From Salinispira sp. (GTDB lineage: Bacteria; Spirochaetota; Spirochaetia; DSM-27196; Salinispiraceae): a stretch of DNA of 64,000 bases. The notes beneath the pieces were generated by a model. That model did not search any database, was not told the DNA's origin, and was given only the letters and a program-made list of their open reading frames with translations. The position numbers were made by a program, and so were the translations under genes. Location of the stretch: contig OZ271918.1 in the NCBI GenBank assembly GCA_965602015.1, positions 3,296,001 to 3,360,000 on the forward strand, in the 5' to 3' direction. Shown one piece after another: positions 1 to 64,000 of this stretch. Every line of letters begins with the position of its first letter. The first letter of the stretch is position 1.

Positions 1-99
1 AATGCGCCTTCCCGGACGCTAAAAGCTTTACCTTGCGAAATCAGCAGCGGCCGGGTTACTATACAACGGTTTTTCCTACAAAAACCCAGGAACGAGAAC

Positions 100-1194
100 A
101 TGGAGACCAGCACTAAAAAAGGCGTCATCGACATCCCCATGCGGGTCATCTTTACTGATGACGGCGTCTCCTATTTCACACAGAGCGGTAAAAAAATCAA
201 CCGGTTCAAACTTTCCGACGGTGTTGAGGAATACGGCATCCATGTTGTCGATTTCAGTCCGGCGACCATTCAGCGCATGCAGCTTCTCGATTACATCAGC
301 AAACTCGAGCTTCCATTAACCGACGTGGTTTCGAAACGAAGGGAAATAATCGACTTAATCAAACTGATGACCTACGGCATGCTGTACCGGCAGTTCAACA
401 CCCGCCTTTTTGAGGAGGTGGTCGAGTCGGAGATGATTATGCATTACAATCGGCACAACATAAAAAACCCCATCGACTACCGAACGAAAATAAATCAGGC
501 GGTACTCAACAATTTCTTCCAGAAAAACATGGCCGCGGTACATGAAATTAAAACCCTGATGGTCAAACCCATACTCAAACGACTGGAGGGGAGCGACAGC
601 CTGCAGGATTCTGAAAAAGAGCAGTACAGTCATCTTGCCCGCAAGTACCTGGACAACTTGAATTCCCTCATTTACTTTATTCTCAGCATCCATCGGGGCT
701 CCAGCGGTTATTACGAGCTGATCCGAAGCGGACAGCAGCTGCTCTCGCAGTTTATGGACAAGGCCAGCATTCCCGAGTATCTGGCCTTGATGCTGGTCGA
801 ACTGCTGATGAACATGGCCATGAGCGACACTCAAAGTTCCGCCCTGAAGAAGCTCCTCGATGACGACAATATTTACGTGTTGTTGCGGCTCAGTAAAAAG
901 CGCCATGAAAAAGGTGACCGCTCCCGCATGCATTTCATGATCTCGAATCAAAAGTCCGGTTTCGAGGATATGAAGCAAAAAATAAACAACCGCATCACAA
1001 CAAATATCAGCGGAAAGAGCCTGAAAGATTTCTACGAGGGCACACCGGAGATTGCGGAAAACATGAACCTGGGCCTGTACTATCTTTCCTACCTCAATGA
1101 GGCCTGTAAAAAAGTCCATATCAATTTCGAGAGCTTTGTGAACCGCAACGAGACCGACGCCACAACCACCATCCACATCATCCTCACTATCTGA
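100..1194 (+). CDS. Hypothetical protein (364 aa)
   Basis: Long ORF with protein-like composition and GAG upstream; no motif recognised. Confidence 0.75.
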   Translation: METSTKKGVIDIPMRVIFTDDGVSYFTQSGKKINRFKLSDGVEEYGIHVVDFSPATIQRMQLLDYISKLELPLTDVVSKRREIIDLIKLMTYGMLYRQFNTRLFEEVVESEMIMHYNRHNIKNPIDYRTKINQAVLNNFFQKNMAAVHEIKTLMVKPILKRLEGSDSLQDSEKEQYSHLARKYLDNLNSLIYFILSIHRGSSGYYELIRSGQQLLSQFMDKASIPEYLALMLVELLMNMAMSDTQSSALKKLLDDDNIYVLLRLSKKRHEKGDRSRMHFMISNQKSGFEDMKQKINNRITTNISGKSLKDFYEGTPEIAENMNLGLYYLSYLNEACKKVHINFESFVNRNETDATTTIHIILTI

Positions 1195-1232
1195 CCGGCC
1201 GCAGGGAAATGGGCCGCACACACCAGGTAATC

Positions 1233-1274
1233 TTGAATATGATTCAGGAATAGAGTATATTGAATCAAAGTTCA
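1233..1274 (+). promoter_or_regulatory. Sigma70-type promoter of the TetR gene with overlapping inverted-repeat operators
   Basis: TTGAAT(1233)-17 bp-TATATT(1256); TGAA-N5-TTCA at 1234-1246 and TGAA-N6-TTCA at 1261-1274. Confidence 0.55.
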
Positions 1275-1289
1275 AAATTTGAGGGTGTT

Positions 1290-1874
1290 ATGGCCAGACA
1301 ACAGGACGAAGAAAAGCGGGTAAAAATCCTCCAGGCCGCCATTAAGGCCTTCGGTGATCAGGGATTTACCAACACTACCATGAAGGATATCGCCATAGCA
1401 TCGGGCATCGCCCCGGGGTCTATCTATACCTACTTCAAAGACAAGGAAGTGCTGTTTATATCCGCCGTAAATGCGGTGTGGAAAAAGTTTTACCGGCAGC
1501 TCAACAGCATCCTTCACTCGGAAATGGAAATCCAGGACCGGATAACCGCAATCACCAATTACGGCTTCGACATTCTCAAGGAACTCCATCCGCTTGTACG
1601 GGGCATGTATCAGGAAGCGAACAGGCTCAACCTCTTCCGTAAAAACCTCGTACGGGTCAGCAATCAGCTCTCCGCCCTCTTTGACCGTCCTGAGGCCGCC
1701 GCCTATCCTCTCTCGAAATACGACCCCGAATCCCGGGCCTACCTTCTCAAACTCTGGATATCCGGTATTTTGTTCACCTTTTCATCGGTATCCAACACCA
1801 GGCTCAAGGATGAAATTTCAAAAATGAAAATCCTCATCTCCCAGGGCCTTACCCCAGACAGCTCAGGGGCCTGA
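1290..1874 (+). CDS. TetR/AcrR family transcriptional regulator
   Basis: N-terminal HTH ILQAAIKAFGDQGFTNTTMKDIAIASGIAPGSIYTYFKDKEVLF; ATG 1290 follows GAGGG. Confidence 0.9.
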   Translation: MARQQDEEKRVKILQAAIKAFGDQGFTNTTMKDIAIASGIAPGSIYTYFKDKEVLFISAVNAVWKKFYRQLNSILHSEMEIQDRITAITNYGFDILKELHPLVRGMYQEANRLNLFRKNLVRVSNQLSALFDRPEAAAYPLSKYDPESRAYLLKLWISGILFTFSSVSNTRLKDEISKMKILISQGLTPDSSGA

Positions 1875-1918
1875 GCGCTATCTTGATTTAATGAACTTCC
1901 CGGTCGTACAATGATGCG

Positions 1919-3604
1919 GTGCAGGGACTACAAAGACTGGAAAAACTCAGACACGAGTTGAGGACCTATCTTAATCACATAATCGGGTACGCGGAAATCC
2001 TGAAGACCGATGCTCTTGAATACGGTCGGGGATCCTATCTTGGCGGGCTGGAAAGCGTTAGTTCGAAAGCAGACAAGATCCGTCGGCTCATCAGTTTTTT
2101 TCTCGACGCCGACTCGGATTACCTCGACATGGCCACATCCGAAGATATAAAGAAGGCGTTTTTTGTTCCCCTGATGCAGATTATTACCGATACCCGCCGG
2201 CTCATCGTTCAATTCAAACGAGAGGACCCCTCATTTGTACCCGACGGAGAACAAATTCTCCACGTGGCCAATCAAATGCTCCAGCTTGTCGAGGAGGAAA
2301 TCATCGACATCCAGCTGGAGGAGCTCTACGAAAATCAGGAGGAGGAAGAACGCTCCTTCCCCACCGTAACTTCCAGCAGAAGCCAACAGGACCCGGACAT
2401 TCCGGATTTCCGGGAGTTCGATTTTGAAGAAGATTTCCAGGGAGAAAAGGCCCGGAATCCGGGCAACATCCTCCTCGTGGACGATTCGTCGGCTTCGAGG
2501 GTGCTCATAAACCGGCATTTATCGGCTCTGGGCCACAGGATCAGCGAGGCTGCTTCCGGCGAAGAAGCCCTCAGTATGCTCGGTGATTTCCGCCCCGACC
2601 TCATCATTCTCGATGTACTTATGCCTGACATGACCGGCTATCAGGTGTTGCGTGAGCTCAAACGCCACGGCGAAACCAGGGAAATACCGGTTATTATGCT
2701 TTCTGCTGTACAGAATTCCGAGAGCATCGCCCAATGCATAAAAATGGGTGCCGAGGACTATCTTCCCAAGGATTACGAGCCGACTATTCTCAAGGCGCGG
2801 ATCGACGCCAGCATCGAGAAAACCCGTCTCCAGGAGGAGCGTGAGCAGTACACACGAGCCCTGCTCGAAAGCCAAAACGCACTGGCCGGGGAACTGCGGG
2901 AAGCGGCAAACTACATAACGAATCAGCTTCCCCAGCCGCTTTCCGGGGACATCCAGAGCAGTCTCTACTTTAATCCCTCGGCTCAGCTCGGAGGGGATTT
3001 TTTTAATCATTTTTGGCTTGATGCGGAGAATCTCTGCATCTTTCTTCTGGACGCCAGCGGACACGGAATACGTTCAGCCCTGCTGGCAATCAGCATCTCC
3101 CATCTGCTGGGTACCCGGAGTCTTCCGGGCACGAGTTTTACCAATCCGGCTTCGGTGCTGGCTAACCTCAACCGCAATTTCCAGATTGAGGAAGAGAATT
3201 CCAGTTTTTTTACCATCTGGTACGGAGTATACAACCGGCGGGAAAATATCCTCAGGTATTCTGCCGCCGGAGCGGCTCCCGCGGTTCTGATGAAGCCCGG
3301 CGCCGATGCCCCTGTTCTACTGGGCAGCGAAGACCTCATAATCGGCGCCCTCGATGAAACGGAATACAATCAGTACGAACAGAAGATAGGCAAGGGCGAC
3401 AGGCTGTTTTTATTCAGCGACGGAGTCTATGAGATTACCCGCAGTAACGGAAAAATTCTCGGAATAGAAGAGTTTATCGAACTGATCCGGCTAACGCCGG
3501 GAGAACTCGATCAGGATCTCTCCCAGGTGCTCACCCAGATTGAAGCCCTCTCGGTAAGCGAAAATTTCGAGGATGACATTAGCATCCTCGAAATTCAGTT
3601 TTAA
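1919..3604 (+). CDS. Response-regulator receiver plus PP2C/SpoIIE phosphatase with N-terminal HisKA-like helices
   Basis: RHELRTYLNHIIGY; ILLVDDS...LIILDVLMP...DYLPK (REC); GGDFF, DASGHG, FSDGVYE, DDIS (PP2C). Confidence 0.9.
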   Translation: MQGLQRLEKLRHELRTYLNHIIGYAEILKTDALEYGRGSYLGGLESVSSKADKIRRLISFFLDADSDYLDMATSEDIKKAFFVPLMQIITDTRRLIVQFKREDPSFVPDGEQILHVANQMLQLVEEEIIDIQLEELYENQEEEERSFPTVTSSRSQQDPDIPDFREFDFEEDFQGEKARNPGNILLVDDSSASRVLINRHLSALGHRISEAASGEEALSMLGDFRPDLIILDVLMPDMTGYQVLRELKRHGETREIPVIMLSAVQNSESIAQCIKMGAEDYLPKDYEPTILKARIDASIEKTRLQEEREQYTRALLESQNALAGELREAANYITNQLPQPLSGDIQSSLYFNPSAQLGGDFFNHFWLDAENLCIFLLDASGHGIRSALLAISISHLLGTRSLPGTSFTNPASVLANLNRNFQIEEENSSFFTIWYGVYNRRENILRYSAAGAAPAVLMKPGADAPVLLGSEDLIIGALDETEYNQYEQKIGKGDRLFLFSDGVYEITRSNGKILGIEEFIELIRLTPGELDQDLSQVLTQIEALSVSENFEDDISILEIQF

Positions 3605-3611
3605 ACCGGAA

Positions 3612-6600
3612 CTACTTACCGTCCCCGGCCTTCCCTTTCTTGCCAGCCTGCTTTGCCGGCGCTCCGGACTTTTTTGCGCCAGCAGGTTTTTTCGCCGCAG
3701 AAGCTTTTTTTGCCTTGGCAGCGGGTTTTTCCGGACCGATGAGGGAATTCACCTTGTATCCGCTTTTATCCATTCTCTTGAGCCAGTCACGGCTCCTGGC
3801 ATACACCTTCTTAACCAGGGTCTGAGTAATCTTGTCGGCAGTGACAAGATGATAAAAGCCGGACCACCAGGTAAAATCTTCGAAGGATTCCTTATTGAAC
3901 CAGATGTCGCCGTTGAAATAATTCGAACCGATGGCATCCAGGATAAGCTGGTGATTGACCGCTTCCCGTAAATCCTGGGGAGCCGGCGACTTTTCCCCTG
4001 CGCCCCATAGCTCGTAGGTTTCCAGCCAGCGGAAGGTCGCGGCAACGCCGGGATCAAATCCCAATTTTTCGACAATCTTCGCTTCGAGATACCATTCTTC
4101 ATCATATTTCCCCAGGCAGTGGAGAATGAGGAAGCTCAAGAGTCTCGTCTCGGTATTATAGTGGCTGTGCACCGGTTTGAGGAAATACTGATATTCCGGG
4201 CCGTCCTGGGCAGCCGCCTCCAGCTGCATCAATTGGGAAATATTGTTAATACCCTGTGCAAAACTATCGGCCGCCTTGTGGGCAAAATCTGCATCGTCGG
4301 TGAAATCGACCACGGACTCGGCAAATACCCGATAGGGATCCACCAGCGCGCTCTTTTCTTTCGCAGTTTTTTTACCGCCTGTGCGCAGGTAATCCACAAA
4401 CTTATCCACATATTCTGCAGTGAAGAAGGCTGAGAAGGCATCATAGACCGGCTTTAATACGATATCGCGGATTCCCTGTGCAATATCCGGAACTCCCTTG
4501 CCCTCGAGGCGATCGTGCAGCTGCCGATAGTGATGGAACTGGTTATCCCATACCTCGTGGATGTCGAGAAATACCTGAGATTCATAGCCGTTCAGGGCGA
4601 AGTACATGCCTTTCTCATGGATCTCCGATGACTTGCGGATGTACCACAGGCCGCTTTTGGTCTCGCGGAAGAGCATCCAGGCGTTATCCGCAGCGTGGAG
4701 CTTCAGCGCTTCGGCGAGGTTTTTCCGCATGGGCGTTTTATTGCCGCCGGCGGTTTTTTCCACGTATCCCGCGGATTCCTTGATGTAGCCTGAGCAGCGT
4801 TCATAACTGTTGTTGAACGCAACCAGTGCGCTCTCCAGGGCGGTGGCATTGGTGTAGGCAAAGACGTTTTCATTCACCCCCCCGGCGTCGCTGTAGAAGT
4901 CGAAGAGGAAGAAGTTCTCAACTCCTGAAAAGAGGTAGCGTTTCTTCATGAGCGGGAAAATCTCCCGCTCGTGACGCTCCACCATCCACTGGTTCGGCTG
5001 CTCGTCCTTATAGGCTTTCTGGAACTCCATGCCGTACTTTTCCGTGTATCCTTCAACCTGACCGTGACCAATCATCGGGAGGCCGGGCATGGTAACCATC
5101 ATGCTGCAGACACCAAAATACTTGTCGCCGTCGCCGAACTGGGCAATGGCCGTGTCCTCATCGGGATTATTCATAAAATTGACGAAGCGCTTGAGGATGT
5201 CCTTGTCGAATTCGATGGTATTTTTGATGGTCATCCGGTACTTGGCGTTGTCTTCGTTTTTGAGCATGTTCATAAAGGCCGAGTTGTATACCCTGTGCAT
5301 GCCCAGGGTCCGGACGAAATACCCTTCCATCATCCAAAAAGCCTCGGCGAGCAGCAGGGTGTCGGGCACCTCCTCGGCGACCCGGTCGACCACTTCGCGC
5401 CAGAATTCTTCGGGCATCAGTTTGTTGAAATCCGCCCAGGTCATACCGTATTCCGACCGGGAAGCGATGTCTCCTCCGCTGCCCGGTTCGGGGAACCAGA
5501 GGCGGTGGATGTGCTTTTTCGCAAGCGTCATGGCAGCATCAAAGCGAATAATGGGGAAATTCCTGGCGACGTGGAGGATGGTCTGGATTACCGCTTCCCG
5601 GACTTCGGGCATAAGGTAATTGAGCTGAGCCGTATCGTTCCAGGGCATGTGGGTTCCGTCGTTGCCGTGGTAGATGTAGCGGGTATCGCCGCTATCAAAA
5701 TCAACCCGCTTGAAAACGACAGACGCGTCGCTCTGGTCGTAGTAATGATCTTCCAGGTATATCCCTATTCCCGGATTGGATGAGAGGTTCTCGCTATTAA
5801 AGCTGTAGGACGGATACGGGGGGTAACTCAGCTGAAGGTACCAATCGGGATGATTGTGGACCCACTCGCTGTCGATGCCCGTATGATTCGGCACCATATC
5901 GGAGGCCAGGCGGATGCCCCGGCGGGCGCAGCGGTCTCTCAGTTGATTAAGGCCGTCCCAGCCGCCGATGGCCCATGCGATTTCCGAATTGTATAGTGCG
6001 TAAGCCGAGGCAGCGGCATCGGGATTTCCGCAGCGGTGCTTGATCTGACGGGAAGCGTCGCTTCTCTCCCACAAGCCGATGAGCCATAGGGCATTAAAGC
6101 CCCGCGAGGCAAGCAGATCCAGTTCCTCATCGGGAATTTGGTCGAGGGTGCGGATTTCCCGCCCGTACTGCTTGCTGAGCTGATCGAGCCAGACCAGGGT
6201 GCTTTTGGCGAGGAGAACAACGTTGGGCATCCAGTCCGAATCAGCGGAAAAACGCTCGTATTCTTCCAGGCCATTAAAGCTGTAGGCATCCATAAGTCCC
6301 TTGGTGAAGCCGCCGCGGTTGCGGGCGGCGAAGGCGTTGACTTCGTTGAGGTAGTCAATGGCCCTCAGCAGTTTCAGAAATAGGTCTCCGAGGATGTAGC
6401 CCCAACGGTCCCGGATGTATTCGAGCTGCTTTTGCAGGGAGTCGGGATACAAAAGGGCGGGAGTTCGCATCATGGTGAACAGGTCCTGGGAATCCGGTCC
6501 GAATGCCGGAAGATCCTGCAGGAACAACCTGATTTCCTCGATTATAAGCAGATAAGAGCTGTTTTGACGAAGGGCCGCATCGTCTATCAGGGCGGATCCC

Positions 6601-7076
6601 ACGGAATACGCCGGGTTCTCATTACTGAGAAACGCCATAAGCATTTCCTCGATGGCGATCTCGTAGCCCGACTCCCCCTCGTCGAGGCTCTCCAGATAGG
6701 CGTCGACGGTCATCTCGTTGGTAAAGACCGCAGTGGGAGGAAATTCCCCGAGGAATTTTCGAATGCTTCCGTGCAGCCTGTTCTCACCGATTTTTTGCAA
6801 AAGGGTTTCATAGAGCCGGGATAAAAGGGCTTCCCCGACGCTCTCCCGGTACTGGGCGGCCAGAACATGGAAGGCCTCGTCGATGAGGCCCATTGCGTAG
6901 AGATCCTCGGTCCGCAGCTCGGACAGGGACTCATCATCGGCAAAACGCTGAATGGTCTTCCTGGCCGACGCCAAATCGGCGAAAACCGCCGTCCCCCTCG
7001 ATGAGAACAGTCCCGTGCTTAACCCAAAGCGCTTCCGAGCCCCAGCCCTGATGTGAAATTCCCGTAAGCCTCCCAT
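3612..7076 (-). CDS. Alpha-amylase family (GH13) glycosyl hydrolase
   Basis: DMVPNHTG, IRFDAAM, LLAEAFW conserved regions. Confidence 0.9.
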   Translation of the reverse strand: MGGLREFHIRAGARKRFGLSTGLFSSRGTAVFADLASARKTIQRFADDESLSELRTEDLYAMGLIDEAFHVLAAQYRESVGEALLSRLYETLLQKIGENRLHGSIRKFLGEFPPTAVFTNEMTVDAYLESLDEGESGYEIAIEEMLMAFLSNENPAYSVGSALIDDAALRQNSSYLLIIEEIRLFLQDLPAFGPDSQDLFTMMRTPALLYPDSLQKQLEYIRDRWGYILGDLFLKLLRAIDYLNEVNAFAARNRGGFTKGLMDAYSFNGLEEYERFSADSDWMPNVVLLAKSTLVWLDQLSKQYGREIRTLDQIPDEELDLLASRGFNALWLIGLWERSDASRQIKHRCGNPDAAASAYALYNSEIAWAIGGWDGLNQLRDRCARRGIRLASDMVPNHTGIDSEWVHNHPDWYLQLSYPPYPSYSFNSENLSSNPGIGIYLEDHYYDQSDASVVFKRVDFDSGDTRYIYHGNDGTHMPWNDTAQLNYLMPEVREAVIQTILHVARNFPIIRFDAAMTLAKKHIHRLWFPEPGSGGDIASRSEYGMTWADFNKLMPEEFWREVVDRVAEEVPDTLLLAEAFWMMEGYFVRTLGMHRVYNSAFMNMLKNEDNAKYRMTIKNTIEFDKDILKRFVNFMNNPDEDTAIAQFGDGDKYFGVCSMMVTMPGLPMIGHGQVEGYTEKYGMEFQKAYKDEQPNQWMVERHEREIFPLMKKRYLFSGVENFFLFDFYSDAGGVNENVFAYTNATALESALVAFNNSYERCSGYIKESAGYVEKTAGGNKTPMRKNLAEALKLHAADNAWMLFRETKSGLWYIRKSSEIHEKGMYFALNGYESQVFLDIHEVWDNQFHHYRQLHDRLEGKGVPDIAQGIRDIVLKPVYDAFSAFFTAEYVDKFVDYLRTGGKKTAKEKSALVDPYRVFAESVVDFTDDADFAHKAADSFAQGINNISQLMQLEAAAQDGPEYQYFLKPVHSHYNTETRLLSFLILHCLGKYDEEWYLEAKIVEKLGFDPGVAATFRWLETYELWGAGEKSPAPQDLREAVNHQLILDAIGSNYFNGDIWFNKESFEDFTWWSGFYHLVTADKITQTLVKKVYARSRDWLKRMDKSGYKVNSLIGPEKPAAKAKKASAAKKPAGAKKSGAPAKQAGKKGKAGDGK

Positions 7077-7134
7077 ACGGTTCCCCCTTTATGTCTGGTA
7101 CAGATCATTGTAAACCATAAACGGCCATACCGCA

Positions 7135-9117
7135 TCAGACAGTACGCCCTCTCCTGGTCTCGCTCGTTGAATTTACCATGGCGGTAAAATCGGTGTTTTT
7201 TCTCAGGTCTTCGACCTTCATGGGAAATCGGTATGACCAGTTGCGGTCCTGCACAGTTCCGGGGATGTTAACCCGTTCATCTCTGCTGTCTTCAACCCGG
7301 TAATCATCGCTCATGGCGAAAAAATCCTGCATCTGGAAAACCGCTATGGCCGATGAGGTATCTAGCAGCCTTCGAATGACCTCCCGTGCGGTCGTTGAGC
7401 TGTATTCCTGCGGGCAGGAGCGGTTCATACCGAGGCTTGCCCAGAAATCCTCCTTGCCGTCCTCGTGTTCCCACCATTCTCTGAGAGTGCTGGTGTCGTG
7501 TACCGAAGGCGCGCATACCGAGGTAAATGGGTATTCGGTGTGGGGAATGTAAGGATCTCCAGGTTCGCCCCAGCGGCGGGCCCAGCGGGGGATTTTTAAT
7601 CCGAGGATATCGAGGGATTCAAGCACCCTTGGCACGCAGTCGGGAACAACTCCCAGATCCTCGGCGCAGGTCAGCATGGGGACGGTGTCTCTCATAAAAG
7701 ACAATAGCTGATACCCGTGTTCCTCCCAAAGCTGTTCGCTTTCCCAGCCCTTCCGGCTGACCAGCTCTTCAAGGGCGTGTTTTTCATGGTCGAACAGGCC
7801 CTGATAACGGGAGCAGTTTCTGAATGTCCAACTCGCGGCGAAACTGTGCTCTCCCACAGGTATAAAACTGCGGTCCCGGTACATCTCCAAAAGGACGGTT
7901 TTTACCTTGTCATCGAAGGGCATTTCAAGAATCGCCCGTTCACCGTCGATTTCATCCTTGAATAAATACAGATCCTCATTGCCCAGTTTGTTAAAACAGC
8001 GGGCAATGACCTCCAGGGCGGCTGTCCCGAAGGCATTTTGAATCTGATGACCCCGGACATGGGGTTCGGAAAGCCACTTGATTCGCCCGACGTCGTAGCC
8101 TATGCCGTGCAGCTCATGGCGTTCGAGGAAGCGCGACGGATTGAAGTAGCCCAGTATGCCCTCTTTCTGCCTCTGGGGTACGGTCCATATCCGGAAAAAC
8201 CCGAGAACATGATCAATACGGTAGGCTTCGTAAAATTTATCAGCCTGCTTTAGCCTGAGCTTCCACCAGTCATAATCCCGTTCTTTCAGACGTTCCCAGT
8301 TATACACCGGGAAGCCCCAGTTCTGTCCAAGTTCGGCAAACATATCCGGCGGTGCGCCGGCCCGGAGATCGAGGGTAAAAATATCCCGGTGGGCCCAGAC
8401 GTCTGCGCTGTCCTCATTCATGAGGATGGGTATGTCGCCCTTGAGGGTGATTCCCATTTTATCAAGGGAAACCGCGGCTTTTCTGAACTGTTCTTCCAGG
8501 CGGAACTGGACCCAGGCGTAAAACAGGTTACTGTCCCCCTGCTTTTTGTCGGACCAGAGCGAGGCAATATCATCCAGGCTGATTTCCTGGTGCTTCGGCC
8601 ATTCCCTCCATGAACGGTAGTCATTCTGCTGCTTTATACTTCGAAAAACAGCATATTCCTTGACCCAGGGATTCTCGTCGATCCACGCGCTAAACTTCAC
8701 GTCTTTCAGAATTGCTGTACGCCCGATGTCGTATATTTTCCAAAGAATCGCCAGTTTTTGCTCGAGCACCTGATGGTATTCCAGACGGGGGGCCTTCTCG
8801 TGCCTGCCCAGGACCTTAATTAGGCCGTCGATCTCTACTCGCTGCTCCTTGGATAGGTTCTTGTATTCCGGCACTTCCCCGATCCTTATGAACAGGGGAT
8901 GAAGTGCGTAGGCGCTGAGAGCTGAATATGGGGACGGATCTCCGCCGGTGTCATTGACCGGGAGGAGCTGAATCAGGTCGAGTCCGGCTTCGATACACCA
9001 TTTGCCGAGTTCGATTAGGTCGAGAAAATCGCCGGTGCCCTGGGATTTCTTGGTTTTTAGCGAGAAAACCGGCACGAGGACGCCGGTTTTGTAGCGGGAA
9101 AATCCAGAAAATTTCAT
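7135..9117 (-). CDS. malQ: 4-alpha-glucanotransferase (GH77)
   Basis: QLLPVNDT...SPYS, GAPPDMF..GQNWGFP, YRIDHVLGFFR, AEDLG, HDTSTLR, NIPGT. Confidence 0.93.
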   Translation of the reverse strand: MKFSGFSRYKTGVLVPVFSLKTKKSQGTGDFLDLIELGKWCIEAGLDLIQLLPVNDTGGDPSPYSALSAYALHPLFIRIGEVPEYKNLSKEQRVEIDGLIKVLGRHEKAPRLEYHQVLEQKLAILWKIYDIGRTAILKDVKFSAWIDENPWVKEYAVFRSIKQQNDYRSWREWPKHQEISLDDIASLWSDKKQGDSNLFYAWVQFRLEEQFRKAAVSLDKMGITLKGDIPILMNEDSADVWAHRDIFTLDLRAGAPPDMFAELGQNWGFPVYNWERLKERDYDWWKLRLKQADKFYEAYRIDHVLGFFRIWTVPQRQKEGILGYFNPSRFLERHELHGIGYDVGRIKWLSEPHVRGHQIQNAFGTAALEVIARCFNKLGNEDLYLFKDEIDGERAILEMPFDDKVKTVLLEMYRDRSFIPVGEHSFAASWTFRNCSRYQGLFDHEKHALEELVSRKGWESEQLWEEHGYQLLSFMRDTVPMLTCAEDLGVVPDCVPRVLESLDILGLKIPRWARRWGEPGDPYIPHTEYPFTSVCAPSVHDTSTLREWWEHEDGKEDFWASLGMNRSCPQEYSSTTAREVIRRLLDTSSAIAVFQMQDFFAMSDDYRVEDSRDERVNIPGTVQDRNWSYRFPMKVEDLRKNTDFTAMVNSTSETRRGRTV

Positions 9118-9246
9118 CTGATACCTCTGTTGAGAAAAGTGCTCATTATTTTATGGTTCAGTTATAAGTTTAACAGATGATCGCCCATGTTGCGAGGCCC
9201 GTTTTTCCTTCCGCATTCCCTCCAAATCTGCTACCCTGAGGTCATC

Positions 9247-11145
9247 ATGAAACGTGTACATATCGGCTGGATAATTCCGGCTGTTCTTCTTATTAGCGGC
9301 TGCCTGAGCGGCACCGCATACGGCGAATCGGGTCCGGGGGGGCAACTCCCGGAAGCAGACAGCGGGAGCCACATCGCGGAAATAACGGGCGAGGCAGCCG
9401 AATCGGCAAACGGAGCCGGCGAACGCAGCGTCTCGGCTTCAGTCGGGCGGGAAGAAATCCCGCCGGTCGTCATCCCCGCTCACCTGGTATACGCCGGCAG
9501 AGATTTCCTTTACCACAGCGACGACGGCGGCGCCACCTGGAACAGGATGAATATAAAGCCGCAAATTTCCGATGCCACCTACCTGACGGCAGCGGCGGTG
9601 AACCCCGCCGATCCCGATCATCTGGTGGTGGGAACCAGCTATTACGGACTCTTCGAGTCAACGAACAGAGGCGCGACCTGGACCGATATGGACCCCGAAA
9701 GCGCCTTGTCGCAGTTGTATCAGGGCGCCGGGTTTTACAATGAGATTGCCGCCTTGGCCTTTTCAGCCGACGGGGATGAACTGTACATCCGCGGCGGTTT
9801 CGGCGGGTCAACGTTCCGATGGAACCTGACAAAGCGCTCAGAGGGCCTCAGCGCTGGCAGCGACCAAGGGTCCGTTTCGGAATTTAACGGGGGAAATCCG
9901 GAAACCGATTACATTCTGAGCCAGATAATACACGGCTCGGCGGCCTGGCCCGACGGATTTCCTCTTCCTCCGAATTTGGCCGAGGATTCGGTACTGCCCG
10001 AAAGCTTCGTCCGCGACGAGGCCTGGCTTGAGCGCCGTCGGGCCGCCAGCGACAAATTCGGTATTTACATAAATGCCTGGCAGGTCACCAACCGCCTCGA
10101 TGAGTTTATCGATTATATGCAGCGCATGGGATTTAACTCGGCGGTAATCGATTTTAAAGATGATCTGGGGCTGCTCCGCTACGACAGCGCACTGGAAACT
10201 GCCCGGCGAGCAGATACCGTAAGACCGCTTTTTGACGCGAGGGAACTTATCGCCAGATTTCACGAGGCGGGCATTTACGTTATCGCCCGGGTGGTAGTGT
10301 TTAAGGACAAGGCCCTGTATGCCTATGACGGCAACCGCTACGCCCTCTGGGATGAACGGCTCGAGGAACCCTGGGGGGTCTACCGTCAGCGCACGCCAGA
10401 AGCCAGCGCGGAAAACCCCGATCCCGAACCCTATTGGGAGCAGGTCGAATACTGGGTTGATCCTTATTCCGAGTTCGTTCGTGATTATAATATCGCCATT
10501 GCCGCCGAGCTTGAAGAACTGGGCGTCAATGAAATTCAGTTCGACTACATCCGTTTTCCCTCAGACGGAAGGACCCGCGATATCGTCACCCGCTTCCTCC
10601 TTGATGAAAACGGCCAGCGGGCCCATGTAGATATCAACAGCCAGAGGGTTCGCATTCTCAGCACCTTTCTGAGGGAAGCCCGGCAGGTTATCAGCATACC
10701 CATCGGAACCGATGTGTTCGGTTTTAACGGATGGGCGAGGATGAGCTACCTCGGCCAGGATATCGAAGCGATCAGTCATTATGTGGATGTTATCTCCCCC
10801 ATGTCCTACCCCAGCCATTATCCCCGCAGCTTCTACCGGGAACTTTCCTACCTGGACCGGGCGCAGCTGATTTTCGAAGAAGGCACCAGACGTGCCCGGG
10901 AAATTACCGACGACCGCTCATTGATCCGCCAATACGTCCAGGCCTTCCTGCTTGGAAGCGAGCTGAACTTCGAACAGCCGGTATATTTCGATTATTTGAA
11001 CCGCCAACTTCGTGGTACAATTCTCGGCGGGGGCAACGGCTTCACCCTGTGGAACAACTCGGGACGATATTACATGGTCGACCCGGAATCCGTACCGGAT
11101 TATATTCGTCGGGCCGCAGAAGCCTCCGAAGGATTTGTCCAATGA
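9247..11145 (+). CDS. Lipoprotein with BNR-type repeats and a putative glycoside hydrolase (DUF4015-like) domain
   Basis: Lipobox LLISGC after MKRV start; SDDGGATW/STNRGATW Asp-boxes; VIDFKDD, EIQFDYIRFP, SPMSYPSHY. Confidence 0.75.
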   Translation: MKRVHIGWIIPAVLLISGCLSGTAYGESGPGGQLPEADSGSHIAEITGEAAESANGAGERSVSASVGREEIPPVVIPAHLVYAGRDFLYHSDDGGATWNRMNIKPQISDATYLTAAAVNPADPDHLVVGTSYYGLFESTNRGATWTDMDPESALSQLYQGAGFYNEIAALAFSADGDELYIRGGFGGSTFRWNLTKRSEGLSAGSDQGSVSEFNGGNPETDYILSQIIHGSAAWPDGFPLPPNLAEDSVLPESFVRDEAWLERRRAASDKFGIYINAWQVTNRLDEFIDYMQRMGFNSAVIDFKDDLGLLRYDSALETARRADTVRPLFDARELIARFHEAGIYVIARVVVFKDKALYAYDGNRYALWDERLEEPWGVYRQRTPEASAENPDPEPYWEQVEYWVDPYSEFVRDYNIAIAAELEELGVNEIQFDYIRFPSDGRTRDIVTRFLLDENGQRAHVDINSQRVRILSTFLREARQVISIPIGTDVFGFNGWARMSYLGQDIEAISHYVDVISPMSYPSHYPRSFYRELSYLDRAQLIFEEGTRRAREITDDRSLIRQYVQAFLLGSELNFEQPVYFDYLNRQLRGTILGGGNGFTLWNNSGRYYMVDPESVPDYIRRAAEASEGFVQ

Positions 11146-12092
11146 CCATAAACGATTGGGCCTCCAAGGTCACCGCTGAAGTTCAAAAAGCCTTTCTGGG
11201 AAAACCCGAAGTGATAGAAAAAATCCTCGTTTCGGTGCTTTCCGGCGGCCACGTTCTTCTGGAAGATATTCCCGGAGTGGGCAAGACAATTCTCGCCCGG
11301 GGAATAGCTCAGGCGTTGGGAGGGAAATTCAGCAGAATCCAATCAACCCCCGACCTTCTTCCCAGCGATATTCTCGGAGTTACCATTTACCAGCCTGAAG
11401 AAAAGTCATTCCGTTACCGCAGAGGCCCTATTTTGTCGAATATTGTTCTTGTCGACGAAATAAACCGGGCTACTCCCCGAACCCAAAGCGCCCTGCTGGA
11501 GGCCATGGCTGAGTTTCAGATTTCCATCGACGGTAAGACCGTCGCCCTGCCCGATCCCTTTTTGCTCATCGCCACCGAAAACCCAATCGATTTCGAAGGC
11601 ACATTTCCCCTTCCGGAAGCGCAGCGGGACCGTTTTCTCATGAGCCTGTCGATCGGCTATCCCGACAGGAAGACCGAGGAAAGAATCATTGTTGCCCAGC
11701 GGGCCGCCGCCCATCCCGTGGAGACCATTGGAGCTGTGAGCAGCCCCGATGAAATCAGGTCCTTGCGGGAACATGTGTATCGTATACACATGGAGGGGGA
11801 AATCATGGACTATCTTCTCCGGCTTGTGGACGCCACCCGGAGCCAGGCGCTCCTGCGGATGGGCGTCAGTCCCCGGGGAAGCCTGAGCCTTGCCAGAAGC
11901 GCTCAGACCCTTGCCGCCATCCGGGGCCGGGATTTTGTCATTCCCGATGACATCAAGGAGCTGTTCGTGCCGGTATGCTCGCAGCGGGTCATCCTCAAAC
12001 CGGACGCAAAAATGAAGGGAAAAACTCCGGCGGGTATACTCGAAGAAATACTCGAACTGACCGAATCACCGGCGGGACCGCAGCAGGGGTAG
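11142..12092 (+). CDS. MoxR family AAA+ ATPase
   Basis: LLEDIPGVGKT, DLLPSDILG, DEINRATPRTQSALLEAM, EGTFPLPEAQRDRF; start reassigned to ATG 11142 overlapping the upstream stop. Confidence 0.93.
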   Translation: MTINDWASKVTAEVQKAFLGKPEVIEKILVSVLSGGHVLLEDIPGVGKTILARGIAQALGGKFSRIQSTPDLLPSDILGVTIYQPEEKSFRYRRGPILSNIVLVDEINRATPRTQSALLEAMAEFQISIDGKTVALPDPFLLIATENPIDFEGTFPLPEAQRDRFLMSLSIGYPDRKTEERIIVAQRAAAHPVETIGAVSSPDEIRSLREHVYRIHMEGEIMDYLLRLVDATRSQALLRMGVSPRGSLSLARSAQTLAAIRGRDFVIPDDIKELFVPVCSQRVILKPDAKMKGKTPAGILEEILELTESPAGPQQG

Positions 12093-12095
12093 CGA

Positions 12096-13259
12096 ATGGC
12101 CCCGTGGCTCGGCGGCATAGTCGCCGCCCTCATTATTTTCCTTTTCCTCCCCATCGCGATTCTTCAGTGGCTGGCGGGGCTTCTGCTTGTCCTGACCGCC
12201 CTGAGCTATGGCTACGTAAGGCTCATCGAAAAACATCTTGAAGTTCAGAGAATGGATCAATCGCCCCGAACCTTCCGCTTTGCCGATACCCCGGTAAAAA
12301 TTCGGATAAAAAATCCCCTGCCGGTGCCTATTCCCTATCTGCTTATCTCCGATGAATGCGGAGGAATGATGCTCCTCGATTCCCCGGTAGAGGTGCTGTC
12401 CCTGGGCCCCGGGGAAACCACAGTCCTGGAATACCGGGTCAAAAGCGACCGCCGGGGGCAGTTCATGATCGGCCCGGGCAGCATCCTGTTTTCCGATCCC
12501 CTGGGGCTTTTTCGCCGCCAGCTGACGGTAAGCGAACCCGTTCTCATGCTGGTCCTCCCCAGAGTCTATCCCTTGAGTCTGCCGGCCCTGCGGGGACTTC
12601 CCATCGGCGCTATCCGGGTGGAAAACCGCCTTTATGAGGATCCGAGCCGGTACCGCAGCATGAGGGAATACGTTCCGGGAGACGACCCGAGAAAGATCCA
12701 CTGGAAGGTAAGCGCCAGGACCGGCGAACTGCATGTTATGGAATATTCATCAACCCTCTCCTCCCCGGCGGTAATTGCCCTCAACATAGACGCCGACGCG
12801 TACACTCAGGGCAGGCGCTTTCAGCATTTCGAACGCTGCATTGAGGCCGCCGCATCCCTGTGCAATTTCTGGGAAGGGCTCGATCAGGAGATCGCTCTGA
12901 TCATCAATTCCCGTGAGCCGGTACTCTTCCCCAAAGGCAAGAATCAGGTCCCGGGAATGCTCGAGGCACTTTCCAGGCTGGAAAGCGCGGATGAAATGGC
13001 CGTCCCGATGACCGAGCTTTTAGCCGACTATCGATTTTCCATGGGAGACCGGATTTTCTTCGTTTCCCCCGCCATTTCGCTTGAGAACTACCGCAATATT
13101 GCGTCCATGCTGCCGGCCAACAGCGACTTCGATTTCTGGCTTCTTCAGGACCGTCAGAAGCGCGATGACCATGTTTTCCACGGCATGCTCAGCCCCGTGT
13201 CCCGGCACCGGATACTCAGCCTTGAGGAATACGGAGAGGACCTGGTGCGAAATGGATAA
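12096..13259 (+). CDS. DUF58 domain protein
   Basis: SDPLGLF, REYVPGDDPRKIHWKVSAR; typical MoxR partner. Confidence 0.9.
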   Translation: MAPWLGGIVAALIIFLFLPIAILQWLAGLLLVLTALSYGYVRLIEKHLEVQRMDQSPRTFRFADTPVKIRIKNPLPVPIPYLLISDECGGMMLLDSPVEVLSLGPGETTVLEYRVKSDRRGQFMIGPGSILFSDPLGLFRRQLTVSEPVLMLVLPRVYPLSLPALRGLPIGAIRVENRLYEDPSRYRSMREYVPGDDPRKIHWKVSARTGELHVMEYSSTLSSPAVIALNIDADAYTQGRRFQHFERCIEAAASLCNFWEGLDQEIALIINSREPVLFPKGKNQVPGMLEALSRLESADEMAVPMTELLADYRFSMGDRIFFVSPAISLENYRNIASMLPANSDFDFWLLQDRQKRDDHVFHGMLSPVSRHRILSLEEYGEDLVRNG

Positions 13260-14922
13260 GCGGCAGTACCTTATTCGCCAAAGCGGGGCGTATTTCGCAA
13301 TAAGCCTTTCAAGTAGCCTCGGGCTCTTTATTCTCATCGCCATGGCTCTACGGGACGTCAGCATGGCCATAGATGCTCCCTTGGTTCAGCCCCTGGCGGT
13401 TTTTATCGTAATAGGACTTCTGCTCAGCCTCGAGGATTACCTGGTCTCGCTTTTTGCACCGGCAACTCGCAACAGCGGCGGCTCGAAAATCCGGGAACTT
13501 CTCCTTTTGGGTGTTGTACTTTACGGCCTCATACTAGCCGTACAGATAATCCGAGTCGGCGAAATTACCGCCGCACCCGACGGTTCGTCGGTTTTTACCC
13601 TGGTATGGTCCGCATTCTACTGGTTCAGTCACTCTTCGGTTTTTTACCGGTTTATGAGCCGTCTCGACATCGCCCGGCTCCTTGAGGCCAGACGGGGTGA
13701 ACAGCTCACCCGTCTCCTGCAGGACGAGCATTTATTTGTTCTCGGTTCGTACCGCAAGATGCAGGCGAGCATCAGGGCTGCGGGGTTCCGGCTGTTTTTT
13801 TCCGCAGTTGTGTTGCTCCTGTACGCCACAGAATCCTACCCCCTGCCGGCGGGCCTGCAAATAACAGCAGCCGTATCCCTGCTGAGTCAGTTGGGGCTGG
13901 GGTACATGGCCCGGATGTACGGGGAGGATCACCGCTATCTGGCCTGGGGAGCCCTGCCGGGCAGCGCTCAGCGCCGGAACCGGTCCACACTTATTGCGGC
14001 CTTTCTGGTGATTTCGGGAATTCTCGCCCTGCCCTTTTTTGGTAATCGCAGCATAGTTGATCCACAACCCATACTCGCCTGGTTCGGCAACATGCTGACC
14101 CGGGTGAATGCCCCCGAAGCAGCCCGGCGGATCACCCAGCTGCCCTTTCTGGCAAATCAGAGTCCCTCGGCGGCGACCTGGGAAGAGTATGTAAGCCGGG
14201 ACCCCGGCGCAGCGGCCCGCTGGTTTTTCTCGTTTACCGACAACCTCATCCGGGTCGGACTGATAGCGCTGGCGATCTACCTCATCGCCGCTCCGCTTAT
14301 TCGGGACCCCCGCATCCTCCGTTCCCTGCTAAGGGCGATGCGGTCAAGGGGCATTGCCTCGGGGCTCAAGGAACTGGGGGAGATGCTTCTGTACTGGGCT
14401 CGAGGGCTGGTCGTTAATCTACGGCAGATGATCCGTTTTCCGTTTGCGCTGATTCGCTCCCTCTTTTTAGCGCTCTTCACGCAAAAATCCCCTAAGAAAA
14501 CCGGACAGAGCAGGGAAGAACAGGAAAGAATTGTCAATGAAATAGTTCGTCAAAGCCGTCCCCGGGAGAACCGCGGGGAGGGCAAGGAACGGGAGATTCA
14601 CACATTACAGGAGATATTTTCCGCGTCCGCCCTGCTTGGAGGCCGCTACGGTTTGGTTATCAAACGGAACAACACGATTCGGGAGATATCACGGGCAGCC
14701 AGTGAAATCCTCGCAGAAGTGTATAAAAACAGCGATTCGGAAAAACTGGCATTAAGCACCGAAAACGAGACCAGCATCGCCGGGAACATCTGCTTCATTG
14801 GTTTGCTGTTCGAGGAATCCCTGTATTCCGACCATGAAATACCGGCTTCACGTATTGATGATGCCCGGCGGCGGGTCGTTGCTCTGGAGGATCTTTTCAG
14901 CGGGGTATCAGCTGGAGAATAA
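13252..14922 (+). CDS. Multi-pass membrane protein of the MoxR-DUF58 locus
   Basis: Many hydrophobic segments; ATG 13252 overlaps the end of the DUF58 gene. Confidence 0.7.
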   Translation: MDKRQYLIRQSGAYFAISLSSSLGLFILIAMALRDVSMAIDAPLVQPLAVFIVIGLLLSLEDYLVSLFAPATRNSGGSKIRELLLLGVVLYGLILAVQIIRVGEITAAPDGSSVFTLVWSAFYWFSHSSVFYRFMSRLDIARLLEARRGEQLTRLLQDEHLFVLGSYRKMQASIRAAGFRLFFSAVVLLLYATESYPLPAGLQITAAVSLLSQLGLGYMARMYGEDHRYLAWGALPGSAQRRNRSTLIAAFLVISGILALPFFGNRSIVDPQPILAWFGNMLTRVNAPEAARRITQLPFLANQSPSAATWEEYVSRDPGAAARWFFSFTDNLIRVGLIALAIYLIAAPLIRDPRILRSLLRAMRSRGIASGLKELGEMLLYWARGLVVNLRQMIRFPFALIRSLFLALFTQKSPKKTGQSREEQERIVNEIVRQSRPRENRGEGKEREIHTLQEIFSASALLGGRYGLVIKRNNTIREISRAASEILAEVYKNSDSEKLALSTENETSIAGNICFIGLLFEESLYSDHEIPASRIDDARRRVVALEDLFSGVSAGE

Positions 14923-14923
14923 T

Positions 14924-15622
14924 CTACTCTTTTTCCAGGTCTTCATCGTCTTCGAGATCGTCAAAGTCGCCGTCATCCTCATCACCCAGGTCCTCGAAGA
15001 TGTTGAATTCAATAGTCTCCGCCATCTCCTCCCCTGATGATTCGGCGCCTTCTTCCTGGGACACATCGGACTCTTCAACTTCCCGAATCCTGTCGCGTAT
15101 TCGTGCGGCTTCTTCGTAGTTTTCGTCCTCCACGGCGGAGTCGAGGGCGCGCTGAAGTTCTTCAAGCACGCTTTTGCTTACCGATTGGGACATTTGGTCA
15201 GAATCACTTATCATCGACAGGGGAATGCTCGCCTCATCGATAATGTACTCGGCGATATACACCGGACATTTGATTCGGGTGGCAAGCGATAGGGCGTCCG
15301 AGGGCCGTGAATCGAATACGTGTTTCTTGCCGTCCTGTTTTGTCACAATGCGGGCATAGAAGGTGGCATCTTTGAGGTCGTTTATTTCGATCCGCTCGAT
15401 GTGCATTCCGAGCTTATCGATGATATTTATGAGCAGGTCGTGGGTCAGCGGCCTGGGCATGGGTACTTTCCCGAGCCCGATGAGAATGGATTGCGCTTCA
15501 AGCTGTCCGATAAAAATCGGAACCGCCCGTTCGGATCCCAGAGGCTTGACGAGGACCGCGTTGCCCTTGTCTGTGCGGGCCACAGTCCATATTTCCGCTT
15601 CAACCAGCATGATGTTCTTCAT
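14924..15622 (-). CDS. Bifunctional nuclease family (DUF151) protein with UVR motif and acidic tail
   Basis: PIFIGQLEAQSI, RPLTHDL, DSRPSDA; AVEDENYEEAARIRDRI. Confidence 0.9.
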   Translation of the reverse strand: MKNIMLVEAEIWTVARTDKGNAVLVKPLGSERAVPIFIGQLEAQSILIGLGKVPMPRPLTHDLLINIIDKLGMHIERIEINDLKDATFYARIVTKQDGKKHVFDSRPSDALSLATRIKCPVYIAEYIIDEASIPLSMISDSDQMSQSVSKSVLEELQRALDSAVEDENYEEAARIRDRIREVEESDVSQEEGAESSGEEMAETIEFNIFEDLGDEDDGDFDDLEDDEDLEKE

Positions 15623-15665
15623 ATACTACCAAAATACACAATCGGGAGCGCAAATCCAATGCGAA

Positions 15666-16391
15666 TCAGAGATTGGCTGTGTATTTCACGGCGTTTTCGA
15701 ATAGCCGGAGACCGCCGGGAACCCGGTCCTTCAATCGCCGCGGGTGCTGTTCCCCGCGGATGTACGCCTCCGGATGGGGCATCATGCCCAACACCCGCCC
15801 GCTGATGTCGGTAATGCCGGCGATATCTAAAAACGAACCATTTGGGTTCTCCCCATAGCGAAATGCAATGAGTTTCTCGGGAAAATCCCCGGCGAGCTCT
15901 TTCCCGGGGATAAACTGGCCCTCACCGTGGCGGATGGGGCAATCAAAATCATCGATTCCCGCAAGCCAGGGGGATGTGTTTTCCTGATTGCGGGTAAGCG
16001 GCACCCATCGGTCGATGAACCGGCCGTCCCGATTGTGAATAAGACTGACCTGGTTTTCCCAGTTCCCCGTGGTATTCGGCAGGATTCCCATCTTCACAAG
16101 GGTCTGAAATCCGTTGCAGATTCCCAGGATTAATCCGCCTCTGTCCAGGAAATCCTGCAATGCCGGTTTTAGGTGATTCCTGATGATATGGGCCAAAATA
16201 GTCCCCGAACCGATATGGTCCCCAAAACTGAAACCCCCGGGGAACGCCACAATGCGGAGGTCGTTTAGCAGGGCAGGATCCGCAATGAGATCGCTCACAT
16301 GAATAAAGCGCGTTTCACTGCCGGCGGCGGCGAATGCACCGGCCAGTTCCTTTTCCGCATTGATACCATATCCCGTAATCAGTCCCGTCAT
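15666..16391 (-). CDS. purQ: FGAM synthase glutaminase subunit
   Basis: PGGFSFGD, GICNGFQ, GMMPHPE. Confidence 0.93.
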   Translation of the reverse strand: MTGLITGYGINAEKELAGAFAAAGSETRFIHVSDLIADPALLNDLRIVAFPGGFSFGDHIGSGTILAHIIRNHLKPALQDFLDRGGLILGICNGFQTLVKMGILPNTTGNWENQVSLIHNRDGRFIDRWVPLTRNQENTSPWLAGIDDFDCPIRHGEGQFIPGKELAGDFPEKLIAFRYGENPNGSFLDIAGITDISGRVLGMMPHPEAYIRGEQHPRRLKDRVPGGLRLFENAVKYTANL

Positions 16392-16392
16392 A

Positions 16393-19300
16393 TCACCACT
16401 CTCTTATAAAGGCGCCGGAAATATCTTCCAGACCGATGTGTGCTTTGCGCTCGCTTCCCAACGCCAGATTGAGGGTTTTCCCTCCGCTGGTGCCGAGAAA
16501 ATGCAGTTCTTCTTTCACAAAGGCGGATTCAAGAGCCTCTCTGGTGTCTGCCTTGACAGCGAGGATAAATCGCCCGCCTCCTTCGGCAAACAGAATTTCG
16601 GATGCGCTGACCGGAGAAATCTCCCGGTCAGCCAGGCGCGAAATGTCGATATTCGCTCCGATTCTTCCGGCCAGGCAGCTTTCTGCCAGGGCGGTCAGCA
16701 GTCCTCCGTCTGATACATCGTGCACCATCTGGATTTCTCCTCGACCGATAAGCCCGTGGAGGGTGAGGTAACGGCGGCGGTTCGCCTCGAGGGTGATTTC
16801 CGGGCAGGGTCCGAGCTGGCGTCCCTCCAGCTTCTCGAAAAAGCTGCCGCCGGTTCTGGTCTCGACGGGTCCGAGCAGGTAGAGCAGAAGCCCCGCCTCA
16901 TAGATGCCCTGATCGGGAACCTTTGCGACATCGCCGACAATTCCCATCAGGCTGACCAGCAGTGTCGGCCGCACCGATACCTTTTTTCCGCCGAGAACCG
17001 CATCGTTTTTCATTGAATCCTTGCCGGAAATCAGGGGCAGATTGTAGGCCAGGCAGCTGTCCTGCAGACCGCGGTTCGCCCGGACGAGCTGGGCGAGTTT
17101 GTACTCTCCGTCAGGCGTATAATCCGAGCGGACCGGGTCGGGCCAGCAAAAATTATCCAGTCCGGACGCCCGGTCCGGATGCCCGCCCAGGGCGATGTGG
17201 GCCCGATACGCCTCATCGACGGCGTGGGCCGCCATCTGGTATGCGTCTTCATCGCTCATACGGGGGCAGATTCCGTGGGTCACGCTTATTCCCCTGGAGC
17301 TCTTCGGCACCGGGCGGAGCACCGCACCGTCGCTGGGGGCGTCGGCCCGGACGCCGGTGAAGGGTTTGACCACCGACTGACCCTGAACCTCATGGTCGTA
17401 TTGCCTCACCAGAGATTCCTTGGAGCGGATATTCGGTTCGCTCAGCAGCTCGAGAAGCCGTGTAGCGATAAACCCGGAGTCATTCCATCGTGCAGCGGCG
17501 GCGAGCCGGTATTGCCCGGCCTCGTCGCGGGGCCGGCGGTACCCGGCGGCCTCCCAGCGGGCTTGAAGCTTCATCCGGGGAACTCCGTCGTGGACGAACT
17601 CCAGGGGAAGCCGGCCAACCGGGGAATCGTTGTAAAAAAGCTCCACCAGACCGGTGTCGCGGAATTCACCCAAAACCGATGCCTCAACGCCCCGGCGGCG
17701 AGCCAGGTTCATAAACTCATCTAGGCGGCGCGGTTCAACGGCCAGGCTCATGCGTTCCTGGCTTTCGGATACCCAAATTTCCCAGGCTGCGAGTCCGCGG
17801 TATTTCAGCGGCGCCTTATCGAGATACACGGCGATTCCGTTAGAAAACTCCGCCATTTCCCCGAGACTGGATGACAGTCCGCCGGCTCCATTGTCGGTGA
17901 TTCCCCGATACAGGCCCGCGTCACGGGCTTCCTGAAGAAAATCCAGCATTTTGCGTTGGGTGATGGGGTCTCCGATCTGTACCGCGGAGGTGGGGGAGTC
18001 TTCATCCAGCGCCAGGGAGCTGAAGGTGGCACCGTGGATTCCGTCCTTGCCGATGCGGCCGCCGAGCATGACCGCCTTATCTCCGGGTTCGATGTGCTGA
18101 ATCCAGCTCTCCTCGCCATGTATGAATCGGGGCATGATGCCCCCGGTTCCGCAGAATACCAGGGGTTTGCCCAAATAGCTTTCATCGAAGAGAAATGCTC
18201 CGGCGACTGTGGGAATACCGCTCTGGTTCCCTCCGTCGATTATGCCTTCGTGCACTCCGTGCATTACGCTTCGGGGGTGAAGCAATCCCTCGGGAATATC
18301 GTTTGCGTCGGTATCCGGGTGTCCAAAGCACAGGACATTGGTATTAAATATCGGCCGGGCGCCCTTGCCGGTCCCCATGATATCGCGGTTTACGCCTACA
18401 ATGCCCGTTATTGCGCCGCCATAGGGGTCGAGGGCTGAGGGGCTGTTGTGGGTCTCGGCCTTGAAGCAGATTACATGATCATCGTCAAAATCAACGACTC
18501 CGCTGTCGTCGTGGAATACCGACCGCAAATCCTGCCGACCTTCGCTGAGTCGATCGGTTGTGGCTTTGATGTAGTTTTTGAATAATCCGTCAATTACGAC
18601 AGTATTTCCCTCACCATCGTCATAGGAAATCTCCGCCTGGAAAATTTTGTGCTTGCAGTGTTCGCTCCACGTCTGGGCCAGCATTTCCAGCTCCACATCG
18701 CAGATCCGGGAGTCGAGTCCGGCGCTTTTCCGGGAGTTCAGGAAATCCTTGTGACGAAACAGGTCGCGAATGGCCTTCATTTCCTCAAGATTCAGGGCGA
18801 GGAGCCGATCGCTGCTCAAAGTCAGTAGCTGACGGTCATCCATGACAGCAATATCGATCAGTTCGGTGTCGGGAACCGGGCTTTCATCGACGCCGGGGTA
18901 CAAAAGGGGAAACCCTGCCGCCGTGGCCCCGTCTGTGCGCCGGATGCTTAGGGACTGCTGAATAAGGGGATTAAACAGCCGATTTTTAATGCGGGAAATT
19001 GTCTCTTCATCGTCCGCCCCGGACCTAAGCGCGAAGGCAGCGAGGGTTGCGGTTTGCACGACGAGGGTATCGGGATTAATTCCTGATCTGCCCCGAAACT
19101 CCAGGAGTATGGCCTCCCGCGCGGTAATGGCGACCGGGTCGGTAACACCCGCCTTGTAGCCCGTCTCTACGGCAAAATTCCAGCCCGGGAGGGCATGACT
19201 GCCCCATTCGCCGAAAAGCAAACCCTGCTGGGAGCTACTGCTTATCACAGCGGTCTGCTGAGATACCGTGTCGCTGAACAGCTCGGCAACGGAGTCGAGC

Positions 19301-19446
19301 AGTTCAGGAGCATCGATATTGACGAGATAGACGTCGATTACCCTCACGCCGGAAATTCTGGAACGGAGGTCGTCCTCCAGGCCGGAGAGGGTCTTCGCGG
19401 CTTTGCCGTCGCCCAGCTCGGGGCGGTAGGAAATCTCAATGCGCAT
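16393..19446 (-). CDS. purL: FGAM synthase PurL with fused PurS-like N-terminus
   Basis: QTWSEHCKHKIF, KAETHNSPS, DNGAGG, SESQERM, SGKDSM, HDVSDGG. Confidence 0.95.
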   Translation of the reverse strand: MRIEISYRPELGDGKAAKTLSGLEDDLRSRISGVRVIDVYLVNIDAPELLDSVAELFSDTVSQQTAVISSSSQQGLLFGEWGSHALPGWNFAVETGYKAGVTDPVAITAREAILLEFRGRSGINPDTLVVQTATLAAFALRSGADDEETISRIKNRLFNPLIQQSLSIRRTDGATAAGFPLLYPGVDESPVPDTELIDIAVMDDRQLLTLSSDRLLALNLEEMKAIRDLFRHKDFLNSRKSAGLDSRICDVELEMLAQTWSEHCKHKIFQAEISYDDGEGNTVVIDGLFKNYIKATTDRLSEGRQDLRSVFHDDSGVVDFDDDHVICFKAETHNSPSALDPYGGAITGIVGVNRDIMGTGKGARPIFNTNVLCFGHPDTDANDIPEGLLHPRSVMHGVHEGIIDGGNQSGIPTVAGAFLFDESYLGKPLVFCGTGGIMPRFIHGEESWIQHIEPGDKAVMLGGRIGKDGIHGATFSSLALDEDSPTSAVQIGDPITQRKMLDFLQEARDAGLYRGITDNGAGGLSSSLGEMAEFSNGIAVYLDKAPLKYRGLAAWEIWVSESQERMSLAVEPRRLDEFMNLARRRGVEASVLGEFRDTGLVELFYNDSPVGRLPLEFVHDGVPRMKLQARWEAAGYRRPRDEAGQYRLAAAARWNDSGFIATRLLELLSEPNIRSKESLVRQYDHEVQGQSVVKPFTGVRADAPSDGAVLRPVPKSSRGISVTHGICPRMSDEDAYQMAAHAVDEAYRAHIALGGHPDRASGLDNFCWPDPVRSDYTPDGEYKLAQLVRANRGLQDSCLAYNLPLISGKDSMKNDAVLGGKKVSVRPTLLVSLMGIVGDVAKVPDQGIYEAGLLLYLLGPVETRTGGSFFEKLEGRQLGPCPEITLEANRRRYLTLHGLIGRGEIQMVHDVSDGGLLTALAESCLAGRIGANIDISRLADREISPVSASEILFAEGGGRFILAVKADTREALESAFVKEELHFLGTSGGKTLNLALGSERKAHIGLEDISGAFIREW

Positions 19447-19501
19447 GTTCGGTCCTTACTTTGCATCCGATGCCCCGGCGCGGACCGGAACGCCGGGTAA
19501 T

Positions 19502-20758
19502 TTACGTGACGGGAACTCCGGAAAAATCAAGGGTGGCGAAATAATCATCGTAGGTTTCGGCCCTGCGTATCTGTTTGAAGCTTCCGTCGGACCCGAGGAG
19601 GATCTCAGCAGACCGGAGCTTGCCGTTATAGTTAAAACCCATGGAATGACCGTGGGCGCCGCCGTCGTGGATAACCAGGAGATCTCCCACGGAAACCTCC
19701 GGAAGGCTCCGATCTATAGCGAATTTATCGTTGTTTTCGCAGAGCGAGCCGGTAACATCATAGGTTTTATCGCTCGGGGAGCCTTCCTTGCCCATTACGG
19801 TAATATGGTGATAGGCGCCGTACATGCCCGGACGCATGAGATTTGCCATCGATGCGTCGGTACCCAGGTATTCTTTGTAAATGTGTTTTTCGTGAATGAC
19901 CCGGGTCACCAAATATCCGTAGGGGCCGGTAATGACCCGTCCGTTCTCGGTGACAACTCTCAAGGGATCAAGGCCGGCCGGGACGATGAGTTCATGGTAG
20001 GCTTTTTTTATGCCCTGGGAAACCTTTTCAAGATCCACGGCCTGCTCGCCGGGCCGATAGGGGATTCCGATACCGCCGCCGAGATTAACAAATTCAATGC
20101 GAATTCCAAGCGTATCCTTGATTTCCACAGCCAGTTTAAAAAGCATGCTGGCGGTTTCCACGAAGTACGCCGGGTCCAGCTCGTTGCTGGCAACCATGGT
20201 ATGAAGGGCGAAGCGCTTGGCACCCGCCGCTTTGGCCTTCTCATATGCGGTAAAAAGCTGATCGCGGGTTAGACCGTATTTCGCTTCTTCCGGCGTGCCG
20301 ATTAACACGTTTCCGGACCTCAACGGCCCCGGATTATAGCGGAAACAGATAAGCTCGGGCATGCCGCAGTTTTCCTTCAGATAGTCAATGTGGCTGATAT
20401 CATCCAGATTGATTACCGCTCCCAAATCCTTCGCCTTCTGATATTCCGATGCCGGAGTATCATTCGAAGTGAACATTATTTGTTCGCCGCGAATTCCCAG
20501 TTTTTCCATGAGAATCAGCTCGGCCATTGAGGAACAGTCATAGCCCATCCCCTCGTCTCCGACAATCCGCAAGATGTGGGGATTGGGCAGCGCCTTGACG
20601 GCGAAGTGATTGGTAAAACCGCCGGGAACCCAGTCGAAGGCGGAATACATATACCGGGCATTTTCCCGGATAGCCGCTTCATCGTACACGTAAAACGGCG
20701 TGGGGTGATTCTTTATAATCTCCTCGAGGGTATCGAGGGTGAACGGCACATTTCGCAT
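19502..20758 (-). CDS. lysA: Diaminopimelate decarboxylase
   Basis: FAVKALPN, NLGGGIG, ENGR, GSLCENND, MGFNYN. Confidence 0.93.
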   Translation of the reverse strand: MRNVPFTLDTLEEIIKNHPTPFYVYDEAAIRENARYMYSAFDWVPGGFTNHFAVKALPNPHILRIVGDEGMGYDCSSMAELILMEKLGIRGEQIMFTSNDTPASEYQKAKDLGAVINLDDISHIDYLKENCGMPELICFRYNPGPLRSGNVLIGTPEEAKYGLTRDQLFTAYEKAKAAGAKRFALHTMVASNELDPAYFVETASMLFKLAVEIKDTLGIRIEFVNLGGGIGIPYRPGEQAVDLEKVSQGIKKAYHELIVPAGLDPLRVVTENGRVITGPYGYLVTRVIHEKHIYKEYLGTDASMANLMRPGMYGAYHHITVMGKEGSPSDKTYDVTGSLCENNDKFAIDRSLPEVSVGDLLVIHDGGAHGHSMGFNYNGKLRSAEILLGSDGSFKQIRRAETYDDYFATLDFSGVPVT

Positions 20759-20947
20759 AGTACTCTCCTGCTCGTTGTGGTCCGCCGGGCGGACTGAGAT
20801 GCATTTTTCGATGCGGAAGTATTACAGTAAACTACGGTTTACTGAGGCAATTGTCAATTCACCCGGAGCGATACATTCTTCGCAGGAAACGTCTTACGCA
20901 AGCAAATAATACCCGACAAAAAAAGTCATCTTTTTTTCCTAAATTAG

Positions 20948-20976
20948 TTGACGGTTTTACTCGGGATATATATATT
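20948..20976 (+). promoter_or_regulatory. Near-consensus sigma70 promoter with no downstream + strand gene
   Basis: TTGACG(20948)-17 bp-TATATT(20971). Confidence 0.6.
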
Positions 20977-20982
20977 CGAGTT

Positions 20983-21089
20983 TGTAAGTCTCCTAAGCGA
21001 ATATGGCGTCACTACCCCTTTGTGATTCCGTCCATTTCGTGGTTTCTGGTATGGCGCAGACGGCTTGGTACACCGTCTGCGTTTTTTTT
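20983..21089 (+). ncRNA. Candidate small RNA (~105 nt)
   Basis: Lies between the promoter above and an intrinsic terminator; no credible ORF. Confidence 0.5.
21055..21089 (+). terminator. Rho-independent terminator
   Basis: CGCAGACGG-9 nt-CCGTCTGCG followed by T8. Confidence 0.85.
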
Positions 21090-21099
21090 GCCCTCATAA

Positions 21100-21888
21100 T
21101 TACTCCGCGGAAAAATCAAATTCTTTTCGCAGGTATGCGACTACCGCGTCGTACAGGAATGCAGCGCCGCCTTCGCAGGCCTTTTCGTAGTAATCGCTGA
21201 ATCGCTGATCGTCAAGGTACATCCGCACCATGGACATATGGGCCTCCGGCGTGTACTGTTCCCACCAAAACTCGAGAAAGCGCCGGTGAAGATCGGCGCA
21301 GTGGTGGGCAGCTTCTCCCCGGGGATCACCGCTCGCCGCCGCGGCCTTCAGACTTTTGAGTACCTGATCAGACAGTATTTCGAAATCGGCGTATTCCTTG
21401 TCCGAGACGGACCTCAAGCGCATATTGGCGCTCTCCAGCGCCTGTTCGCCCCAGCGTCTTTTGACCTCTTCGCCAAAGGCGTCGGTATTCGCTTCTATTG
21501 TCTGTTCGATAAATCCCTTGAACTTGTCGCTGTTTTTCATAACTTCTCCTTTCTCTTCGCTTTTGATGCTCAACTCGACTGTTGCGAGTATTCTATTCAG
21601 GCGAGAAATCCGCTTCTGAATATCCTTTTTATGCCGTTTTAACTCATCAAGACGGGAAAAATCCGGCGACGTAATGAGCCCGCGTATGGCGTGCAGGTCC
21701 ATGTCCATCTCGCGGTAAAACAGAATGTGCTGTAATAGATCGGCTTCCCGCTGCCCATAAATGCGGTATCCCGACCGGTTTCGTCCGGCGGGCTTTAAAA
21801 GGCCGATTTGGTCGTAGTACCTCAGTGTTCTCACGCTCACACCGGCCGCAGCGGCAAGCTGGCTCACAGTCATTTCATCATTCATCAT
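21100..21888 (-). CDS. MerR family regulator with TipAS-type effector domain (Mta/TipA-like)
   Basis: VSVRTLRYYDQIGLLKP HTH; C-terminal MYLDDQRFSDYY. Confidence 0.9.
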   Translation of the reverse strand: MMNDEMTVSQLAAAAGVSVRTLRYYDQIGLLKPAGRNRSGYRIYGQREADLLQHILFYREMDMDLHAIRGLITSPDFSRLDELKRHKKDIQKRISRLNRILATVELSIKSEEKGEVMKNSDKFKGFIEQTIEANTDAFGEEVKRRWGEQALESANMRLRSVSDKEYADFEILSDQVLKSLKAAAASGDPRGEAAHHCADLHRRFLEFWWEQYTPEAHMSMVRMYLDDQRFSDYYEKACEGGAAFLYDAVVAYLRKEFDFSAE

Positions 21889-21895
21889 CTATTCG

Positions 21896-21926
21896 ATGAT
21901 AAAGGCTGACGTTGCGTAAGGGTCAA
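21896..21926 (-). promoter_or_regulatory. MerR-type promoter with 19 bp spacer and dyad operator
   Basis: Minus strand TTGACC-CTTACGCAACGTCAGCCTT-TATCAT, 7 nt before ATG. Confidence 0.8.
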
Positions 21927-21996
21927 GAGGAAAAGAAATTTATTTCACATGCCGGCGAAGGCCGCCGAATCCGGCGCTTACCCGGCTATTTGCGGA

Positions 21997-22212
21997 CTAC
22001 TCAAGATATTTTGCCCCATGGAGATTCCCGATGGAATCCGCATACACCACCACCGGGGCTCCATCGTCATCAATAATGACGTCCACGGCGATTACCCGGT
22101 CCGACACGGCAAGATCCGGTCCTGCGGGACTCCATTGCCCGCCGGGGCTTCCGGGGTGGGACATCAGCTGAATGAGGTACTGGGAATCCACCGTTCTTAG
22201 TGCGATGACCAC
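21997..22212 (-). pseudogene. Possible gene remnant or small protein
   Basis: 71 aa beta-rich, protein-like ORF (AVDVIIDDDGAPVVVYAD) with no RBS, filling an otherwise empty gap. Confidence 0.3.
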
Positions 22213-22265
22213 ATAGACTTAATTACATATCACATGATAAGCACTATTAACTATCGCGAGGGGCA

Positions 22266-23756
<1,491 letters not shown>

Positions 23757-23815
23757 GAGGACTCCTGTTCCCGCGCAAAGGCGGTATGTAGTCCCCCGGC
23801 CAGAGCCGGGGGGAA

Positions 23816-25276
23816 TTACTCCTGATGCAGGTCGTGTCGGAGTACGGGCTTCCGGTTCGCCTGTACTTCATCAAGCCGGCTAAGAACCGTGGTGTAGGGA
23901 GCGTGGTGCAGATAGTCCGGGTCCTCTTCGGCTTTCTCAAGAATGCGGACAAGTGCCTGTGCGAATTCTTCGATTTCCTCGAAGCTTTCGCTTTCAGTCG
24001 GCTCGATCATCAGGGCTTCCTTGACCGTGAGGGGAAAGTACACGGTGGGTGAATGAAAACCCTCATCGAGCAGAGCCTTGGCAATATCCATGGTGCTCAC
24101 CAGGTCCTTTTTCGGATTCGTGGCCACGAACTCATGCATGCTTTTGGTGCCGTGAAAGGCCGGGAGTTTGTCCTTGAGTATATGGCGCAGGTAGTTCGCC
24201 TTCAAAACCGCCATTTCGCTATTTCTGCGCACCCCGTCCACGCCGTGGCCCGCAATGTATGCGTATGCCCGCAGCAGAATGCCGAAATTCCCGAAACCGG
24301 TCTTCATGCGTCCAATGGTATTTGAAGGGATAAAGGTTTCATAACGGCCTCCGGCCTCGGTAATAATGGGTCCCGGCAGGAACTCCTCCAGAACCGGCAC
24401 GCAACCCACCGGGCCGGCCCCAGGGCCTCCGCCGCCATGGGGAGTACCGAAGGTTTTATGAAGATTGAAGTGCATCACGTCAAAGCCCAACTCGGCCGGT
24501 TTGACGATTCCGGCGATGGCGTTGAAATTCGCGCCGTCGCCGTACATGAGTCCGCCGGATTCATGAACCAGCGAACAGATTTCCATCACATCTTCTTCAA
24601 ATATGCCCAGAGTATTCGGGTTGGTCAGCATCATTCCCGCCAGGTCAGGGCCGAGCAGGGCTTTGAGAGCCGTTAAATCGACCTTCCCGCTGGGATCGCT
24701 GGGAACGGTTTTTACCTCGAGCCCGCACATGGTGACCGTTGCGGGGTTTGTACCGTGGGCCGTATCGGGAACGATTACGTAGCGGCGGTGCACATCGCCT
24801 CGGGCCTCGTGGTACTTCCGGATCATCATGACACCGGTCAGCTCACCCTGGGCGCCCGCCGCGGGATTCAAACTCACTGCGGAGAAACCGCTCATCTGTG
24901 AGAGCAGGTGCTGCAGATTGTAGAGAATTTCAAGGCTTCCCTGGGCTTCGGCGCTGTCCTTGGGGTGTATGCCCGCAAAGGCGTCAATGGAAGCCATGGC
25001 GTCGTTTATCCGCGGGTTGTACTTCATAGTGCAGGATCCCAAGGGATACATGTTGCTGTCTATGGAATAATTCAGGCCCGCCAATCGCGTGAAGTGGCGC
25101 ACCACATAGAGTTCATTGTGCTGCGGGAGTTTCAGGGATCCCTCTCCGCTTTCCGGGCGGGCAATGGCTGACAGGGCTTCGGGGAGCTTGTCGTCCCCGT
25201 CCTCCGGATAGATGTACTGATTTGCCCGTGAGGTGTCGATGTTTTCCCACAGAAGGGGAACCAGTTTATCATTCAC
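23816..25276 (-). CDS. gcvPB: Glycine dehydrogenase subunit 2
   Basis: [40 protein letters not shown]. Confidence 0.95.
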
Positions 25277-26595
25277 GCCGCGCCTCCCCGGGCCGCAGTA
25301 TCGGCAATCAGTGTTACCAGATCATCGAGCTGGCCGCTCTTTTGCAGTTCAGTGGTGGAAATGAGAATACTGCGTTCATCAAGAGGAATTCCCGGGATTA
25401 TCCCCCGTTTTTTGCCCTCAGATAACAGCTTGTCCACAGGAAAATCACAATCGAGGGCAAACTCGCGGAAATGCACATCGGCCCGGCGGCCTATGTTCAC
25501 TCCGCCGATTTTACTCACCCTGTCCATCAGATAGTGAACATTGGATATGCAGCGCTTGGCCACTCTGGTGAGGCCGTCGCGGCCCAGAGCGGCCATGTAG
25601 ACAATAGCCCTCACCGCCATGAGCCCCTGATTCGTGCAGATGTTGCTGCTGGCTTTCTCCCGGCGAATGTGCTGCTCGCGGGTGCTCAGGGCCAGAACAA
25701 AGCCCCGTCGACCCTTGTCGTCCCGGGTTTCCCCCGCGAGCCGCCCGGGCATTTTGCGCAGCAGCCGGCCGCGGACAGCGAAAATGCCCAGGTACGGACC
25801 GCCGAAGTTTACCGGCAGTCCGAGAACCTGGCCCTCTCCGGTATACACATCGGCCCCCAAGGACCCGGGCGAGTTTATAACGCTCAAGAGCAGCGGATCA
25901 GCATGTATATGAAGCAGTATTCCCCTCCTGCTCAGCGAACGGGCGAAGTCGGCGATGTCGCCCACCCTTCCGAAGTAATCCGGAAGAAACAGGCTGACCG
26001 CCGCGCAGTCCTCAGGTACTTCAATATCTCCGTCGAAGAAATCCGCATAGGTGATTTCCGCGTCGGTAAATTGCATATAGGTAGTTAGCACTTCCCGGTA
26101 TTCCGGGTTGATTTCGCTGGCAATAAGAATACGCTTTCCGGCTTTGCTGTTGGATTCGTACATCATCCGGATGGCTTCGGCAAAGGCCGTCGCACCGTCA
26201 TAATGGGAAGCGTTCACGGTTTCCATGCCGGTGAGCTCCGCCAGATAGGTCTGATACTCAAAAAGGGTCTGCAGGGTCCCCTGAGAAACCTCGGCCTGGT
26301 ACGGCGTATAGGCTGTGGTGAAATTGCCCAGGGAACTGATGTAGTCCACGGCGGCGGGAATATAATGGTAATAGTGGCCGCCGCCGGAAAAGTTGGTCAT
26401 ACCGCTGAGGCCGGAATTCTTTGCCGCGAGGGCCGCAAAATGCTGACGAATGCTGCGCTCATCCATTCCATTCGGCAGGTTTATTTTCGGATAGCGAAGC
26501 GAATCGGGGATCTGTGAGAACAGGTCCCCCACTTCGCCGAGATTCAGGACGCCCAGTATTTCGTCGAACCGGGCCTCATTACCGCTAAAATTCAT
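25273..26595 (-). CDS. gcvPA: Glycine dehydrogenase subunit 1
   Basis: TAYTPYQAEVSQGTLQ, FGGPYLG, TREQHIRREKASSNICTNQ. Confidence 0.95.
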   Translation of the reverse strand: MNFSGNEARFDEILGVLNLGEVGDLFSQIPDSLRYPKINLPNGMDERSIRQHFAALAAKNSGLSGMTNFSGGGHYYHYIPAAVDYISSLGNFTTAYTPYQAEVSQGTLQTLFEYQTYLAELTGMETVNASHYDGATAFAEAIRMMYESNSKAGKRILIASEINPEYREVLTTYMQFTDAEITYADFFDGDIEVPEDCAAVSLFLPDYFGRVGDIADFARSLSRRGILLHIHADPLLLSVINSPGSLGADVYTGEGQVLGLPVNFGGPYLGIFAVRGRLLRKMPGRLAGETRDDKGRRGFVLALSTREQHIRREKASSNICTNQGLMAVRAIVYMAALGRDGLTRVAKRCISNVHYLMDRVSKIGGVNIGRRADVHFREFALDCDFPVDKLLSEGKKRGIIPGIPLDERSILISTTELQKSGQLDDLVTLIADTAARGGAA

Positions 26596-26984
26596 TAATC
26601 ATCGAGCTCCGCTGCATATTTTTCATAGGCTGCGGCATCCATAAGATCATCCAGTTCTGCGAGATCCGACGCCTTTATTTTGATAATCCATCCCTTTCCA
26701 AAGGGATCTTCGTTGATGATTTCCGGGTTGTCCGAAAGCTCACCGTTGACTTCGGCGATTTCGCCGCTCACGGGAACAAAAACATCGCTAGCTGCCTTGA
26801 CGCTTTCGACCACTCCGAAGGAATCTCCCTGGGAAAACTCAGCGCCAACCTCGGGCATTTCAACGAAAACCACATCTCCCAGGCTGTCCTGGGCATAGTC
26901 CGATATACCGACGACAACGACGTCGCCGTCCTTTTTGGCCCACTCGTGGGATTTTTGATACTTTACTCCGGTATCGTATTTCAT
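26595..26984 (-). CDS. gcvH: Glycine cleavage system H protein
   Basis: SHEW, GISDYAQ, VESVKAASD lipoyl-lysine motif. Confidence 0.96.
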   Translation of the reverse strand: MKYDTGVKYQKSHEWAKKDGDVVVVGISDYAQDSLGDVVFVEMPEVGAEFSQGDSFGVVESVKAASDVFVPVSGEIAEVNGELSDNPEIINEDPFGKGWIIKIKASDLAELDDLMDAAAYEKYAAELDD

Positions 26985-27026
26985 CTATTTCCTCCTGTGA
27001 TTTGCCAACAGCGGATGAGCTGACCG

Positions 27027-28142
27027 TCAAAGAGCCCGGTAAATCGGTCTTTTGACAACTTCCGCCGCTTTCCGATTCCCTCTGACCTCAATATACACTG
27101 GTTTTCCGATTTGTGAACCGCTTTGCCGGAGATAGGCGTTGGCATAAAAGCCGTCCAGACTCGGGCTGGCCATGCCGCTGCATACCCACCCGATTTCCTT
27201 TCCGTCATCGCTTAGAACCTTCATATCCTGACGGGGCATCGCCTTGTCCTTGAGGCAGAGAGTACGCAGCTTGAAGAAGTCATCCTTGCCGGCGTACCGG
27301 GCAAGGATGGCGCTCTTGCCGATAAAATCCGGGTCTTGCTCGCCGAGTTTGCAAGCCCACTTCAACAGGGCTTCCCGCGGACTGATATCTTCGGTGAGCT
27401 CATGACCATAGAGGGGATAACCCGGTTCGAAGCGCAGGCTGTCACGGGCCGCCAGACCCACCGGTCCGCAGTCAACCGAGCGGGCTTCGGCCTGTTCGAG
27501 AATGAGATGCCATAGCTGCTGTATTCTCCCGTTCGGCGCATAGATTTCCACCCCGTCTTCCCCGGTATACCCGGTCCGGGTAAAGATGCCCTCGCCAAGC
27601 AGGTCGCCCCGGGAAATGCTGTTTCGTTCCGCCAGGTCCTGAAGCTCGGCGCTGAATCCGCACAGGCCAAGCAGCTCAAGGGCCCTGGGGCCCTGCAGGG
27701 CGATCATGCCCACCTCATCGCTGACGTCGCTCAACGAGACCGCCGGCGCCATGTCCCGAATCCAGGCGAAGTCCTTTTCCCGGTTAGAAGCGTTAACCAC
27801 GAGAAAAAAAGTCTGTTCATCGAGGCGGAAATTAAAAATATCATCCAATATTCCGCCGTCATCCCGGCACAAAAGACCGTAGCTTCCGGTGCCCGCATGC
27901 ATTGAAGCCACCGGCGAACTGACGAGCATTTCGTACTGTTCCAAAGCGGCTGAATCGGGGCAATTGATAATAAAGCGGCCCATGTGGCTGATATCGAACA
28001 AACCGCAGCTGCGGCGGACCATGAGGTGTTCTGCCCGGGCGCCCGGCTGATAATTCAGCGGCATAGACCAGCCGGCAAAGTCGACCATCTTCCCGCCGTG
28101 TTGCGTATGCCAATCGTGAAGGCATGTTTGACGTAATTCCAT
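27027..28142 (-). CDS. gcvT: Aminomethyltransferase (T protein)
   Basis: FAGWSMP, FDISHMG, RTGYTGEDGVE, GLAARDSLRFE. Confidence 0.95.
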   Translation of the reverse strand: MELRQTCLHDWHTQHGGKMVDFAGWSMPLNYQPGARAEHLMVRRSCGLFDISHMGRFIINCPDSAALEQYEMLVSSPVASMHAGTGSYGLLCRDDGGILDDIFNFRLDEQTFFLVVNASNREKDFAWIRDMAPAVSLSDVSDEVGMIALQGPRALELLGLCGFSAELQDLAERNSISRGDLLGEGIFTRTGYTGEDGVEIYAPNGRIQQLWHLILEQAEARSVDCGPVGLAARDSLRFEPGYPLYGHELTEDISPREALLKWACKLGEQDPDFIGKSAILARYAGKDDFFKLRTLCLKDKAMPRQDMKVLSDDGKEIGWVCSGMASPSLDGFYANAYLRQSGSQIGKPVYIEVRGNRKAAEVVKRPIYRAL

Positions 28143-28170
28143 ACCGTACTATACACCCAGTCCAGGAAGC

Positions 28171-28413
28171 TGTGAAAAAAAACTTATCCACAGGTTATAC
28201 ACAATGGCAAATTACTGCGCGGAAACAACTTAGACGAATTTTTATACGACCTTTGATTTATTCAGTATTTATTTATCGTAAAAACCAGGATTATTTAGCA
28301 TATATGGAGTTATTTTCGATAATTTTCCATGAGCTCCGTGTTAAGACGATTTCACTACACAAATAATCAGTAGTATTTATCTATACACAGATTTTATCCA
28401 CAGCTTATGCACA
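28171..28413. promoter_or_regulatory. DnaA-box cluster (two groups of three) flanking an AT-rich spacer
   Basis: TGTGAAAAA 28171, TTATCCACA 28184, TTATACACA 28195, CTATACACA 28381, TTATCCACA 28394, TTATGCACA 28405. Confidence 0.8.
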
Positions 28414-28438
28414 AAAAAAATCCGGCCTCCCGGCCGGA
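28413..28438 (-). terminator. Terminator after jag
   Basis: Minus strand TCCGGCC-GGGA-GGCCGGA followed by T8. Confidence 0.8.
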
Positions 28439-28466
28439 CATGTATTCGCTGCTTTTGGGGACCGTA

Positions 28467-29144
28467 TTAACGGAATCCTTTGTAGATAACCCGCACCTGT
28501 TTGATGAGGCCTTCGCCCTCGCTGACGGTGTCGATGTTTTCAATATCGTTGAGGGTCGTGTGAATAAGACGGCGTTCGAACGGATTCATTGGTTCCAGGA
28601 GCTTCGATTTTTTTGTCCGGAGAACCTGATCTCCGACTTTTTGGGCGAGCCTGATCAGCGCTTCTTCACGTCGGCTGCGGTAGTTTTCCGAATCGATGAC
28701 AACCTTGATTCTCTCGTCGTGAAGCCGGCTGGCGATTACATTCGCCAGAAGCTGGATAGCGTCGAGGTTTTTTCCCTTCCGGCCGATGAGAATACCGTTG
28801 TTATCCGAATCCAATTTGAGCGCTATTTTTTCTTCTTCCCGGTACATGATGCTTACCGAAACCTGGTATCCCATTTTTTCAACCATGGTTTGGACAAAAT
28901 CCACGATGGCGTGCTCAAAATCATTTTCCGCTTCGGGATTGGGATTGTAGTAGTTTGAAGGAGTGCGCTCGTTCGCCCCTTCATGGGTGTGGACCCGTAT
29001 AACCACTTTTTTCTGCAGGTTTAAAAAACCACTCTTCTGGGTTTCAAGGATTTCAACATCGAACTGATCCCGCTCGAGACCAAGCTCATCAATGGCGATA
29101 TCCATGGCTTCTTTTTCTGTCTTTCCTTCGAATTCATAAACCAT
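28467..29144 (-). CDS. jag: Jag/KhpB (EloR) RNA-binding protein
   Basis: Jag_N domain, KH GILIGRKGKNLDAIQ, R3H ERRLIH. Confidence 0.95.
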   Translation of the reverse strand: MVYEFEGKTEKEAMDIAIDELGLERDQFDVEILETQKSGFLNLQKKVVIRVHTHEGANERTPSNYYNPNPEAENDFEHAIVDFVQTMVEKMGYQVSVSIMYREEEKIALKLDSDNNGILIGRKGKNLDAIQLLANVIASRLHDERIKVVIDSENYRSRREEALIRLAQKVGDQVLRTKKSKLLEPMNPFERRLIHTTLNDIENIDTVSEGEGLIKQVRVIYKGFR

Positions 29145-29168
29145 ATGCTCTATCTCCTGCCCGGCGGC

Positions 29169-30980
29169 TTAGCCCGCCGCCTGGGTATTTTTCTTGTGAG
29201 TAAAAAAGTTGTACAAGAGCTGTTGGCCGGTGGTGATGACGTTCTGGAAGATCCAGTACACCAGAAGACCGGAAGGCATGTTGTACATGATAAAAAAGAA
29301 CATTATCGGCATGCCCACTGTCATCATTTTCATCTGCGCATTGCTCTGGGACGCGTCGGCGGGCTGGGTCAGCTTGGTTGATATCAGCTGGGTCCCGACG
29401 AAGAGAATCGGCAGAAGACGGAGGGCATCCCAGTTCAGAAGCGGTATCGTGAAAGGGAAATTGATAATCGCTTCGGGACTCGAAAGGTCGGTAATCCATC
29501 CGGGAATAAACACGGCGCCCCGCAGGTCGAAGTGATTGTTGAACAGGCTGAACATGGCGATAAAGAAGGGGAACTGCAGAAGGATGGGCAGACATCCGCC
29601 CAGAGGATTAACTCCTTCCTTTTTGTAGAGTTCCATGGTCGCCTGATTCAGCTTCTGGGCGTCATCGCCGAACCTTTCCTTCAGGGCGCTGACCTTGGGC
29701 CCGATTTCCTTCATTTTCGCGGTTGATTCATAGCTCTTTCTGGTCAGGGGATAGAGTACCAGTTTGACCAGGATGGTCAGGAGGATAATCGAGACTCCCC
29801 AGTTGGGAATGATTCCGTAGAAGAGGTCCAAAAGCCATTTAAGGGCGTTTTCAAGCCAACCGAGCCAGGATGATTCCATCAGGGCATCGAGCTGCAGTTC
29901 CCTCATTCCTAGGCCGTTGTCCTGGGCTGAATCGTAATTGCGCAATACCTGTGCGGATTTGGGGCCGAAATAAAAGCGGAACGTGTCGGTTACCCGGCTG
30001 CTTTCGAGAGCCGGCCTGACGAGATGCAGCTGACTGCCCTGAATTCCGCCGTCGCTGGGTTCGGCGCCGAAAACGATTTGAGATCCGCTGTTGCCCGGAA
30101 GAGCGAGGGCGACAAAGTACTTGCCGTTGACTGCGGCCCAGGGAGTCAGTTCCTCGAGGCTGCGGCGCTCTCCGTCGCTGAGATTATTGATGTCTCTGCG
30201 GCGGTCTCCGTCCAGGTAACTGAATTTCCGGAAATCAGTCCGGCTGTTACGGGGTAGTTCAATAAACTCCGGTCCGATCTGGGGTCCAATGGAAATGGTA
30301 TAGGCGTCTCCCTCGAAATTCAGGGGGACGAAGTCGTTAACGGTGTTTCGGAGCTCGAGCTCCATTTCAAACATGTATTCACCGGGAACGAAGGTATATC
30401 GTCTGATCAGCTCAAAGGGCTGGTCTTCCTGCCCCCGCACCACGATGGTCTGGTAGAACTCGTAGCTGTCGTCGCTGCTTCCACGTCGGAAGTAAAACAA
30501 GGAATCGAGCAGGTCGCCGTCAATTCCGCCAAGGCTGAGGGTCAGTCCGCTTTTCTCGGCCTCGCCGAAGAAAAAGCTTAAGGGCTCACCGTTGTCCTCA
30601 TGGCTGAGAAGGTATACTTCTGAGATATTTCCACCCCGGGGATCCATTACGACCCTGAGGAATCCCGGGTCTTCATAGACAATTTCCCGCTCACTGGGAG
30701 GATCATCCTGATCGTAGAGAGCGAGGAAACTCGCACCGCCAAAATCGTACTGTCCGGGCTCGCTTTCAGCGGCAGGCTCGCCGCCTTCACCGTTCCCGGC
30801 TGTCCGGCCAGGGGAATCGGCGTCCGACACCTGGTTTTCAACCTCCGCTTGCTCCGGGAGTGCTTCGACGGTCTGCTGCGGAGGAACATCCTCGGGGGCG
30901 AAAACCACGCTCTGAATATAAAATCCGATCGCCAAAACAATGGTGGAGAGGATTACCGCGATAAGAGTATTTTTGTCCAT
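29169..30980 (-). CDS. yidC: Membrane protein insertase
   Basis: NWGVSIILLTILVK, NPLGGCLPILLQFP, PSGLLVYW; start moved to MDKNT (ATG 30980). Confidence 0.95.
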   Translation of the reverse strand: MDKNTLIAVILSTIVLAIGFYIQSVVFAPEDVPPQQTVEALPEQAEVENQVSDADSPGRTAGNGEGGEPAAESEPGQYDFGGASFLALYDQDDPPSEREIVYEDPGFLRVVMDPRGGNISEVYLLSHEDNGEPLSFFFGEAEKSGLTLSLGGIDGDLLDSLFYFRRGSSDDSYEFYQTIVVRGQEDQPFELIRRYTFVPGEYMFEMELELRNTVNDFVPLNFEGDAYTISIGPQIGPEFIELPRNSRTDFRKFSYLDGDRRRDINNLSDGERRSLEELTPWAAVNGKYFVALALPGNSGSQIVFGAEPSDGGIQGSQLHLVRPALESSRVTDTFRFYFGPKSAQVLRNYDSAQDNGLGMRELQLDALMESSWLGWLENALKWLLDLFYGIIPNWGVSIILLTILVKLVLYPLTRKSYESTAKMKEIGPKVSALKERFGDDAQKLNQATMELYKKEGVNPLGGCLPILLQFPFFIAMFSLFNNHFDLRGAVFIPGWITDLSSPEAIINFPFTIPLLNWDALRLLPILFVGTQLISTKLTQPADASQSNAQMKMMTVGMPIMFFFIMYNMPSGLLVYWIFQNVITTGQQLLYNFFTHKKNTQAAG

Positions 30981-31085
30981 AAAAATCCGTTCCTTACAGG
31001 CTTGCTGAATTTCCGGAAAAACCCGCAAAGCGCAGGGCAGCGCATAGGGCAGGGACTTAAGCGGAATGACTGTCCATTCCGGAAA

Positions 31086-31430
31086 TTACGGCAGCAACAA
31101 CTTCGATTTTGCAAGCAGTTCGGTCATCTGATTAACACGATCGTCGTATGAATAACTGCCGGGATAGAAAATGCAGGCTATATCGTAGCCGGGTCGGATG
31201 CGTTCCTTAATGCTGCGAAACGCCTCCCGTCCTATCCGCTTTATGTAGTTTCGGGCAACGGCATTGCCATACCGCCGCCCCGGAGTCACCAGGATTCGTG
31301 TTATATCCCGATGGTTTATCCGGTACGCAAGTTTTAAGCCCCGGGTAGAAGCAAAATAAGAAGACGCGAAGAGGAGCTTGATGTCCTCACGTCTTCTTAT
31401 CCGTTCATCCCTAGTAAGGCTTTTTCTCAT
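31086..31430 (-). CDS. rnpA: Ribonuclease P protein component
   Basis: [14 protein letters not shown] motif; synteny. Confidence 0.92.
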
Positions 31431-31566
31431 CAGAAACGCTGAGTTTCTTTCTTCCCTTAGCCCGGCGGCGTTTCAAAACGAGCCGACCGCCTTTGGTCTT
31501 CATCCGCTCGCGAAAGCCGAATTTCCGGTTCCGCTTGGTGCGGCTGGGCTGATATGTTCGCTTCAT
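31411..31566 (-). CDS. rpmH: 50S ribosomal protein L34 (not in the ORF track)
   Basis: Manual translation [51 protein letters not shown]. Confidence 0.97.
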
Positions 31567-31628
31567 CGCAGTACTCCTAAAAATGATTGCGCGCTATGGG
31601 GTTTTTTACCTGCACAAATTGGAATGGC

Positions 31629-31657
31629 AGTATAATTTTAAGTTTCACCCGTGTCAA
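31629..31657 (-). promoter_or_regulatory. rpmH promoter
   Basis: Minus strand TTGACA-17 bp-TATACT. Confidence 0.75.
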
Positions 31658-31693
31658 TCTAGGCCAATTCATTATCAGCTAGACATTTACGCC

Positions 31694-32233
31694 TTATTTG
31701 CCCTGTTTTTCCGATCTTCCCAGTTTCTCTAGGCGCCGGAAGGTCTCAGCCAGCTCTGGATCTTCGGGAATTTTCCGATGAACCTCCCGATTCTCCGGAG
31801 AATCGGGATTTTGACCGGAAGCCGGAGTAGGGCCGTCGGCCTTCATCGGAGTCTTTTGTGTGGGCACCGGCCGCTGCGAGGCCGCGGACGGCGGCGTGTT
31901 TCCCATCAGACGGGCTTCCCTCCGCTCGATAAAACGCTCGTTGCTGACCCGCTGGACGAATATGCTGCGTATGCGCAACTCCGGGTGGCGCTTTTGCAGG
32001 CGCTTGAGAATCCGGGCCTTGTGAAACTCAAGCTTCTGCATCCATCCCGGATGATCGGTAAAAATGATCAGGGATCCGTTTTTAACATCTACGGGCTCGG
32101 TATGGGCGGCGATATCTTCCAGGTCGTCTCCGAGAATATGGCTCCAGGATGAAAAGAGATTTATATAATTCCGGGCTTCCCTGCTTCCCAGTACGGGAAT
32201 AAACGCCCGAAGGACTTCATCAGCCTTTTTCAT
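31694..32233 (-). CDS. dciA: DUF721/DciA helicase-loading protein
   Basis: WSHILG..IAAHTEP, HPGWMQKL; immediately downstream of recF. Confidence 0.8.
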   Translation of the reverse strand: MKKADEVLRAFIPVLGSREARNYINLFSSWSHILGDDLEDIAAHTEPVDVKNGSLIIFTDHPGWMQKLEFHKARILKRLQKRHPELRIRSIFVQRVSNERFIERREARLMGNTPPSAASQRPVPTQKTPMKADGPTPASGQNPDSPENREVHRKIPEDPELAETFRRLEKLGRSEKQGK

Positions 32234-33315
32234 GTTTCTCGAATATACTCCCCGTTGCGCACCCGGTATACCAGGGCATCGCTGCCACTGTACAAGCTTA
32301 TATTCTCATCGGGTAAAAAGGTAAAGAAGGCCTGCTGGTATTCCGGCAATTGATCCATGAATTTCCGCCGTTTTGGTTCATCGAGTTCCAACAGGACATC
32401 GTCAAGCAGCAGGACCGGAGCCTTGCCTGCCATCCGGGCGTATAACCGCGCCTGGGCAGCCCGGAGAACCAGGCTCATGAGCCGAAGCTGTCCGGTGCTG
32501 GCTTCGCGGATAAAATCCCGGTCGGCGATGCGGAACATAAACCGGTCCCGATGGGGACCCGAGGTGGTGGTGCTCATGGCGATATCCCGGTCCCGATGAT
32601 CGGCCAGGTATCGTTCGATGTCCCCCTCGTTTTCTGTTTTCCATGACGGGCGGTATTCGATTTTTAGCGTTTCCTCCAGCCCGCTAACCTCGGCGTAGAG
32701 GGGGGTGAACAGCTCATTAAACTCGGCGGTCAGGGTGTTTCGGGCCCGCATGAGCTCAAGGCCCACGGCGGCGAGCTGACCGTTGTACAGTTCGAGCATG
32801 TCGTAATTCCCGTCACGGATGACCTGATTTCGGGTTTTGAGCAGGCGCGAGTAATTGCGCAGAAGGTCGATGAAGCTGATCTGATAGGTGCTCAGGCATT
32901 GGTTAAAAAACCAGCGCTGCTGATCCGGCGCCCCTTTGACGAACTCGATGTCGTCGTGGCTGAACACGATACAAGGAACCTGCTCGGCCAGCTCCTTTCG
33001 GTCCCGCACCGGGCTGTCGTTTATGCGAATATCTTTTTTGCGGCTCTGGTATCTCAGGGAAATTTTTGCGTCGACGCCGCTTTCCGGTTCGCGCCACAGA
33101 CCGTGCACCGCCATTTCCTCGGTTCCGCGCATGGGCAGGACATCATCCCGCTGGCTTCGAAAACTCCTGCCGTATGACAGCAGGTACAGGGCCTCGAGGA
33201 AATTGGTTTTGCCCTGTCCGTTGGGGCCAATAAAAAATACCTGTTCGCTGTGAACAGGTATTTTCTGATTCCGAACGTTGCGGAAATTAATAAGCTGTAT
33301 CTCCCTGAAGGGCAT
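32230..33315 (-). CDS. recF: DNA replication/repair protein RecF
   Basis: GPNGQGKTNFLEA, GPHRD, STGQ, LLLDDVLLELD. Confidence 0.96.
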   Translation of the reverse strand: MPFREIQLINFRNVRNQKIPVHSEQVFFIGPNGQGKTNFLEALYLLSYGRSFRSQRDDVLPMRGTEEMAVHGLWREPESGVDAKISLRYQSRKKDIRINDSPVRDRKELAEQVPCIVFSHDDIEFVKGAPDQQRWFFNQCLSTYQISFIDLLRNYSRLLKTRNQVIRDGNYDMLELYNGQLAAVGLELMRARNTLTAEFNELFTPLYAEVSGLEETLKIEYRPSWKTENEGDIERYLADHRDRDIAMSTTTSGPHRDRFMFRIADRDFIREASTGQLRLMSLVLRAAQARLYARMAGKAPVLLLDDVLLELDEPKRRKFMDQLPEYQQAFFTFLPDENISLYSGSDALVYRVRNGEYIRET

Positions 33316-33328
33316 GGGATGTTAGCTC

Positions 33329-34435
33329 CTAATCGTTCAGGTTCATTGGCATAACGATGTGAAAGTAATCTTCCTGTGGTACGGCGTTGATGCTGATGGC
33401 ACGGGTGGTTTCGGTGAACTGCATCTGGATTTCATCGGCTTCAATGACCTTCAGGGGATCCGACAGATAGGTGAAGTTCATGGCTATTACGGTTTCCGGA
33501 CCGTCGTATTCGCAGGGGATGTCCTCCCGCCCGATTCCCAGATCGCTCTCGTCGGAACGCAGGGTGATCTGTCCGGGTGTCAGATCGACATAGATCCTTC
33601 TGGATCGCTCGACCATCAGGGAAACCCGGCGCAGGGCCTCGTTGAGCTCGCTCCGGTTGACCGTGAGGCTGTGTTCCTGGCTTTCGGGGATTACCCGCTG
33701 ATAATTGGGGAAGGTTCCCTCGATCAGGGCCGAAGAAATTTTCTGGTTATCGAACTCCATAAACACGTGCTTGTCGGTAATCGCCAGCGAAATCATTCCC
33801 TCGCCCGAAGAGAGCTTCTTCACCAAAGACAGGATTTTCGGCGGGATGATCACCCCGGAAAAATCCGGAACCGGCGTTCCGAATTCCTTGCTGATGTAGG
33901 CCAGTCGCTTACCGTCAGTGGCTACCATCAGAACCTTCTCGTCCTGCTTTTCGAAGTACACCCCGTTCATGAAATACCGGGTTTCGTCGTCGGAAACCGC
34001 GAAAATGGTCTGGGAAATCATTTCGTTGAATTCTTTCTGGGGGAGCTGGAAAAAGCGGTCAGAGTCGGCCTGCTGTATTTCGGGGTACTTCTCCGCCGCC
34101 ATGGTCTTCAGTCGGAAATCGATTTTCTTGAAGCGGGGCGCGATAATAAAGCGATCGCCTTCCTGCTCGGAGAATTCGATTTCGCCGCTGGGAAGGGTCC
34201 GCAGGATTCCCGAAAGTTTTTCGCAGAAGGTTGTGGTCCGGCCTTCCTCCATGACGTCTACGGGGATTCTCGTTTCGAAGCTGACCTTGAGATCCGTCGC
34301 ACGGATGAGCAGGCTGTCGCCCTCAACCTCGAGTAAAACATTCGACAGTATGGAAAGGGCGTTTCTCGACGATATTATTTCCTGTGCAATGGAAATTTCT
34401 TTTAGTAGGCTGTCCCTCTCGCATGAAAACTTCAT
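33329..34435 (-). CDS. dnaN: DNA polymerase III beta clamp
   Basis: ATDL, DETRYFMNGV, VATDGKRL, IVMPM; start ATG 34435 with GGAG RBS. Confidence 0.96.
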   Translation of the reverse strand: MKFSCERDSLLKEISIAQEIISSRNALSILSNVLLEVEGDSLLIRATDLKVSFETRIPVDVMEEGRTTTFCEKLSGILRTLPSGEIEFSEQEGDRFIIAPRFKKIDFRLKTMAAEKYPEIQQADSDRFFQLPQKEFNEMISQTIFAVSDDETRYFMNGVYFEKQDEKVLMVATDGKRLAYISKEFGTPVPDFSGVIIPPKILSLVKKLSSGEGMISLAITDKHVFMEFDNQKISSALIEGTFPNYQRVIPESQEHSLTVNRSELNEALRRVSLMVERSRRIYVDLTPGQITLRSDESDLGIGREDIPCEYDGPETVIAMNFTYLSDPLKVIEADEIQMQFTETTRAISINAVPQEDYFHIVMPMNLND

Positions 34436-34500
34436 ATCAGGCTCCTTTGCTGCAATCCCTGCATTCAATCCAGGGAAATGATACACAGTCCCTGTTATTA

Positions 34501-34680
34501 CCTTATTTATATTAATTAGTAGTAGTAATAGTAGGGCCTGTTGAAATGTGAATTCAGGGCCTAAGTCATTCCAGTACCACTATCTATCTATGTGGATACT
34601 TTCCGGGCAACCGGGTTTTTTTATCCACATTTCCACATATACTTACGGTTTTCCACATAAACTGTCAATGAATTCACATT
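34501..34680. other. oriC: oriC: DnaA boxes, GC clamp, DnaA-trios and AT-rich unwinding element
   Basis: TAG-TAG-TAG-TAA-TAG-TAG 34517-34534, GGCC 34535, boxes TGTGGATAC 34591, TTATCCACA 34621, ATTTCCACA 34629, TTTTCCACA 34649; dnaA-dnaN intergenic. Confidence 0.88.
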
Positions 34681-34699
34681 GTATCAGCTGTTTGGAGAA

Positions 34700-36142
34700 T
34701 TAGCTCCTATTACTTGCCTCGCGGATATCCTTCTTGAGATTGTCCAGCTGGGAGATAAAATACGGATCGGTTTTCATCCGCTCCTTGATCCGGTCGCAGG
34801 CATGCATGACCGTAGTATGATCTCTGCCGCCGAACTCAAGGCCGACCTCCGTTGTTGAGTATTCGGTGATATCCCGGGCTATGTACATGGCAACCTGACG
34901 GGGAAAGGTGATTGTTTTTGTCTTCCTCCGGCTTTTTAATTCCTGGACGGTAACGCCGAAATACTCGGAAACCATTCGCTGGATTACGCTGATGGTTATG
35001 TTCTTTTGAACCGGGGAGGCAAAAAAATCCTTGAGCTGCTGCTTGGTGATTTCAACAGTAATGGTTTTGTTCACCAGTTCGGCATAGGCGATGAGCTTGG
35101 TGAGGGCCGCCTCCAAATCACGGACGTTTGTGGTGACGTTCTCGCAAATCAGATTTATCGATTCCTCGGGTATTTCGATATTCGCCGCTTCGATCTTCTT
35201 TTTTAAAATGGCATAACGGGTCTCATAATTCGGCGGCTGGAGGTCGACGTTTAATCCCCGCTCGAACCGGCTCCGTAGCCTGTCGGTGAGGTCCTTGAGC
35301 TCGGAGACCGGGCGGTCGCAGGTGAACACCATCTGCTTGTTCGAATCGTACAGGGCGTTGAAGGTGTGAAACAGCTCCTCCTGGGTTTCGGGTTTTTTCT
35401 GGAGGAAGTGGATGTCGTCGATTAGCAGGACGTCGGCATGGCGGTATTTATTTTTGAACGTGTGCTGCTTTTTCTCCCGTATCGCCTGAATGAATTCATT
35501 GGTGAAATTCTCCATGGTGACATAGATGATTTTCATGTCGGCAAAATCGCCGTATACCGAATTGCCGATTGACTGGAGAAGGTGGGTTTTGCCCAGGCCG
35601 ACGCCGCCGTACACCAGACATGGGTTGTAGCCCGTGCCGGGATTCTTGGCTATGGCCATGGCGGCGTTTGCCGCGAAGGCGTTGTTCTCCCCGATGATGA
35701 AGTTATCGAAGGTGTATTCCTGTTTTAATGCCGGGTGGCTTCGGTTCCTGCTGCGGAATTGAACCGGCGCATCACCGCTGGGACGGGGCTGAACCGGTTC
35801 AGGTGATTCGGATTGCGAGCTCGAAGCCGGCGCGTGGTCAGGGGTGCGGGCCTGGGGTCCCGGGGCCTTGGCGGCGTCAAGGGCAACAGCCTTGACTTCG
35901 AACTCCAGGGCGATCCGCGATCCCGAAAGCTCGAGGAGTTTAGTTTCGATGAGGTTGTGATAGCGGGATTTGACCTGATCGCGGTAAAACGACGAGGGGA
36001 CGGAAACGACGATGGTATCCTGGCGGGAACTGAGATAGGCCATCCGATTGAACCAGAGGCTGAACTCCTGCTCAGTCAGTTCCTCCTGAATCTGTTTTAC
36101 CGCTTCCGACCAGAATAAGCGGTAATCATCCCATTCACTCAT
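34700..36142 (-). CDS. dnaA: Chromosomal replication initiator
   Basis: GGVGLGKTHL, LLIDDIHF, TQEELFHTFN, GGRDHTTVMHA; start ATG 36142 after GGAGG. Confidence 0.98.
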   Translation of the reverse strand: MSEWDDYRLFWSEAVKQIQEELTEQEFSLWFNRMAYLSSRQDTIVVSVPSSFYRDQVKSRYHNLIETKLLELSGSRIALEFEVKAVALDAAKAPGPQARTPDHAPASSSQSESPEPVQPRPSGDAPVQFRSRNRSHPALKQEYTFDNFIIGENNAFAANAAMAIAKNPGTGYNPCLVYGGVGLGKTHLLQSIGNSVYGDFADMKIIYVTMENFTNEFIQAIREKKQHTFKNKYRHADVLLIDDIHFLQKKPETQEELFHTFNALYDSNKQMVFTCDRPVSELKDLTDRLRSRFERGLNVDLQPPNYETRYAILKKKIEAANIEIPEESINLICENVTTNVRDLEAALTKLIAYAELVNKTITVEITKQQLKDFFASPVQKNITISVIQRMVSEYFGVTVQELKSRRKTKTITFPRQVAMYIARDITEYSTTEVGLEFGGRDHTTVMHACDRIKERMKTDPYFISQLDNLKKDIREASNRS

Positions 36143-36252
36143 GTCACCTCCCGCAACTGTCCATAATACGCGCAAGTCGGCCCTTTTTCAATGAGCGATG
36201 CAAATCGCCGATAAATCACGATTTGAGAATCAGTTAGGCTATTTCGCCTTCC

Positions 36253-36281
36253 TTTACTTTTTGGCCCCCAAACGGTATAAT
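36253..36281 (+). promoter_or_regulatory. gyrB promoter
   Basis: TTTACT-17 bp-TATAAT. Confidence 0.65.
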
Positions 36282-36314
36282 CGCCGCACGTAAATCATAA
36301 AAAGGAATCACTAA

Positions 36315-38231
<1,917 letters not shown>

Positions 38232-38256
38232 CGCATAAAGACAACACGGAGCACAG

Positions 38257-40737
38257 ATGGAAGAACGAACGGGCAAAGTCATACCTATTGCCATAGAAGA
38301 CGAGGTAAAAAAGTCATACCTCAACTACGCCATGTCGGTCATCGTTTCCCGAGCGCTGCCCGATGTCAGGGACGGCCTGAAACCGGTTCACCGGCGGATA
38401 CTGTTCGGAATGAACGAAATGGGACTCAGGTCAGACCGGGCTCCAAAGAAATCCGCCCGTATAGTCGGAGACGTACTCGGTAAATATCATCCCCACGGCG
38501 ATGCCAGCGTATACGACGCCCTTGTCCGACTGGCACAGGATTTCTCGATGCGTTATCCCCTGGTGGACGGCCAGGGTAACTTCGGGTCGGTTGACGGCGA
38601 TCCCCCGGCGGCCATGCGTTACACCGAAGCGCGAATGGCAAAGCTGGCTGAGGAAATGCTGCGTGATATCAATAAGGAAACCGTTGACTTCGTTCCGAAC
38701 TACGACGACTCCATGGAAGAACCCGAGGTACTTCCAGCAAATTTCCCCTACCTTTTGGCTAACGGCGCCAGCGGCATCGCCGTCGGTATGGCCACCAATA
38801 TGGCCCCGCACAATCTCAATGAAATCTCGGCGGCCATAAACGCGTACATCGAAAATCCGGAAATAAGCATCGACGGCCTGATGGAACACATCACCGGACC
38901 GGACTTCCCCACGGGAGGGATTATTTTCGGAACCAAGGGAGTCCGCCAGGCCTACAAGACCGGCAGGGGAAAAATAACCATTCGGTCGAAGTTTTCCGTT
39001 GAGACGACCAAGAGCGGACGGGACGTCATCATCATCCATGAAATTCCGTACCAGGTGAACAAAGCGAACCTGGTGATGAAAATAGCCGATCTCATCCGGG
39101 ACAAAAAAATCGACGGCATATCCGACCTGCGGGACGAATCCGACAGGAACGGCATGCGAATCGTCATTGAACTTAAGAAAGGCATCAGCCCGAAGATTAT
39201 CCTGAACCAGCTGTTTAACCAGACCCAGCTGCAGATCAACTTCAATGTCAACGCCCTCGCCCTGGTCGACGGCAAACCCCAGCTCCTGACGCTGAAGGAC
39301 ATGATTCACCATTATGTCCGCCACCGGCGGGAAGTGATAATCCGCAGGACAAAATATGATCTGAGAAAGGCCGAGGAGCGGGCGCACATCCTCGAGGGCC
39401 TGAAGATAGCCCTTTCGAACATCGACGAGGTCATTCAAACCATAAAAGAGAGCGAGAACGTCTCGGTTGCCCGGGTACGCTTAATGGAGCGTTTTACCCT
39501 GAGCGAGATACAGGCCCAGGCGATTCTCGATATGCGTCTGCAAAAACTGACCAGCCTTGAGACCCAGAAGATACTCGATGAACTCGAGCAGCTCAACGCC
39601 CTCATCAAGGAGCTGCGGGAACTTCTGGCCAGCGAAGAGAAGATTCTCGGCGTGGTCGGTTCCGAGGTAGCAGAGCTGGCCGACCGATTCAGCCAGCCCC
39701 GTCAGACAGACAAGGTTATCGATGAAATCGAAGAGATTAATATCGAAGACCTCATACAAAAAGAAGACATGGTGGTTATTATCAGCCACAAAGGGTACAT
39801 CAAGCGGGTGCCTGTCAGCTCCTACCGCGTGCAGGGACGGGGCGGAAAAGGGGTGAATGCCAGCAACCTCAGAGACGAAGACTTCATCCAGAATATCTTC
39901 GTGGCATCGACCCACGATTACATTCTTATCGTATCAAGTGAGGCCAAGGCGTACTATCTCAAGGTACATGAAATTCCCGAGGGCTCCCGGACCAGCCGGG
40001 GATCCCACATCCGATCGCTTCTCAGCATCTCGGCAAACGAAGAGGTCGCCGCCGTGGTAGCCCTCCAGGCATTCCGGGACGACGAGTTTATATTCCTGGC
40101 CACCGCCAGGGGCATGGTGAAAAAGGTCGCAACATCTGATTTTAGCAATGCCCGGACCCGGGGAATTATCGCAATGGTCATGCGCGGCGACGACAAGATC
40201 GTCTCAGCTATTCTGTGCAGCTCGGACAAGGATATTATTCTCGCAACCAGGACGGGAATCGGGTTGCGCTTCAGCCAGGAAGAAGTTCGCCCCATGGGAC
40301 GTACCGCCCAGGGAGTCGGGGGCATACGGCTGACTGCTGGAGACGAGATTGCCGGAGCTGTGGAAGCTGAAGAGGACTATCAGGTTCTGTTTATTACCGA
40401 ATACGGCAGCGGCAAACGGATGGAAATCAGCGAACTCATGCCCCACGGCAGGAATACCCGGGGGCAGATAATCTATACAACCACCGAACGCTCAGGAGAG
40501 GTCGTAGGCATCCTGAACGTACAGGAAGACGATGAGGTTATGGTTATCACCAGCGGCGGAACTTCCATCAAGGTAAAAGCCGCCGATGTAGCTGTCCAGG
40601 GACGTACCGCCCAGGGAGTTCGGGTGTTTGATATCAGCAAGCCCGACGTGGTTGTGGGTATCGACAGGGTTGCCAAGGATGATCCGGAAGAGAAGAGCGA
40701 AGCGAAACCCTCCTCTGACGGAGAGCAAATCGAGTAG
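38257..40737 (+). CDS. gyrA: DNA gyrase subunit A
   Basis: YHPHGD, AAMRYTE, GyrA-box QGRGGKG. Confidence 0.97.
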
Positions 40738-40763
40738 CGCGAAAGATCTAATACAATGCTATT

Positions 40764-40795
40764 AAAGGCCGCCGGATTACCGGCGGTCTTTTTTT
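40764..40795 (+). terminator. Terminator after gyrA
   Basis: AAGGCCGCCGG-ATTA-CCGGCGGTCTT followed by a T run. Confidence 0.85.
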
Positions 40796-40804
40796 GCGCT
40801 ACAA

Positions 40805-40820
40805 TGTTTCACGTGAAACA
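40805..40820. promoter_or_regulatory. parS: parS centromere site 1
   Basis: Perfect TGTTTCACGTGAAACA; palindrome extends to 40801-40824. Confidence 0.95.
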
Positions 40821-40870
40821 TTGTGTAGTACGATAATAATGTAGTTCAGTAGCGCGGCCTAGTCTTGCAC

Positions 40871-40886
40871 TGTTTCACGTGAAACA
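40871..40886. promoter_or_regulatory. parS: parS centromere site 2
   Basis: Perfect TGTTTCACGTGAAACA. Confidence 0.95.
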
Positions 40887-40903
40887 ATTTTGGAGAACAC
40901 ACA

Positions 40904-41518
40904 GTGAACACCGTCGCAGGGTCTTCCGAGTTTTTGTATACGGAGAAAAAGTCCCGGTTTATCTCCCGCTGTTGGCAGGTTGACAGCCGGGATGCCCTTG
41001 GACTCATCCTTTTGGATTCTAAAAAACATCACCCTGATGTGTCTCTTCTTGTATACGCATTTATTATTGGCGATGAAAACAATGAGGACATGGGTTACAG
41101 CGATGACCGAGAACCGCGGGGTACCGCAGGAAGGCCGACCTATGAGGTTCTGAAAGGTTCGGGTTTGCGCAATACGCTTATCACGACCCTCCGGTATTTC
41201 GGCGGTACAAAACTGGGCACCGGTGGACTTGTAAGGGCCTACACCAGTGCTTCCAAGGGAGCTATTGAGCTTGCGGAAGTTATCGAGGTCAAATCACTGT
41301 GGCAAATCAGCGTGGAGCTTGATTATGCCTCGTATGAGCAGCTGGTCGGATATATTGCCGAATTACCCGGGGAAATCGTCCGGTCAGAATTTGACAGCAT
41401 GGTTCATTCACATATTGAAATTGAGGAAGCTGCCTTACCGCGCTTGAGAGAATTTATCCAAGATACAACCAGAGGCAAGGCAGAAATTACAATCGTGTCT
41501 GGGAACGAAACTTTTTGA
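40904..41518 (+). CDS. yigZ: YigZ/IMPACT family protein
   Basis: KKSRF, SDDREPRGTAGRP, RYFGGTKLGTGGLVRAY. Confidence 0.92.
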   Translation: MNTVAGSSEFLYTEKKSRFISRCWQVDSRDALGLILLDSKKHHPDVSLLVYAFIIGDENNEDMGYSDDREPRGTAGRPTYEVLKGSGLRNTLITTLRYFGGTKLGTGGLVRAYTSASKGAIELAEVIEVKSLWQISVELDYASYEQLVGYIAELPGEIVRSEFDSMVHSHIEIEEAALPRLREFIQDTTRGKAEITIVSGNETF

Positions 41519-42560
41519 CAGCGAGGGCATACTCATCGACCAGCTTCGTTTTTTCGTCTTTGGTAAGAAACGCCGCATTCAGAGCCGTAAGATTGGCTTG
41601 TACCAGGTCTTCCAGGCTGAGGTCAAAATATTTCACCGCTTTGACGTAGTCATCGCTGAGATCGGTATCCTGAATAGAGGGGTCATCGGAATTGAGGGTC
41701 ACCGGCACTCCCTGCCGGAACAGGCGTCCGAAGGGATGGTTTTCTTCTTCCTTCCAGGAGCCGGTTTGGTGATTTGAGGTGATGCATTGTTCGAGAACGA
41801 TGAAGTTTTCCTTGAGGTATTCCTGCAGTTCGGGGTCGTCTATTGTGCTGGTGCCGTGGCCGATTCGCCGGGCATAGAGCCGCTTTATTGCCGTCCAGAT
41901 CTGATCCGATTTGGTTACTTCTCCAGCATGAACCGTCGCCTTGTATTTTCTATCCTTCCTGATTCGAGCGAAAAACTTGTCAAAAAGATCCGGGGGATAG
42001 TTAAGTTCGTCACCCGCCAAATCGATGCCGACGATGTCCGGTTCATTGAGGGAGGTGATAATGTCGTAGAGCTCAAGCATCTCTTCCTGGGTCTGCTTGT
42101 TTCGGTTAAAGGTGATGAGGTATTTAATGCGGAATCCCGCATCCGCCGCAGCCTTGTTTGCCGTTTTGATAATAAGCCGGGTTATCTCCGCCCTGTCGAA
42201 GTTATTCTGCAGCGAAAAATGTTCGGGACTGAAGCGCAGTTCGATGTAGAACATGCCGTCGTCCTTCATGTTGTAGACCGAGTGGTAGGTTATGTTCTCG
42301 ACATCATCATGGCTTCTATACCAGTCGGTTCTAAACTTGCTGAGAAACAGCAGAAAGTCCGGGTCCTGATCTTTGGGGAACTGAATAGTCGTTTTAAACT
42401 CGTCAAAATCTGCTGGTATGTCTAATTTATTCTTTTTCGCTATTTCAAAGAGGGTTTTTGGATCAAAGGTTCCTTCCAGGTGCCGGTGAAGTTCGATTTT
42501 TGGAAAGGTCCGCATTACCTGGGGATCCTGCAGTTTATCATTCGCAATATCTTTTTTCAT
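41487..42560 (-). CDS. add: Adenosine deaminase
   Basis: ELHRHLEG, DLAGDE, VHAGE, RIGHG, NSDDP. Confidence 0.92.
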   Translation of the reverse strand: MKKDIANDKLQDPQVMRTFPKIELHRHLEGTFDPKTLFEIAKKNKLDIPADFDEFKTTIQFPKDQDPDFLLFLSKFRTDWYRSHDDVENITYHSVYNMKDDGMFYIELRFSPEHFSLQNNFDRAEITRLIIKTANKAAADAGFRIKYLITFNRNKQTQEEMLELYDIITSLNEPDIVGIDLAGDELNYPPDLFDKFFARIRKDRKYKATVHAGEVTKSDQIWTAIKRLYARRIGHGTSTIDDPELQEYLKENFIVLEQCITSNHQTGSWKEEENHPFGRLFRQGVPVTLNSDDPSIQDTDLSDDYVKAVKYFDLSLEDLVQANLTALNAAFLTKDEKTKLVDEYALAVKKFRSQTRL

Positions 42561-42743
42561 CTGAAAGCAACCTTTCGTACTACTCTAATGGTAAACCCCG
42601 GGAATTGCCAAATTTTCCGCCAGGGCCTGATGGATTGTAATGTCCAGAACATTTCAATTTTCGGCAGCATGAAGGCGGTAGTTTATTTTTTTATGGGATT
42701 TTCATGTGAAGCTGTCGCAGGAGTCAGGTTCCCCCGGCTTATC

Positions 42744-42890
42744 AGCCACATATCAGGGAGTTGTAGTCTACCACAAATCGCATTAATACTCACGGATTTG
42801 GTTTGGTGACCGGAGCAGTTTTGCAGAGGGGATTTCTGTGCTGAAGGTATGTTGAAAGAAAGAAATGAATGGGGCGCGAGGATTCGCGCC
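42744..42890 (+). repeat. ~147 bp island repeat, copy A
   Basis: AGCCACRTATCAGGGAGTT...TATGTTGAAAGAAAG..GGCGCGAGGATTCGCGCC shared with 47689-47836 and 50676-50822. Confidence 0.9.
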
Positions 42891-42936
42891 TTCTGTATAC
42901 TGGAAAATAGTATCATTATTTGATATCATTCTTATT

Positions 42937-43190
42937 TTGAATGCCAAGAACCGTAAAATTCTGAAGGCGATCTTCACTGACCCGTGAAATCGAATATTGC
43001 CTGGTCCGACATCGAATCTTTACTGCTTAATCTGAATGCAGGAAGGAAGGAGGGTTCTGGTTCCCGAGTCGCATTCACATTGAACGGTGTTGTCTTAGTC
43101 ATTCATAGACTGTATCCGAGAAAAGAAACTGATAAAGGGGCTGTTAAATCGGTTCGGAGATTTTTATCGAACTCAGGAGTAATGCCATGA
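42937..43190 (+). pseudogene. hicA: HicA-family toxin, frameshifted
   Basis: TTG 42937 reads MNAKNRKILKAIFTDP then TGA; remainder (VKSNIAWSDIE...GSGSRV) continues in a shifted frame from 42984. Confidence 0.8.
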
Positions 43191-43522
43191 AATATAAAGG
43201 GTATACCGGTGTGGTCGAATATGATGATGACGCTCATATTTTCCACGGAGAAGTTATTGGGCTAAAAGATGTAATCACTTTTCAGGGATCATCGATTGAA
43301 GAACTTGAGGCAGCGATGGCCGAATCAGTGGATTTTTATCTCGAAGTATGTCGTGATAAGGGAAAGGAACCTGAGAAGCCGTTCTCAGGGAGATTTGTCG
43401 TCAGGACTTCTCCCGACCTTCATAGCCGCGCCGCTACCGCTGCAGCAAAACTGGGCTTATCACTGAATAAATATGTTGAAAAAGCTATCGAGGATGAAAC
43501 CCGACAAGTATTGCCCATGTAA
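43187..43522 (+). CDS. hicB: HicB-family antitoxin
   Basis: MKYKGY, DVITFQG, KPFSGRFVVR, SLNKYV. Confidence 0.92.
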   Translation: MKYKGYTGVVEYDDDAHIFHGEVIGLKDVITFQGSSIEELEAAMAESVDFYLEVCRDKGKEPEKPFSGRFVVRTSPDLHSRAATAAAKLGLSLNKYVEKAIEDETRQVLPM

Positions 43523-43635
43523 TAACAACCACTTAACCTGTGAGCCGTATACTGGCGACTGGCGCGTGTCCTTGCCGGCGAAGCCGATGCAAGGACCGTG
43601 AAAATAGGCGAATCAGGTTGAAGTGCTTGTTATAT
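43520..43635 (-). mobile_element. attC: Integron attC recombination site
   Basis: Minus strand R'' ATATAAC-5-L'' CTTCAACC ... L' GGTTAAG-5-R' GTTATTA, with an extra base in L'' and an internal hairpin. Confidence 0.82.
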
Positions 43636-43684
43636 AGCAGTCGTGATAGGCTTCCGCAAATTTAGCTGCCAACACTGGTCCTGA

Positions 43685-44095
43685 CTAATCTGACACCCAA
43701 TTTTCCATCTTTAGATCCGGAATCCGTTCAAACTCTCGAAGATTATTTGAGACCAAAATCAGATCATGTGCCCTCGCCTGAGCTCCGATAAGCATATCCA
43801 TATTTCCTATAAGCTCACCTTTCCTGGAAAGCATTGCCCTGATATTTCCATATTCAAATGCAGCACTCGAATCAAAATCGACGATCGCAAAGGGTAATAA
43901 AAATTCAAAAAGGGCCTCCCGATTCCGCTCTCTAAATTCGATTGCAGATTTCGCAATTCCAAACTCCAATTCTGCGATCGTAATTGTGGATATTCCAATT
44001 GAGTCGATTCCGTGAGCTTCGATGCGCTCAATCAGGGATTGGAATTTTCGATTGATGAGATAGATACAGATATTCGTATCAAAGAGGTACTTCAT
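43685..44095 (-). CDS. vapC: VapC PIN-domain toxin
   Basis: YLFDTNICI, AELEFG, DMLIGAQA, SNNLREF. Confidence 0.95.
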   Translation of the reverse strand: MKYLFDTNICIYLINRKFQSLIERIEAHGIDSIGISTITIAELEFGIAKSAIEFRERNREALFEFLLPFAIVDFDSSAAFEYGNIRAMLSRKGELIGNMDMLIGAQARAHDLILVSNNLREFERIPDLKMENWVSD

Positions 44096-44098
44096 CTC

Positions 44099-44326
44099 TT
44101 ACAAATCTTCACGTGACTGAGGAAGATCATTTTCGTGAGCGAGTTCGAAATCAGGTGAAAACTTATCGAAGGATTGTTTAAAAAGATCCCAGACTTTATC
44201 TTTTGGAATGAGCATGACGATGTCATCGATCTTTTTGATAAATACGTCATCCCCAGAAAATCGATATTCCTTAGGAAGTCTGACTGCTTGGCTTCGCCCA
44301 TTTTCAAATAGTTTAGCTGTATCCAT
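44099..44326 (-). CDS. vapB: VapB (AbrB-type) antitoxin
   Basis: [20 protein letters not shown]. Confidence 0.95.
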
Positions 44327-44417
44327 TTCGTGCCCCTAGAAAATAATATATATTCAAGTATATATCTACCGTCATAATCAATCAATGATTTGAGATCGAT
44401 CACAAATCAGGAACAAG

Positions 44418-45767
44418 AATGGTGTCCAAATTAGTTCGCAATTTCATGTAGGAGCCAGCTTCCTCCAGCGGGTTAAGCGGCTATTTTCGGGATGAGATCT
44501 CGTTGCTCATCCAGTATTTCCTTTTTAATATAGGCCTTGCCGGCTGTCCAGTCTTCCGTGTATTCAATCAGGAAACAGGTCACCAATCTCAGGTAAGAAT
44601 CCTGAGATGGGAAAATCCCGACGACTTTCGACCGCCGACGGATCTCCCGGTTCAGTCTTTCCAGCATGTTTGTCGAAGCGACCTTCCGATGATCGAGCTT
44701 TGGAAATTCATAGAACTGGAGTGAGTCTTCAAGTCCGTTATCCAGGATTTCCACCGCCTCAGGGAATTGCGATTCCAGATCATCCATCACCTGTTTGGCA
44801 TATTCCCGTGCGGTACCGGCATCCGGTTGAAGCCAGATATGTTTGATACGGGCGGCAACATGCTCTTTGTGTTTGGCTCTCACTTTTGCCAACACGTTCC
44901 GCATGAAATGTACTTTGCAGCGTTGCCAGCTGGAACCAAGGAATTCTTTCTGGATAGCATTCTTCAATCCCAGATGCGCATCTGAGACCACAAGCCACAC
45001 GGACCGAAGGCCACGCTCCTTCAACCTCTGGATCAGGAACCGGTAATTGTCTTCATTTTCAGCATCCATGGGCTCTATTGCCAGGATTTCCCGTTCTCCA
45101 GCCCTGTTGAGGCCGCACACGACCATAACCGCATGATTGTAGACTCTCCCGTCATCCCGGATCTTTTCATACAGGGCGTCTATCCAGATTACTGGGTACT
45201 CCGCTTCAAGGGGGCGATTGCGAAATGTATCAACCTGTTCATCAAGACCTTTGTTGATTTCTGAAACCTGGCTTGCGGAAATATTCTCGATTCCCAGCTG
45301 TTTTGCCAGACGATCAATCTTCCGGGTTGAAACGCCGTTAATGAATGCTTCCTGGACAACCTGAAGAAGCGCCTGCTCAGACCGGCGCTTCTCGGTGACA
45401 AAGAAGGGGATATACCCTCCCTTTCGGAGCTTTGGAACCACCAGATACATGGTACCTAATCGGGTATCAAAACGGCGAACCCGTGTTCCGGAAAAGTGAG
45501 TAGCCCGGTTGTGGGAGTGCTGACCTTTGGGGGCACCGACCTTGAATTCGACTTCGATTTTCATAAGCTGCTCTGTTGTCCATTTGAGCATCTCAAACAA
45601 GGGATCGGATTCACCGGTGAATTGGGATAGCAGATTCTTGAAATCTGCGGTAGAGTTTTTTGGGGCCATGATTACTTACTCCTTCTGGTTGTGTATCGCT
45701 ACTTAACCTTCGGAGAGAATTGTGGCTCCTTTTACTTTTCTAAATTGCGAACATTATTGGACGTGAT
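44418..45767 (-). mobile_element. IS256-family insertion sequence (ends approximate)
   Basis: Imperfect terminal IRs GTCCAA-N4-GTTCGCAATTT at about 44424 and 45763; no clear target duplication seen. Confidence 0.85.
44473..45669 (-). CDS. IS256-family (Mutator) transposase
   Basis: GVSTRK, WIDALYEKIR, VSDAHLGL, WQRCKVHFMRN, STNMLERLNREIRRR. Confidence 0.95.
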   Translation of the reverse strand: MAPKNSTADFKNLLSQFTGESDPLFEMLKWTTEQLMKIEVEFKVGAPKGQHSHNRATHFSGTRVRRFDTRLGTMYLVVPKLRKGGYIPFFVTEKRRSEQALLQVVQEAFINGVSTRKIDRLAKQLGIENISASQVSEINKGLDEQVDTFRNRPLEAEYPVIWIDALYEKIRDDGRVYNHAVMVVCGLNRAGEREILAIEPMDAENEDNYRFLIQRLKERGLRSVWLVVSDAHLGLKNAIQKEFLGSSWQRCKVHFMRNVLAKVRAKHKEHVAARIKHIWLQPDAGTAREYAKQVMDDLESQFPEAVEILDNGLEDSLQFYEFPKLDHRKVASTNMLERLNREIRRRSKVVGIFPSQDSYLRLVTCFLIEYTEDWTAGKAYIKKEILDEQRDLIPKIAA

Positions 45768-45833
45768 CTGATTTTCAGCTACTCCTTTTTTCTGTTGCCG
45801 AAGAAATAGTAATGATGAACAACTTGAACAATA

Positions 45834-46076
45834 CTATATCCGTATCTCCTTTCCAATTGATAGAATGGTGATAAGTATTAGGAGGATGTAACCAATTGCG
45901 ACTCCATAGAATCTATAATCTATTTTAGATTTTTTTTTGATTTTGCTTATGAAATACGGTATCACAACGAAAGTCCCTAGTAGAAAGGGTACTAATATCA
46001 CGGGAAGACCCATGTTCTCAAATAACACAAATATTGGATCTAATATCCGCCGAAATAAATCTACTTTGGTATTCAA
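45834..46076 (-). CDS. Putative immunity protein of Rhs module 1 (small, two TM helices)
   Basis: Low GC, AGGAG RBS, 8 bp after the Rhs stop. Confidence 0.7.
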   Translation of the reverse strand: MNTKVDLFRRILDPIFVLFENMGLPVILVPFLLGTFVVIPYFISKIKKKSKIDYRFYGVAIGYILLILITILSIGKEIRI

Positions 46077-46084
46077 ATATACTC

Positions 46085-47644
46085 CTAATTATCAGGTAGA
46101 GTTTCACCAACAGTAAAGACAGAAACCCCAATGGAAGCCTCGGCAATTAGTACAGCTCTTGCACTATTTGTAGCAATAAATCGACCATTCGCCGAATTTA
46201 TAAATCTCTGAGCGCCTTGGTTAAATGCAGGTGCAGGGAGAATAAACCCAAGTACACCAGAAAAAGCTGATAGACCAGCACTTACATAATCACCCTCCAC
46301 GACATAGGCAACGCTTGCAAGCAAATCTAGTCCTGCAGATATTCCAAAAAGTATCGGTGCGGCGGCTGGTAAAGAAAAGACTGCAACCATCCCACCGGCA
46401 GTAAATGCTAAAGAAGCATTCGAAACAATGTCAGCAAATTCACCTACACCATCCAGACTATCGCTAGAAGGATCGTTATTCTGACTGTCAATCAAACCCG
46501 ATAGATCATATCCTGCAGCTTCATAATCCTGGATTCCTCGGAGCAGCTCTTTTGCTAAATCCTCTAACTCTTGCTTGTAGGCAAGAAATTCATCCAGCGT
46601 CATGCCGCTGGTATCTTGTTGTGAGAGTTTAACGAGTTTTTCTGACTGTTGGGTTATTGATTCCTGGGCAGAAATACCAGTGGAGACATGATTGATCTGT
46701 TCGGTTATTTCCTCATAGCTGGCAACCTCTGTTGTTGTTTCTTCTACGTTTCCATAATTCTCATTTTCAGGGGTTTTTGTATGGTAATCCCCGGCATCGA
46801 AGATCGTTGTACCCCAGCTCACTTCATTCAAACCGGTTGGATCGAAGTATTTGAGGGGATTGCTCGCTGCATACCGATACCAGTTCGAACCGAACCGTGC
46901 AGGATCCTCGCTTATAAACCTACCCGTCCCCGGGTCATACCACCGAGTATTGAAATAATACAGCCCGGTATCTTCATCCAGGTCCTTTCCGGTGTACATG
47001 AGGTTTTCTGTGTCAGCCATGGGTCCTAATTCTGATACCGAGTCGCCGAAGGGGGTGGTTTCTGCTGAGAAGACTTCGTTGCCGTCTTCGTCTGTCATCA
47101 GCACGGTGCTTCCCAGGTGGTCTGTGCCGTAGAAGTAGGTCTTTTCCGTGTTGGTGCTGTGGTCTACCACCCGTTTGGCAATGTGGCGGAGGTTTCTGAA
47201 TATGTAGTATTCGCTTTTCTCTTCTGTGTGCCGTTCGATTCTGTTGCCCTTTTGGTCGTAGACGTAATGGGTGATCTGGCCGTGTCGGTTTTTCTCCCAT
47301 ATCCTCAGGTTATTCACATCATAGCCGTATTCTTTTATTACCTCCAGATTGCCCTCTTCATCGAGCTCTTCGACGGTCTCAAGGCGGTTTAACAGGTCCC
47401 AGCTGTAGTGGCGGTAGGTTCCTGTCCGGTTGATGGTGATTTCACTGCCGGTGATTGTGGCGCTGTCTCCCCGTTCTGTGAGGTTGCCGTTCTCATCATA
47501 GGCATAGTAGTAGGTTCCGTCGTATTGGAGCAGGTCTGAGTTGGGGTAGTACTGGTATTGCTCACTCTGCATGCTGCCGGCGAGGATGCTTCGCATGGAG
47601 CGGTTGCCGTCGGGGGTGTAGTTGTAGAACTCGTTGCGGCCCAT
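46085..47644 (-). CDS. Orphan Rhs repeat-associated core with hydrophobic C-terminal toxin tip (module 1)
   Basis: YD repeats, TDHLGS, YTGKDLDEDTGLYYF..RWYDP..GRFISEDP, NPLKYFDPTG; far shorter than a full Rhs. Confidence 0.9.
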   Translation of the reverse strand: MGRNEFYNYTPDGNRSMRSILAGSMQSEQYQYYPNSDLLQYDGTYYYAYDENGNLTERGDSATITGSEITINRTGTYRHYSWDLLNRLETVEELDEEGNLEVIKEYGYDVNNLRIWEKNRHGQITHYVYDQKGNRIERHTEEKSEYYIFRNLRHIAKRVVDHSTNTEKTYFYGTDHLGSTVLMTDEDGNEVFSAETTPFGDSVSELGPMADTENLMYTGKDLDEDTGLYYFNTRWYDPGTGRFISEDPARFGSNWYRYAASNPLKYFDPTGLNEVSWGTTIFDAGDYHTKTPENENYGNVEETTTEVASYEEITEQINHVSTGISAQESITQQSEKLVKLSQQDTSGMTLDEFLAYKQELEDLAKELLRGIQDYEAAGYDLSGLIDSQNNDPSSDSLDGVGEFADIVSNASLAFTAGGMVAVFSLPAAAPILFGISAGLDLLASVAYVVEGDYVSAGLSAFSGVLGFILPAPAFNQGAQRFINSANGRFIATNSARAVLIAEASIGVSVFTVGETLPDN

Positions 47645-47986
47645 AAGTTCGGCGGTGAGAATTTTCTAAAGTCGGGGGGATGAGAGAAAGCCACGTATCA
47701 GGGAGTTGGGGTCTACCACGTATCAGCACCAATAATCACGGATTTGGTTTGGTGACCGGGGCGGTTTTGCAAAAGGGATTTTTCTGCTGACGATATGTTG
47801 AAAGAAAGGAATGAATGGGGCGCGAGGATTCGCGCCATTTTCACAAAGCACTTGGGCTGTGCTGTTTCAGGCTTCCTCCGTTTTTCTCAAGTGTATCTCT
47901 CCGCTCCTCGCGGTCAAGCCGCGCTTCGCTCAGGGGCGTTGACCACTCGTCGCTTCGAGACTGCCTCCTGAAAAAAGGAGGTCAGC

Positions 47987-48358
47987 ATGGCTGAGTATCT
48001 TTTCAAGGAACTGTCCTACACGGTGGTGGGAGCGTTGTATTCGGTGCACAACATCCTGGGTCCCGGGCTTTTGGAAAGCGCGTACGAGGGTGCGCTGGTT
48101 ATTGAGTGTCGCAGGCTGAATCTGGCGGTGGAACAGCAGAAGGTGTATCCGGTGTACTACAAAGGCGAGCTTGCCGGGGCGTACATTGCAGACCTGGTAA
48201 TTGAAGGAAAGCTCATCCTCGAACTAAAAAGTGTTTCCAAGCTCACTCCAGTTATGGAAGCCCAGCTCATAAATTACCTCAGGCTTTCGGGCATCCGCAT
48301 AGGGTACCTGGTAAACTTCAACGGCAGCAGGGTGGAGTTTAAGCGTTTTGTTGTGTGA
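47987..48358 (+). CDS. GxxExxY protein (PD-(D/E)XK nuclease superfamily), copy 1
   Basis: GPGLLESAY, ADLVIEGKLILELK, AQLINYL, GYLVNF; AGGAGG RBS. Confidence 0.92.
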   Translation: MAEYLFKELSYTVVGALYSVHNILGPGLLESAYEGALVIECRRLNLAVEQQKVYPVYYKGELAGAYIADLVIEGKLILELKSVSKLTPVMEAQLINYLRLSGIRIGYLVNFNGSRVEFKRFVV

Positions 48359-48493
48359 AGTTTTTTCTCTTCTGCAGGCTGCTGCAAGCATCAGCGGTCT
48401 GCAGAAGAGTTCTTGCTCAGCGGGAGCAAGATGCTCTTCGATAGGTCCGTCACTGACTGACGTATGTCAAAGAACTTGTTTGTCGGCTCAACC

Positions 48494-48562
48494 CCCATAA
48501 GAAGGATACTTGGAGCTGACGCCGGGATTGGATCCGGCGCAGCTCAAGTCTGGTCTTATGGG
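48494..48562 (+). repeat. attC-like bulged hairpin with non-canonical core, copy 1
   Basis: CCCATAAGA-AGGAT-ACTT(G)GAGCTG(A)CGCCGG-loop-CCGGCGCAGCTCAAGT-CTGG-TCTTATGGG. Confidence 0.75.
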
Positions 48563-48598
48563 TTTGTAGTACCCTGTCTTGTATGGCAAAATTGATCA

Positions 48599-49102
48599 TC
48601 ACATTGAAGACCAATCTATTTCGTAAATTTCAATTATTTTTGTTTTGTTTGAATATACCAGATTATAGGGATCAGATGAGGTCAAATCATTGCAATCATG
48701 TTCAATAACTCTCACAATGAACCTATACTCCTCAACCAAGGACGGTTGAATCTCCAATTCAACACCGACTACTGAATCGGTTTCGCGCAGTGTTTCGAGG
48801 ATTAAGTTCCCTTTCCCATCAAAAAAAGTCTGGGAATCATACTTGAGGAGTACATGAAAATCACGATATTCGGAATTTCTCGAAAAAAGTATCGCTTTTT
48901 CAATTACAGAGTTGCTCCCATCACAGAACGAGGCAGCAATTAAATATTGGATATTCTCGATAACAATAGTCGTATCCAATATGCTGAATTCAGTTGAAGA
49001 GAAAAAATCTTCGACTTCCGGGTTTATGTATTCTCCATCACCACATAGATGCGCTAAAAAAATTAACATATAAATTAATAAAAATGTATTTAATTTCTTC
49101 AT
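48599..49102 (-). CDS. Putative exported immunity protein of Rhs module 2
   Basis: Signal-peptide-like N-terminus MKKLNTFLLIYMLIFLA; low GC; directly after the toxin. Confidence 0.72.
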   Translation of the reverse strand: MKKLNTFLLIYMLIFLAHLCGDGEYINPEVEDFFSSTEFSILDTTIVIENIQYLIAASFCDGSNSVIEKAILFSRNSEYRDFHVLLKYDSQTFFDGKGNLILETLRETDSVVGVELEIQPSLVEEYRFIVRVIEHDCNDLTSSDPYNLVYSNKTKIIEIYEIDWSSM

Positions 49103-49110
49103 TTCATTTC

Positions 49111-50631
49111 CTACTCAAATAATATGTATCGCCAGTTTACTTGGCGGTTCTGGACATTGTGAACGGGTCTGAACGATCCTCGTATGATAATTGTACCGGC
49201 ATTAGACGGCGTATCATTGGTCCGTCCTCCCTGTGGATGTACCATCAGGCCATTTCCCAATTTTATTGTTACATGGTCGTAAACACCGTCCGGATCAGAT
49301 AGATTTCCCCAATCGTAATAATTCAGTGTACCTCTCGATCCATCACCCGCAACAGTTAAATTAGGATCGGTTGCTTGCCCATTAGCATTGCGTGTTCTGA
49401 GGAGTATTCCAGAAGCTTGTTCAATTACAGCCTCAGCCGTACCAGAGCAGTCTAATCCCCCCTTGTCATTATCTGGTTTGCCTCCCCAAATATACGGAGT
49501 GCCAACATATTTTTCGGCTTCATCCGCTAATCTGTCATTCAGTATTAGATTAACAAGCGGCTCTGACTGGTTATAATCTTCAACCAAAATATTGCGAATC
49601 AGATCATCTTCTGCAGACTGAATTTGTGAGTCAATTTCTTGAATCCATTCTTCATCATTGGTAATTGACTGGATTTGATCTCGTTCTGCATACAATTCTG
49701 AGATTCCGGTTTTTTCCTCTTCGATCATCGTGTACCGGATATTGGACAATACAGACTCTGGCATCCCTAAGTCACGTAGATTTTCTAGTTCAGTTTCATG
49801 TTCCTGGGAAATTAATCCGGACGGGTCTACATACCTCAACGGATTGTTTGCAACATAAACATACCACGCCCGGCCGTCGCGAGCAGGATCCTCGCTTATA
49901 AACCTCCCCACCGTTGGGTCATACCAGCGCGCATTGAAATAATACAGCCCGGTATCTTCATCCAGGTCCTTTCCGGTGTACATGAGGTTTTCTGTGTCAG
50001 CCATGGGTCCTAATTCTGATACCGAGTCGCCGAAGGGGGTGGTTTCTGCTGAGAAGACTTCGTTGCCGTCTTCGTCTGTCATCAGCACGGTGCTTCCCAG
50101 GTGGTCTGTGCCGTAGAAGTAGGTCTTTTCCGTGTTGGTGCTGTGGTCTACCACCCGTTTGGCGATGTGGCGGAGGTTTCTGAAGATGTAGTATTCGCTT
50201 TGCTCGTCGGTGTGCCGTTCGATTCTGTTGCCCTTTTGGTTATAGACGTAATGGGTGATTTGGCCGTGTCGGTTTTTCTCCCATATCCTCAGGTTATTCA
50301 CATCATAGCCGTATTCTTTTATTACTTCCAGATTGCCTTCTTCATCGAGCTCTTCGACGGTCTCAAGGCGGTTTAACAGGTCCCAGCTGTAGTGGCGGTA
50401 GGTTCCTGTCCGGTTGATGGTGATTTCACTGTCGGTGATTGTGGCGCTGTCTCCCCGTTCGGTGAGGTTTCCGTTCTCATCATAGGCATAGTAGTAGGTT
50501 CCGTCGTATTGGAGCAGGTCTGAGTTGGGGTAGTACTGGTATTGTTCGCTGACCGGGGGGCTGCCGGCGATGATGCTTCGCATGGAGCGGTTGCCGTAGG
50601 GGGTGTAGTTGTAGAACTCGTTGCGGCCCAA
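49111..50631 (-). CDS. Orphan Rhs core with NlpC/P60 peptidoglycan-hydrolase tip (module 2)
   Basis: Rhs core ending NPLRYVDPSG; YVGTPYIWGG...GLDCSG...DHV...MVH. Confidence 0.9.
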   Translation of the reverse strand: MGRNEFYNYTPYGNRSMRSIIAGSPPVSEQYQYYPNSDLLQYDGTYYYAYDENGNLTERGDSATITDSEITINRTGTYRHYSWDLLNRLETVEELDEEGNLEVIKEYGYDVNNLRIWEKNRHGQITHYVYNQKGNRIERHTDEQSEYYIFRNLRHIAKRVVDHSTNTEKTYFYGTDHLGSTVLMTDEDGNEVFSAETTPFGDSVSELGPMADTENLMYTGKDLDEDTGLYYFNARWYDPTVGRFISEDPARDGRAWYVYVANNPLRYVDPSGLISQEHETELENLRDLGMPESVLSNIRYTMIEEEKTGISELYAERDQIQSITNDEEWIQEIDSQIQSAEDDLIRNILVEDYNQSEPLVNLILNDRLADEAEKYVGTPYIWGGKPDNDKGGLDCSGTAEAVIEQASGILLRTRNANGQATDPNLTVAGDGSRGTLNYYDWGNLSDPDGVYDHVTIKLGNGLMVHPQGGRTNDTPSNAGTIIIRGSFRPVHNVQNRQVNWRYILFE

Positions 50632-50992
50632 AAGCTCGGCGGTGAGAAATTTTTAAAGCCGTGGGGATGGGAGGAAGCCACGTATCAGGGAGTTTTGGTC
50701 TACCACCTATGGTACAAATCCTCACGGATTGGGTTTGGGGAGCGGGCCGGTTCTGTAAAAGGGATTTCTCTGCTGATGGTATGTTGAAAGAAAGCAATGA
50801 ATCGGGCGCGAGGATTCGCGCCTTCTTCCCTATGCCTTGGGCTGTGCTGTCTGGCTTCCCCCGTTTCTCTCAAGTGTATCTCTCCGCTCCTCGCGGTCAA
50901 GGCAGCCTGGTTGTTTTCTCAATTTATTGGCAGGTCTTCCCACCTTGACCACTCGTCGCTTCGAGACTGCCTCCTGAAAAAAGGAGGTCAGC

Positions 50993-51364
50993 ATGGCTGA
51001 GTATCTTTTCAAGGAACTGTCCTACACGGTGGTGGGAGCGTTGTATTCGGTGCACAACATCCTGGGTCCCGGGCTTTTGGAAAGCGCGTACGAGGGTGCA
51101 CTGGTTATTGAGTGTCGCAGGCTGAATCTGGCGGTGGAACAGCAGAAGGTGTATCCGGTGTACTACAAAGGCGAGCTTGCCGGGGCGTACATTGCAGACC
51201 TGGTGGTCGAGGGCAAGGTCATTGTTGAATTAAAAAGCGTTTCGAAACTTACCCCGGTCATGGAAGCCCAGCTCATAAATTACCTCAGGCTTTCGGGCAT
51301 CCGCATAGGGTACCTGGTAAACTTCAACGGTAGCCGGGTGGAGTTTAAGCGTTTTGTAGTGTGA
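50993..51364 (+). CDS. GxxExxY protein, copy 2
   Basis: Near-identical to 47987-48358. Confidence 0.92.
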   Translation: MAEYLFKELSYTVVGALYSVHNILGPGLLESAYEGALVIECRRLNLAVEQQKVYPVYYKGELAGAYIADLVVEGKVIVELKSVSKLTPVMEAQLINYLRLSGIRIGYLVNFNGSRVEFKRFVV

Positions 51365-51490
51365 AGTTTTTTCTCTTCTGCAGGCTGCTGCAAGCATCAG
51401 CGGTCTGCAGAAGAGTTCTTGCTATCTGTCCGCATCATATGGAGTAAAAACATTGACAATCCGTCGCTTATATGCGACATTAATTCGATA

Positions 51491-51823
51491 GTGAGTATTG
51501 AATATGAAGTGATAATTTATTCGGACGAAAGTGGTAAAGAGCCATTTTCTAAATTTATCTCATCTATAACAACTCCGTTTCGCGCGCGGATTTTTTCTCG
51601 TCTTGACCGCGTCTCTCGAGGTAATTTGGGCGATGTAAAAATGCTTGGAGCGAATTTTGGCGAAATGAGATTCCATTTCGGTCCAGGGTTTCGAGTGTAT
51701 TTTGGAATCCATGAAAGGACACTCATTGTCCTACTACATGGTGGTACAAAACATCGTCAGAATAAGGATATTGAAAAAGCCAGAGTGTTTTGGCAGGACT
51801 ATTTAGAAAGGATGGTAAAATGA
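51491..51823 (+). CDS. RelE/HigB-like addiction module toxin
   Basis: GKEPF, GNLGDVK, EMRFHFGPGFRVYF, LLHGGTK..Q.KDI; promoter TTGACA 51453 with GTCGC-N6-GCGAC dyad. Confidence 0.9.
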   Translation: MSIEYEVIIYSDESGKEPFSKFISSITTPFRARIFSRLDRVSRGNLGDVKMLGANFGEMRFHFGPGFRVYFGIHERTLIVLLHGGTKHRQNKDIEKARVFWQDYLERMVK

Positions 51824-52116
51824 AAAATTATAGAAAATTGGTTCAAGAATATGTCAAAGATCCTAACGAAGCATACGAATACCTAAAGGCATCACTTGAA
51901 GATTATGAAACAGATGGGGATCTCGATGCATTCCTTCTCGCTATACGAACAGTTGCAGATGCGCAGGGCGGGATGACAAAACTTTCAGAAGTTACCCATC
52001 TTAATCGACAACATCTATACCGTTCGCTTGCTCGAAATGGGAACCCAACGATAAAAACCCTTGATTCGATACTGCATGCCCTCGGGCTAAAACTGACAGT
52101 AACAAAGGCTTCCTGA
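51820..52116 (+). CDS. Addiction module antitoxin (HigA-like HTH)
   Basis: AIRTVADAQGGMTKLS, LYRSL..NGNPT; ATGA overlap with the toxin. Confidence 0.9.
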   Translation: MKNYRKLVQEYVKDPNEAYEYLKASLEDYETDGDLDAFLLAIRTVADAQGGMTKLSEVTHLNRQHLYRSLARNGNPTIKTLDSILHALGLKLTVTKAS

Positions 52117-52201
52117 ATTTCAATTGGGATTGCCGAAGGTAAGCTCTTTGACTGAATGGTCACTTACTTACGTTTTTCAAAGAAGGCTTCGCCGGCTTTC
52201 C

Positions 52202-52272
52202 CCCCATAAGAAAGATACTTGGAGCTGACGCCGGGTTTGGATCCGGCGCAGCTCAAGTTGGGTCTTATGGGG
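52202..52272 (+). repeat. attC-like bulged hairpin with non-canonical core, copy 2
   Basis: Same stems as 48494-48562; four differences, all at unpaired positions. Confidence 0.75.
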
Positions 52273-52348
52273 TGTTTATCTTGCGCTGAAACAAGAATTC
52301 TTTTGAACAGAATAGAATCTTCAACATCACTCCACTCATTTGACCATA

Positions 52349-52534
52349 TCATTGAAGTAGCGTAAGGATAAATTCAATTGTACCAGCACCGATAAACATG
52401 ATTCCGCCAAAAATAAATAGTTGCCTGCGCTTACGCTTTACGAAACTTGCATCTCTGTCTTGGCTATTAACAAAAAACAGCGATAAAACTATTGATGAGA
52501 TACCTATGAAAATGTATACGAATCCTTCAAACAT
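52349..52534 (-). CDS. Putative immunity protein of Rhs module 3 (61 aa, two TM helices)
   Basis: TAAGGAGG RBS; two hydrophobic helices separated by KRKRR. Confidence 0.7.
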   Translation of the reverse strand: MFEGFVYIFIGISSIVLSLFFVNSQDRDASFVKRKRRQLFIFGGIMFIGAGTIEFILTLLQ

Positions 52535-52543
52535 ACGACCTCC

Positions 52544-53905
52544 TTATTGAGTTATTTCTCCTACCCCTAATTCATACATGTCACATATAAACCAAGCAAA
52601 ATCTTCATTTTGTGTTATGGCAAGCACAGTCGGAAATACAATATTTTCTGGTATTGATTGTTCTGTTCCCATAAGCCCTTCTATAAACCTTTCCGTAATT
52701 TAATGTCAGATCAGCAATACCGGTTAGTATTATTGGTATTCCAACAAAATCTCCAGGACCAGGAATTGGTGAATCTAGTGCAGCAAAGCCTAATCCGACA
52801 CTAATCTGACCGAAGCCTCTGAACATTCCGCCTATTCCTTCAAGGGTCCTTACTAAATCAATCTGCCAAGTTTGAGAAACGCTACTGTGAGCACCTGCTG
52901 TTGATTCTGTTGCTTCACTCATGTATCCAGCAGCTTCATAATCCTGGATCCCTTGGAGCAGCTCCCTTGCTAAATCCTCTAACTCTTGCTGGTAAGCAAG
53001 AAATTCATCCAAGGTCATGCCGCTGGTATCTTGTTGTGAGAGTTTAACGAGCTTTTCTGACTGTTGGGTTATTGATTCCTGGGCAGAAATACCAGTGGAG
53101 ACATGATTGATCTGTTCGGTTATTTCCTCATAGCTGGCAACCTCTGTTGTTGTTTCTTCTACGTTTCCATAATTCTCATTTTCAGGGGTATCTGTGTGAT
53201 AATCCCCGGCATCGAATATGCTCGTGCCCCAGCTCACTTCATTCAAACCGGTCGGATCGAAGTATTTGAGGGGATTGCTCGCTGCATACCGGTACCAGTT
53301 CGATCCGAACCTCGCCGGATCCTCGCTTATAAACCTCCCGGTCCCCGGGTCATACCACCGAGCATTGAAATAGTACAACCCGGTATCTTCATCCAGGTCC
53401 TTGCCGGTGTACATGAGGTTTTCTGTGTCGGTCATGGGTCCTGATTCGGAGACCGAGTCGCCGAAGGGGGTGGTTTCTCCGGAGAAGACTTCGTTGCCAA
53501 AGCTGTCTGTCATCAGGACGGTGCTTCCCAGGTGGTCTGTGCCGTAGAAGTAGATCTGGGCTACATTGGTTTGCTTGTCCACTACCCGTTTGGCGATGTG
53601 GCGGAGATTTCTGAAGATGTAGTATTCGCTTCTTTGGTCTGTGTGCCGTTCGATTCTGTTGCCCTTTTGGTCGTAGACGTAATGGGTGATTTGGCCATGT
53701 CGGTTTTTCTCCCATATCCTCAGGTTATTCACATCATAGCCGTATTCTTTTATCACGCCCAGATTGCCCTCTTCATCGAGGTCTTCGACGTTTTCCAGGC
53801 GGTTTAACAGGTCCCAGCTGTAGTGGCGGTAGGTTCCTGTCCGGTTGATGGTGATTTTAGTGCCGGTGATTGTGGCGCTGTCTCCCCGTTTGATGAGGTT
53901 TCCCT
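52544..53905 (-). pseudogene. Orphan Rhs module 3, 5'-truncated with a frameshifted tip
   Basis: Rhs homology starts at about 53905 (GNLIKRGDS); ORF 52605-53756; alternative frame from about 52690 runs to TAA 52544. Confidence 0.78.
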
Positions 53906-53914
53906 CGGAGGTGT

Positions 53915-54763
53915 TTAGCGGTCCATTGGAAACTCTTCACAGTGAACGCATTCGTAGTTTTTGTCCTGGGGGTTTTGGATCATAACCTGGCCGCAGCGAG
54001 GGCAGAGGGGTTCGGGTTCGGCTGTGAGGTTGTGGTTCACTGTGATCCGGCCGTCGAAGACGAAGCAGCGGCCATTCCAGCTACTTTTTTCCTTTGGAAT
54101 GGTCTCGAGGTATTTGAGTATTCCCCCGTGAAGGTGGTAGACGTTTTCTATTCCCAGGTTTTTCACGTAGGCGGTGGCTTTTTCGCAGCGGATTCCGCCG
54201 GTGCAGAACATGGCGACTTTCTTTGGCTTGGTTTCCTCTATCATGTTCTTTGCGGCTTCGGGGAACTGTCTGAAATTTAGTGTTCGCGGGTCAACCGCGC
54301 GGTCGAAGCTTCCCAGGCGGTACTCGTAGGCATTTCTCGTGTCGATGACCAATACTTCAGGATCGGATATGAGTTCATCCCATTGTTCGGCCTCCACGTA
54401 GGTGCCTGAATTTGCCGCCGCATCGATTCCCTCGACGCCCATGGTGACGATTTCCTTCTTAATCCGAATTTTCAGCTTCCTGAAGGGTTTGCGGTTCAGA
54501 TTTGCCGAGGAGTACTTTACCTCCAGATCATGAAATCCGTCCCTGCTGCGGAGGGCGGCGATAAATGAGTCTATATTCTCCCTGCTGCCTGCAATGGTGG
54601 AATTTATTCCTTCGCCGGCGAGCAGAATGATCCCGATGAGGTTTAGATCATCTCCGAGGCGTTGAAGTTCGGCTTTTAGCTGTTCCGGGTTTGTGATTGG
54701 CGTGAATTTATAATATGTGGCGAAGGCGTATTGGACGCGCTTATTGCCGATAGTTTTTGTCAT
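53915..54763 (-). CDS. trhO: Rhodanese-domain tRNA U34 hydroxylase (TrhO/YceA)
   Basis: EGINSTI, KIRIKKEIVTMG, DTRNAYE, FCTGGIRCEKA, GGILKYLE, CFVFDGR. Confidence 0.9.
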   Translation of the reverse strand: MTKTIGNKRVQYAFATYYKFTPITNPEQLKAELQRLGDDLNLIGIILLAGEGINSTIAGSRENIDSFIAALRSRDGFHDLEVKYSSANLNRKPFRKLKIRIKKEIVTMGVEGIDAAANSGTYVEAEQWDELISDPEVLVIDTRNAYEYRLGSFDRAVDPRTLNFRQFPEAAKNMIEETKPKKVAMFCTGGIRCEKATAYVKNLGIENVYHLHGGILKYLETIPKEKSSWNGRCFVFDGRITVNHNLTAEPEPLCPRCGQVMIQNPQDKNYECVHCEEFPMDR

Positions 54764-54874
54764 ATACGCTGTATAGCATATCCTCCGGGAAATGAGAATA
54801 TTTAATGCCGACGGCACGAGTTAGGCGTAAATCGCAATGACACAAGCGGAAGCTTTTATTATACTGTGGCCTCT

Positions 54875-55630
54875 ATGGCCAGGATTATCGTATTTGCAAA
54901 TCAGAAGGGCGGTGTTGGTAAAACCACATCGGCGGCAAACCTCGGAGCATATCTCGCGGAGGAAGGTCAGCGCGTCCTTCTGGTTGATTTTGATCCCCAG
55001 TGTAACCTCAGTTCTTCGGTCGGGGCCGACAAGGACCGCGGCGGTATTTACGAGCTCATTACCAGCAAAGAGGATCCGCAAAAATACATTCAGGATACCT
55101 CGGTGGATCGGCTCAGGATTATTCCCGCGAGCCCCGATCTGTCCGGAGCGACAGTGGAACTGGTGGGAGAACAGAACCGGGAGTATTTTCTTAAAAAGGT
55201 TCTCACCGAACTCAGGGATCAGTTCGACTACATCTTTATCGACTGTCCCCCCAGCCTGGGCATATTAACCCTTAACGGATTGAGCGCCGCCGACCAGGTT
55301 TACATTCCCCTGCAGACCGAGTATTTCGCCCTCGAGGGAATTACCCAGCTGATGCAGAGCATAAAAATGGTGCAGCGTTCAAGCAATCCGAAGCTCAGCA
55401 TCGGGGGCATTATTTTTACCATGTATGATTCCCGAACCCGTCTCGCCCAGGATGTTGTCAAGGAAGTTGTAGGATACTTCGGCGACCTGGTGTTCAAGTC
55501 GATTATTCCCCGCAATGTCCGGCTTTCCGAGGCCCCCTCCCATTCCGTTCCCATAAATCAGTACGATCCGGGCTGTGCCGGCGCGAAGAGCTACAGGGAA
55601 CTGGCCCGGGAGGTAATTCAGCGTGGCTAA
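54875..55630 (+). CDS. parA: ParA/Soj ATPase
   Basis: NQKGGVGKTT, DFDPQ, DCPPSLG, IPRNVRLSEAPS. Confidence 0.96.
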   Translation: MARIIVFANQKGGVGKTTSAANLGAYLAEEGQRVLLVDFDPQCNLSSSVGADKDRGGIYELITSKEDPQKYIQDTSVDRLRIIPASPDLSGATVELVGEQNREYFLKKVLTELRDQFDYIFIDCPPSLGILTLNGLSAADQVYIPLQTEYFALEGITQLMQSIKMVQRSSNPKLSIGGIIFTMYDSRTRLAQDVVKEVVGYFGDLVFKSIIPRNVRLSEAPSHSVPINQYDPGCAGAKSYRELAREVIQRG

Positions 55631-56615
55631 AAAAGCCCTCGGCCGAGGCCTGAGTTCCCTGATGCCCGAGACCGTTGCCCAGGCTGAATCCCAGGGGCAG
55701 CAGGTCCTCATGATCGGCCTGGCCGATCTCGAGCCGAATCCCGACCAGCCCAGAAAAGATTTCCAGGCGGATCTGCTTGAAGAACTCGCCGCCTCAATTC
55801 GCGAAAAGGGTGTCATCCAGCCCCTTGTGGCTGAACAGCAGGATTCCGGTAGATATATGATTATCGCCGGGGAGCGCCGGTTCCGGGCTTCGAAGATAGC
55901 AGGTCTCAGCGAGGTTCCCGTGGTCGTCCGGTCCTTCAGCGACGAGGATAAACTGGAAATCGGCCTCATCGAGAACATCCAACGGGAAGACCTCAACGCC
56001 ATTGAGGAGGCCTTGGGTTACCGCAATCTCATGGAGCGCTTTGCGCTTACCCAGGAAGATGTGGCCCGCAAACTGGGAAAGAGCCGTTCTGCGGTGGCCA
56101 ATGCCCTCAGGCTGCTCAAGCTCCCTCCGGAAATTCAGGACGCCATATCGGCTGAGGGCATCTCCGCCGGCCATGCCCGCGCCCTTCTCTCCATAAAGGC
56201 GGAATTCGAAGAACAGCTTACCGAACTGTTCAGTCTCATCGTCGATGAAGGCCTCTCCGTTCGCCTAGCGGAAAAAGCCGCGCGGATGATTAACGACGGT
56301 CACCGGATCGACGGTCTTCACGCCCGCCTCATCGGAGAAGACGGGGAAACAGATGATCCGGAGGAAAACCAGCGGCTGCGCCGGGAACTCATGGAGATGG
56401 CGTCCGGCGCGAAAACCGCATCTGGAGGATCGGCTTCCTCATCCGCTGCCGCCAGGCCCCGGAGCCCCGAGCTCTGGTCCATGGAAGAGAAGCTCATCGT
56501 CAAAACGGGTACCAAGGTCGAAATACGGGGAGACGAGAAGAAGGGCAAAATAGAAATCCATTACTTCAACCCCGATGATTTACAGCGATTGTACGAACTG
56601 CTGCTCAACGACTGA
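55623..56615 (+). CDS. parB: ParB/Spo0J
   Basis: LGRGL, PNPDQPRK, IAGERRFRA, ENIQREDL, KSRSAVANALRL. Confidence 0.96.
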   Translation: MAKKALGRGLSSLMPETVAQAESQGQQVLMIGLADLEPNPDQPRKDFQADLLEELAASIREKGVIQPLVAEQQDSGRYMIIAGERRFRASKIAGLSEVPVVVRSFSDEDKLEIGLIENIQREDLNAIEEALGYRNLMERFALTQEDVARKLGKSRSAVANALRLLKLPPEIQDAISAEGISAGHARALLSIKAEFEEQLTELFSLIVDEGLSVRLAEKAARMINDGHRIDGLHARLIGEDGETDDPEENQRLRRELMEMASGAKTASGGSASSSAAARPRSPELWSMEEKLIVKTGTKVEIRGDEKKGKIEIHYFNPDDLQRLYELLLND

Positions 56616-57285
56616 TCCACTCTTTTACATTAAAATAGAAGCGGCCGGGAAACTCCCGGCCTTTTTTTATGCCGATTCGGGTTCCGCACATAATTTCAGC
56701 GTCCCGGATAATGTTAGTTTGCCTTTCCCCGGGATGACAGAGCCGCAACGGCCCGCGTTCACCGGAGTTTCCGCTCTCAAAGGAACTGCTGCCGTCGAGA
56801 AAACGATCGACAGCAAAAGCCTGGCATATTTTGCCCGGCCCATCCAGGAGTCCGTGAAGATCGGTTACACCGGAGCCGTTATCCGTGGAATGACGGACCC
56901 CGAACCTCCGGAGAGCCATCTGATCCTCACCGAGTAGGGGATACATGGCCCTTATGAGAACCGCTTCGCCGATGCCTGCCGGAGCTGAAACCAGGTTGAG
57001 GCAATGGTGAATTCCGTAAATCAGATACACGTACCATCGGCCGGGTTCCAGAAACATACTTTTGTTGCGTGATGTGAGTCCGGCGAAGGAATGGGATGCC
57101 GGATCATCATGAAGATAGGCCTCGGTTTCAAGAATCAAGCCCGCCATCTCAATGCCGGCCTGCCGAGCCGTACTGTCGGCTGCTTTTGCAGGGAGGCGCC
57201 GGCGCACGATAACTTTTCCCAACAACCATCTGGCCAGCTCTACTGTGTCGGCGGGATATTCGCTGGGATGAATGGTTTTATACAT
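56605..57285 (-). CDS. DNA-3-methyladenine glycosylase (MPG/AAG family)
   Basis: LETEAY, YVYLIYGIHHCLN, AVLIRA, GPGKIC, RIGI. Confidence 0.92.
   Translation of the reverse strand: MYKTIHPSEYPADTVELARWLLGKVIVRRRLPAKAADSTARQAGIEMAGLILETEAYLHDDPASHSFAGLTSRNKSMFLEPGRWYVYLIYGIHHCLNLVSAPAGIGEAVLIRAMYPLLGEDQMALRRFGVRHSTDNGSGVTDLHGLLDGPGKICQAFAVDRFLDGSSSFESGNSGERGPLRLCHPGERQTNIIRDAEIMCGTRIGIKKGREFPGRFYFNVKEWISR
56643..56668 (+). terminator. Terminator after parB (within the mpg 3' end)
   Basis: GGCCGGGA-AAC-TCCCGGCC followed by T7. Confidence 0.75.
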
Positions 57286-57339
57286 GATCTTTCTATTTTA
57301 TAGCTGATTTTGCGCTAATCCTGGCGTAAAAAGGGCTTA

Positions 57340-57368
57340 TTGACAAAGAAAATACGGTTCTATATATT
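57340..57368 (+). promoter_or_regulatory. Promoter of the tRNA/SRP RNA cluster
   Basis: TTGACA-17 bp-TATATT. Confidence 0.8.
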
Positions 57369-57384
57369 TAGGCCTCGCTAAACT

Positions 57385-57472
57385 GGAGAGGTGTCCGAGT
57401 GGTTTAAGGAGGCGGTCTTGAAAACCGTTGTACGGTAGCCCCGTACCGTGGGTTCGAATCCCACTCTCTCCG
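57385..57472 (+). tRNA. tRNA-Ser(TGA)
   Basis: Anticodon arm GCGGT-CTTGAAA-ACCGT, long variable arm, GGTTCGAATCC. Confidence 0.95.
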
Positions 57473-57538
57473 TTTGCGCAATGTAATAAAACAGTATATA
57501 AATGAGTGTGCGCGGCCGGTATTACCGGCGCATATTCT

Positions 57539-57626
<88 letters not shown>

Positions 57627-57631
57627 TTTTT

Positions 57632-57705
57632 GATCCCGTAGCTCAGCTGGATAGAGCATCAGTTTGCGGAACTGAGGGTCGGTGGTTCGAGTCCACTCGG
57701 GATCG
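57632..57705 (+). tRNA. tRNA-Arg(GCG)
   Basis: TCAGT-TTGCGGA-ACTGA; acceptor GATCCCG/CGGGATC. Confidence 0.93.
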
Positions 57706-57777
57706 TAGGGCTGTTCGGCGCTTTGCCGCGCCGCCGCCTTAATGCAGTACCCCGGTCCCGCCGGGTCGTGTTTTTCT

Positions 57778-57865
57778 GGAGAGGTGACCGAGTGGTTGAA
57801 GGTGCACGCCTGGAACGCGTGTGTGCCCTATCCGGGTACCGAGGGTTCGAATCCCTCTCTCTCCG
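57778..57865 (+). tRNA. tRNA-Ser(GGA)
   Basis: CACGC-CTGGAAC-GCGTG, long variable arm. Confidence 0.95.
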
Positions 57866-57869
57866 TTCG

Positions 57870-57994
57870 CCCCTTTAGTGTTGAAAGTCAGGCACTGTGC
57901 AATGTGCCGTTACCCAACCCCGTCAGGCCCGGAAGGGAGCAGCGGTAAGTAATCGGTGTGTGTGCCGCAGTTCGCTTGACCGGAGCTAAAGGGG
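57870..57994 (+). ncRNA. ffs: Signal recognition particle (4.5S) RNA
   Basis: Domain IV TCAGGCCCGGAAGGGAGCAGC in a long hairpin closed by CCCTTTAG/CTAAAGGG; upstream of dnaX. Confidence 0.92.
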
Positions 57995-58028
57995 TTTTTT
58001 CTTTTTAAATTATCCGTACAATACCGCT

Positions 58029-59786
<1,758 letters not shown>

Positions 59787-59810
59787 TCACGCCCTGCCCA
59801 GGAGAAATCA

Positions 59811-60128
59811 ATGAACCCCATGGATCTGTTAAAGAATTTCGGAAACATTCAGGAAAAGCTCAAAGAATCCCAGGAACGGCTTAAAGCCCTTGAAGCCACC
59901 GGCCATGCGGGAGGCGACATGGTACAGGTCGTCATGAGCGGCGATCTCGAGGTGAAGTCCGTGAAGATATCGCCGGAAGCCGTTGATCCCGAAGACATAG
60001 AGATGCTTCAGGATCTCATCGTGGCCGCCTACGCAGACGCCCTGTTTCATGTACGCCAGCTTATCAATGATCAAATGAGCGATCTTACCGGCGGAATGCC
60101 CATTCCTCCGGGAATGTTCGGGAAGTGA
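59811..60128 (+). CDS. ybaB: YbaB/EbfC nucleoid-associated protein
   Basis: AGGDMV, EMLQDLIVAA; dnaX-ybaB-recR synteny. Confidence 0.93.
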   Translation: MNPMDLLKNFGNIQEKLKESQERLKALEATGHAGGDMVQVVMSGDLEVKSVKISPEAVDPEDIEMLQDLIVAAYADALFHVRQLINDQMSDLTGGMPIPPGMFGK

Positions 60129-60715
60129 TGAATCACCTCGATCAGCTCATTCAGGCGCTGTCCCGTCTTCCGGGAGTGGGAAAAAAAAGTGCCGCCCGGA
60201 TGGCCTATCATCTCCTTCAGAGCGACAGGGAATATATCCAGCAGCTCGGACAGCTGATCGGCGATTTGCCCCATAAAATCGTTCGATGCCGAACCTGCGG
60301 TAATTACAGCGACAGCGAACAATGCTCCATCTGCGCCGATCCCCGGCGTGATGCCCGGGAGATCTGCGTGGTCGAGCAGCCGCAGGACGTGGCGGTTATC
60401 GAAGGTTCCCACGAGTACCGGGGATACTATCACGTGCTCCACGGCGTTCTGGCGCCCCTGGACGGCATCGGACCGTCGGAGCTGAACTTAAAGAGCTTAA
60501 TCGGCAGAATCGGATCGGGAACCATTGAAGAACTGATAATCGCAACCAACCCCACGGTGGAAGGGGATACCACCGCCCTCTATATAAAAAAGCTGGTGGA
60601 GCATTTGGGTATCAAGGTAACCAGGCTCGCGTTGGGCCTTCCGGTCGGGGGAGATCTGGAATACGCCGACCGCCTTACCCTCGCCAGGAGCCTGAAGGGC
60701 CGAACCGACCTATAG
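60128..60715 (+). CDS. recR: Recombination mediator RecR
   Basis: LPGVGKKSA, C4 zinc finger, YHVLHG, NPTVEGDTT. Confidence 0.96.
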   Translation: MNHLDQLIQALSRLPGVGKKSAARMAYHLLQSDREYIQQLGQLIGDLPHKIVRCRTCGNYSDSEQCSICADPRRDAREICVVEQPQDVAVIEGSHEYRGYYHVLHGVLAPLDGIGPSELNLKSLIGRIGSGTIEELIIATNPTVEGDTTALYIKKLVEHLGIKVTRLALGLPVGGDLEYADRLTLARSLKGRTDL

Positions 60716-60791
60716 TATATTGGGCAGGTAAATCATGCCCGGGGCCGGCGGTTCAGCTGCAGACGGCGGGCATGAACGATGATTCCGACGC

Positions 60792-61361
60792 TTATAAGCC
60801 CCAGATTTCGCCTATAATTTCATCAAAGGCCCGTGCCATGTCAGCCTTGTCGTCTTGGGAAAATGCCGAGAGCACCCAGCGATCGACGGGAAAACCCGAA
60901 TGCGAGGGCCGGCCGATTCCCAGAGAGCAGCGGTAAAAATCATTGCTTCCCAGCTGTTGCTTCACCGAGCGAAGGCCGTTGTGTCCCTTGAGCCCGCCGC
61001 CCTTCTGGAGCTTCCACTTGCCGGGCTGCAAATCGAGTTCATCGTAAAAAACCGCGATATGCTGCGGCGCAACGGAAAAAAATGACGCTGCTTCCTTAAG
61101 CCCCTCTCCGCTCTTATTCATAAAGCTGTGCGAACGGTAAAAAAGCCCTTCCCCTCCGATTGCTTTGATTCCGCCGCTATGTACGGCGGGGAGGGAAAGT
61201 TTGGCGTATTGGCCCTTGAACTTGAGTTTCCAGTCCGGCGGGCTCGGCAGACGGGACTCCAGTTCCTCCAGCAGCAGCCAGCCGGCGTTGTGACGGGTGT
61301 TTTCGTACTGCCGGCCGGGGTTGCCCAGGAAGGCATACAGGCGGATCTGGCGATCGGACAT
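60792..61361 (-). CDS. pth: Peptidyl-tRNA hydrolase
   Basis: LGNPG..YENTRHNAG, FMNKSG, GHNGLRS, GIGRP. Confidence 0.93.
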   Translation of the reverse strand: MSDRQIRLYAFLGNPGRQYENTRHNAGWLLLEELESRLPSPPDWKLKFKGQYAKLSLPAVHSGGIKAIGGEGLFYRSHSFMNKSGEGLKEAASFFSVAPQHIAVFYDELDLQPGKWKLQKGGGLKGHNGLRSVKQQLGSNDFYRCSLGIGRPSHSGFPVDRWVLSAFSQDDKADMARAFDEIIGEIWGL

Positions 61362-61364
61362 TGC

Positions 61365-62786
61365 TTACAGCTTATCGATGAGCATTGAGCATTTGCCGCT
61401 TGGGATGGGAAGGGTTTTTTTCTTCTCGCCCAGTATGTCTATGGTGAAGTAGTAGAGCTTTTCGCTCTCGAGGCGGATTTCCCAGCCCCTGTTGGTTTTA
61501 TTACTCAGAATGGTTATGAGATTCCGCTTGAGCGAGAGGTTTTCGATTCCCATGGCCTCAAGGGTCGGAACAATCCAGTCGACGGTTTTTCGCGGAAGGC
61601 TGATGTACAAACCGATGATGTTTTCAATCATCAGCGCGACGGTGGATAGTCCGAGCCAGGGCAGGTGCATCGCCCGGGGCAGATGGTCGTTGCCGTCCCA
61701 GGTGGCGGCGCCGTCCCTCATCGGGCGGTAGGCTTCCCACACATTGCCCCGTTTATTGTCGTCGGGGTGAAGGGTGTCGAGCATGTAGTACATGTGACGG
61801 ATGCTGGAATCCCGGGCGAGATCGTAGGCCGAGTATTTCTCAAGGCCCTTTATCACCATAAAATTGAGGTAAGGCAACACAGACCCGCAGTACCCGTTGC
61901 CGTTCTCGTCGAAGGCCGGTTCGTCGGCCGCGAGGCTGGGAAAGGGGTGGGGGGTTCCGAAGGTATCGGGGTTTTTCAGATGAGCCAGAAGCTGATCGAA
62001 GCGCGCGTCATTGGGCAGTTCGGCAATGAGGCTCCAGAATCCGTTTATGGTCTTAACCGGAAGCTGCTTCTCATCGGCGTCCAGGTCGAAGTAGAAGCCC
62101 GCGTCGTCATTCCACATTTTTTGGTTGATCTTGGTTTTTAATGAGAAGTAATGGCGCTTGTACTTAAAGGCTATTTCCTTATCGTTCAAGATGTCGCCGA
62201 GTTCGCTCATGTACAGGGCGTTGATAGCCATGGCGGTATTGAAGTCCAGCAGGTATTTCGCGTCTTTCCGGGGCGAGTTGACCATTCCGGTTGCCGAAAG
62301 GGGAACGACGTACATACCGCTGTCATCTTTAAAATTGCCGTCTATCCAGTCGAAATAGGCTTCGAGATAGGGCATTACTTCCTTAATGCGCTTTTTGTTT
62401 CCGAGCTTGTGAAACAGATTGTACTCCGCCCATGAAAATAGGGGCATGCCCACGCCCTGGGGATTATCCTTCTCCAGAACCGGGCTTCCGTCTTTGGCGG
62501 AATATCTGTCCCGTATTGCCCCGTCCTTTTCCTGACGGCTGTAAAAGAAGTCAAGTTGGGTGAGGCTGGGGTATATTTTATTGCTGTACACCAGAAAAAA
62601 GGTGGAAAATATACTTTCGAGCGACCGGATGGTCTCGGTTTGGGGAGAAATAAAGATCCGCTCAGGGCTTCCATGTATTTCCAATTCCTCGGTATAATGA
62701 TCCTCTACCCAGGCCCAGGTCTGATTATATATGTCCACAAAATCCTGATCGTAGAATCGGATACTGGGGAATTCCTTTTTTTGCAC
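61365..62786 (-). CDS. GH63/trehalase-like (MGH1-like) glycoside hydrolase fold protein
   Basis: PLFSWAE, TGMVNSPR, MWND..GFYFD, PFPSLAADEP, NFMVIKGL. Confidence 0.7.
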   Translation of the reverse strand: MQKKEFPSIRFYDQDFVDIYNQTWAWVEDHYTEELEIHGSPERIFISPQTETIRSLESIFSTFFLVYSNKIYPSLTQLDFFYSRQEKDGAIRDRYSAKDGSPVLEKDNPQGVGMPLFSWAEYNLFHKLGNKKRIKEVMPYLEAYFDWIDGNFKDDSGMYVVPLSATGMVNSPRKDAKYLLDFNTAMAINALYMSELGDILNDKEIAFKYKRHYFSLKTKINQKMWNDDAGFYFDLDADEKQLPVKTINGFWSLIAELPNDARFDQLLAHLKNPDTFGTPHPFPSLAADEPAFDENGNGYCGSVLPYLNFMVIKGLEKYSAYDLARDSSIRHMYYMLDTLHPDDNKRGNVWEAYRPMRDGAATWDGNDHLPRAMHLPWLGLSTVALMIENIIGLYISLPRKTVDWIVPTLEAMGIENLSLKRNLITILSNKTNRGWEIRLESEKLYYFTIDILGEKKKTLPIPSGKCSMLIDKL

Positions 62787-62993
62787 TGAGTCTCCTTGGT
62801 ACCGTATATGTATACAGGGTCTATTATAGCATGTTTGATTCGTGTTGAGATTAGGAATCTGAAAATAGCACAGTTGAGTCTTTCAAGTCAAATTTTCTTT
62901 ACAGGCCTGTTTTTGCATATTTATTCGATATTTATGCAGTAAAAGCGTATATTTGCTTGACTTTCGCCCTCCCACTGTGTACAAAAACCAGAT

Positions 62994-63272
62994 ATGGACA
63001 GAAAAGAACTGGAAATCACTGCCGAACTGGCTCACATCGAGCTCAGCGATGCGGAAATCGAAACGTTTTCCCGTGCAGTTTCCCAAATGGTGGAATACTT
63101 CGCGGTGATGGACGAGTTAAAACTCGAGGGCGAATCCGCGTCTCACCACATTCCCGGAGGCGGTAACGCCCTGAGGAAGGACCGCTCCGGCGACTCGCCC
63201 TACGCCGACGACATTCTCGAACAGGCTCCGGATCTCGAAGACCGCTTCATCGCCATACCCAACGTTCTCTAA
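62994..63272 (+). CDS. gatC: Asp/Glu-tRNA amidotransferase subunit C
   Basis: AELAHIEL, LRKD, AP....F..IPNV; precedes gatA. Confidence 0.88.
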   Translation: MDRKELEITAELAHIELSDAEIETFSRAVSQMVEYFAVMDELKLEGESASHHIPGGGNALRKDRSGDSPYADDILEQAPDLEDRFIAIPNVL

Positions 63273-63335
63273 TTCTATCAGCAACTGCGAAGATCATGCG
63301 GCGCCGGACCGGCGCTGCCATAAGGATGGATCAGT

Positions 63336-64000
63336 ATGAAAACCTGGACCGCTGCACTGGCCGACGGATCAGCCGAATATCGGCAGTTCGTAACCCGGCG
63401 GGATGAAAACATCGGATCGTTTCTCAGCTTCGATCCGGACTACAGCCCTGATGAACCGGATAGCCAGGACTTTACCATCGCCGATTCTGACCGGGCTTCC
63501 ACCGGAGATGAGGGGGCAATGCTTGAAGGCATGCCCTTTGCGGTGAAGGACAATATCGCGGTCCGCAACATGCCGCTGACCTGCGGCTCCAAGCTTCTCG
63601 AAAATTTTTCATCTCCATACAGCGCCACGGCGGTACGCAAGCTCATTAGCGCCGGCGCCCGTCCGGTGGGCAAAACTAACCTTGATGAGTTCGGCATGGG
63701 TTCTTCCACCGATAACTCAGCGTTAAAAACCACCAGCAATCCCTGGAATCCGGCTATGGTTTCCGGCGGTTCATCCGGAGGATCCGCCGCGGCTGTGGCC
63801 GCCGGCCTGGTGCCCTTCGCCCTCGGTACGGACACCGGAGGCTCCATTCGGCAGCCGGCGGCGTTTTGCGGGGTTTACGGACTCAAGCCCAGTTACGGGG
63901 CAGTCAGCCGCTACGGCCTGGTAGCCTATGCCTCGTCGCTCGAAGTAATCGGTGTATTGAGCAAAGATCTGGATCTGACCAGAACGGTTTTCCATGCAAT
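63336..64000 (+). CDS. gatA: Asp/Glu-tRNA amidotransferase subunit A (runs off the window end; not in the ORF track)
   Basis: Manual translation: [46 protein letters not shown]. Confidence 0.93.

Follow-up and report, generated by a model that had tools for sequence, protein, structure and literature searches.

Two hairpins that separate orphan Rhs toxin-tip/immunity modules in a Salinispira genome have the architecture of integron attC sites, with a crossover triplet that reads CTT in place of GTT. They lie in a window of 64,000 nucleotides on the forward strand of Salinispira sp. (assembly GCA_965602015.1, contig OZ271918.1, positions 3,296,001-3,360,000). In the reading that we favor, the hairpins would be integron attC sites whose crossover base was switched from G to C (here) or to A (in many relatives) with the partner base co-changed, and the switched sites would mark the 3' end of Rhs-tip/immunity modules, with a GxxExxY gene and toxin-antitoxin pairs riding in the constant part of the unit. 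Judged from sequence comparison, such sites may form a separate channel of the integron integrase IntI for toxin cassettes, acting together with homologous recombination in the Rhs core, a candidate reading to which we assign a probability of roughly 0.55.

The modules belong to a strain-specific island (Table 1) that is larger than first assigned. The first-pass annotation placed it at 45834-53905, and it was found to span about 42744-53903, with a third leader copy, HicAB, a canonical attC (43520-43635), VapBC, and an IS256 element as additional content. The toxin-antitoxin pairs probably stabilize the arrays. The repeat unit described in that annotation, namely an immunity gene, tip, and Rhs core in reverse direction followed by a leader, GxxExxY, a trailer, and a hairpin, was recovered in the same order, and so was the common start codon of Rhs modules 1 and 2 (a stop followed by KILTAELMGRNEF and KFLTAELLGRNEF). 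However, the second of its two full units is not a plain copy of the first, as an overlooked RelE/HI1420 pair sits between GxxExxY and the hairpin. Identity between the two units was 95.3% in the Rhs core, 82.1% in the leader, 94.4% in GxxExxY, and 94.2% in the hairpin, compared with 51.7% in the following 300 bp. Immunity gene 1 is followed by no hairpin and adjoins IS256, the 3' part of leader 1 (47872-47981) forms a palindrome (GTCAAG..TTGAC) whose outer arm carries the ribosome-binding site of GxxExxY, and the tip of Rhs module 3 shows an apparent frameshift near its 3' end. The genes trhO and add are neighbors in three of five relatives (G005, G006, and G007).

Table 1. Features of the island in the window.
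Feature	Position	Strand	Evidence or remark
Third, partial leader copy, left edge of strain-specific island	42744..42894	+	84-88% identity to other leaders
HicA-HicB toxin-antitoxin pair, convergent on canonical attC	42984..43522	+	Pfam PF07927, PF05534
Canonical attC (AAC/GTT), host-integron type	43520..43635	- (top strand)	matches sites of IntI-linked array
VapB-VapC pair, cassette ending at canonical attC	43685..44326	-	Pfam PIN, MazE_antitoxin
IS256-family element	44418..45774	-	PF00872; several copies, 99.8% identity
Probable immunity gene 1, 80 aa, hydrophobic, GC 0.33	45834..46076	-	role suggested by position after tip 1
Orphan Rhs module 1, core fragment and variable tip	46085..47644	-	TIGR03696, 73.6 bits
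Leader 1	47688..47986	+	one of 9 leader copies in genome
GxxExxY gene 1, PD-(D/E)XK fold, D69/E79/K81	47987..48358	+	TIGR04256, 134 bits; alignment; predicted by model and fold search
18-bp perfect stem 3' of GxxExxY, terminator-like	48367..48409	+	second copy 51373-51415
attC-type site 1, AAG/CTT core, spacers 7 and 6	48494..48562	+ (top strand)	two unpaired bases 6 bp apart
Probable immunity gene 2, 167 aa, GC 0.34	48599..49102	-	stop 37 bp from site 1; predicted role
Orphan Rhs module 2, NlpC/P60 tip (probable cell-wall hydrolase)	49111..50631	-	PF00877, E 1.3e-8; TIGR03696
Leader 2, palindrome with different central loop	50675..50992	+	
GxxExxY gene 2	50993..51364	+	PF13366
RelE/ParE toxin and HI1420 antitoxin, inserted in trailer	51419..52116	+	TIGR02683, TIGR02684 above cut-off
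attC-type site 2, AAG/CTT core	52203..52271	+	
Probable immunity gene 3, 61 aa	52349..52534	-	predicted role
Orphan Rhs module 3, cut at core residue 53, chromosome junction	52605..53903	-	

The modules have the orphan Rhs-CT/immunity layout, with a truncated core, a variable C-terminal tip that differs among modules, and a small downstream gene. TIGR03696 scored above its cut-off in all seven core-bearing modules scanned, a family match was obtained for tip 2 only (NlpC/P60, Pfam), and the tips are predicted to be toxic and the downstream genes to protect. A full-length Rhs, which the first-pass annotation had proposed to look for, was not found in this single-contig genome, and the arrays here would therefore serve as a store of immunity genes and tips. 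In G409, G518, and G487, a full-length rhs does lie upstream of the orphan array.

The hairpin is present in eight genomic copies, in three strain-specific orphan Rhs-tip/immunity arrays with two, four, and two attC-type sites. Six of these copies lie in the two arrays outside the window (C1:1.922-1.938 Mb and C1:3.788-3.797 Mb), one of them without GxxExxY. The unit thus recurs beyond a single tandem duplication, at three loci in this genome and in 16 other genomes. As first proposed, the hairpin end was the boundary of variable DNA, and this held in all eight copies: column conservation was 5-8 of 8 before the hairpin and mostly 3-5 of 8 past CTTRTGGG.

Structures were compared with the attC definition of PMC5027507 (R and L boxes, unpaired bases). 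The two 69 bp hairpins, originally described as attC-shaped, were confirmed as strong folds (z about -6.9 to -7.9, with 0 of 200 shuffles as good) and are supported as integron attC-type sites. Site length (67-69 bp) falls within the attC range of 57-141 bp, the inverted R and L boxes are paired (z about -7), and a 6-bp stem (GAGCTG) separates two unpaired bases, which on the bottom strand are C and, as the last, T; the first is usually G in attC. The central spacers were 7 and 6 in six copies and 7 and 5 in two, against 5-6 nt as usual in attC, and those of the CTT sites in G518, G717, and G702 were 5-6 and 5. Over 33 sites, the L stem was 93.4% paired with 41 two-sided changes, the L box being partly fixed by the search pattern. 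G407, G507, and G487 have this L box too, in canonical AAC/GTT attC sites that adjoin IntI.

The core triplet departs from the attC definition. All eight Rhs-array sites carry AAG/CTT, compared with AAC/GTT in every intact canonical site (28 of 28) of this genome; the canonical set comprised the 31 matches of the window's canonical attC (28 intact), nearly all in the genome's two integron-type arrays. Among 33 aligned sites of the hairpin's type, the core pair was Watson-Crick in 31 (13 CTT, 13 ATT, and 5 GTT; two were mismatched) against a shuffle mean of 12.1, a difference that is not a probability because the rows are related. An Rhs core was present within 3.5 kb of 26 of 29 CTT/ATT sites and of 0 of 17 GTT sites with ordinary R boxes, where these tallies leave out 11 sites without a called core, one TTT site (G509, no Rhs), two weak folds, and two duplicates. 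Five of six f92-type GTT sites were also Rhs-linked, so the base switch is not universal. Within integron arrays, detected sites were GTT in G518 (16/16), G717 (2/2), and G487 (3/3), in a scan that also gave two likely false ATT matches. Paralogous GTT and CTT sites occur in tandem in G460, and a GTT-bounded cassette of G502 contains an ATT site. No clear Rhs-linked TTT site was found among the sites surveyed. For IntI1, the reported rates are 0.97 for CTT x CTT and 1.0 for ATT x ATT, so that these matched pairs equal wild-type, and 0.044 for TTT x TTT, and mismatched first-base partners gave 1.5e-4 to 3.4e-3, about 300- to 7,000-fold below wild-type (PMC2811028, Table 4); these data concern the class 1 IntI in attC x attI reactions, not this host's integrase and not attC x attC. 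According to the same source, natural integrons show absolute conservation of GTT at the crossover, in all cases characterized so far, and this is attributed to the need for cassette exchange.

Related sites were found directly 3' of Rhs immunity genes in 17 genomes of six spirochaete families; in most cases the core was CTT or ATT and the partner base had changed with it. In G409, G518, and G487, they follow the immunity gene of a full-length rhs. A survey based on TIGR03696 only (60 regions, 39 genomes) yielded 10 sites at the immunity stop, 0.9-1.6 kb after the Rhs core (6 ATT, two of them identical, 2 CTT, and 2 GTT), with about 0.5 false matches expected and with a detector that was tuned after such sites had been seen. 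The other 6 of its 16 matches fell outside this zone: four GTT or TTT at 1.9-3.2 kb, one ATT at 2.1 kb, and one GTT upstream. No site was detected at 103 of 113 testable Rhs cores, by a detector that finds only about half of canonical sites. An initial structural detector recovered none of the canonical sites in this genome, later versions found 17 and 14 of about 30 and none near the intI of G005 or G217, and 150 kb of control DNA gave one CTT false match. The closest Rhs relative among 400 genomes of the phylum, G217 (46% identity), carries two Rhs modules without GxxExxY, and the detector gave no site there or in G404 or G051. A DNA search with unit 1 in seven family relatives returned only a 41-bp Rhs match, in G007, and a pattern particular to this genome matched 0 loci in a metagenome scan. 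The main texts covered, few of them from subscription journals, contained no report tying attC-type sites to Rhs tip/immunity cassettes.

No tyrosine recombinase is encoded in the window, as the first-pass annotation had stated of integrases, and the recombinase elsewhere that it had suggested seeking by an intI search does exist: an intact IntI lies at C1:1742.7-1743.97 kb, 1.6 Mb from the window. It is one of five tyrosine recombinases in the genome, none of which is near the arrays; its distance to the three arrays is 0.18-2.0 Mb, and the adjacent intI and attI of a complete integron were not found at them. IntI was present in 16 of 17 genomes with Rhs-linked sites, compared with 65 of 201 in the class. 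It was not found in G536, which has a GTT site, appears split in G408, and holds a stop in G439.

Each of the three arrays stops at Rhs residue 53 and at a leader, not at an attC-type site, and these ends are unaccounted for by the integrase-channel model. The attG consensus (GWT, CRGM at 6-9) gave no clean fit to the shared end at residue 53, and neither did IS91 ends. The sequence CCCATAAG at the start of module 1 was considered as a recombined site and dropped, because it aligns with Rhs codons of a longer allele and differs in module 2. Comparison of modules revealed no tip or immunity gene recurring in another order. No excision joint was found in four public contig sets of one sample, possibly the source, where contigs drop rare variants; these contigs span 48521-49915 and 51394-53043, and no RNA run was listed beside them. 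A contig joint 48562-53284 was rejected as an excision product, as the sequence between its sides is unknown and it fits another array.

An alternative that we consider rather unlikely is that the sites are disarmed relics. A cassette-derived attC at an rhs immunity gene would have been inactivated by loss of the G, shielding the locus from IntI, its pair would have been restored by hairpin-templated repair or weak selection, and its present-day copying would be passive, by homologous recombination that uses the Rhs core as one flank and the hairpin, trailer, and GxxExxY as the other. Every variable part is indeed flanked by two long homology blocks, and PMC3150448 presents exchange at conserved sequences as the prevailing model for orphan modules. 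Self-complementarity over at least 4 nt, seen in 25 of 47 Rhs-type sites and 5 of 28 canonical sites, would likewise be compatible with sites that do not recombine at all. In three relatives (G407, G408, and G507), the cassette-junction rule breaks down (unbroken runs of 1-3 nt), compared with a 6-nt run in 18 of 18 adjacent canonical cassettes; here, a 6-nt match between the bases that follow a site and the R'' of its successor was present in four of five modules, but all eight R'' boxes are the same. Against relics, six families retain the unpaired bases and the L box, with covariation at the core pair and at the first L pair, and templated repair should have erased the bulges too. Moreover, the ends of immunity genes that differ strongly from one another range from 8 bp within the site to about 150 bp away from it, which would require a joining step that homology alone lacks. 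The initial wording that arrays form by a dedicated site "rather than simple homologous recombination" was nevertheless too strong, since the data fit both processes together or homologous recombination alone.

In every case the hairpin directly follows the final immunity gene, and its fold is strong, as would be that of an RNA terminator or stability element closing the rhs-immunity operon, and the four other tyrosine recombinases could suggest a target of one of these; we regard either role as improbable. Unlike the stem at 48367-48409, the hairpin is not terminator-like on either strand, it occurs in both orientations relative to rhs, differing among genomes, and its bulge pattern is that of attC. 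Rfam gave no match at E up to 1 across 42000-54500, which also counts against a role in RNA. Even less probable is the original proposal that the arrays are built by GxxExxY through nicking of the folded hairpin. The protein matches TIGR04256 with 134 bits (cut-off 35), contains the GxxExxY and D..ExK motifs with G27, E30, Y33, D69, and K81 invariant in 32 aligned sequences, and is predicted by a structural model to fold as a PD-(D/E)XK nuclease, resembling Cas4 and lambda-type nucleases in a fold search, and not as a recombinase. The gene precedes seven of eight sites here and sites in five other genomes (G407, G408, G409, G487, and G507). However, it was lost from one unit here, adjoins 1 of 10 sites in the Rhs-picked survey, and was not found beside the sites of G518, G717, and G702. 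It also occurs independently of Rhs, an outcome that the first-pass annotation had itself named as refuting its proposal: among 42 homologue loci, Rhs was near five and the hairpin motif was present in three. A palindrome like that of the leader lies upstream of many spirochaete GxxExxY genes, with which the gene travels. These counts, and the many Rhs-linked sites without the gene, mark GxxExxY as a passenger of the attC-type site/Rhs system. In the first interpretation, the attC-type hairpin, the boundary, the recurrence, and the remote recombinase thus stood, and the GxxExxY builder did not.

A study of effector displacement in V. cholerae reportedly concerns a near system and is grouped here with orphan rhs-CT arrays. 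The orphan rhs-CT/rhsI and cdiA-CT/cdiI arrays of PMC3150448 share with those found here the truncated core, variable tip, and low-GC immunity gene in tandem, as well as a common 5' truncation and homology for tip exchange; the available text describes no attC-type site or integrase and contains 'integron' 0 times, and this strain differs in having no full-length rhs. As in the integron attC, CALIN, and SALIN clusters described in portions of PMC4889954 and 10.1101/2022.09.11.507474, the sites have R and L boxes, two unpaired bases 6 bp apart, a variable terminal stem, and a similar length range, and form clusters distant from intI with toxin-antitoxin passengers, here with an L box common to the hosts' attC sites. 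The layout fits CALIN (2, 4, and 2 sites, no neighboring intI), whereas AAG/CTT or AAT/ATT replaces AAC/GTT, one spacer has 7 nt, the cargo is an Rhs core fragment, tip, and immunity gene, inverted to the site in this genome, and the arrays lack an attC-attG junction at their end. The rAID-1 immunity arrays of Bacteroidales, as far as described in the available part of 10.1101/471110, are similar in their low-GC immunity arrays, repeated intergenic sequences, and link to a tyrosine recombinase. They have an adjacent XerD-like recombinase with co-directional immunity genes, a combination not found here; the present arrays have attC homologues as their sites, a remote IntI, and toxin tips alongside the immunity genes. 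Full-length GxxExxY members (TIGR04256, PF13366) with PD-(D/E)XK residues are present here and are not needed for the site-Rhs link.

The CTT/ATT sites, with their co-changed partner, would be natural cases of first-base attC/attI variants known from PMC2811028 as laboratory-made for IntI1. Tools trained on AAC/GTT sites may overlook them. A broader and more tentative proposal, drawn from the same comparisons, is that free-living spirochaetes could run two insulated channels from one integron integrase, GTT for ordinary cassettes and CTT/ATT for Rhs toxin-tip/immunity cassettes, with excised circles feeding new tips to rhs genes. If the tie between natural CTT/ATT sites and one cargo class is true, cells would partition cassette traffic by first-base specificity, and the two channels, if real, would represent an orthogonal attC code found in nature and would let polymorphic toxins be exchanged by a site-specific route. 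The CTT/ATT sites would offer a direct test of how unrelated tips and immunity genes join rhs loci, a question left open by homology-only models.

The 69-bp hairpin that ends each repeat unit is built like the attC site of an integron. Its R and L boxes are paired, two unpaired bases occur with a 6-bp stem between, and the tip is variable; all of these are attC features given in PMC5027507. The L box is identical in the AAC/GTT attC sites next to the integrase gene (IntI) of three other spirochaetes (G407, G507, and G487) and also occurs in canonical-looking metagenome sites. The core triplet, however, was AAG/CTT in all eight Rhs-array hairpins of the studied genome (G000, contig C1) and AAC/GTT in all 28 intact sites among 31 matches to its canonical attC. 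Because of this triplet and the 7-nt length of one of its spacers, the hairpin was not classed as a plain attC. The attC-like shape noted in the first-pass annotation was upheld: the hairpin is of the integron attC type, and its crossover base is altered.

The repeat unit that the same annotation had claimed is also real (table below). Since trhO and add, which flank the island, adjoin each other in three of five relatives, the island was interpreted as an insertion. A small cassette piece of the GTT type makes up its left end (42744-44326). The piece contains a copy of the leader together with HicAB, a canonical attC, and VapBC, and its top strand lies on the other strand from that of the CTT sites. 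Three tRNA-like repeats, each of about 95 bp, lie at 57383-57870.

Features of the island and of the related arrays in the genome (bare coordinates are window positions)
Feature	Position	Strand	Remark
Island of the strain	about 42744 to 53903		
Third leader, HicAB, canonical attC, VapBC, IS256	within about 42744-53903		also inside the island
Three Rhs core fragments with differing tips	window	minus	small low-GC gene after each
Leader, GxxExxY, 18-bp terminator-like stem, trailer, 69-bp hairpin	between Rhs modules	plus	
RelE/HI1420 pair	unit 2		extra in this one of the two units
Palindrome GTCAAG..variable loop..CTTGAC	47872-47981 and 50855-50987		upstream of GxxExxY
Hairpin, two copies	48494-48562 and 52203-52271		
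Hairpin, four copies	C1:1.922-1.938 Mb		
Hairpin, two copies	C1:3.788-3.797 Mb		
Array-chromosome junctions	53903; C1:1922866; C1:3788419		

A genome search returned eight hairpin copies (E at most 7e-25; next match E 0.16). The three arrays hold seven copies of GxxExxY, one of them split by an IS, while one array unit has lost the gene and a further copy, distant and broken, lies outside the arrays. A full-length Rhs was not found in a search of the whole genome. Each of the three arrays joins chromosomal DNA at one common Rhs codon, that of residue 53; the same five bases continue beyond two of the three junctions, and the left edge of the island (about 42728-42740) has a similar 13-mer. These residue-53 ends possibly mark a second recombination site. 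One module (C1:1925699-1926319), broken by an IS66-like element, retains a longer 5' part of Rhs, which resembles one domain of the G217 Rhs. Remote from the Rhs arrays, the genome encodes an intact integron integrase (379.9 bits against a cut-off of 265), whose gene adjoins a canonical attC array at 1.716-1.742 Mb. A second canonical cluster at C1:3.44-3.456 Mb, with at least 12 attC sites and without an adjacent intI, is CALIN-like. Two canonical attC sites, at C1:1736235 and C1:3450288, are each cut at an identical position by one foreign sequence common to both; group IIC-attC introns insert in this manner.

The association of such attC-type sites with the immunity genes of Rhs modules is a recurrent one among spirochaetes. 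An L-box pattern matched 12 of 401 genomes of the class and 31 metagenome loci, and the layout of the studied genome, a hairpin preceding an inverted immunity-Rhs module, was seen at three of 42 GxxExxY loci. An Rhs core lay within 3.5 kb of 26 of 29 CTT or ATT sites and of none of the 17 GTT sites whose R boxes are ordinary, although the flanks of many of these 17 are short; GTT sites of the type found in G408 were also Rhs-linked in five of six cases. In G518, a further CTT site, located by its core pattern, likewise comes after an Rhs core and an immunity gene. Because searches by site pattern are biased, loci were picked again by Rhs similarity alone. These included ATT sites 3' of immunity genes in G005 and G312 and on another contig of G408, and the L boxes in G005 and G312 differ from that of the hairpin. 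A survey of 60 regions from 39 genomes (653 kb, 113 testable Rhs cores), drawn from a 161-genome search, yielded 10 sites (six ATT, two CTT, and two GTT) at 0.9-1.6 kb past an Rhs core in seven genomes, where about 0.5 false matches were expected from a rate of one per 150 kb in control DNA; no site was detected after the other 103 cores. In total, such sites occur in 17 genomes of six families, with duplicate handles counted once.

About 20 Rhs cores in 75 kb were found at L262-L265 (G563 C2:135-210 kb), with an ATT site detected after only two. At L249 (G005 C1:3.328-3.331 Mb), a long Rhs gene precedes three tandem paralogous immunity-like genes, and no site was detected. The integron array at L255 (G518 C1:3.603-3.610 Mb) has many attC sites every 399 bp, which suggests tandem near-identical small cassettes.

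GxxExxY had been proposed as a builder of the toxin array. This role was not borne out, as Rhs is near only five of its 42 loci, the gene adjoins one of the 10 survey sites, and it carries a palindrome of its own; GxxExxY is a passenger. In the studied genome, both arms of the palindrome are upstream of the gene. The palindrome is conserved and precedes many spirochaete GxxExxY genes (L062-L094), its outer arm spans the ribosome-binding site, its central loop varies even among copies within the studied genome, and it had no Rfam match. The structure model, of high confidence (pLDDT 95.2), resembles Cas4, MGME1, and lambda exonuclease (fold search, best E 9e-5, TM 0.56) and the catalytic residues are conserved; the protein may be an active nuclease.

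The cores are partitioned within genomes: integron arrays in genomes with Rhs-linked sites were GTT at every detected site (16/16 in G518, 2/2 in G717, and 3/3 in G487). According to PMC2811028, IntI1 requires the same first triplet base, whichever it is, in both partners; Table 4 of that paper gives 0.97 of wild type for CTT x CTT, 1.0 for ATT x ATT, 0.044 for TTT x TTT, and 1.5e-4 to 3.4e-3 for mismatched first bases. The natural variant cores, CTT and ATT, are the two variants that recombine efficiently when matched, and the core partner base had co-changed in 31 of 33 sites. GTT and CTT paralogues stand in tandem in G460, and a GTT-bounded cassette contains an ATT site in G502. IntI was present in 16 of the 17 site-bearing genomes versus 65 of 201 genomes of the class, but the families concerned commonly carry it in any case. 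Both components, CALIN-like clusters of attC sites and arrays of orphan Rhs modules, are known, and rAID-1 is a loose analogue. A literature search of incomplete coverage, supplements excluded, found no publication tying attC sites to Rhs modules and no report of natural CTT or ATT sites.

The data establish where the modules end, how the sites are built, how the cores are partitioned, and that IntI is remote. Under a model of exchange, IntI would excise and reinsert modules between sites of the same core, circles would recombine via the Rhs core into an rhs gene of full length, and an intact site would remain behind the new immunity gene. Full-length rhs-immunity pairs followed by sites were found in G409, G518, and G487. 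Self-complementary sites (25 of 47) are as expected of a circle's site, and they also fit sites that never recombine, as they would if the Rhs-linked sites were relics, disarmed and then propagated by homologous recombination. True cassettes follow a junction rule, whereby the bases after one site complement R'' of the next. The rule held in 18 of 18 canonical pairs; it fails in G407, G408, and G507, and no shuffled module was seen among the modules compared in the studied genome. On balance, we assign a probability of about 0.55 to the reading that the Rhs-linked sites of these spirochaetes constitute a separate, active recombination channel, and regard the relic explanation as less likely.

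What the first reader, a model, noticed from the sequence alone, without database searches (positions are those of the whole stretch)
48494..52272. Two attC-architecture hairpins with TAAG/CTTA instead of TAAC/GTTA cores
Seen: 48494-48562 and 52202-52272 fold as outer stem CCCATAAGA/TCTTATGGG, an asymmetric unpaired spacer, then ACTT(G)GAGCTG(A)CGCCGG/CCGGCGCAGCTCAAGT with two single extrahelical bases on one arm. The four differences between copies all fall in unpaired positions, as expected if structure is selected. Known: this layout (R box, unpaired central spacer, L box, extrahelical bases, terminal loop) defines integron attC sites, whose AAC/GTT triplet is essentially invariant. Here both arms carry the compensatory AAG/CTT, and the left spacer is 7 nt rather than 5. 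Inference: a variant ssDNA recombination site for a recombinase of different specificity, which standard attC models could miss. There is no T tract, so it is not a terminator.
Basis: partly seen in the sequence, partly recalled or inferred. Interest (0 to 1): 0.8.

Follow-up and report, generated by a model that had tools for sequence, protein, structure and literature searches.

The report
Recoded integron sites in toxin arrays
These hairpins resemble the DNA sites that integrons use to shuffle genes, but with the crossover letter changed on both arms, and they sit at the ends of toxin-immunity modules in two related species, where they likely form a separate shuffling channel that would not mix with the cell's ordinary gene cassettes.

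Summary
The two hairpins are real (z about -8). They are 2 of 8 copies in this genome, and a sister species has 5 more. The two species differ by three fully compensatory pairs, so the fold is conserved. Every copy lies at the 3' end of an orphan toxin-immunity module, pointing against it, behind a nuclease or toxin-antitoxin passenger. The stem is homologous to canonical spirochaete attC sites, and the genome has an intact integron with 27 ordinary GTT sites. A second non-GTT class (AAT/ATT; 5 copies, 3 genera) occurs at Rhs loci of the same family. Published mutagenesis shows that IntI1 recombines CTT with CTT and ATT with ATT at wild-type rate, but about 300-700-fold worse with a GTT attI. 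A new recombinase is therefore not needed; the best reading is natural orthogonal attC sites used by the host integrase (about 45%). Against this: no excision was seen, the left spacer here is 7 nt, the purine skew is reversed, two R' mutations are unmirrored, and distant spirochaetes have GTT hairpins at comparable spots. No convincing homologue was found outside the family.

The parts
48494..48562 (+). attC-like hairpin 1 with AAG/CTT core; predicted crossover C|TT between 48555 and 48556
   Evidence: crossover position inferred from attC geometry
52202..52272 (+). attC-like hairpin 2; predicted crossover between 52264 and 52265
48359..48493 (+). conserved segment between GxxExxY and the hairpin; holds a terminator-like stem at 48367-48409; its last ~60 nt are homologous to the stretch before hairpin 2
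47987..48358 (+). GxxExxY PD-(D/E)XK nuclease gene, passenger in front of hairpin 1
   Evidence: PF13366 E=1.6e-36; TIGR04256
50993..51364 (+). second GxxExxY gene
51419..52116 (+). RelE/ParE toxin and HI1420-type antidote pair, passenger in front of hairpin 2
   Evidence: TIGR02683, TIGR02684
47688..47750 (+). 'SiteL': conserved direct-repeat segment at the other end of the passenger unit, next to the start of an Rhs fragment
50675..50735 (+). SiteL, second copy
42744..42894 (+). SiteL and leader at the left end of the array, next to the chromosome
48599..49102 (-). predicted immunity gene; stop codon about 35 nt from hairpin 1
   Evidence: position after the Rhs C-terminus, no Pfam hit
49111..50631 (-). 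orphan Rhs core fragment with NlpC/P60 C-terminal toxin domain
   Evidence: TIGR03696, PF00877
52349..52534 (-). predicted small membrane immunity gene (61 aa) ending about 77 nt from hairpin 2
52605..53756 (-). first Rhs fragment of the array, joined to the 3' end of a chromosomal gene at the same core position as in the two other arrays
46085..47644 (-). third Rhs fragment; its predicted immunity gene is 45834-46076; no hairpin follows (an IS256-type element lies at 44473-45669)
43519..43637 (-). canonical AAC/GTT attC of the host family after a VapBC pair, inside the same hypervariable locus

Best explanation
The hairpins are attC-derived sites whose crossover base is C on both arms, placed at the end of toxin-immunity modules, and they likely act as orthogonal recombination sites for the host's own integron integrase. 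Shown: the structure, its conservation by compensatory change, homology to canonical attC, position at module ends, and an intact intI in both genomes. Inferred: IntI binds the folded bottom strand and cuts at AA|G. Because strand exchange needs only this one base to match, CTT sites would recombine with each other but about 10^3-fold less with the GTT attI and cassettes. CTT x CTT recombination between neighbouring copies would excise or reorder 3-5 kb units (immunity gene, toxin fragment, SiteL, passenger), which could re-enter at another CTT site or by homologous recombination through the Rhs core. The toxin-antitoxin passengers would penalise loss of a unit, as in sedentary integrons (recalled knowledge).
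For: 8 copies in G000 and 5 plus a half copy in G002, all in toxin orphan arrays. Between the species, 6 of 50 paired positions differ, as three fully compensatory pairs, against 9 of 15 unpaired positions (Fisher p=4e-4). L-box words of the G002 copies match host attC, in both 2-bulge and 3-bulge forms. A model of canonical spirochaete attC scores 4 of 5 G002 CTT copies and 5 of 5 ATT sites on the expected strand. IntI is intact in G000 (380 bits), G002 and G005. The G000 genome-wide scan gives 27 GTT sites, all in integron-type contexts, and 8 family CTT sites, all in Rhs arrays. A second class, AAT/ATT, has 5 copies in 3 genera, each after an Rhs-linked gene. PMC2811028 Table 4: CTTxCTT 0.97, ATTxATT 1, CTTxwt 1.5e-3, ATTxwt 3.1e-3, TTTxTTT 0.044, so the two natural classes are the two fully active ones. 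G-to-C at the first bulge is tolerated (PMC2727003 passages; PMC3053210 abstract). Four decayed solitary copies of the same stem family elsewhere are uncompensated. Identity ends 8-9 nt past the crossover base in all 8 G000 copies, each followed by a different flank.
Against: No recombination product was seen. The left spacer is 7 nt in G000, against the usual 5-6 (PMC5027507) and 5 in all 27 host GTT sites. GC skew of the top strand is positive in 13 of 13 CTT copies, opposite to mobile-integron attC, and the bottom strand folds better in only 5 of 13 (host GTT sites give 14 of 27, so this test discriminates poorly). The R'/next-R'' test that marks the GTT array as shuffled (9 of 9 matches in 10 of 10 pairs) is mostly uninformative for CTT, and the two informative R' mutations in G002 are not mirrored in the next site. 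No CTT-type attI was found; both host attI candidates have G. Neither complete genome holds a full-length toxin of the array's family. G003 has an ATT site but no IntI over the cut-off (95% complete). 49 of 56 Rhs loci scanned had no such hairpin, and distant spirochaetes have GTT-core hairpins after immunity genes. Only two species carry the CTT form.
Confidence: 0.45

Rival explanations
1. The hairpin is a retired attC: it came in with a cassette, lost contact with the integron, and is kept as an RNA or DNA stem between convergent genes (3'-end protection or termination). It spreads passively as part of repeated units copied by homologous recombination.
For: It lies -8 to 118 nt from an upstream stop codon, between convergent genes in most copies. 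Selection on an RNA stem also gives compensatory pairs. The skew is reversed, the 7-nt spacer and unmirrored R' mutations suggest drift. The units share more than 1 kb of homology, enough for RecA. Conservation extends 50-60 nt upstream of the hairpin in most copies.
Against: No T-tract call on either strand. A plain stem would not need both bulges at attC spacing in 13 of 13 copies. It does not explain why the compensated change hits the crossover base in two separate classes, while decayed copies elsewhere are uncompensated.
Confidence: 0.3
2. The hairpin is the substrate of another tyrosine recombinase that acts in trans or is now lost, for example the twin XerD-like integrases of primase-bearing integrative elements that carry Rhs C-termini, or an unseen integron with a C-type attI. 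The arrays here would be miniature relics of such elements.
For: G003 toxin loci carry fragments of a XerD-like recombinase. Its full-length relatives lie in tandem elements (TA, HTH, ParA, primase, two integrases) that alternate with Rhs-CT/immunity modules, as the passenger units do here. One has an attC-like hairpin with 6/6 spacers after the immunity gene (L245). Longer spacers would suit a different enzyme. All three G000 arrays start at nearly the same Rhs core position.
Against: No such recombinase in G000 or G002 at E<=1e-50. The tyrosine recombinases found are IntI, a XerC/XerD-like pair and two others in G000, one other in G002. Most of those elements show no hairpin of this family.
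Confidence: 0.2
3. REP-like repeat or end of an HUH (Y1) transposon.
For: A bulged hairpin of about 70 nt in several copies.
Against: No PF01797 match in G000. Copies are confined to toxin arrays. Clear homology to attC.
Confidence: 0.03

Closest known systems
Integron attC sites, closest the short canonical family of genus g22 in the same class and the host's own attC
   Same: R and L boxes, unpaired spacer, bulge at L position 4 and a second bulge 6 bp on, short terminal loop, related L-box words, IntI in the genome
   Different: AAG/CTT instead of AAC/GTT; spacers 7/6 or 6/6 instead of 5/5; reversed GC skew; not in an intI-linked array; 3-5 kb multi-gene units with toxin modules in opposite orientation
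Engineered G1 variants attCaadA7-CTT and -ATT (Frumerie et al., PMC2811028)
   Same: Same compensated change of the crossover base on both arms
   Different: Those are laboratory mutants tested against attI1 with IntI1; the paper speaks of absolute conservation of GTT in characterized integrons; attC x attC was not in the table read
rAID-1 of Bacteroidales (10.1101/471110; PMC12247911)
   Same: Arrays of interbacterial-defence genes punctuated by conserved intergenic motifs, likened to integrons
   Different: rAID has a XerD-family recombinase at the 5' end and co-oriented orphan immunity genes; here modules keep toxin fragments, passengers are interleaved, and no recombinase is linked
Orphan Rhs and effector-immunity arrays built by C-terminal displacement (PMC5361080)
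   Same: Strings of truncated toxin 3' ends with immunity genes
   Different: There the model is homologous or homology-facilitated illegitimate recombination, and the authors found no evidence for an integrase; here each module ends at an attC-type site

Membership tests
Integron attC | Complementary R'' and R' boxes closing a stem | tested here: met
   313 of 325 pair cells are Watson-Crick over 13 copies
Integron attC | Conserved AAC/GTT triplet | tested here: not met
   AAG in 13 of 13, with C opposite in 13 of 13; one copy reads CTC
Integron attC | L''/L' boxes with first extrahelical base, last bulge (T on bottom strand) 6 bp further | tested here: met
   13 of 13; bottom-strand first bulge is C in G000, G in G002; two copies have a third bulge
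Integron attC | Unpaired central spacer of 5-6 nt per arm | tested here: not met
   7/6 or 7/5 in G000; 6/6 in G002 meets it
Integron attC | Purine-rich, more stable bottom strand | tested here: not met
   GC skew positive in 13 of 13; bottom folds better in 5 of 13; host GTT control 14 of 27
Integron attC | Detected by a covariance model of canonical attC | tested here: inconclusive
   Home-made model from 16 canonical sites finds 4 of 5 G002 copies and 0 of 8 G000 copies; IntegronFinder's model was not available
Integron attC | Integron integrase in the genome | tested here: met
   TIGR02249 380 bits in G000, 384 in G002; it is not linked to the arrays
Integron attC | Cassette-shuffling signature (R' matches the next site's R'') | tested here: inconclusive
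   Works for the GTT array; CTT copies too uniform; 2 informative variants not mirrored
Integron attC | Recombined as a folded single strand by IntI | not testable with these tools
   Needs a bench assay
REP / RAYT | Y1 HUH transposase in the genome; scattered intergenic copies | tested here: not met
Intrinsic terminator | T run after the stem | tested here: not met
rAID-1 | XerD-like recombinase gene at the 5' end of co-oriented immunity genes | tested here: not met
   No PF00589 match at the arrays
Known RNA family (Rfam 15) | Match to a covariance model | tested here: not met
   No match at the hairpins up to E=5

The most novel reading that the evidence does not exclude
Nature has evolved orthogonal integron channels: by recoding the single crossover base (G to C or A), this spirochaete family runs a second cassette pool, devoted to polymorphic toxin-immunity modules, on the same integrase that serves its ordinary integron. 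This would give a site-specific mechanism for building and reshuffling orphan Rhs arrays.
Probability: 0.4. Interest if true: 0.88.

Novelty: new variant of a known kind. Interest (0 to 1): 0.72.

Why it matters
The AAC/GTT triplet is described as the only stretch conserved in all integron sites, kept for universal partner matching (PMC5027507 passage; PMC2811028). Natural, structurally conserved CTT and ATT classes would be the predicted but, as far as my searches went, unreported exception. They would show that one integrase can run insulated pools. They would also make testable an open question: whether orphan toxin arrays are ever shuffled by an integrase (PMC5361080 found no evidence). 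Cassette finders trained on GTT sites may miss such sites, and they would be ready-made orthogonal parts for synthetic integrons.

Tried and rejected
Homologues outside the family. A tight pattern found nothing in viral contigs. A looser one gave 5, 13 and 1 stretches in the genome, metagenome and viral collections; 18 of these 19 do not fold like the family, and one (L050) does but is a single unresolved case. Two further viral scans gave 17 and 9 hits, none with the family's fold. Plasmid BLAST found nothing. A class-wide pattern was too loose: 85 of 401 genomes matched, at about the level of the control. The model of the hairpin hit 3 of 99 order genomes; the third hit (G046) is an AAC-type attC with a broken right arm. 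The SiteL pattern hit 3 of 99; the G459 hit was not examined. SiteL as a C-type attI was considered because it ends in CTT on the toxin strand, and rejected: homology runs on past that point and SiteL does not fold (z 0.3). Insertion of the hairpin at secondary sites was rejected as the origin of the junctions, because the whole R' arm is conserved beyond the crossover. Public runs: no RNA holder listed; four contig sets of one sample show no joint that marks excision between hairpins, and contigs drop rare variants, so this is no evidence either way. Literature searches found no report of natural CTT or ATT attC or of attC in Rhs orphan arrays; the library lacks most subscription papers and I read no supplements, where such sites could be listed. 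Look-ups in earlier scan notes returned nothing similar.
Full report
Observation. Both hairpins are present as described and fold far better than shuffles (z -7.7 and -8.1). Their four differences lie in the spacers and loop. They are not a pair but 2 of 8 copies in this complete genome, in three clusters.

Context. Each cluster is an array of orphan Rhs fragments with predicted immunity genes. On the strand of the hairpin the repeat reads: a conserved direct-repeat segment (SiteL), a passenger gene, the hairpin, then the 3' end of an immunity gene and its toxin fragment on the opposite strand. Passengers are GxxExxY nucleases or a RelE-type toxin-antitoxin pair; one copy has no passenger gene. 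Identity among the 8 copies stops 8-9 nt after the predicted crossover base, and all 8 flanks differ. One copy abuts an insertion sequence rather than an immunity gene. No full-length Rhs gene of this family is in the genome.

Second species. A pattern search of 401 phylum genomes matched only this genome and G002 of the same genus. G002 has 5 full copies and one half copy in one array. Its toxin fragments did not match the G000 Rhs core at E<=1e-20, and its passengers are YhgA-like or HicAB genes, yet hairpin and SiteL are both kept (6 SiteL copies in G002, 8 in G000). In two G002 copies the immunity gene's stop codon lies inside the outer arm. Between the species consensus sequences, 6 of 50 paired positions differ and all six form three compensatory pairs, against 9 of 15 unpaired positions of equal-length blocks (p=4e-4; two consensus sequences only). 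The fold is therefore conserved. The third genome of the genus (83% complete) had no copy.

Relation to attC. G000 and G002 each hold an intact integron integrase, 46% identical, with canonical cassette arrays. A genome-wide architecture scan of G000 gave 27 strict GTT sites, all with 5/5 spacers, plus 9 CTT hits: the 8 family copies and one unrelated 176-nt hit. Two shuffled genomes gave 1 and 0 strict hits. The stem belongs to a family that is canonical, with AAC, in the arrays of genus g22. A model built from 16 such canonical sites scored 4 of 5 G002 copies (20-32 bits) on the expected strand but none of the 8 G000 copies. The hairpin is thus an attC homologue, and the G000 form can escape a canonical model. 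It fails two defining features (triplet, left spacer), so I file it as working like an attC, not as a member.

A second class. I scanned 56 partly overlapping Rhs loci from genomes of the order (439 kb) for attC architecture with any crossover base. Seven loci had a hit and 49 had none: ATT-core sites in G002, G003 and G005, a G000 CTT copy, and one implausible 180-nt hit. There was no GTT hit and none in 364 kb of shuffles (further ATT site). A genome-wide ATT pattern in five family genomes found exactly these 5 sites, in 3 of 5 genomes. They point the same way as the Rhs genes, unlike the CTT class. Caveat: those two searches required the crossover base to pair; three of the ATT sites and all 13 CTT copies were also found by BLAST or a model without that requirement. 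Four solitary decayed copies of the stem family in other genomes have lost AAC without compensation. The segregation is not universal: in a distant family, hairpins after immunity genes have GTT cores (L245 by scan; L247 read by eye).

Mechanism. In Frumerie et al. (PMC2811028; I read parts 2-4 of 5, with Table 4), changing G1 on both arms of attC cuts recombination with wild-type attI1 to 1.5e-3 (CTT) or 3.1e-3 (ATT), and matching the partner restores it to 0.97 or 1; TTT stays poor at 0.044. The two natural classes are the two that work. G-to-C at the first bulge has little effect on attC x attC deletion (PMC2727003, passages), and T-N6-C is efficient for IntI1 (PMC3053210, abstract). Shifting both bulges one base outward, roughly the G002 geometry, improved one synthetic site (PMC7439510, passages); I saw no test of a 7-nt spacer. 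No new enzyme is therefore required. The most likely reading is that the host IntI recombines CTT sites with each other and not with its attI, which has G (candidates), so toxin-immunity units can be excised or reordered apart from the ordinary cassette pool. Binding, cutting, excision and the role of the passengers are all inferred.

Results against. No product was observed. GC skew is reversed in 13 of 13 copies relative to mobile-integron attC (PMC5027507, passages). The signature that shows real shuffling in the GTT array (10 of 10 pairs) is uninformative here, and two G002 R' mutations are not mirrored downstream, which points to some decay. G003 has an ATT site without an IntI over the cut-off. 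How the hairpin first became joined to so many different immunity genes is unexplained, because the junction lies outside the R' arm.

Rivals. A retired attC kept as an RNA stem and spread by homologous recombination explains the position and the compensation, but not the kept bulges or the choice of base. A different recombinase is suggested by XerD-like fragments at G003 toxin loci and by intact primase/twin-integrase elements that alternate with Rhs C-termini in other spirochaetes; none was found in G000 or G002. REP/Y1, terminator and Rfam families are not supported.

Known systems and novelty. Closest are attC sites, the laboratory CTT and ATT mutants, rAID-1 (10.1101/471110 and PMC12247911, passages) and orphan arrays built by displacement (PMC5361080, passages, which report no evidence of an integrase). 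PMC4889954 (passages) describes the triplet as the most conserved part of attC models. Nine library searches showed no report of natural CTT or ATT sites; coverage is partial and no supplement was read. The family is narrow: collection scans gave no convincing outside homologue. The names 'SiteL', 'CTT class' and 'ATT class' are mine. Verdict: a real, conserved new variant of attC tied to toxin arrays; function as an orthogonal site is likely but unproven.

Noticed in passing
L245 1-13335; L246 7775-16767; L247 1527-17649; L248; L249; L242: Integrative elements (BrnT/BrnA-like pair, HTH, ParA, large primase, two XerD-like integrases) in tandem, each followed by a different short Rhs C-terminus and immunity gene; may be toxin-swapping elements. 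One paper search found no description.
   Followed up: partly
window 53903; G000 C1 1922869 and 3788419: All three Rhs arrays begin at nearly the same point of the Rhs core, just after the 3' end of a different housekeeping gene and co-oriented with it; suggests site-specific entry or selection for read-through expression.
   Followed up: partly
L028 1329-1378: The G002 array ends in a half hairpin fused to chromosomal sequence at the loop, where the chromosome resembles the missing arm.
   Followed up: no
window 42900-44400: HicAB-like and VapBC pairs with one canonical attC between them, far from intI; the HicB looks close to one after an ATT site in G005 (L212).
   Followed up: partly
L206 12083-12050, 9315-9384, 3154-3212: SiteL-like segments in both orientations around another Rhs array of G002; they resemble repeats seen upstream of GxxExxY genes in other genomes (L008, L009).
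   Followed up: partly
G000 C1 1742590-1742570 (minus strand): The left box of the host attI candidate contains CATAAG, the same word as the hairpin's outer arm.
   Followed up: no
L050 111-164: Single AAG/CTT hairpin with 6/6 spacers and attC-like bulges after a gene in an unrelated metagenome contig; chance not excluded.
   Followed up: partly
G000 C1 3440000-3457000: A second cluster of 11 canonical attC sites without a neighbouring intI, sharing some sites with the main array.
   Followed up: no
L206 12043-13068 and L247 499-1431: Rhs arrays in two distant families both start right after an ABC-transporter permease gene.
   Followed up: no
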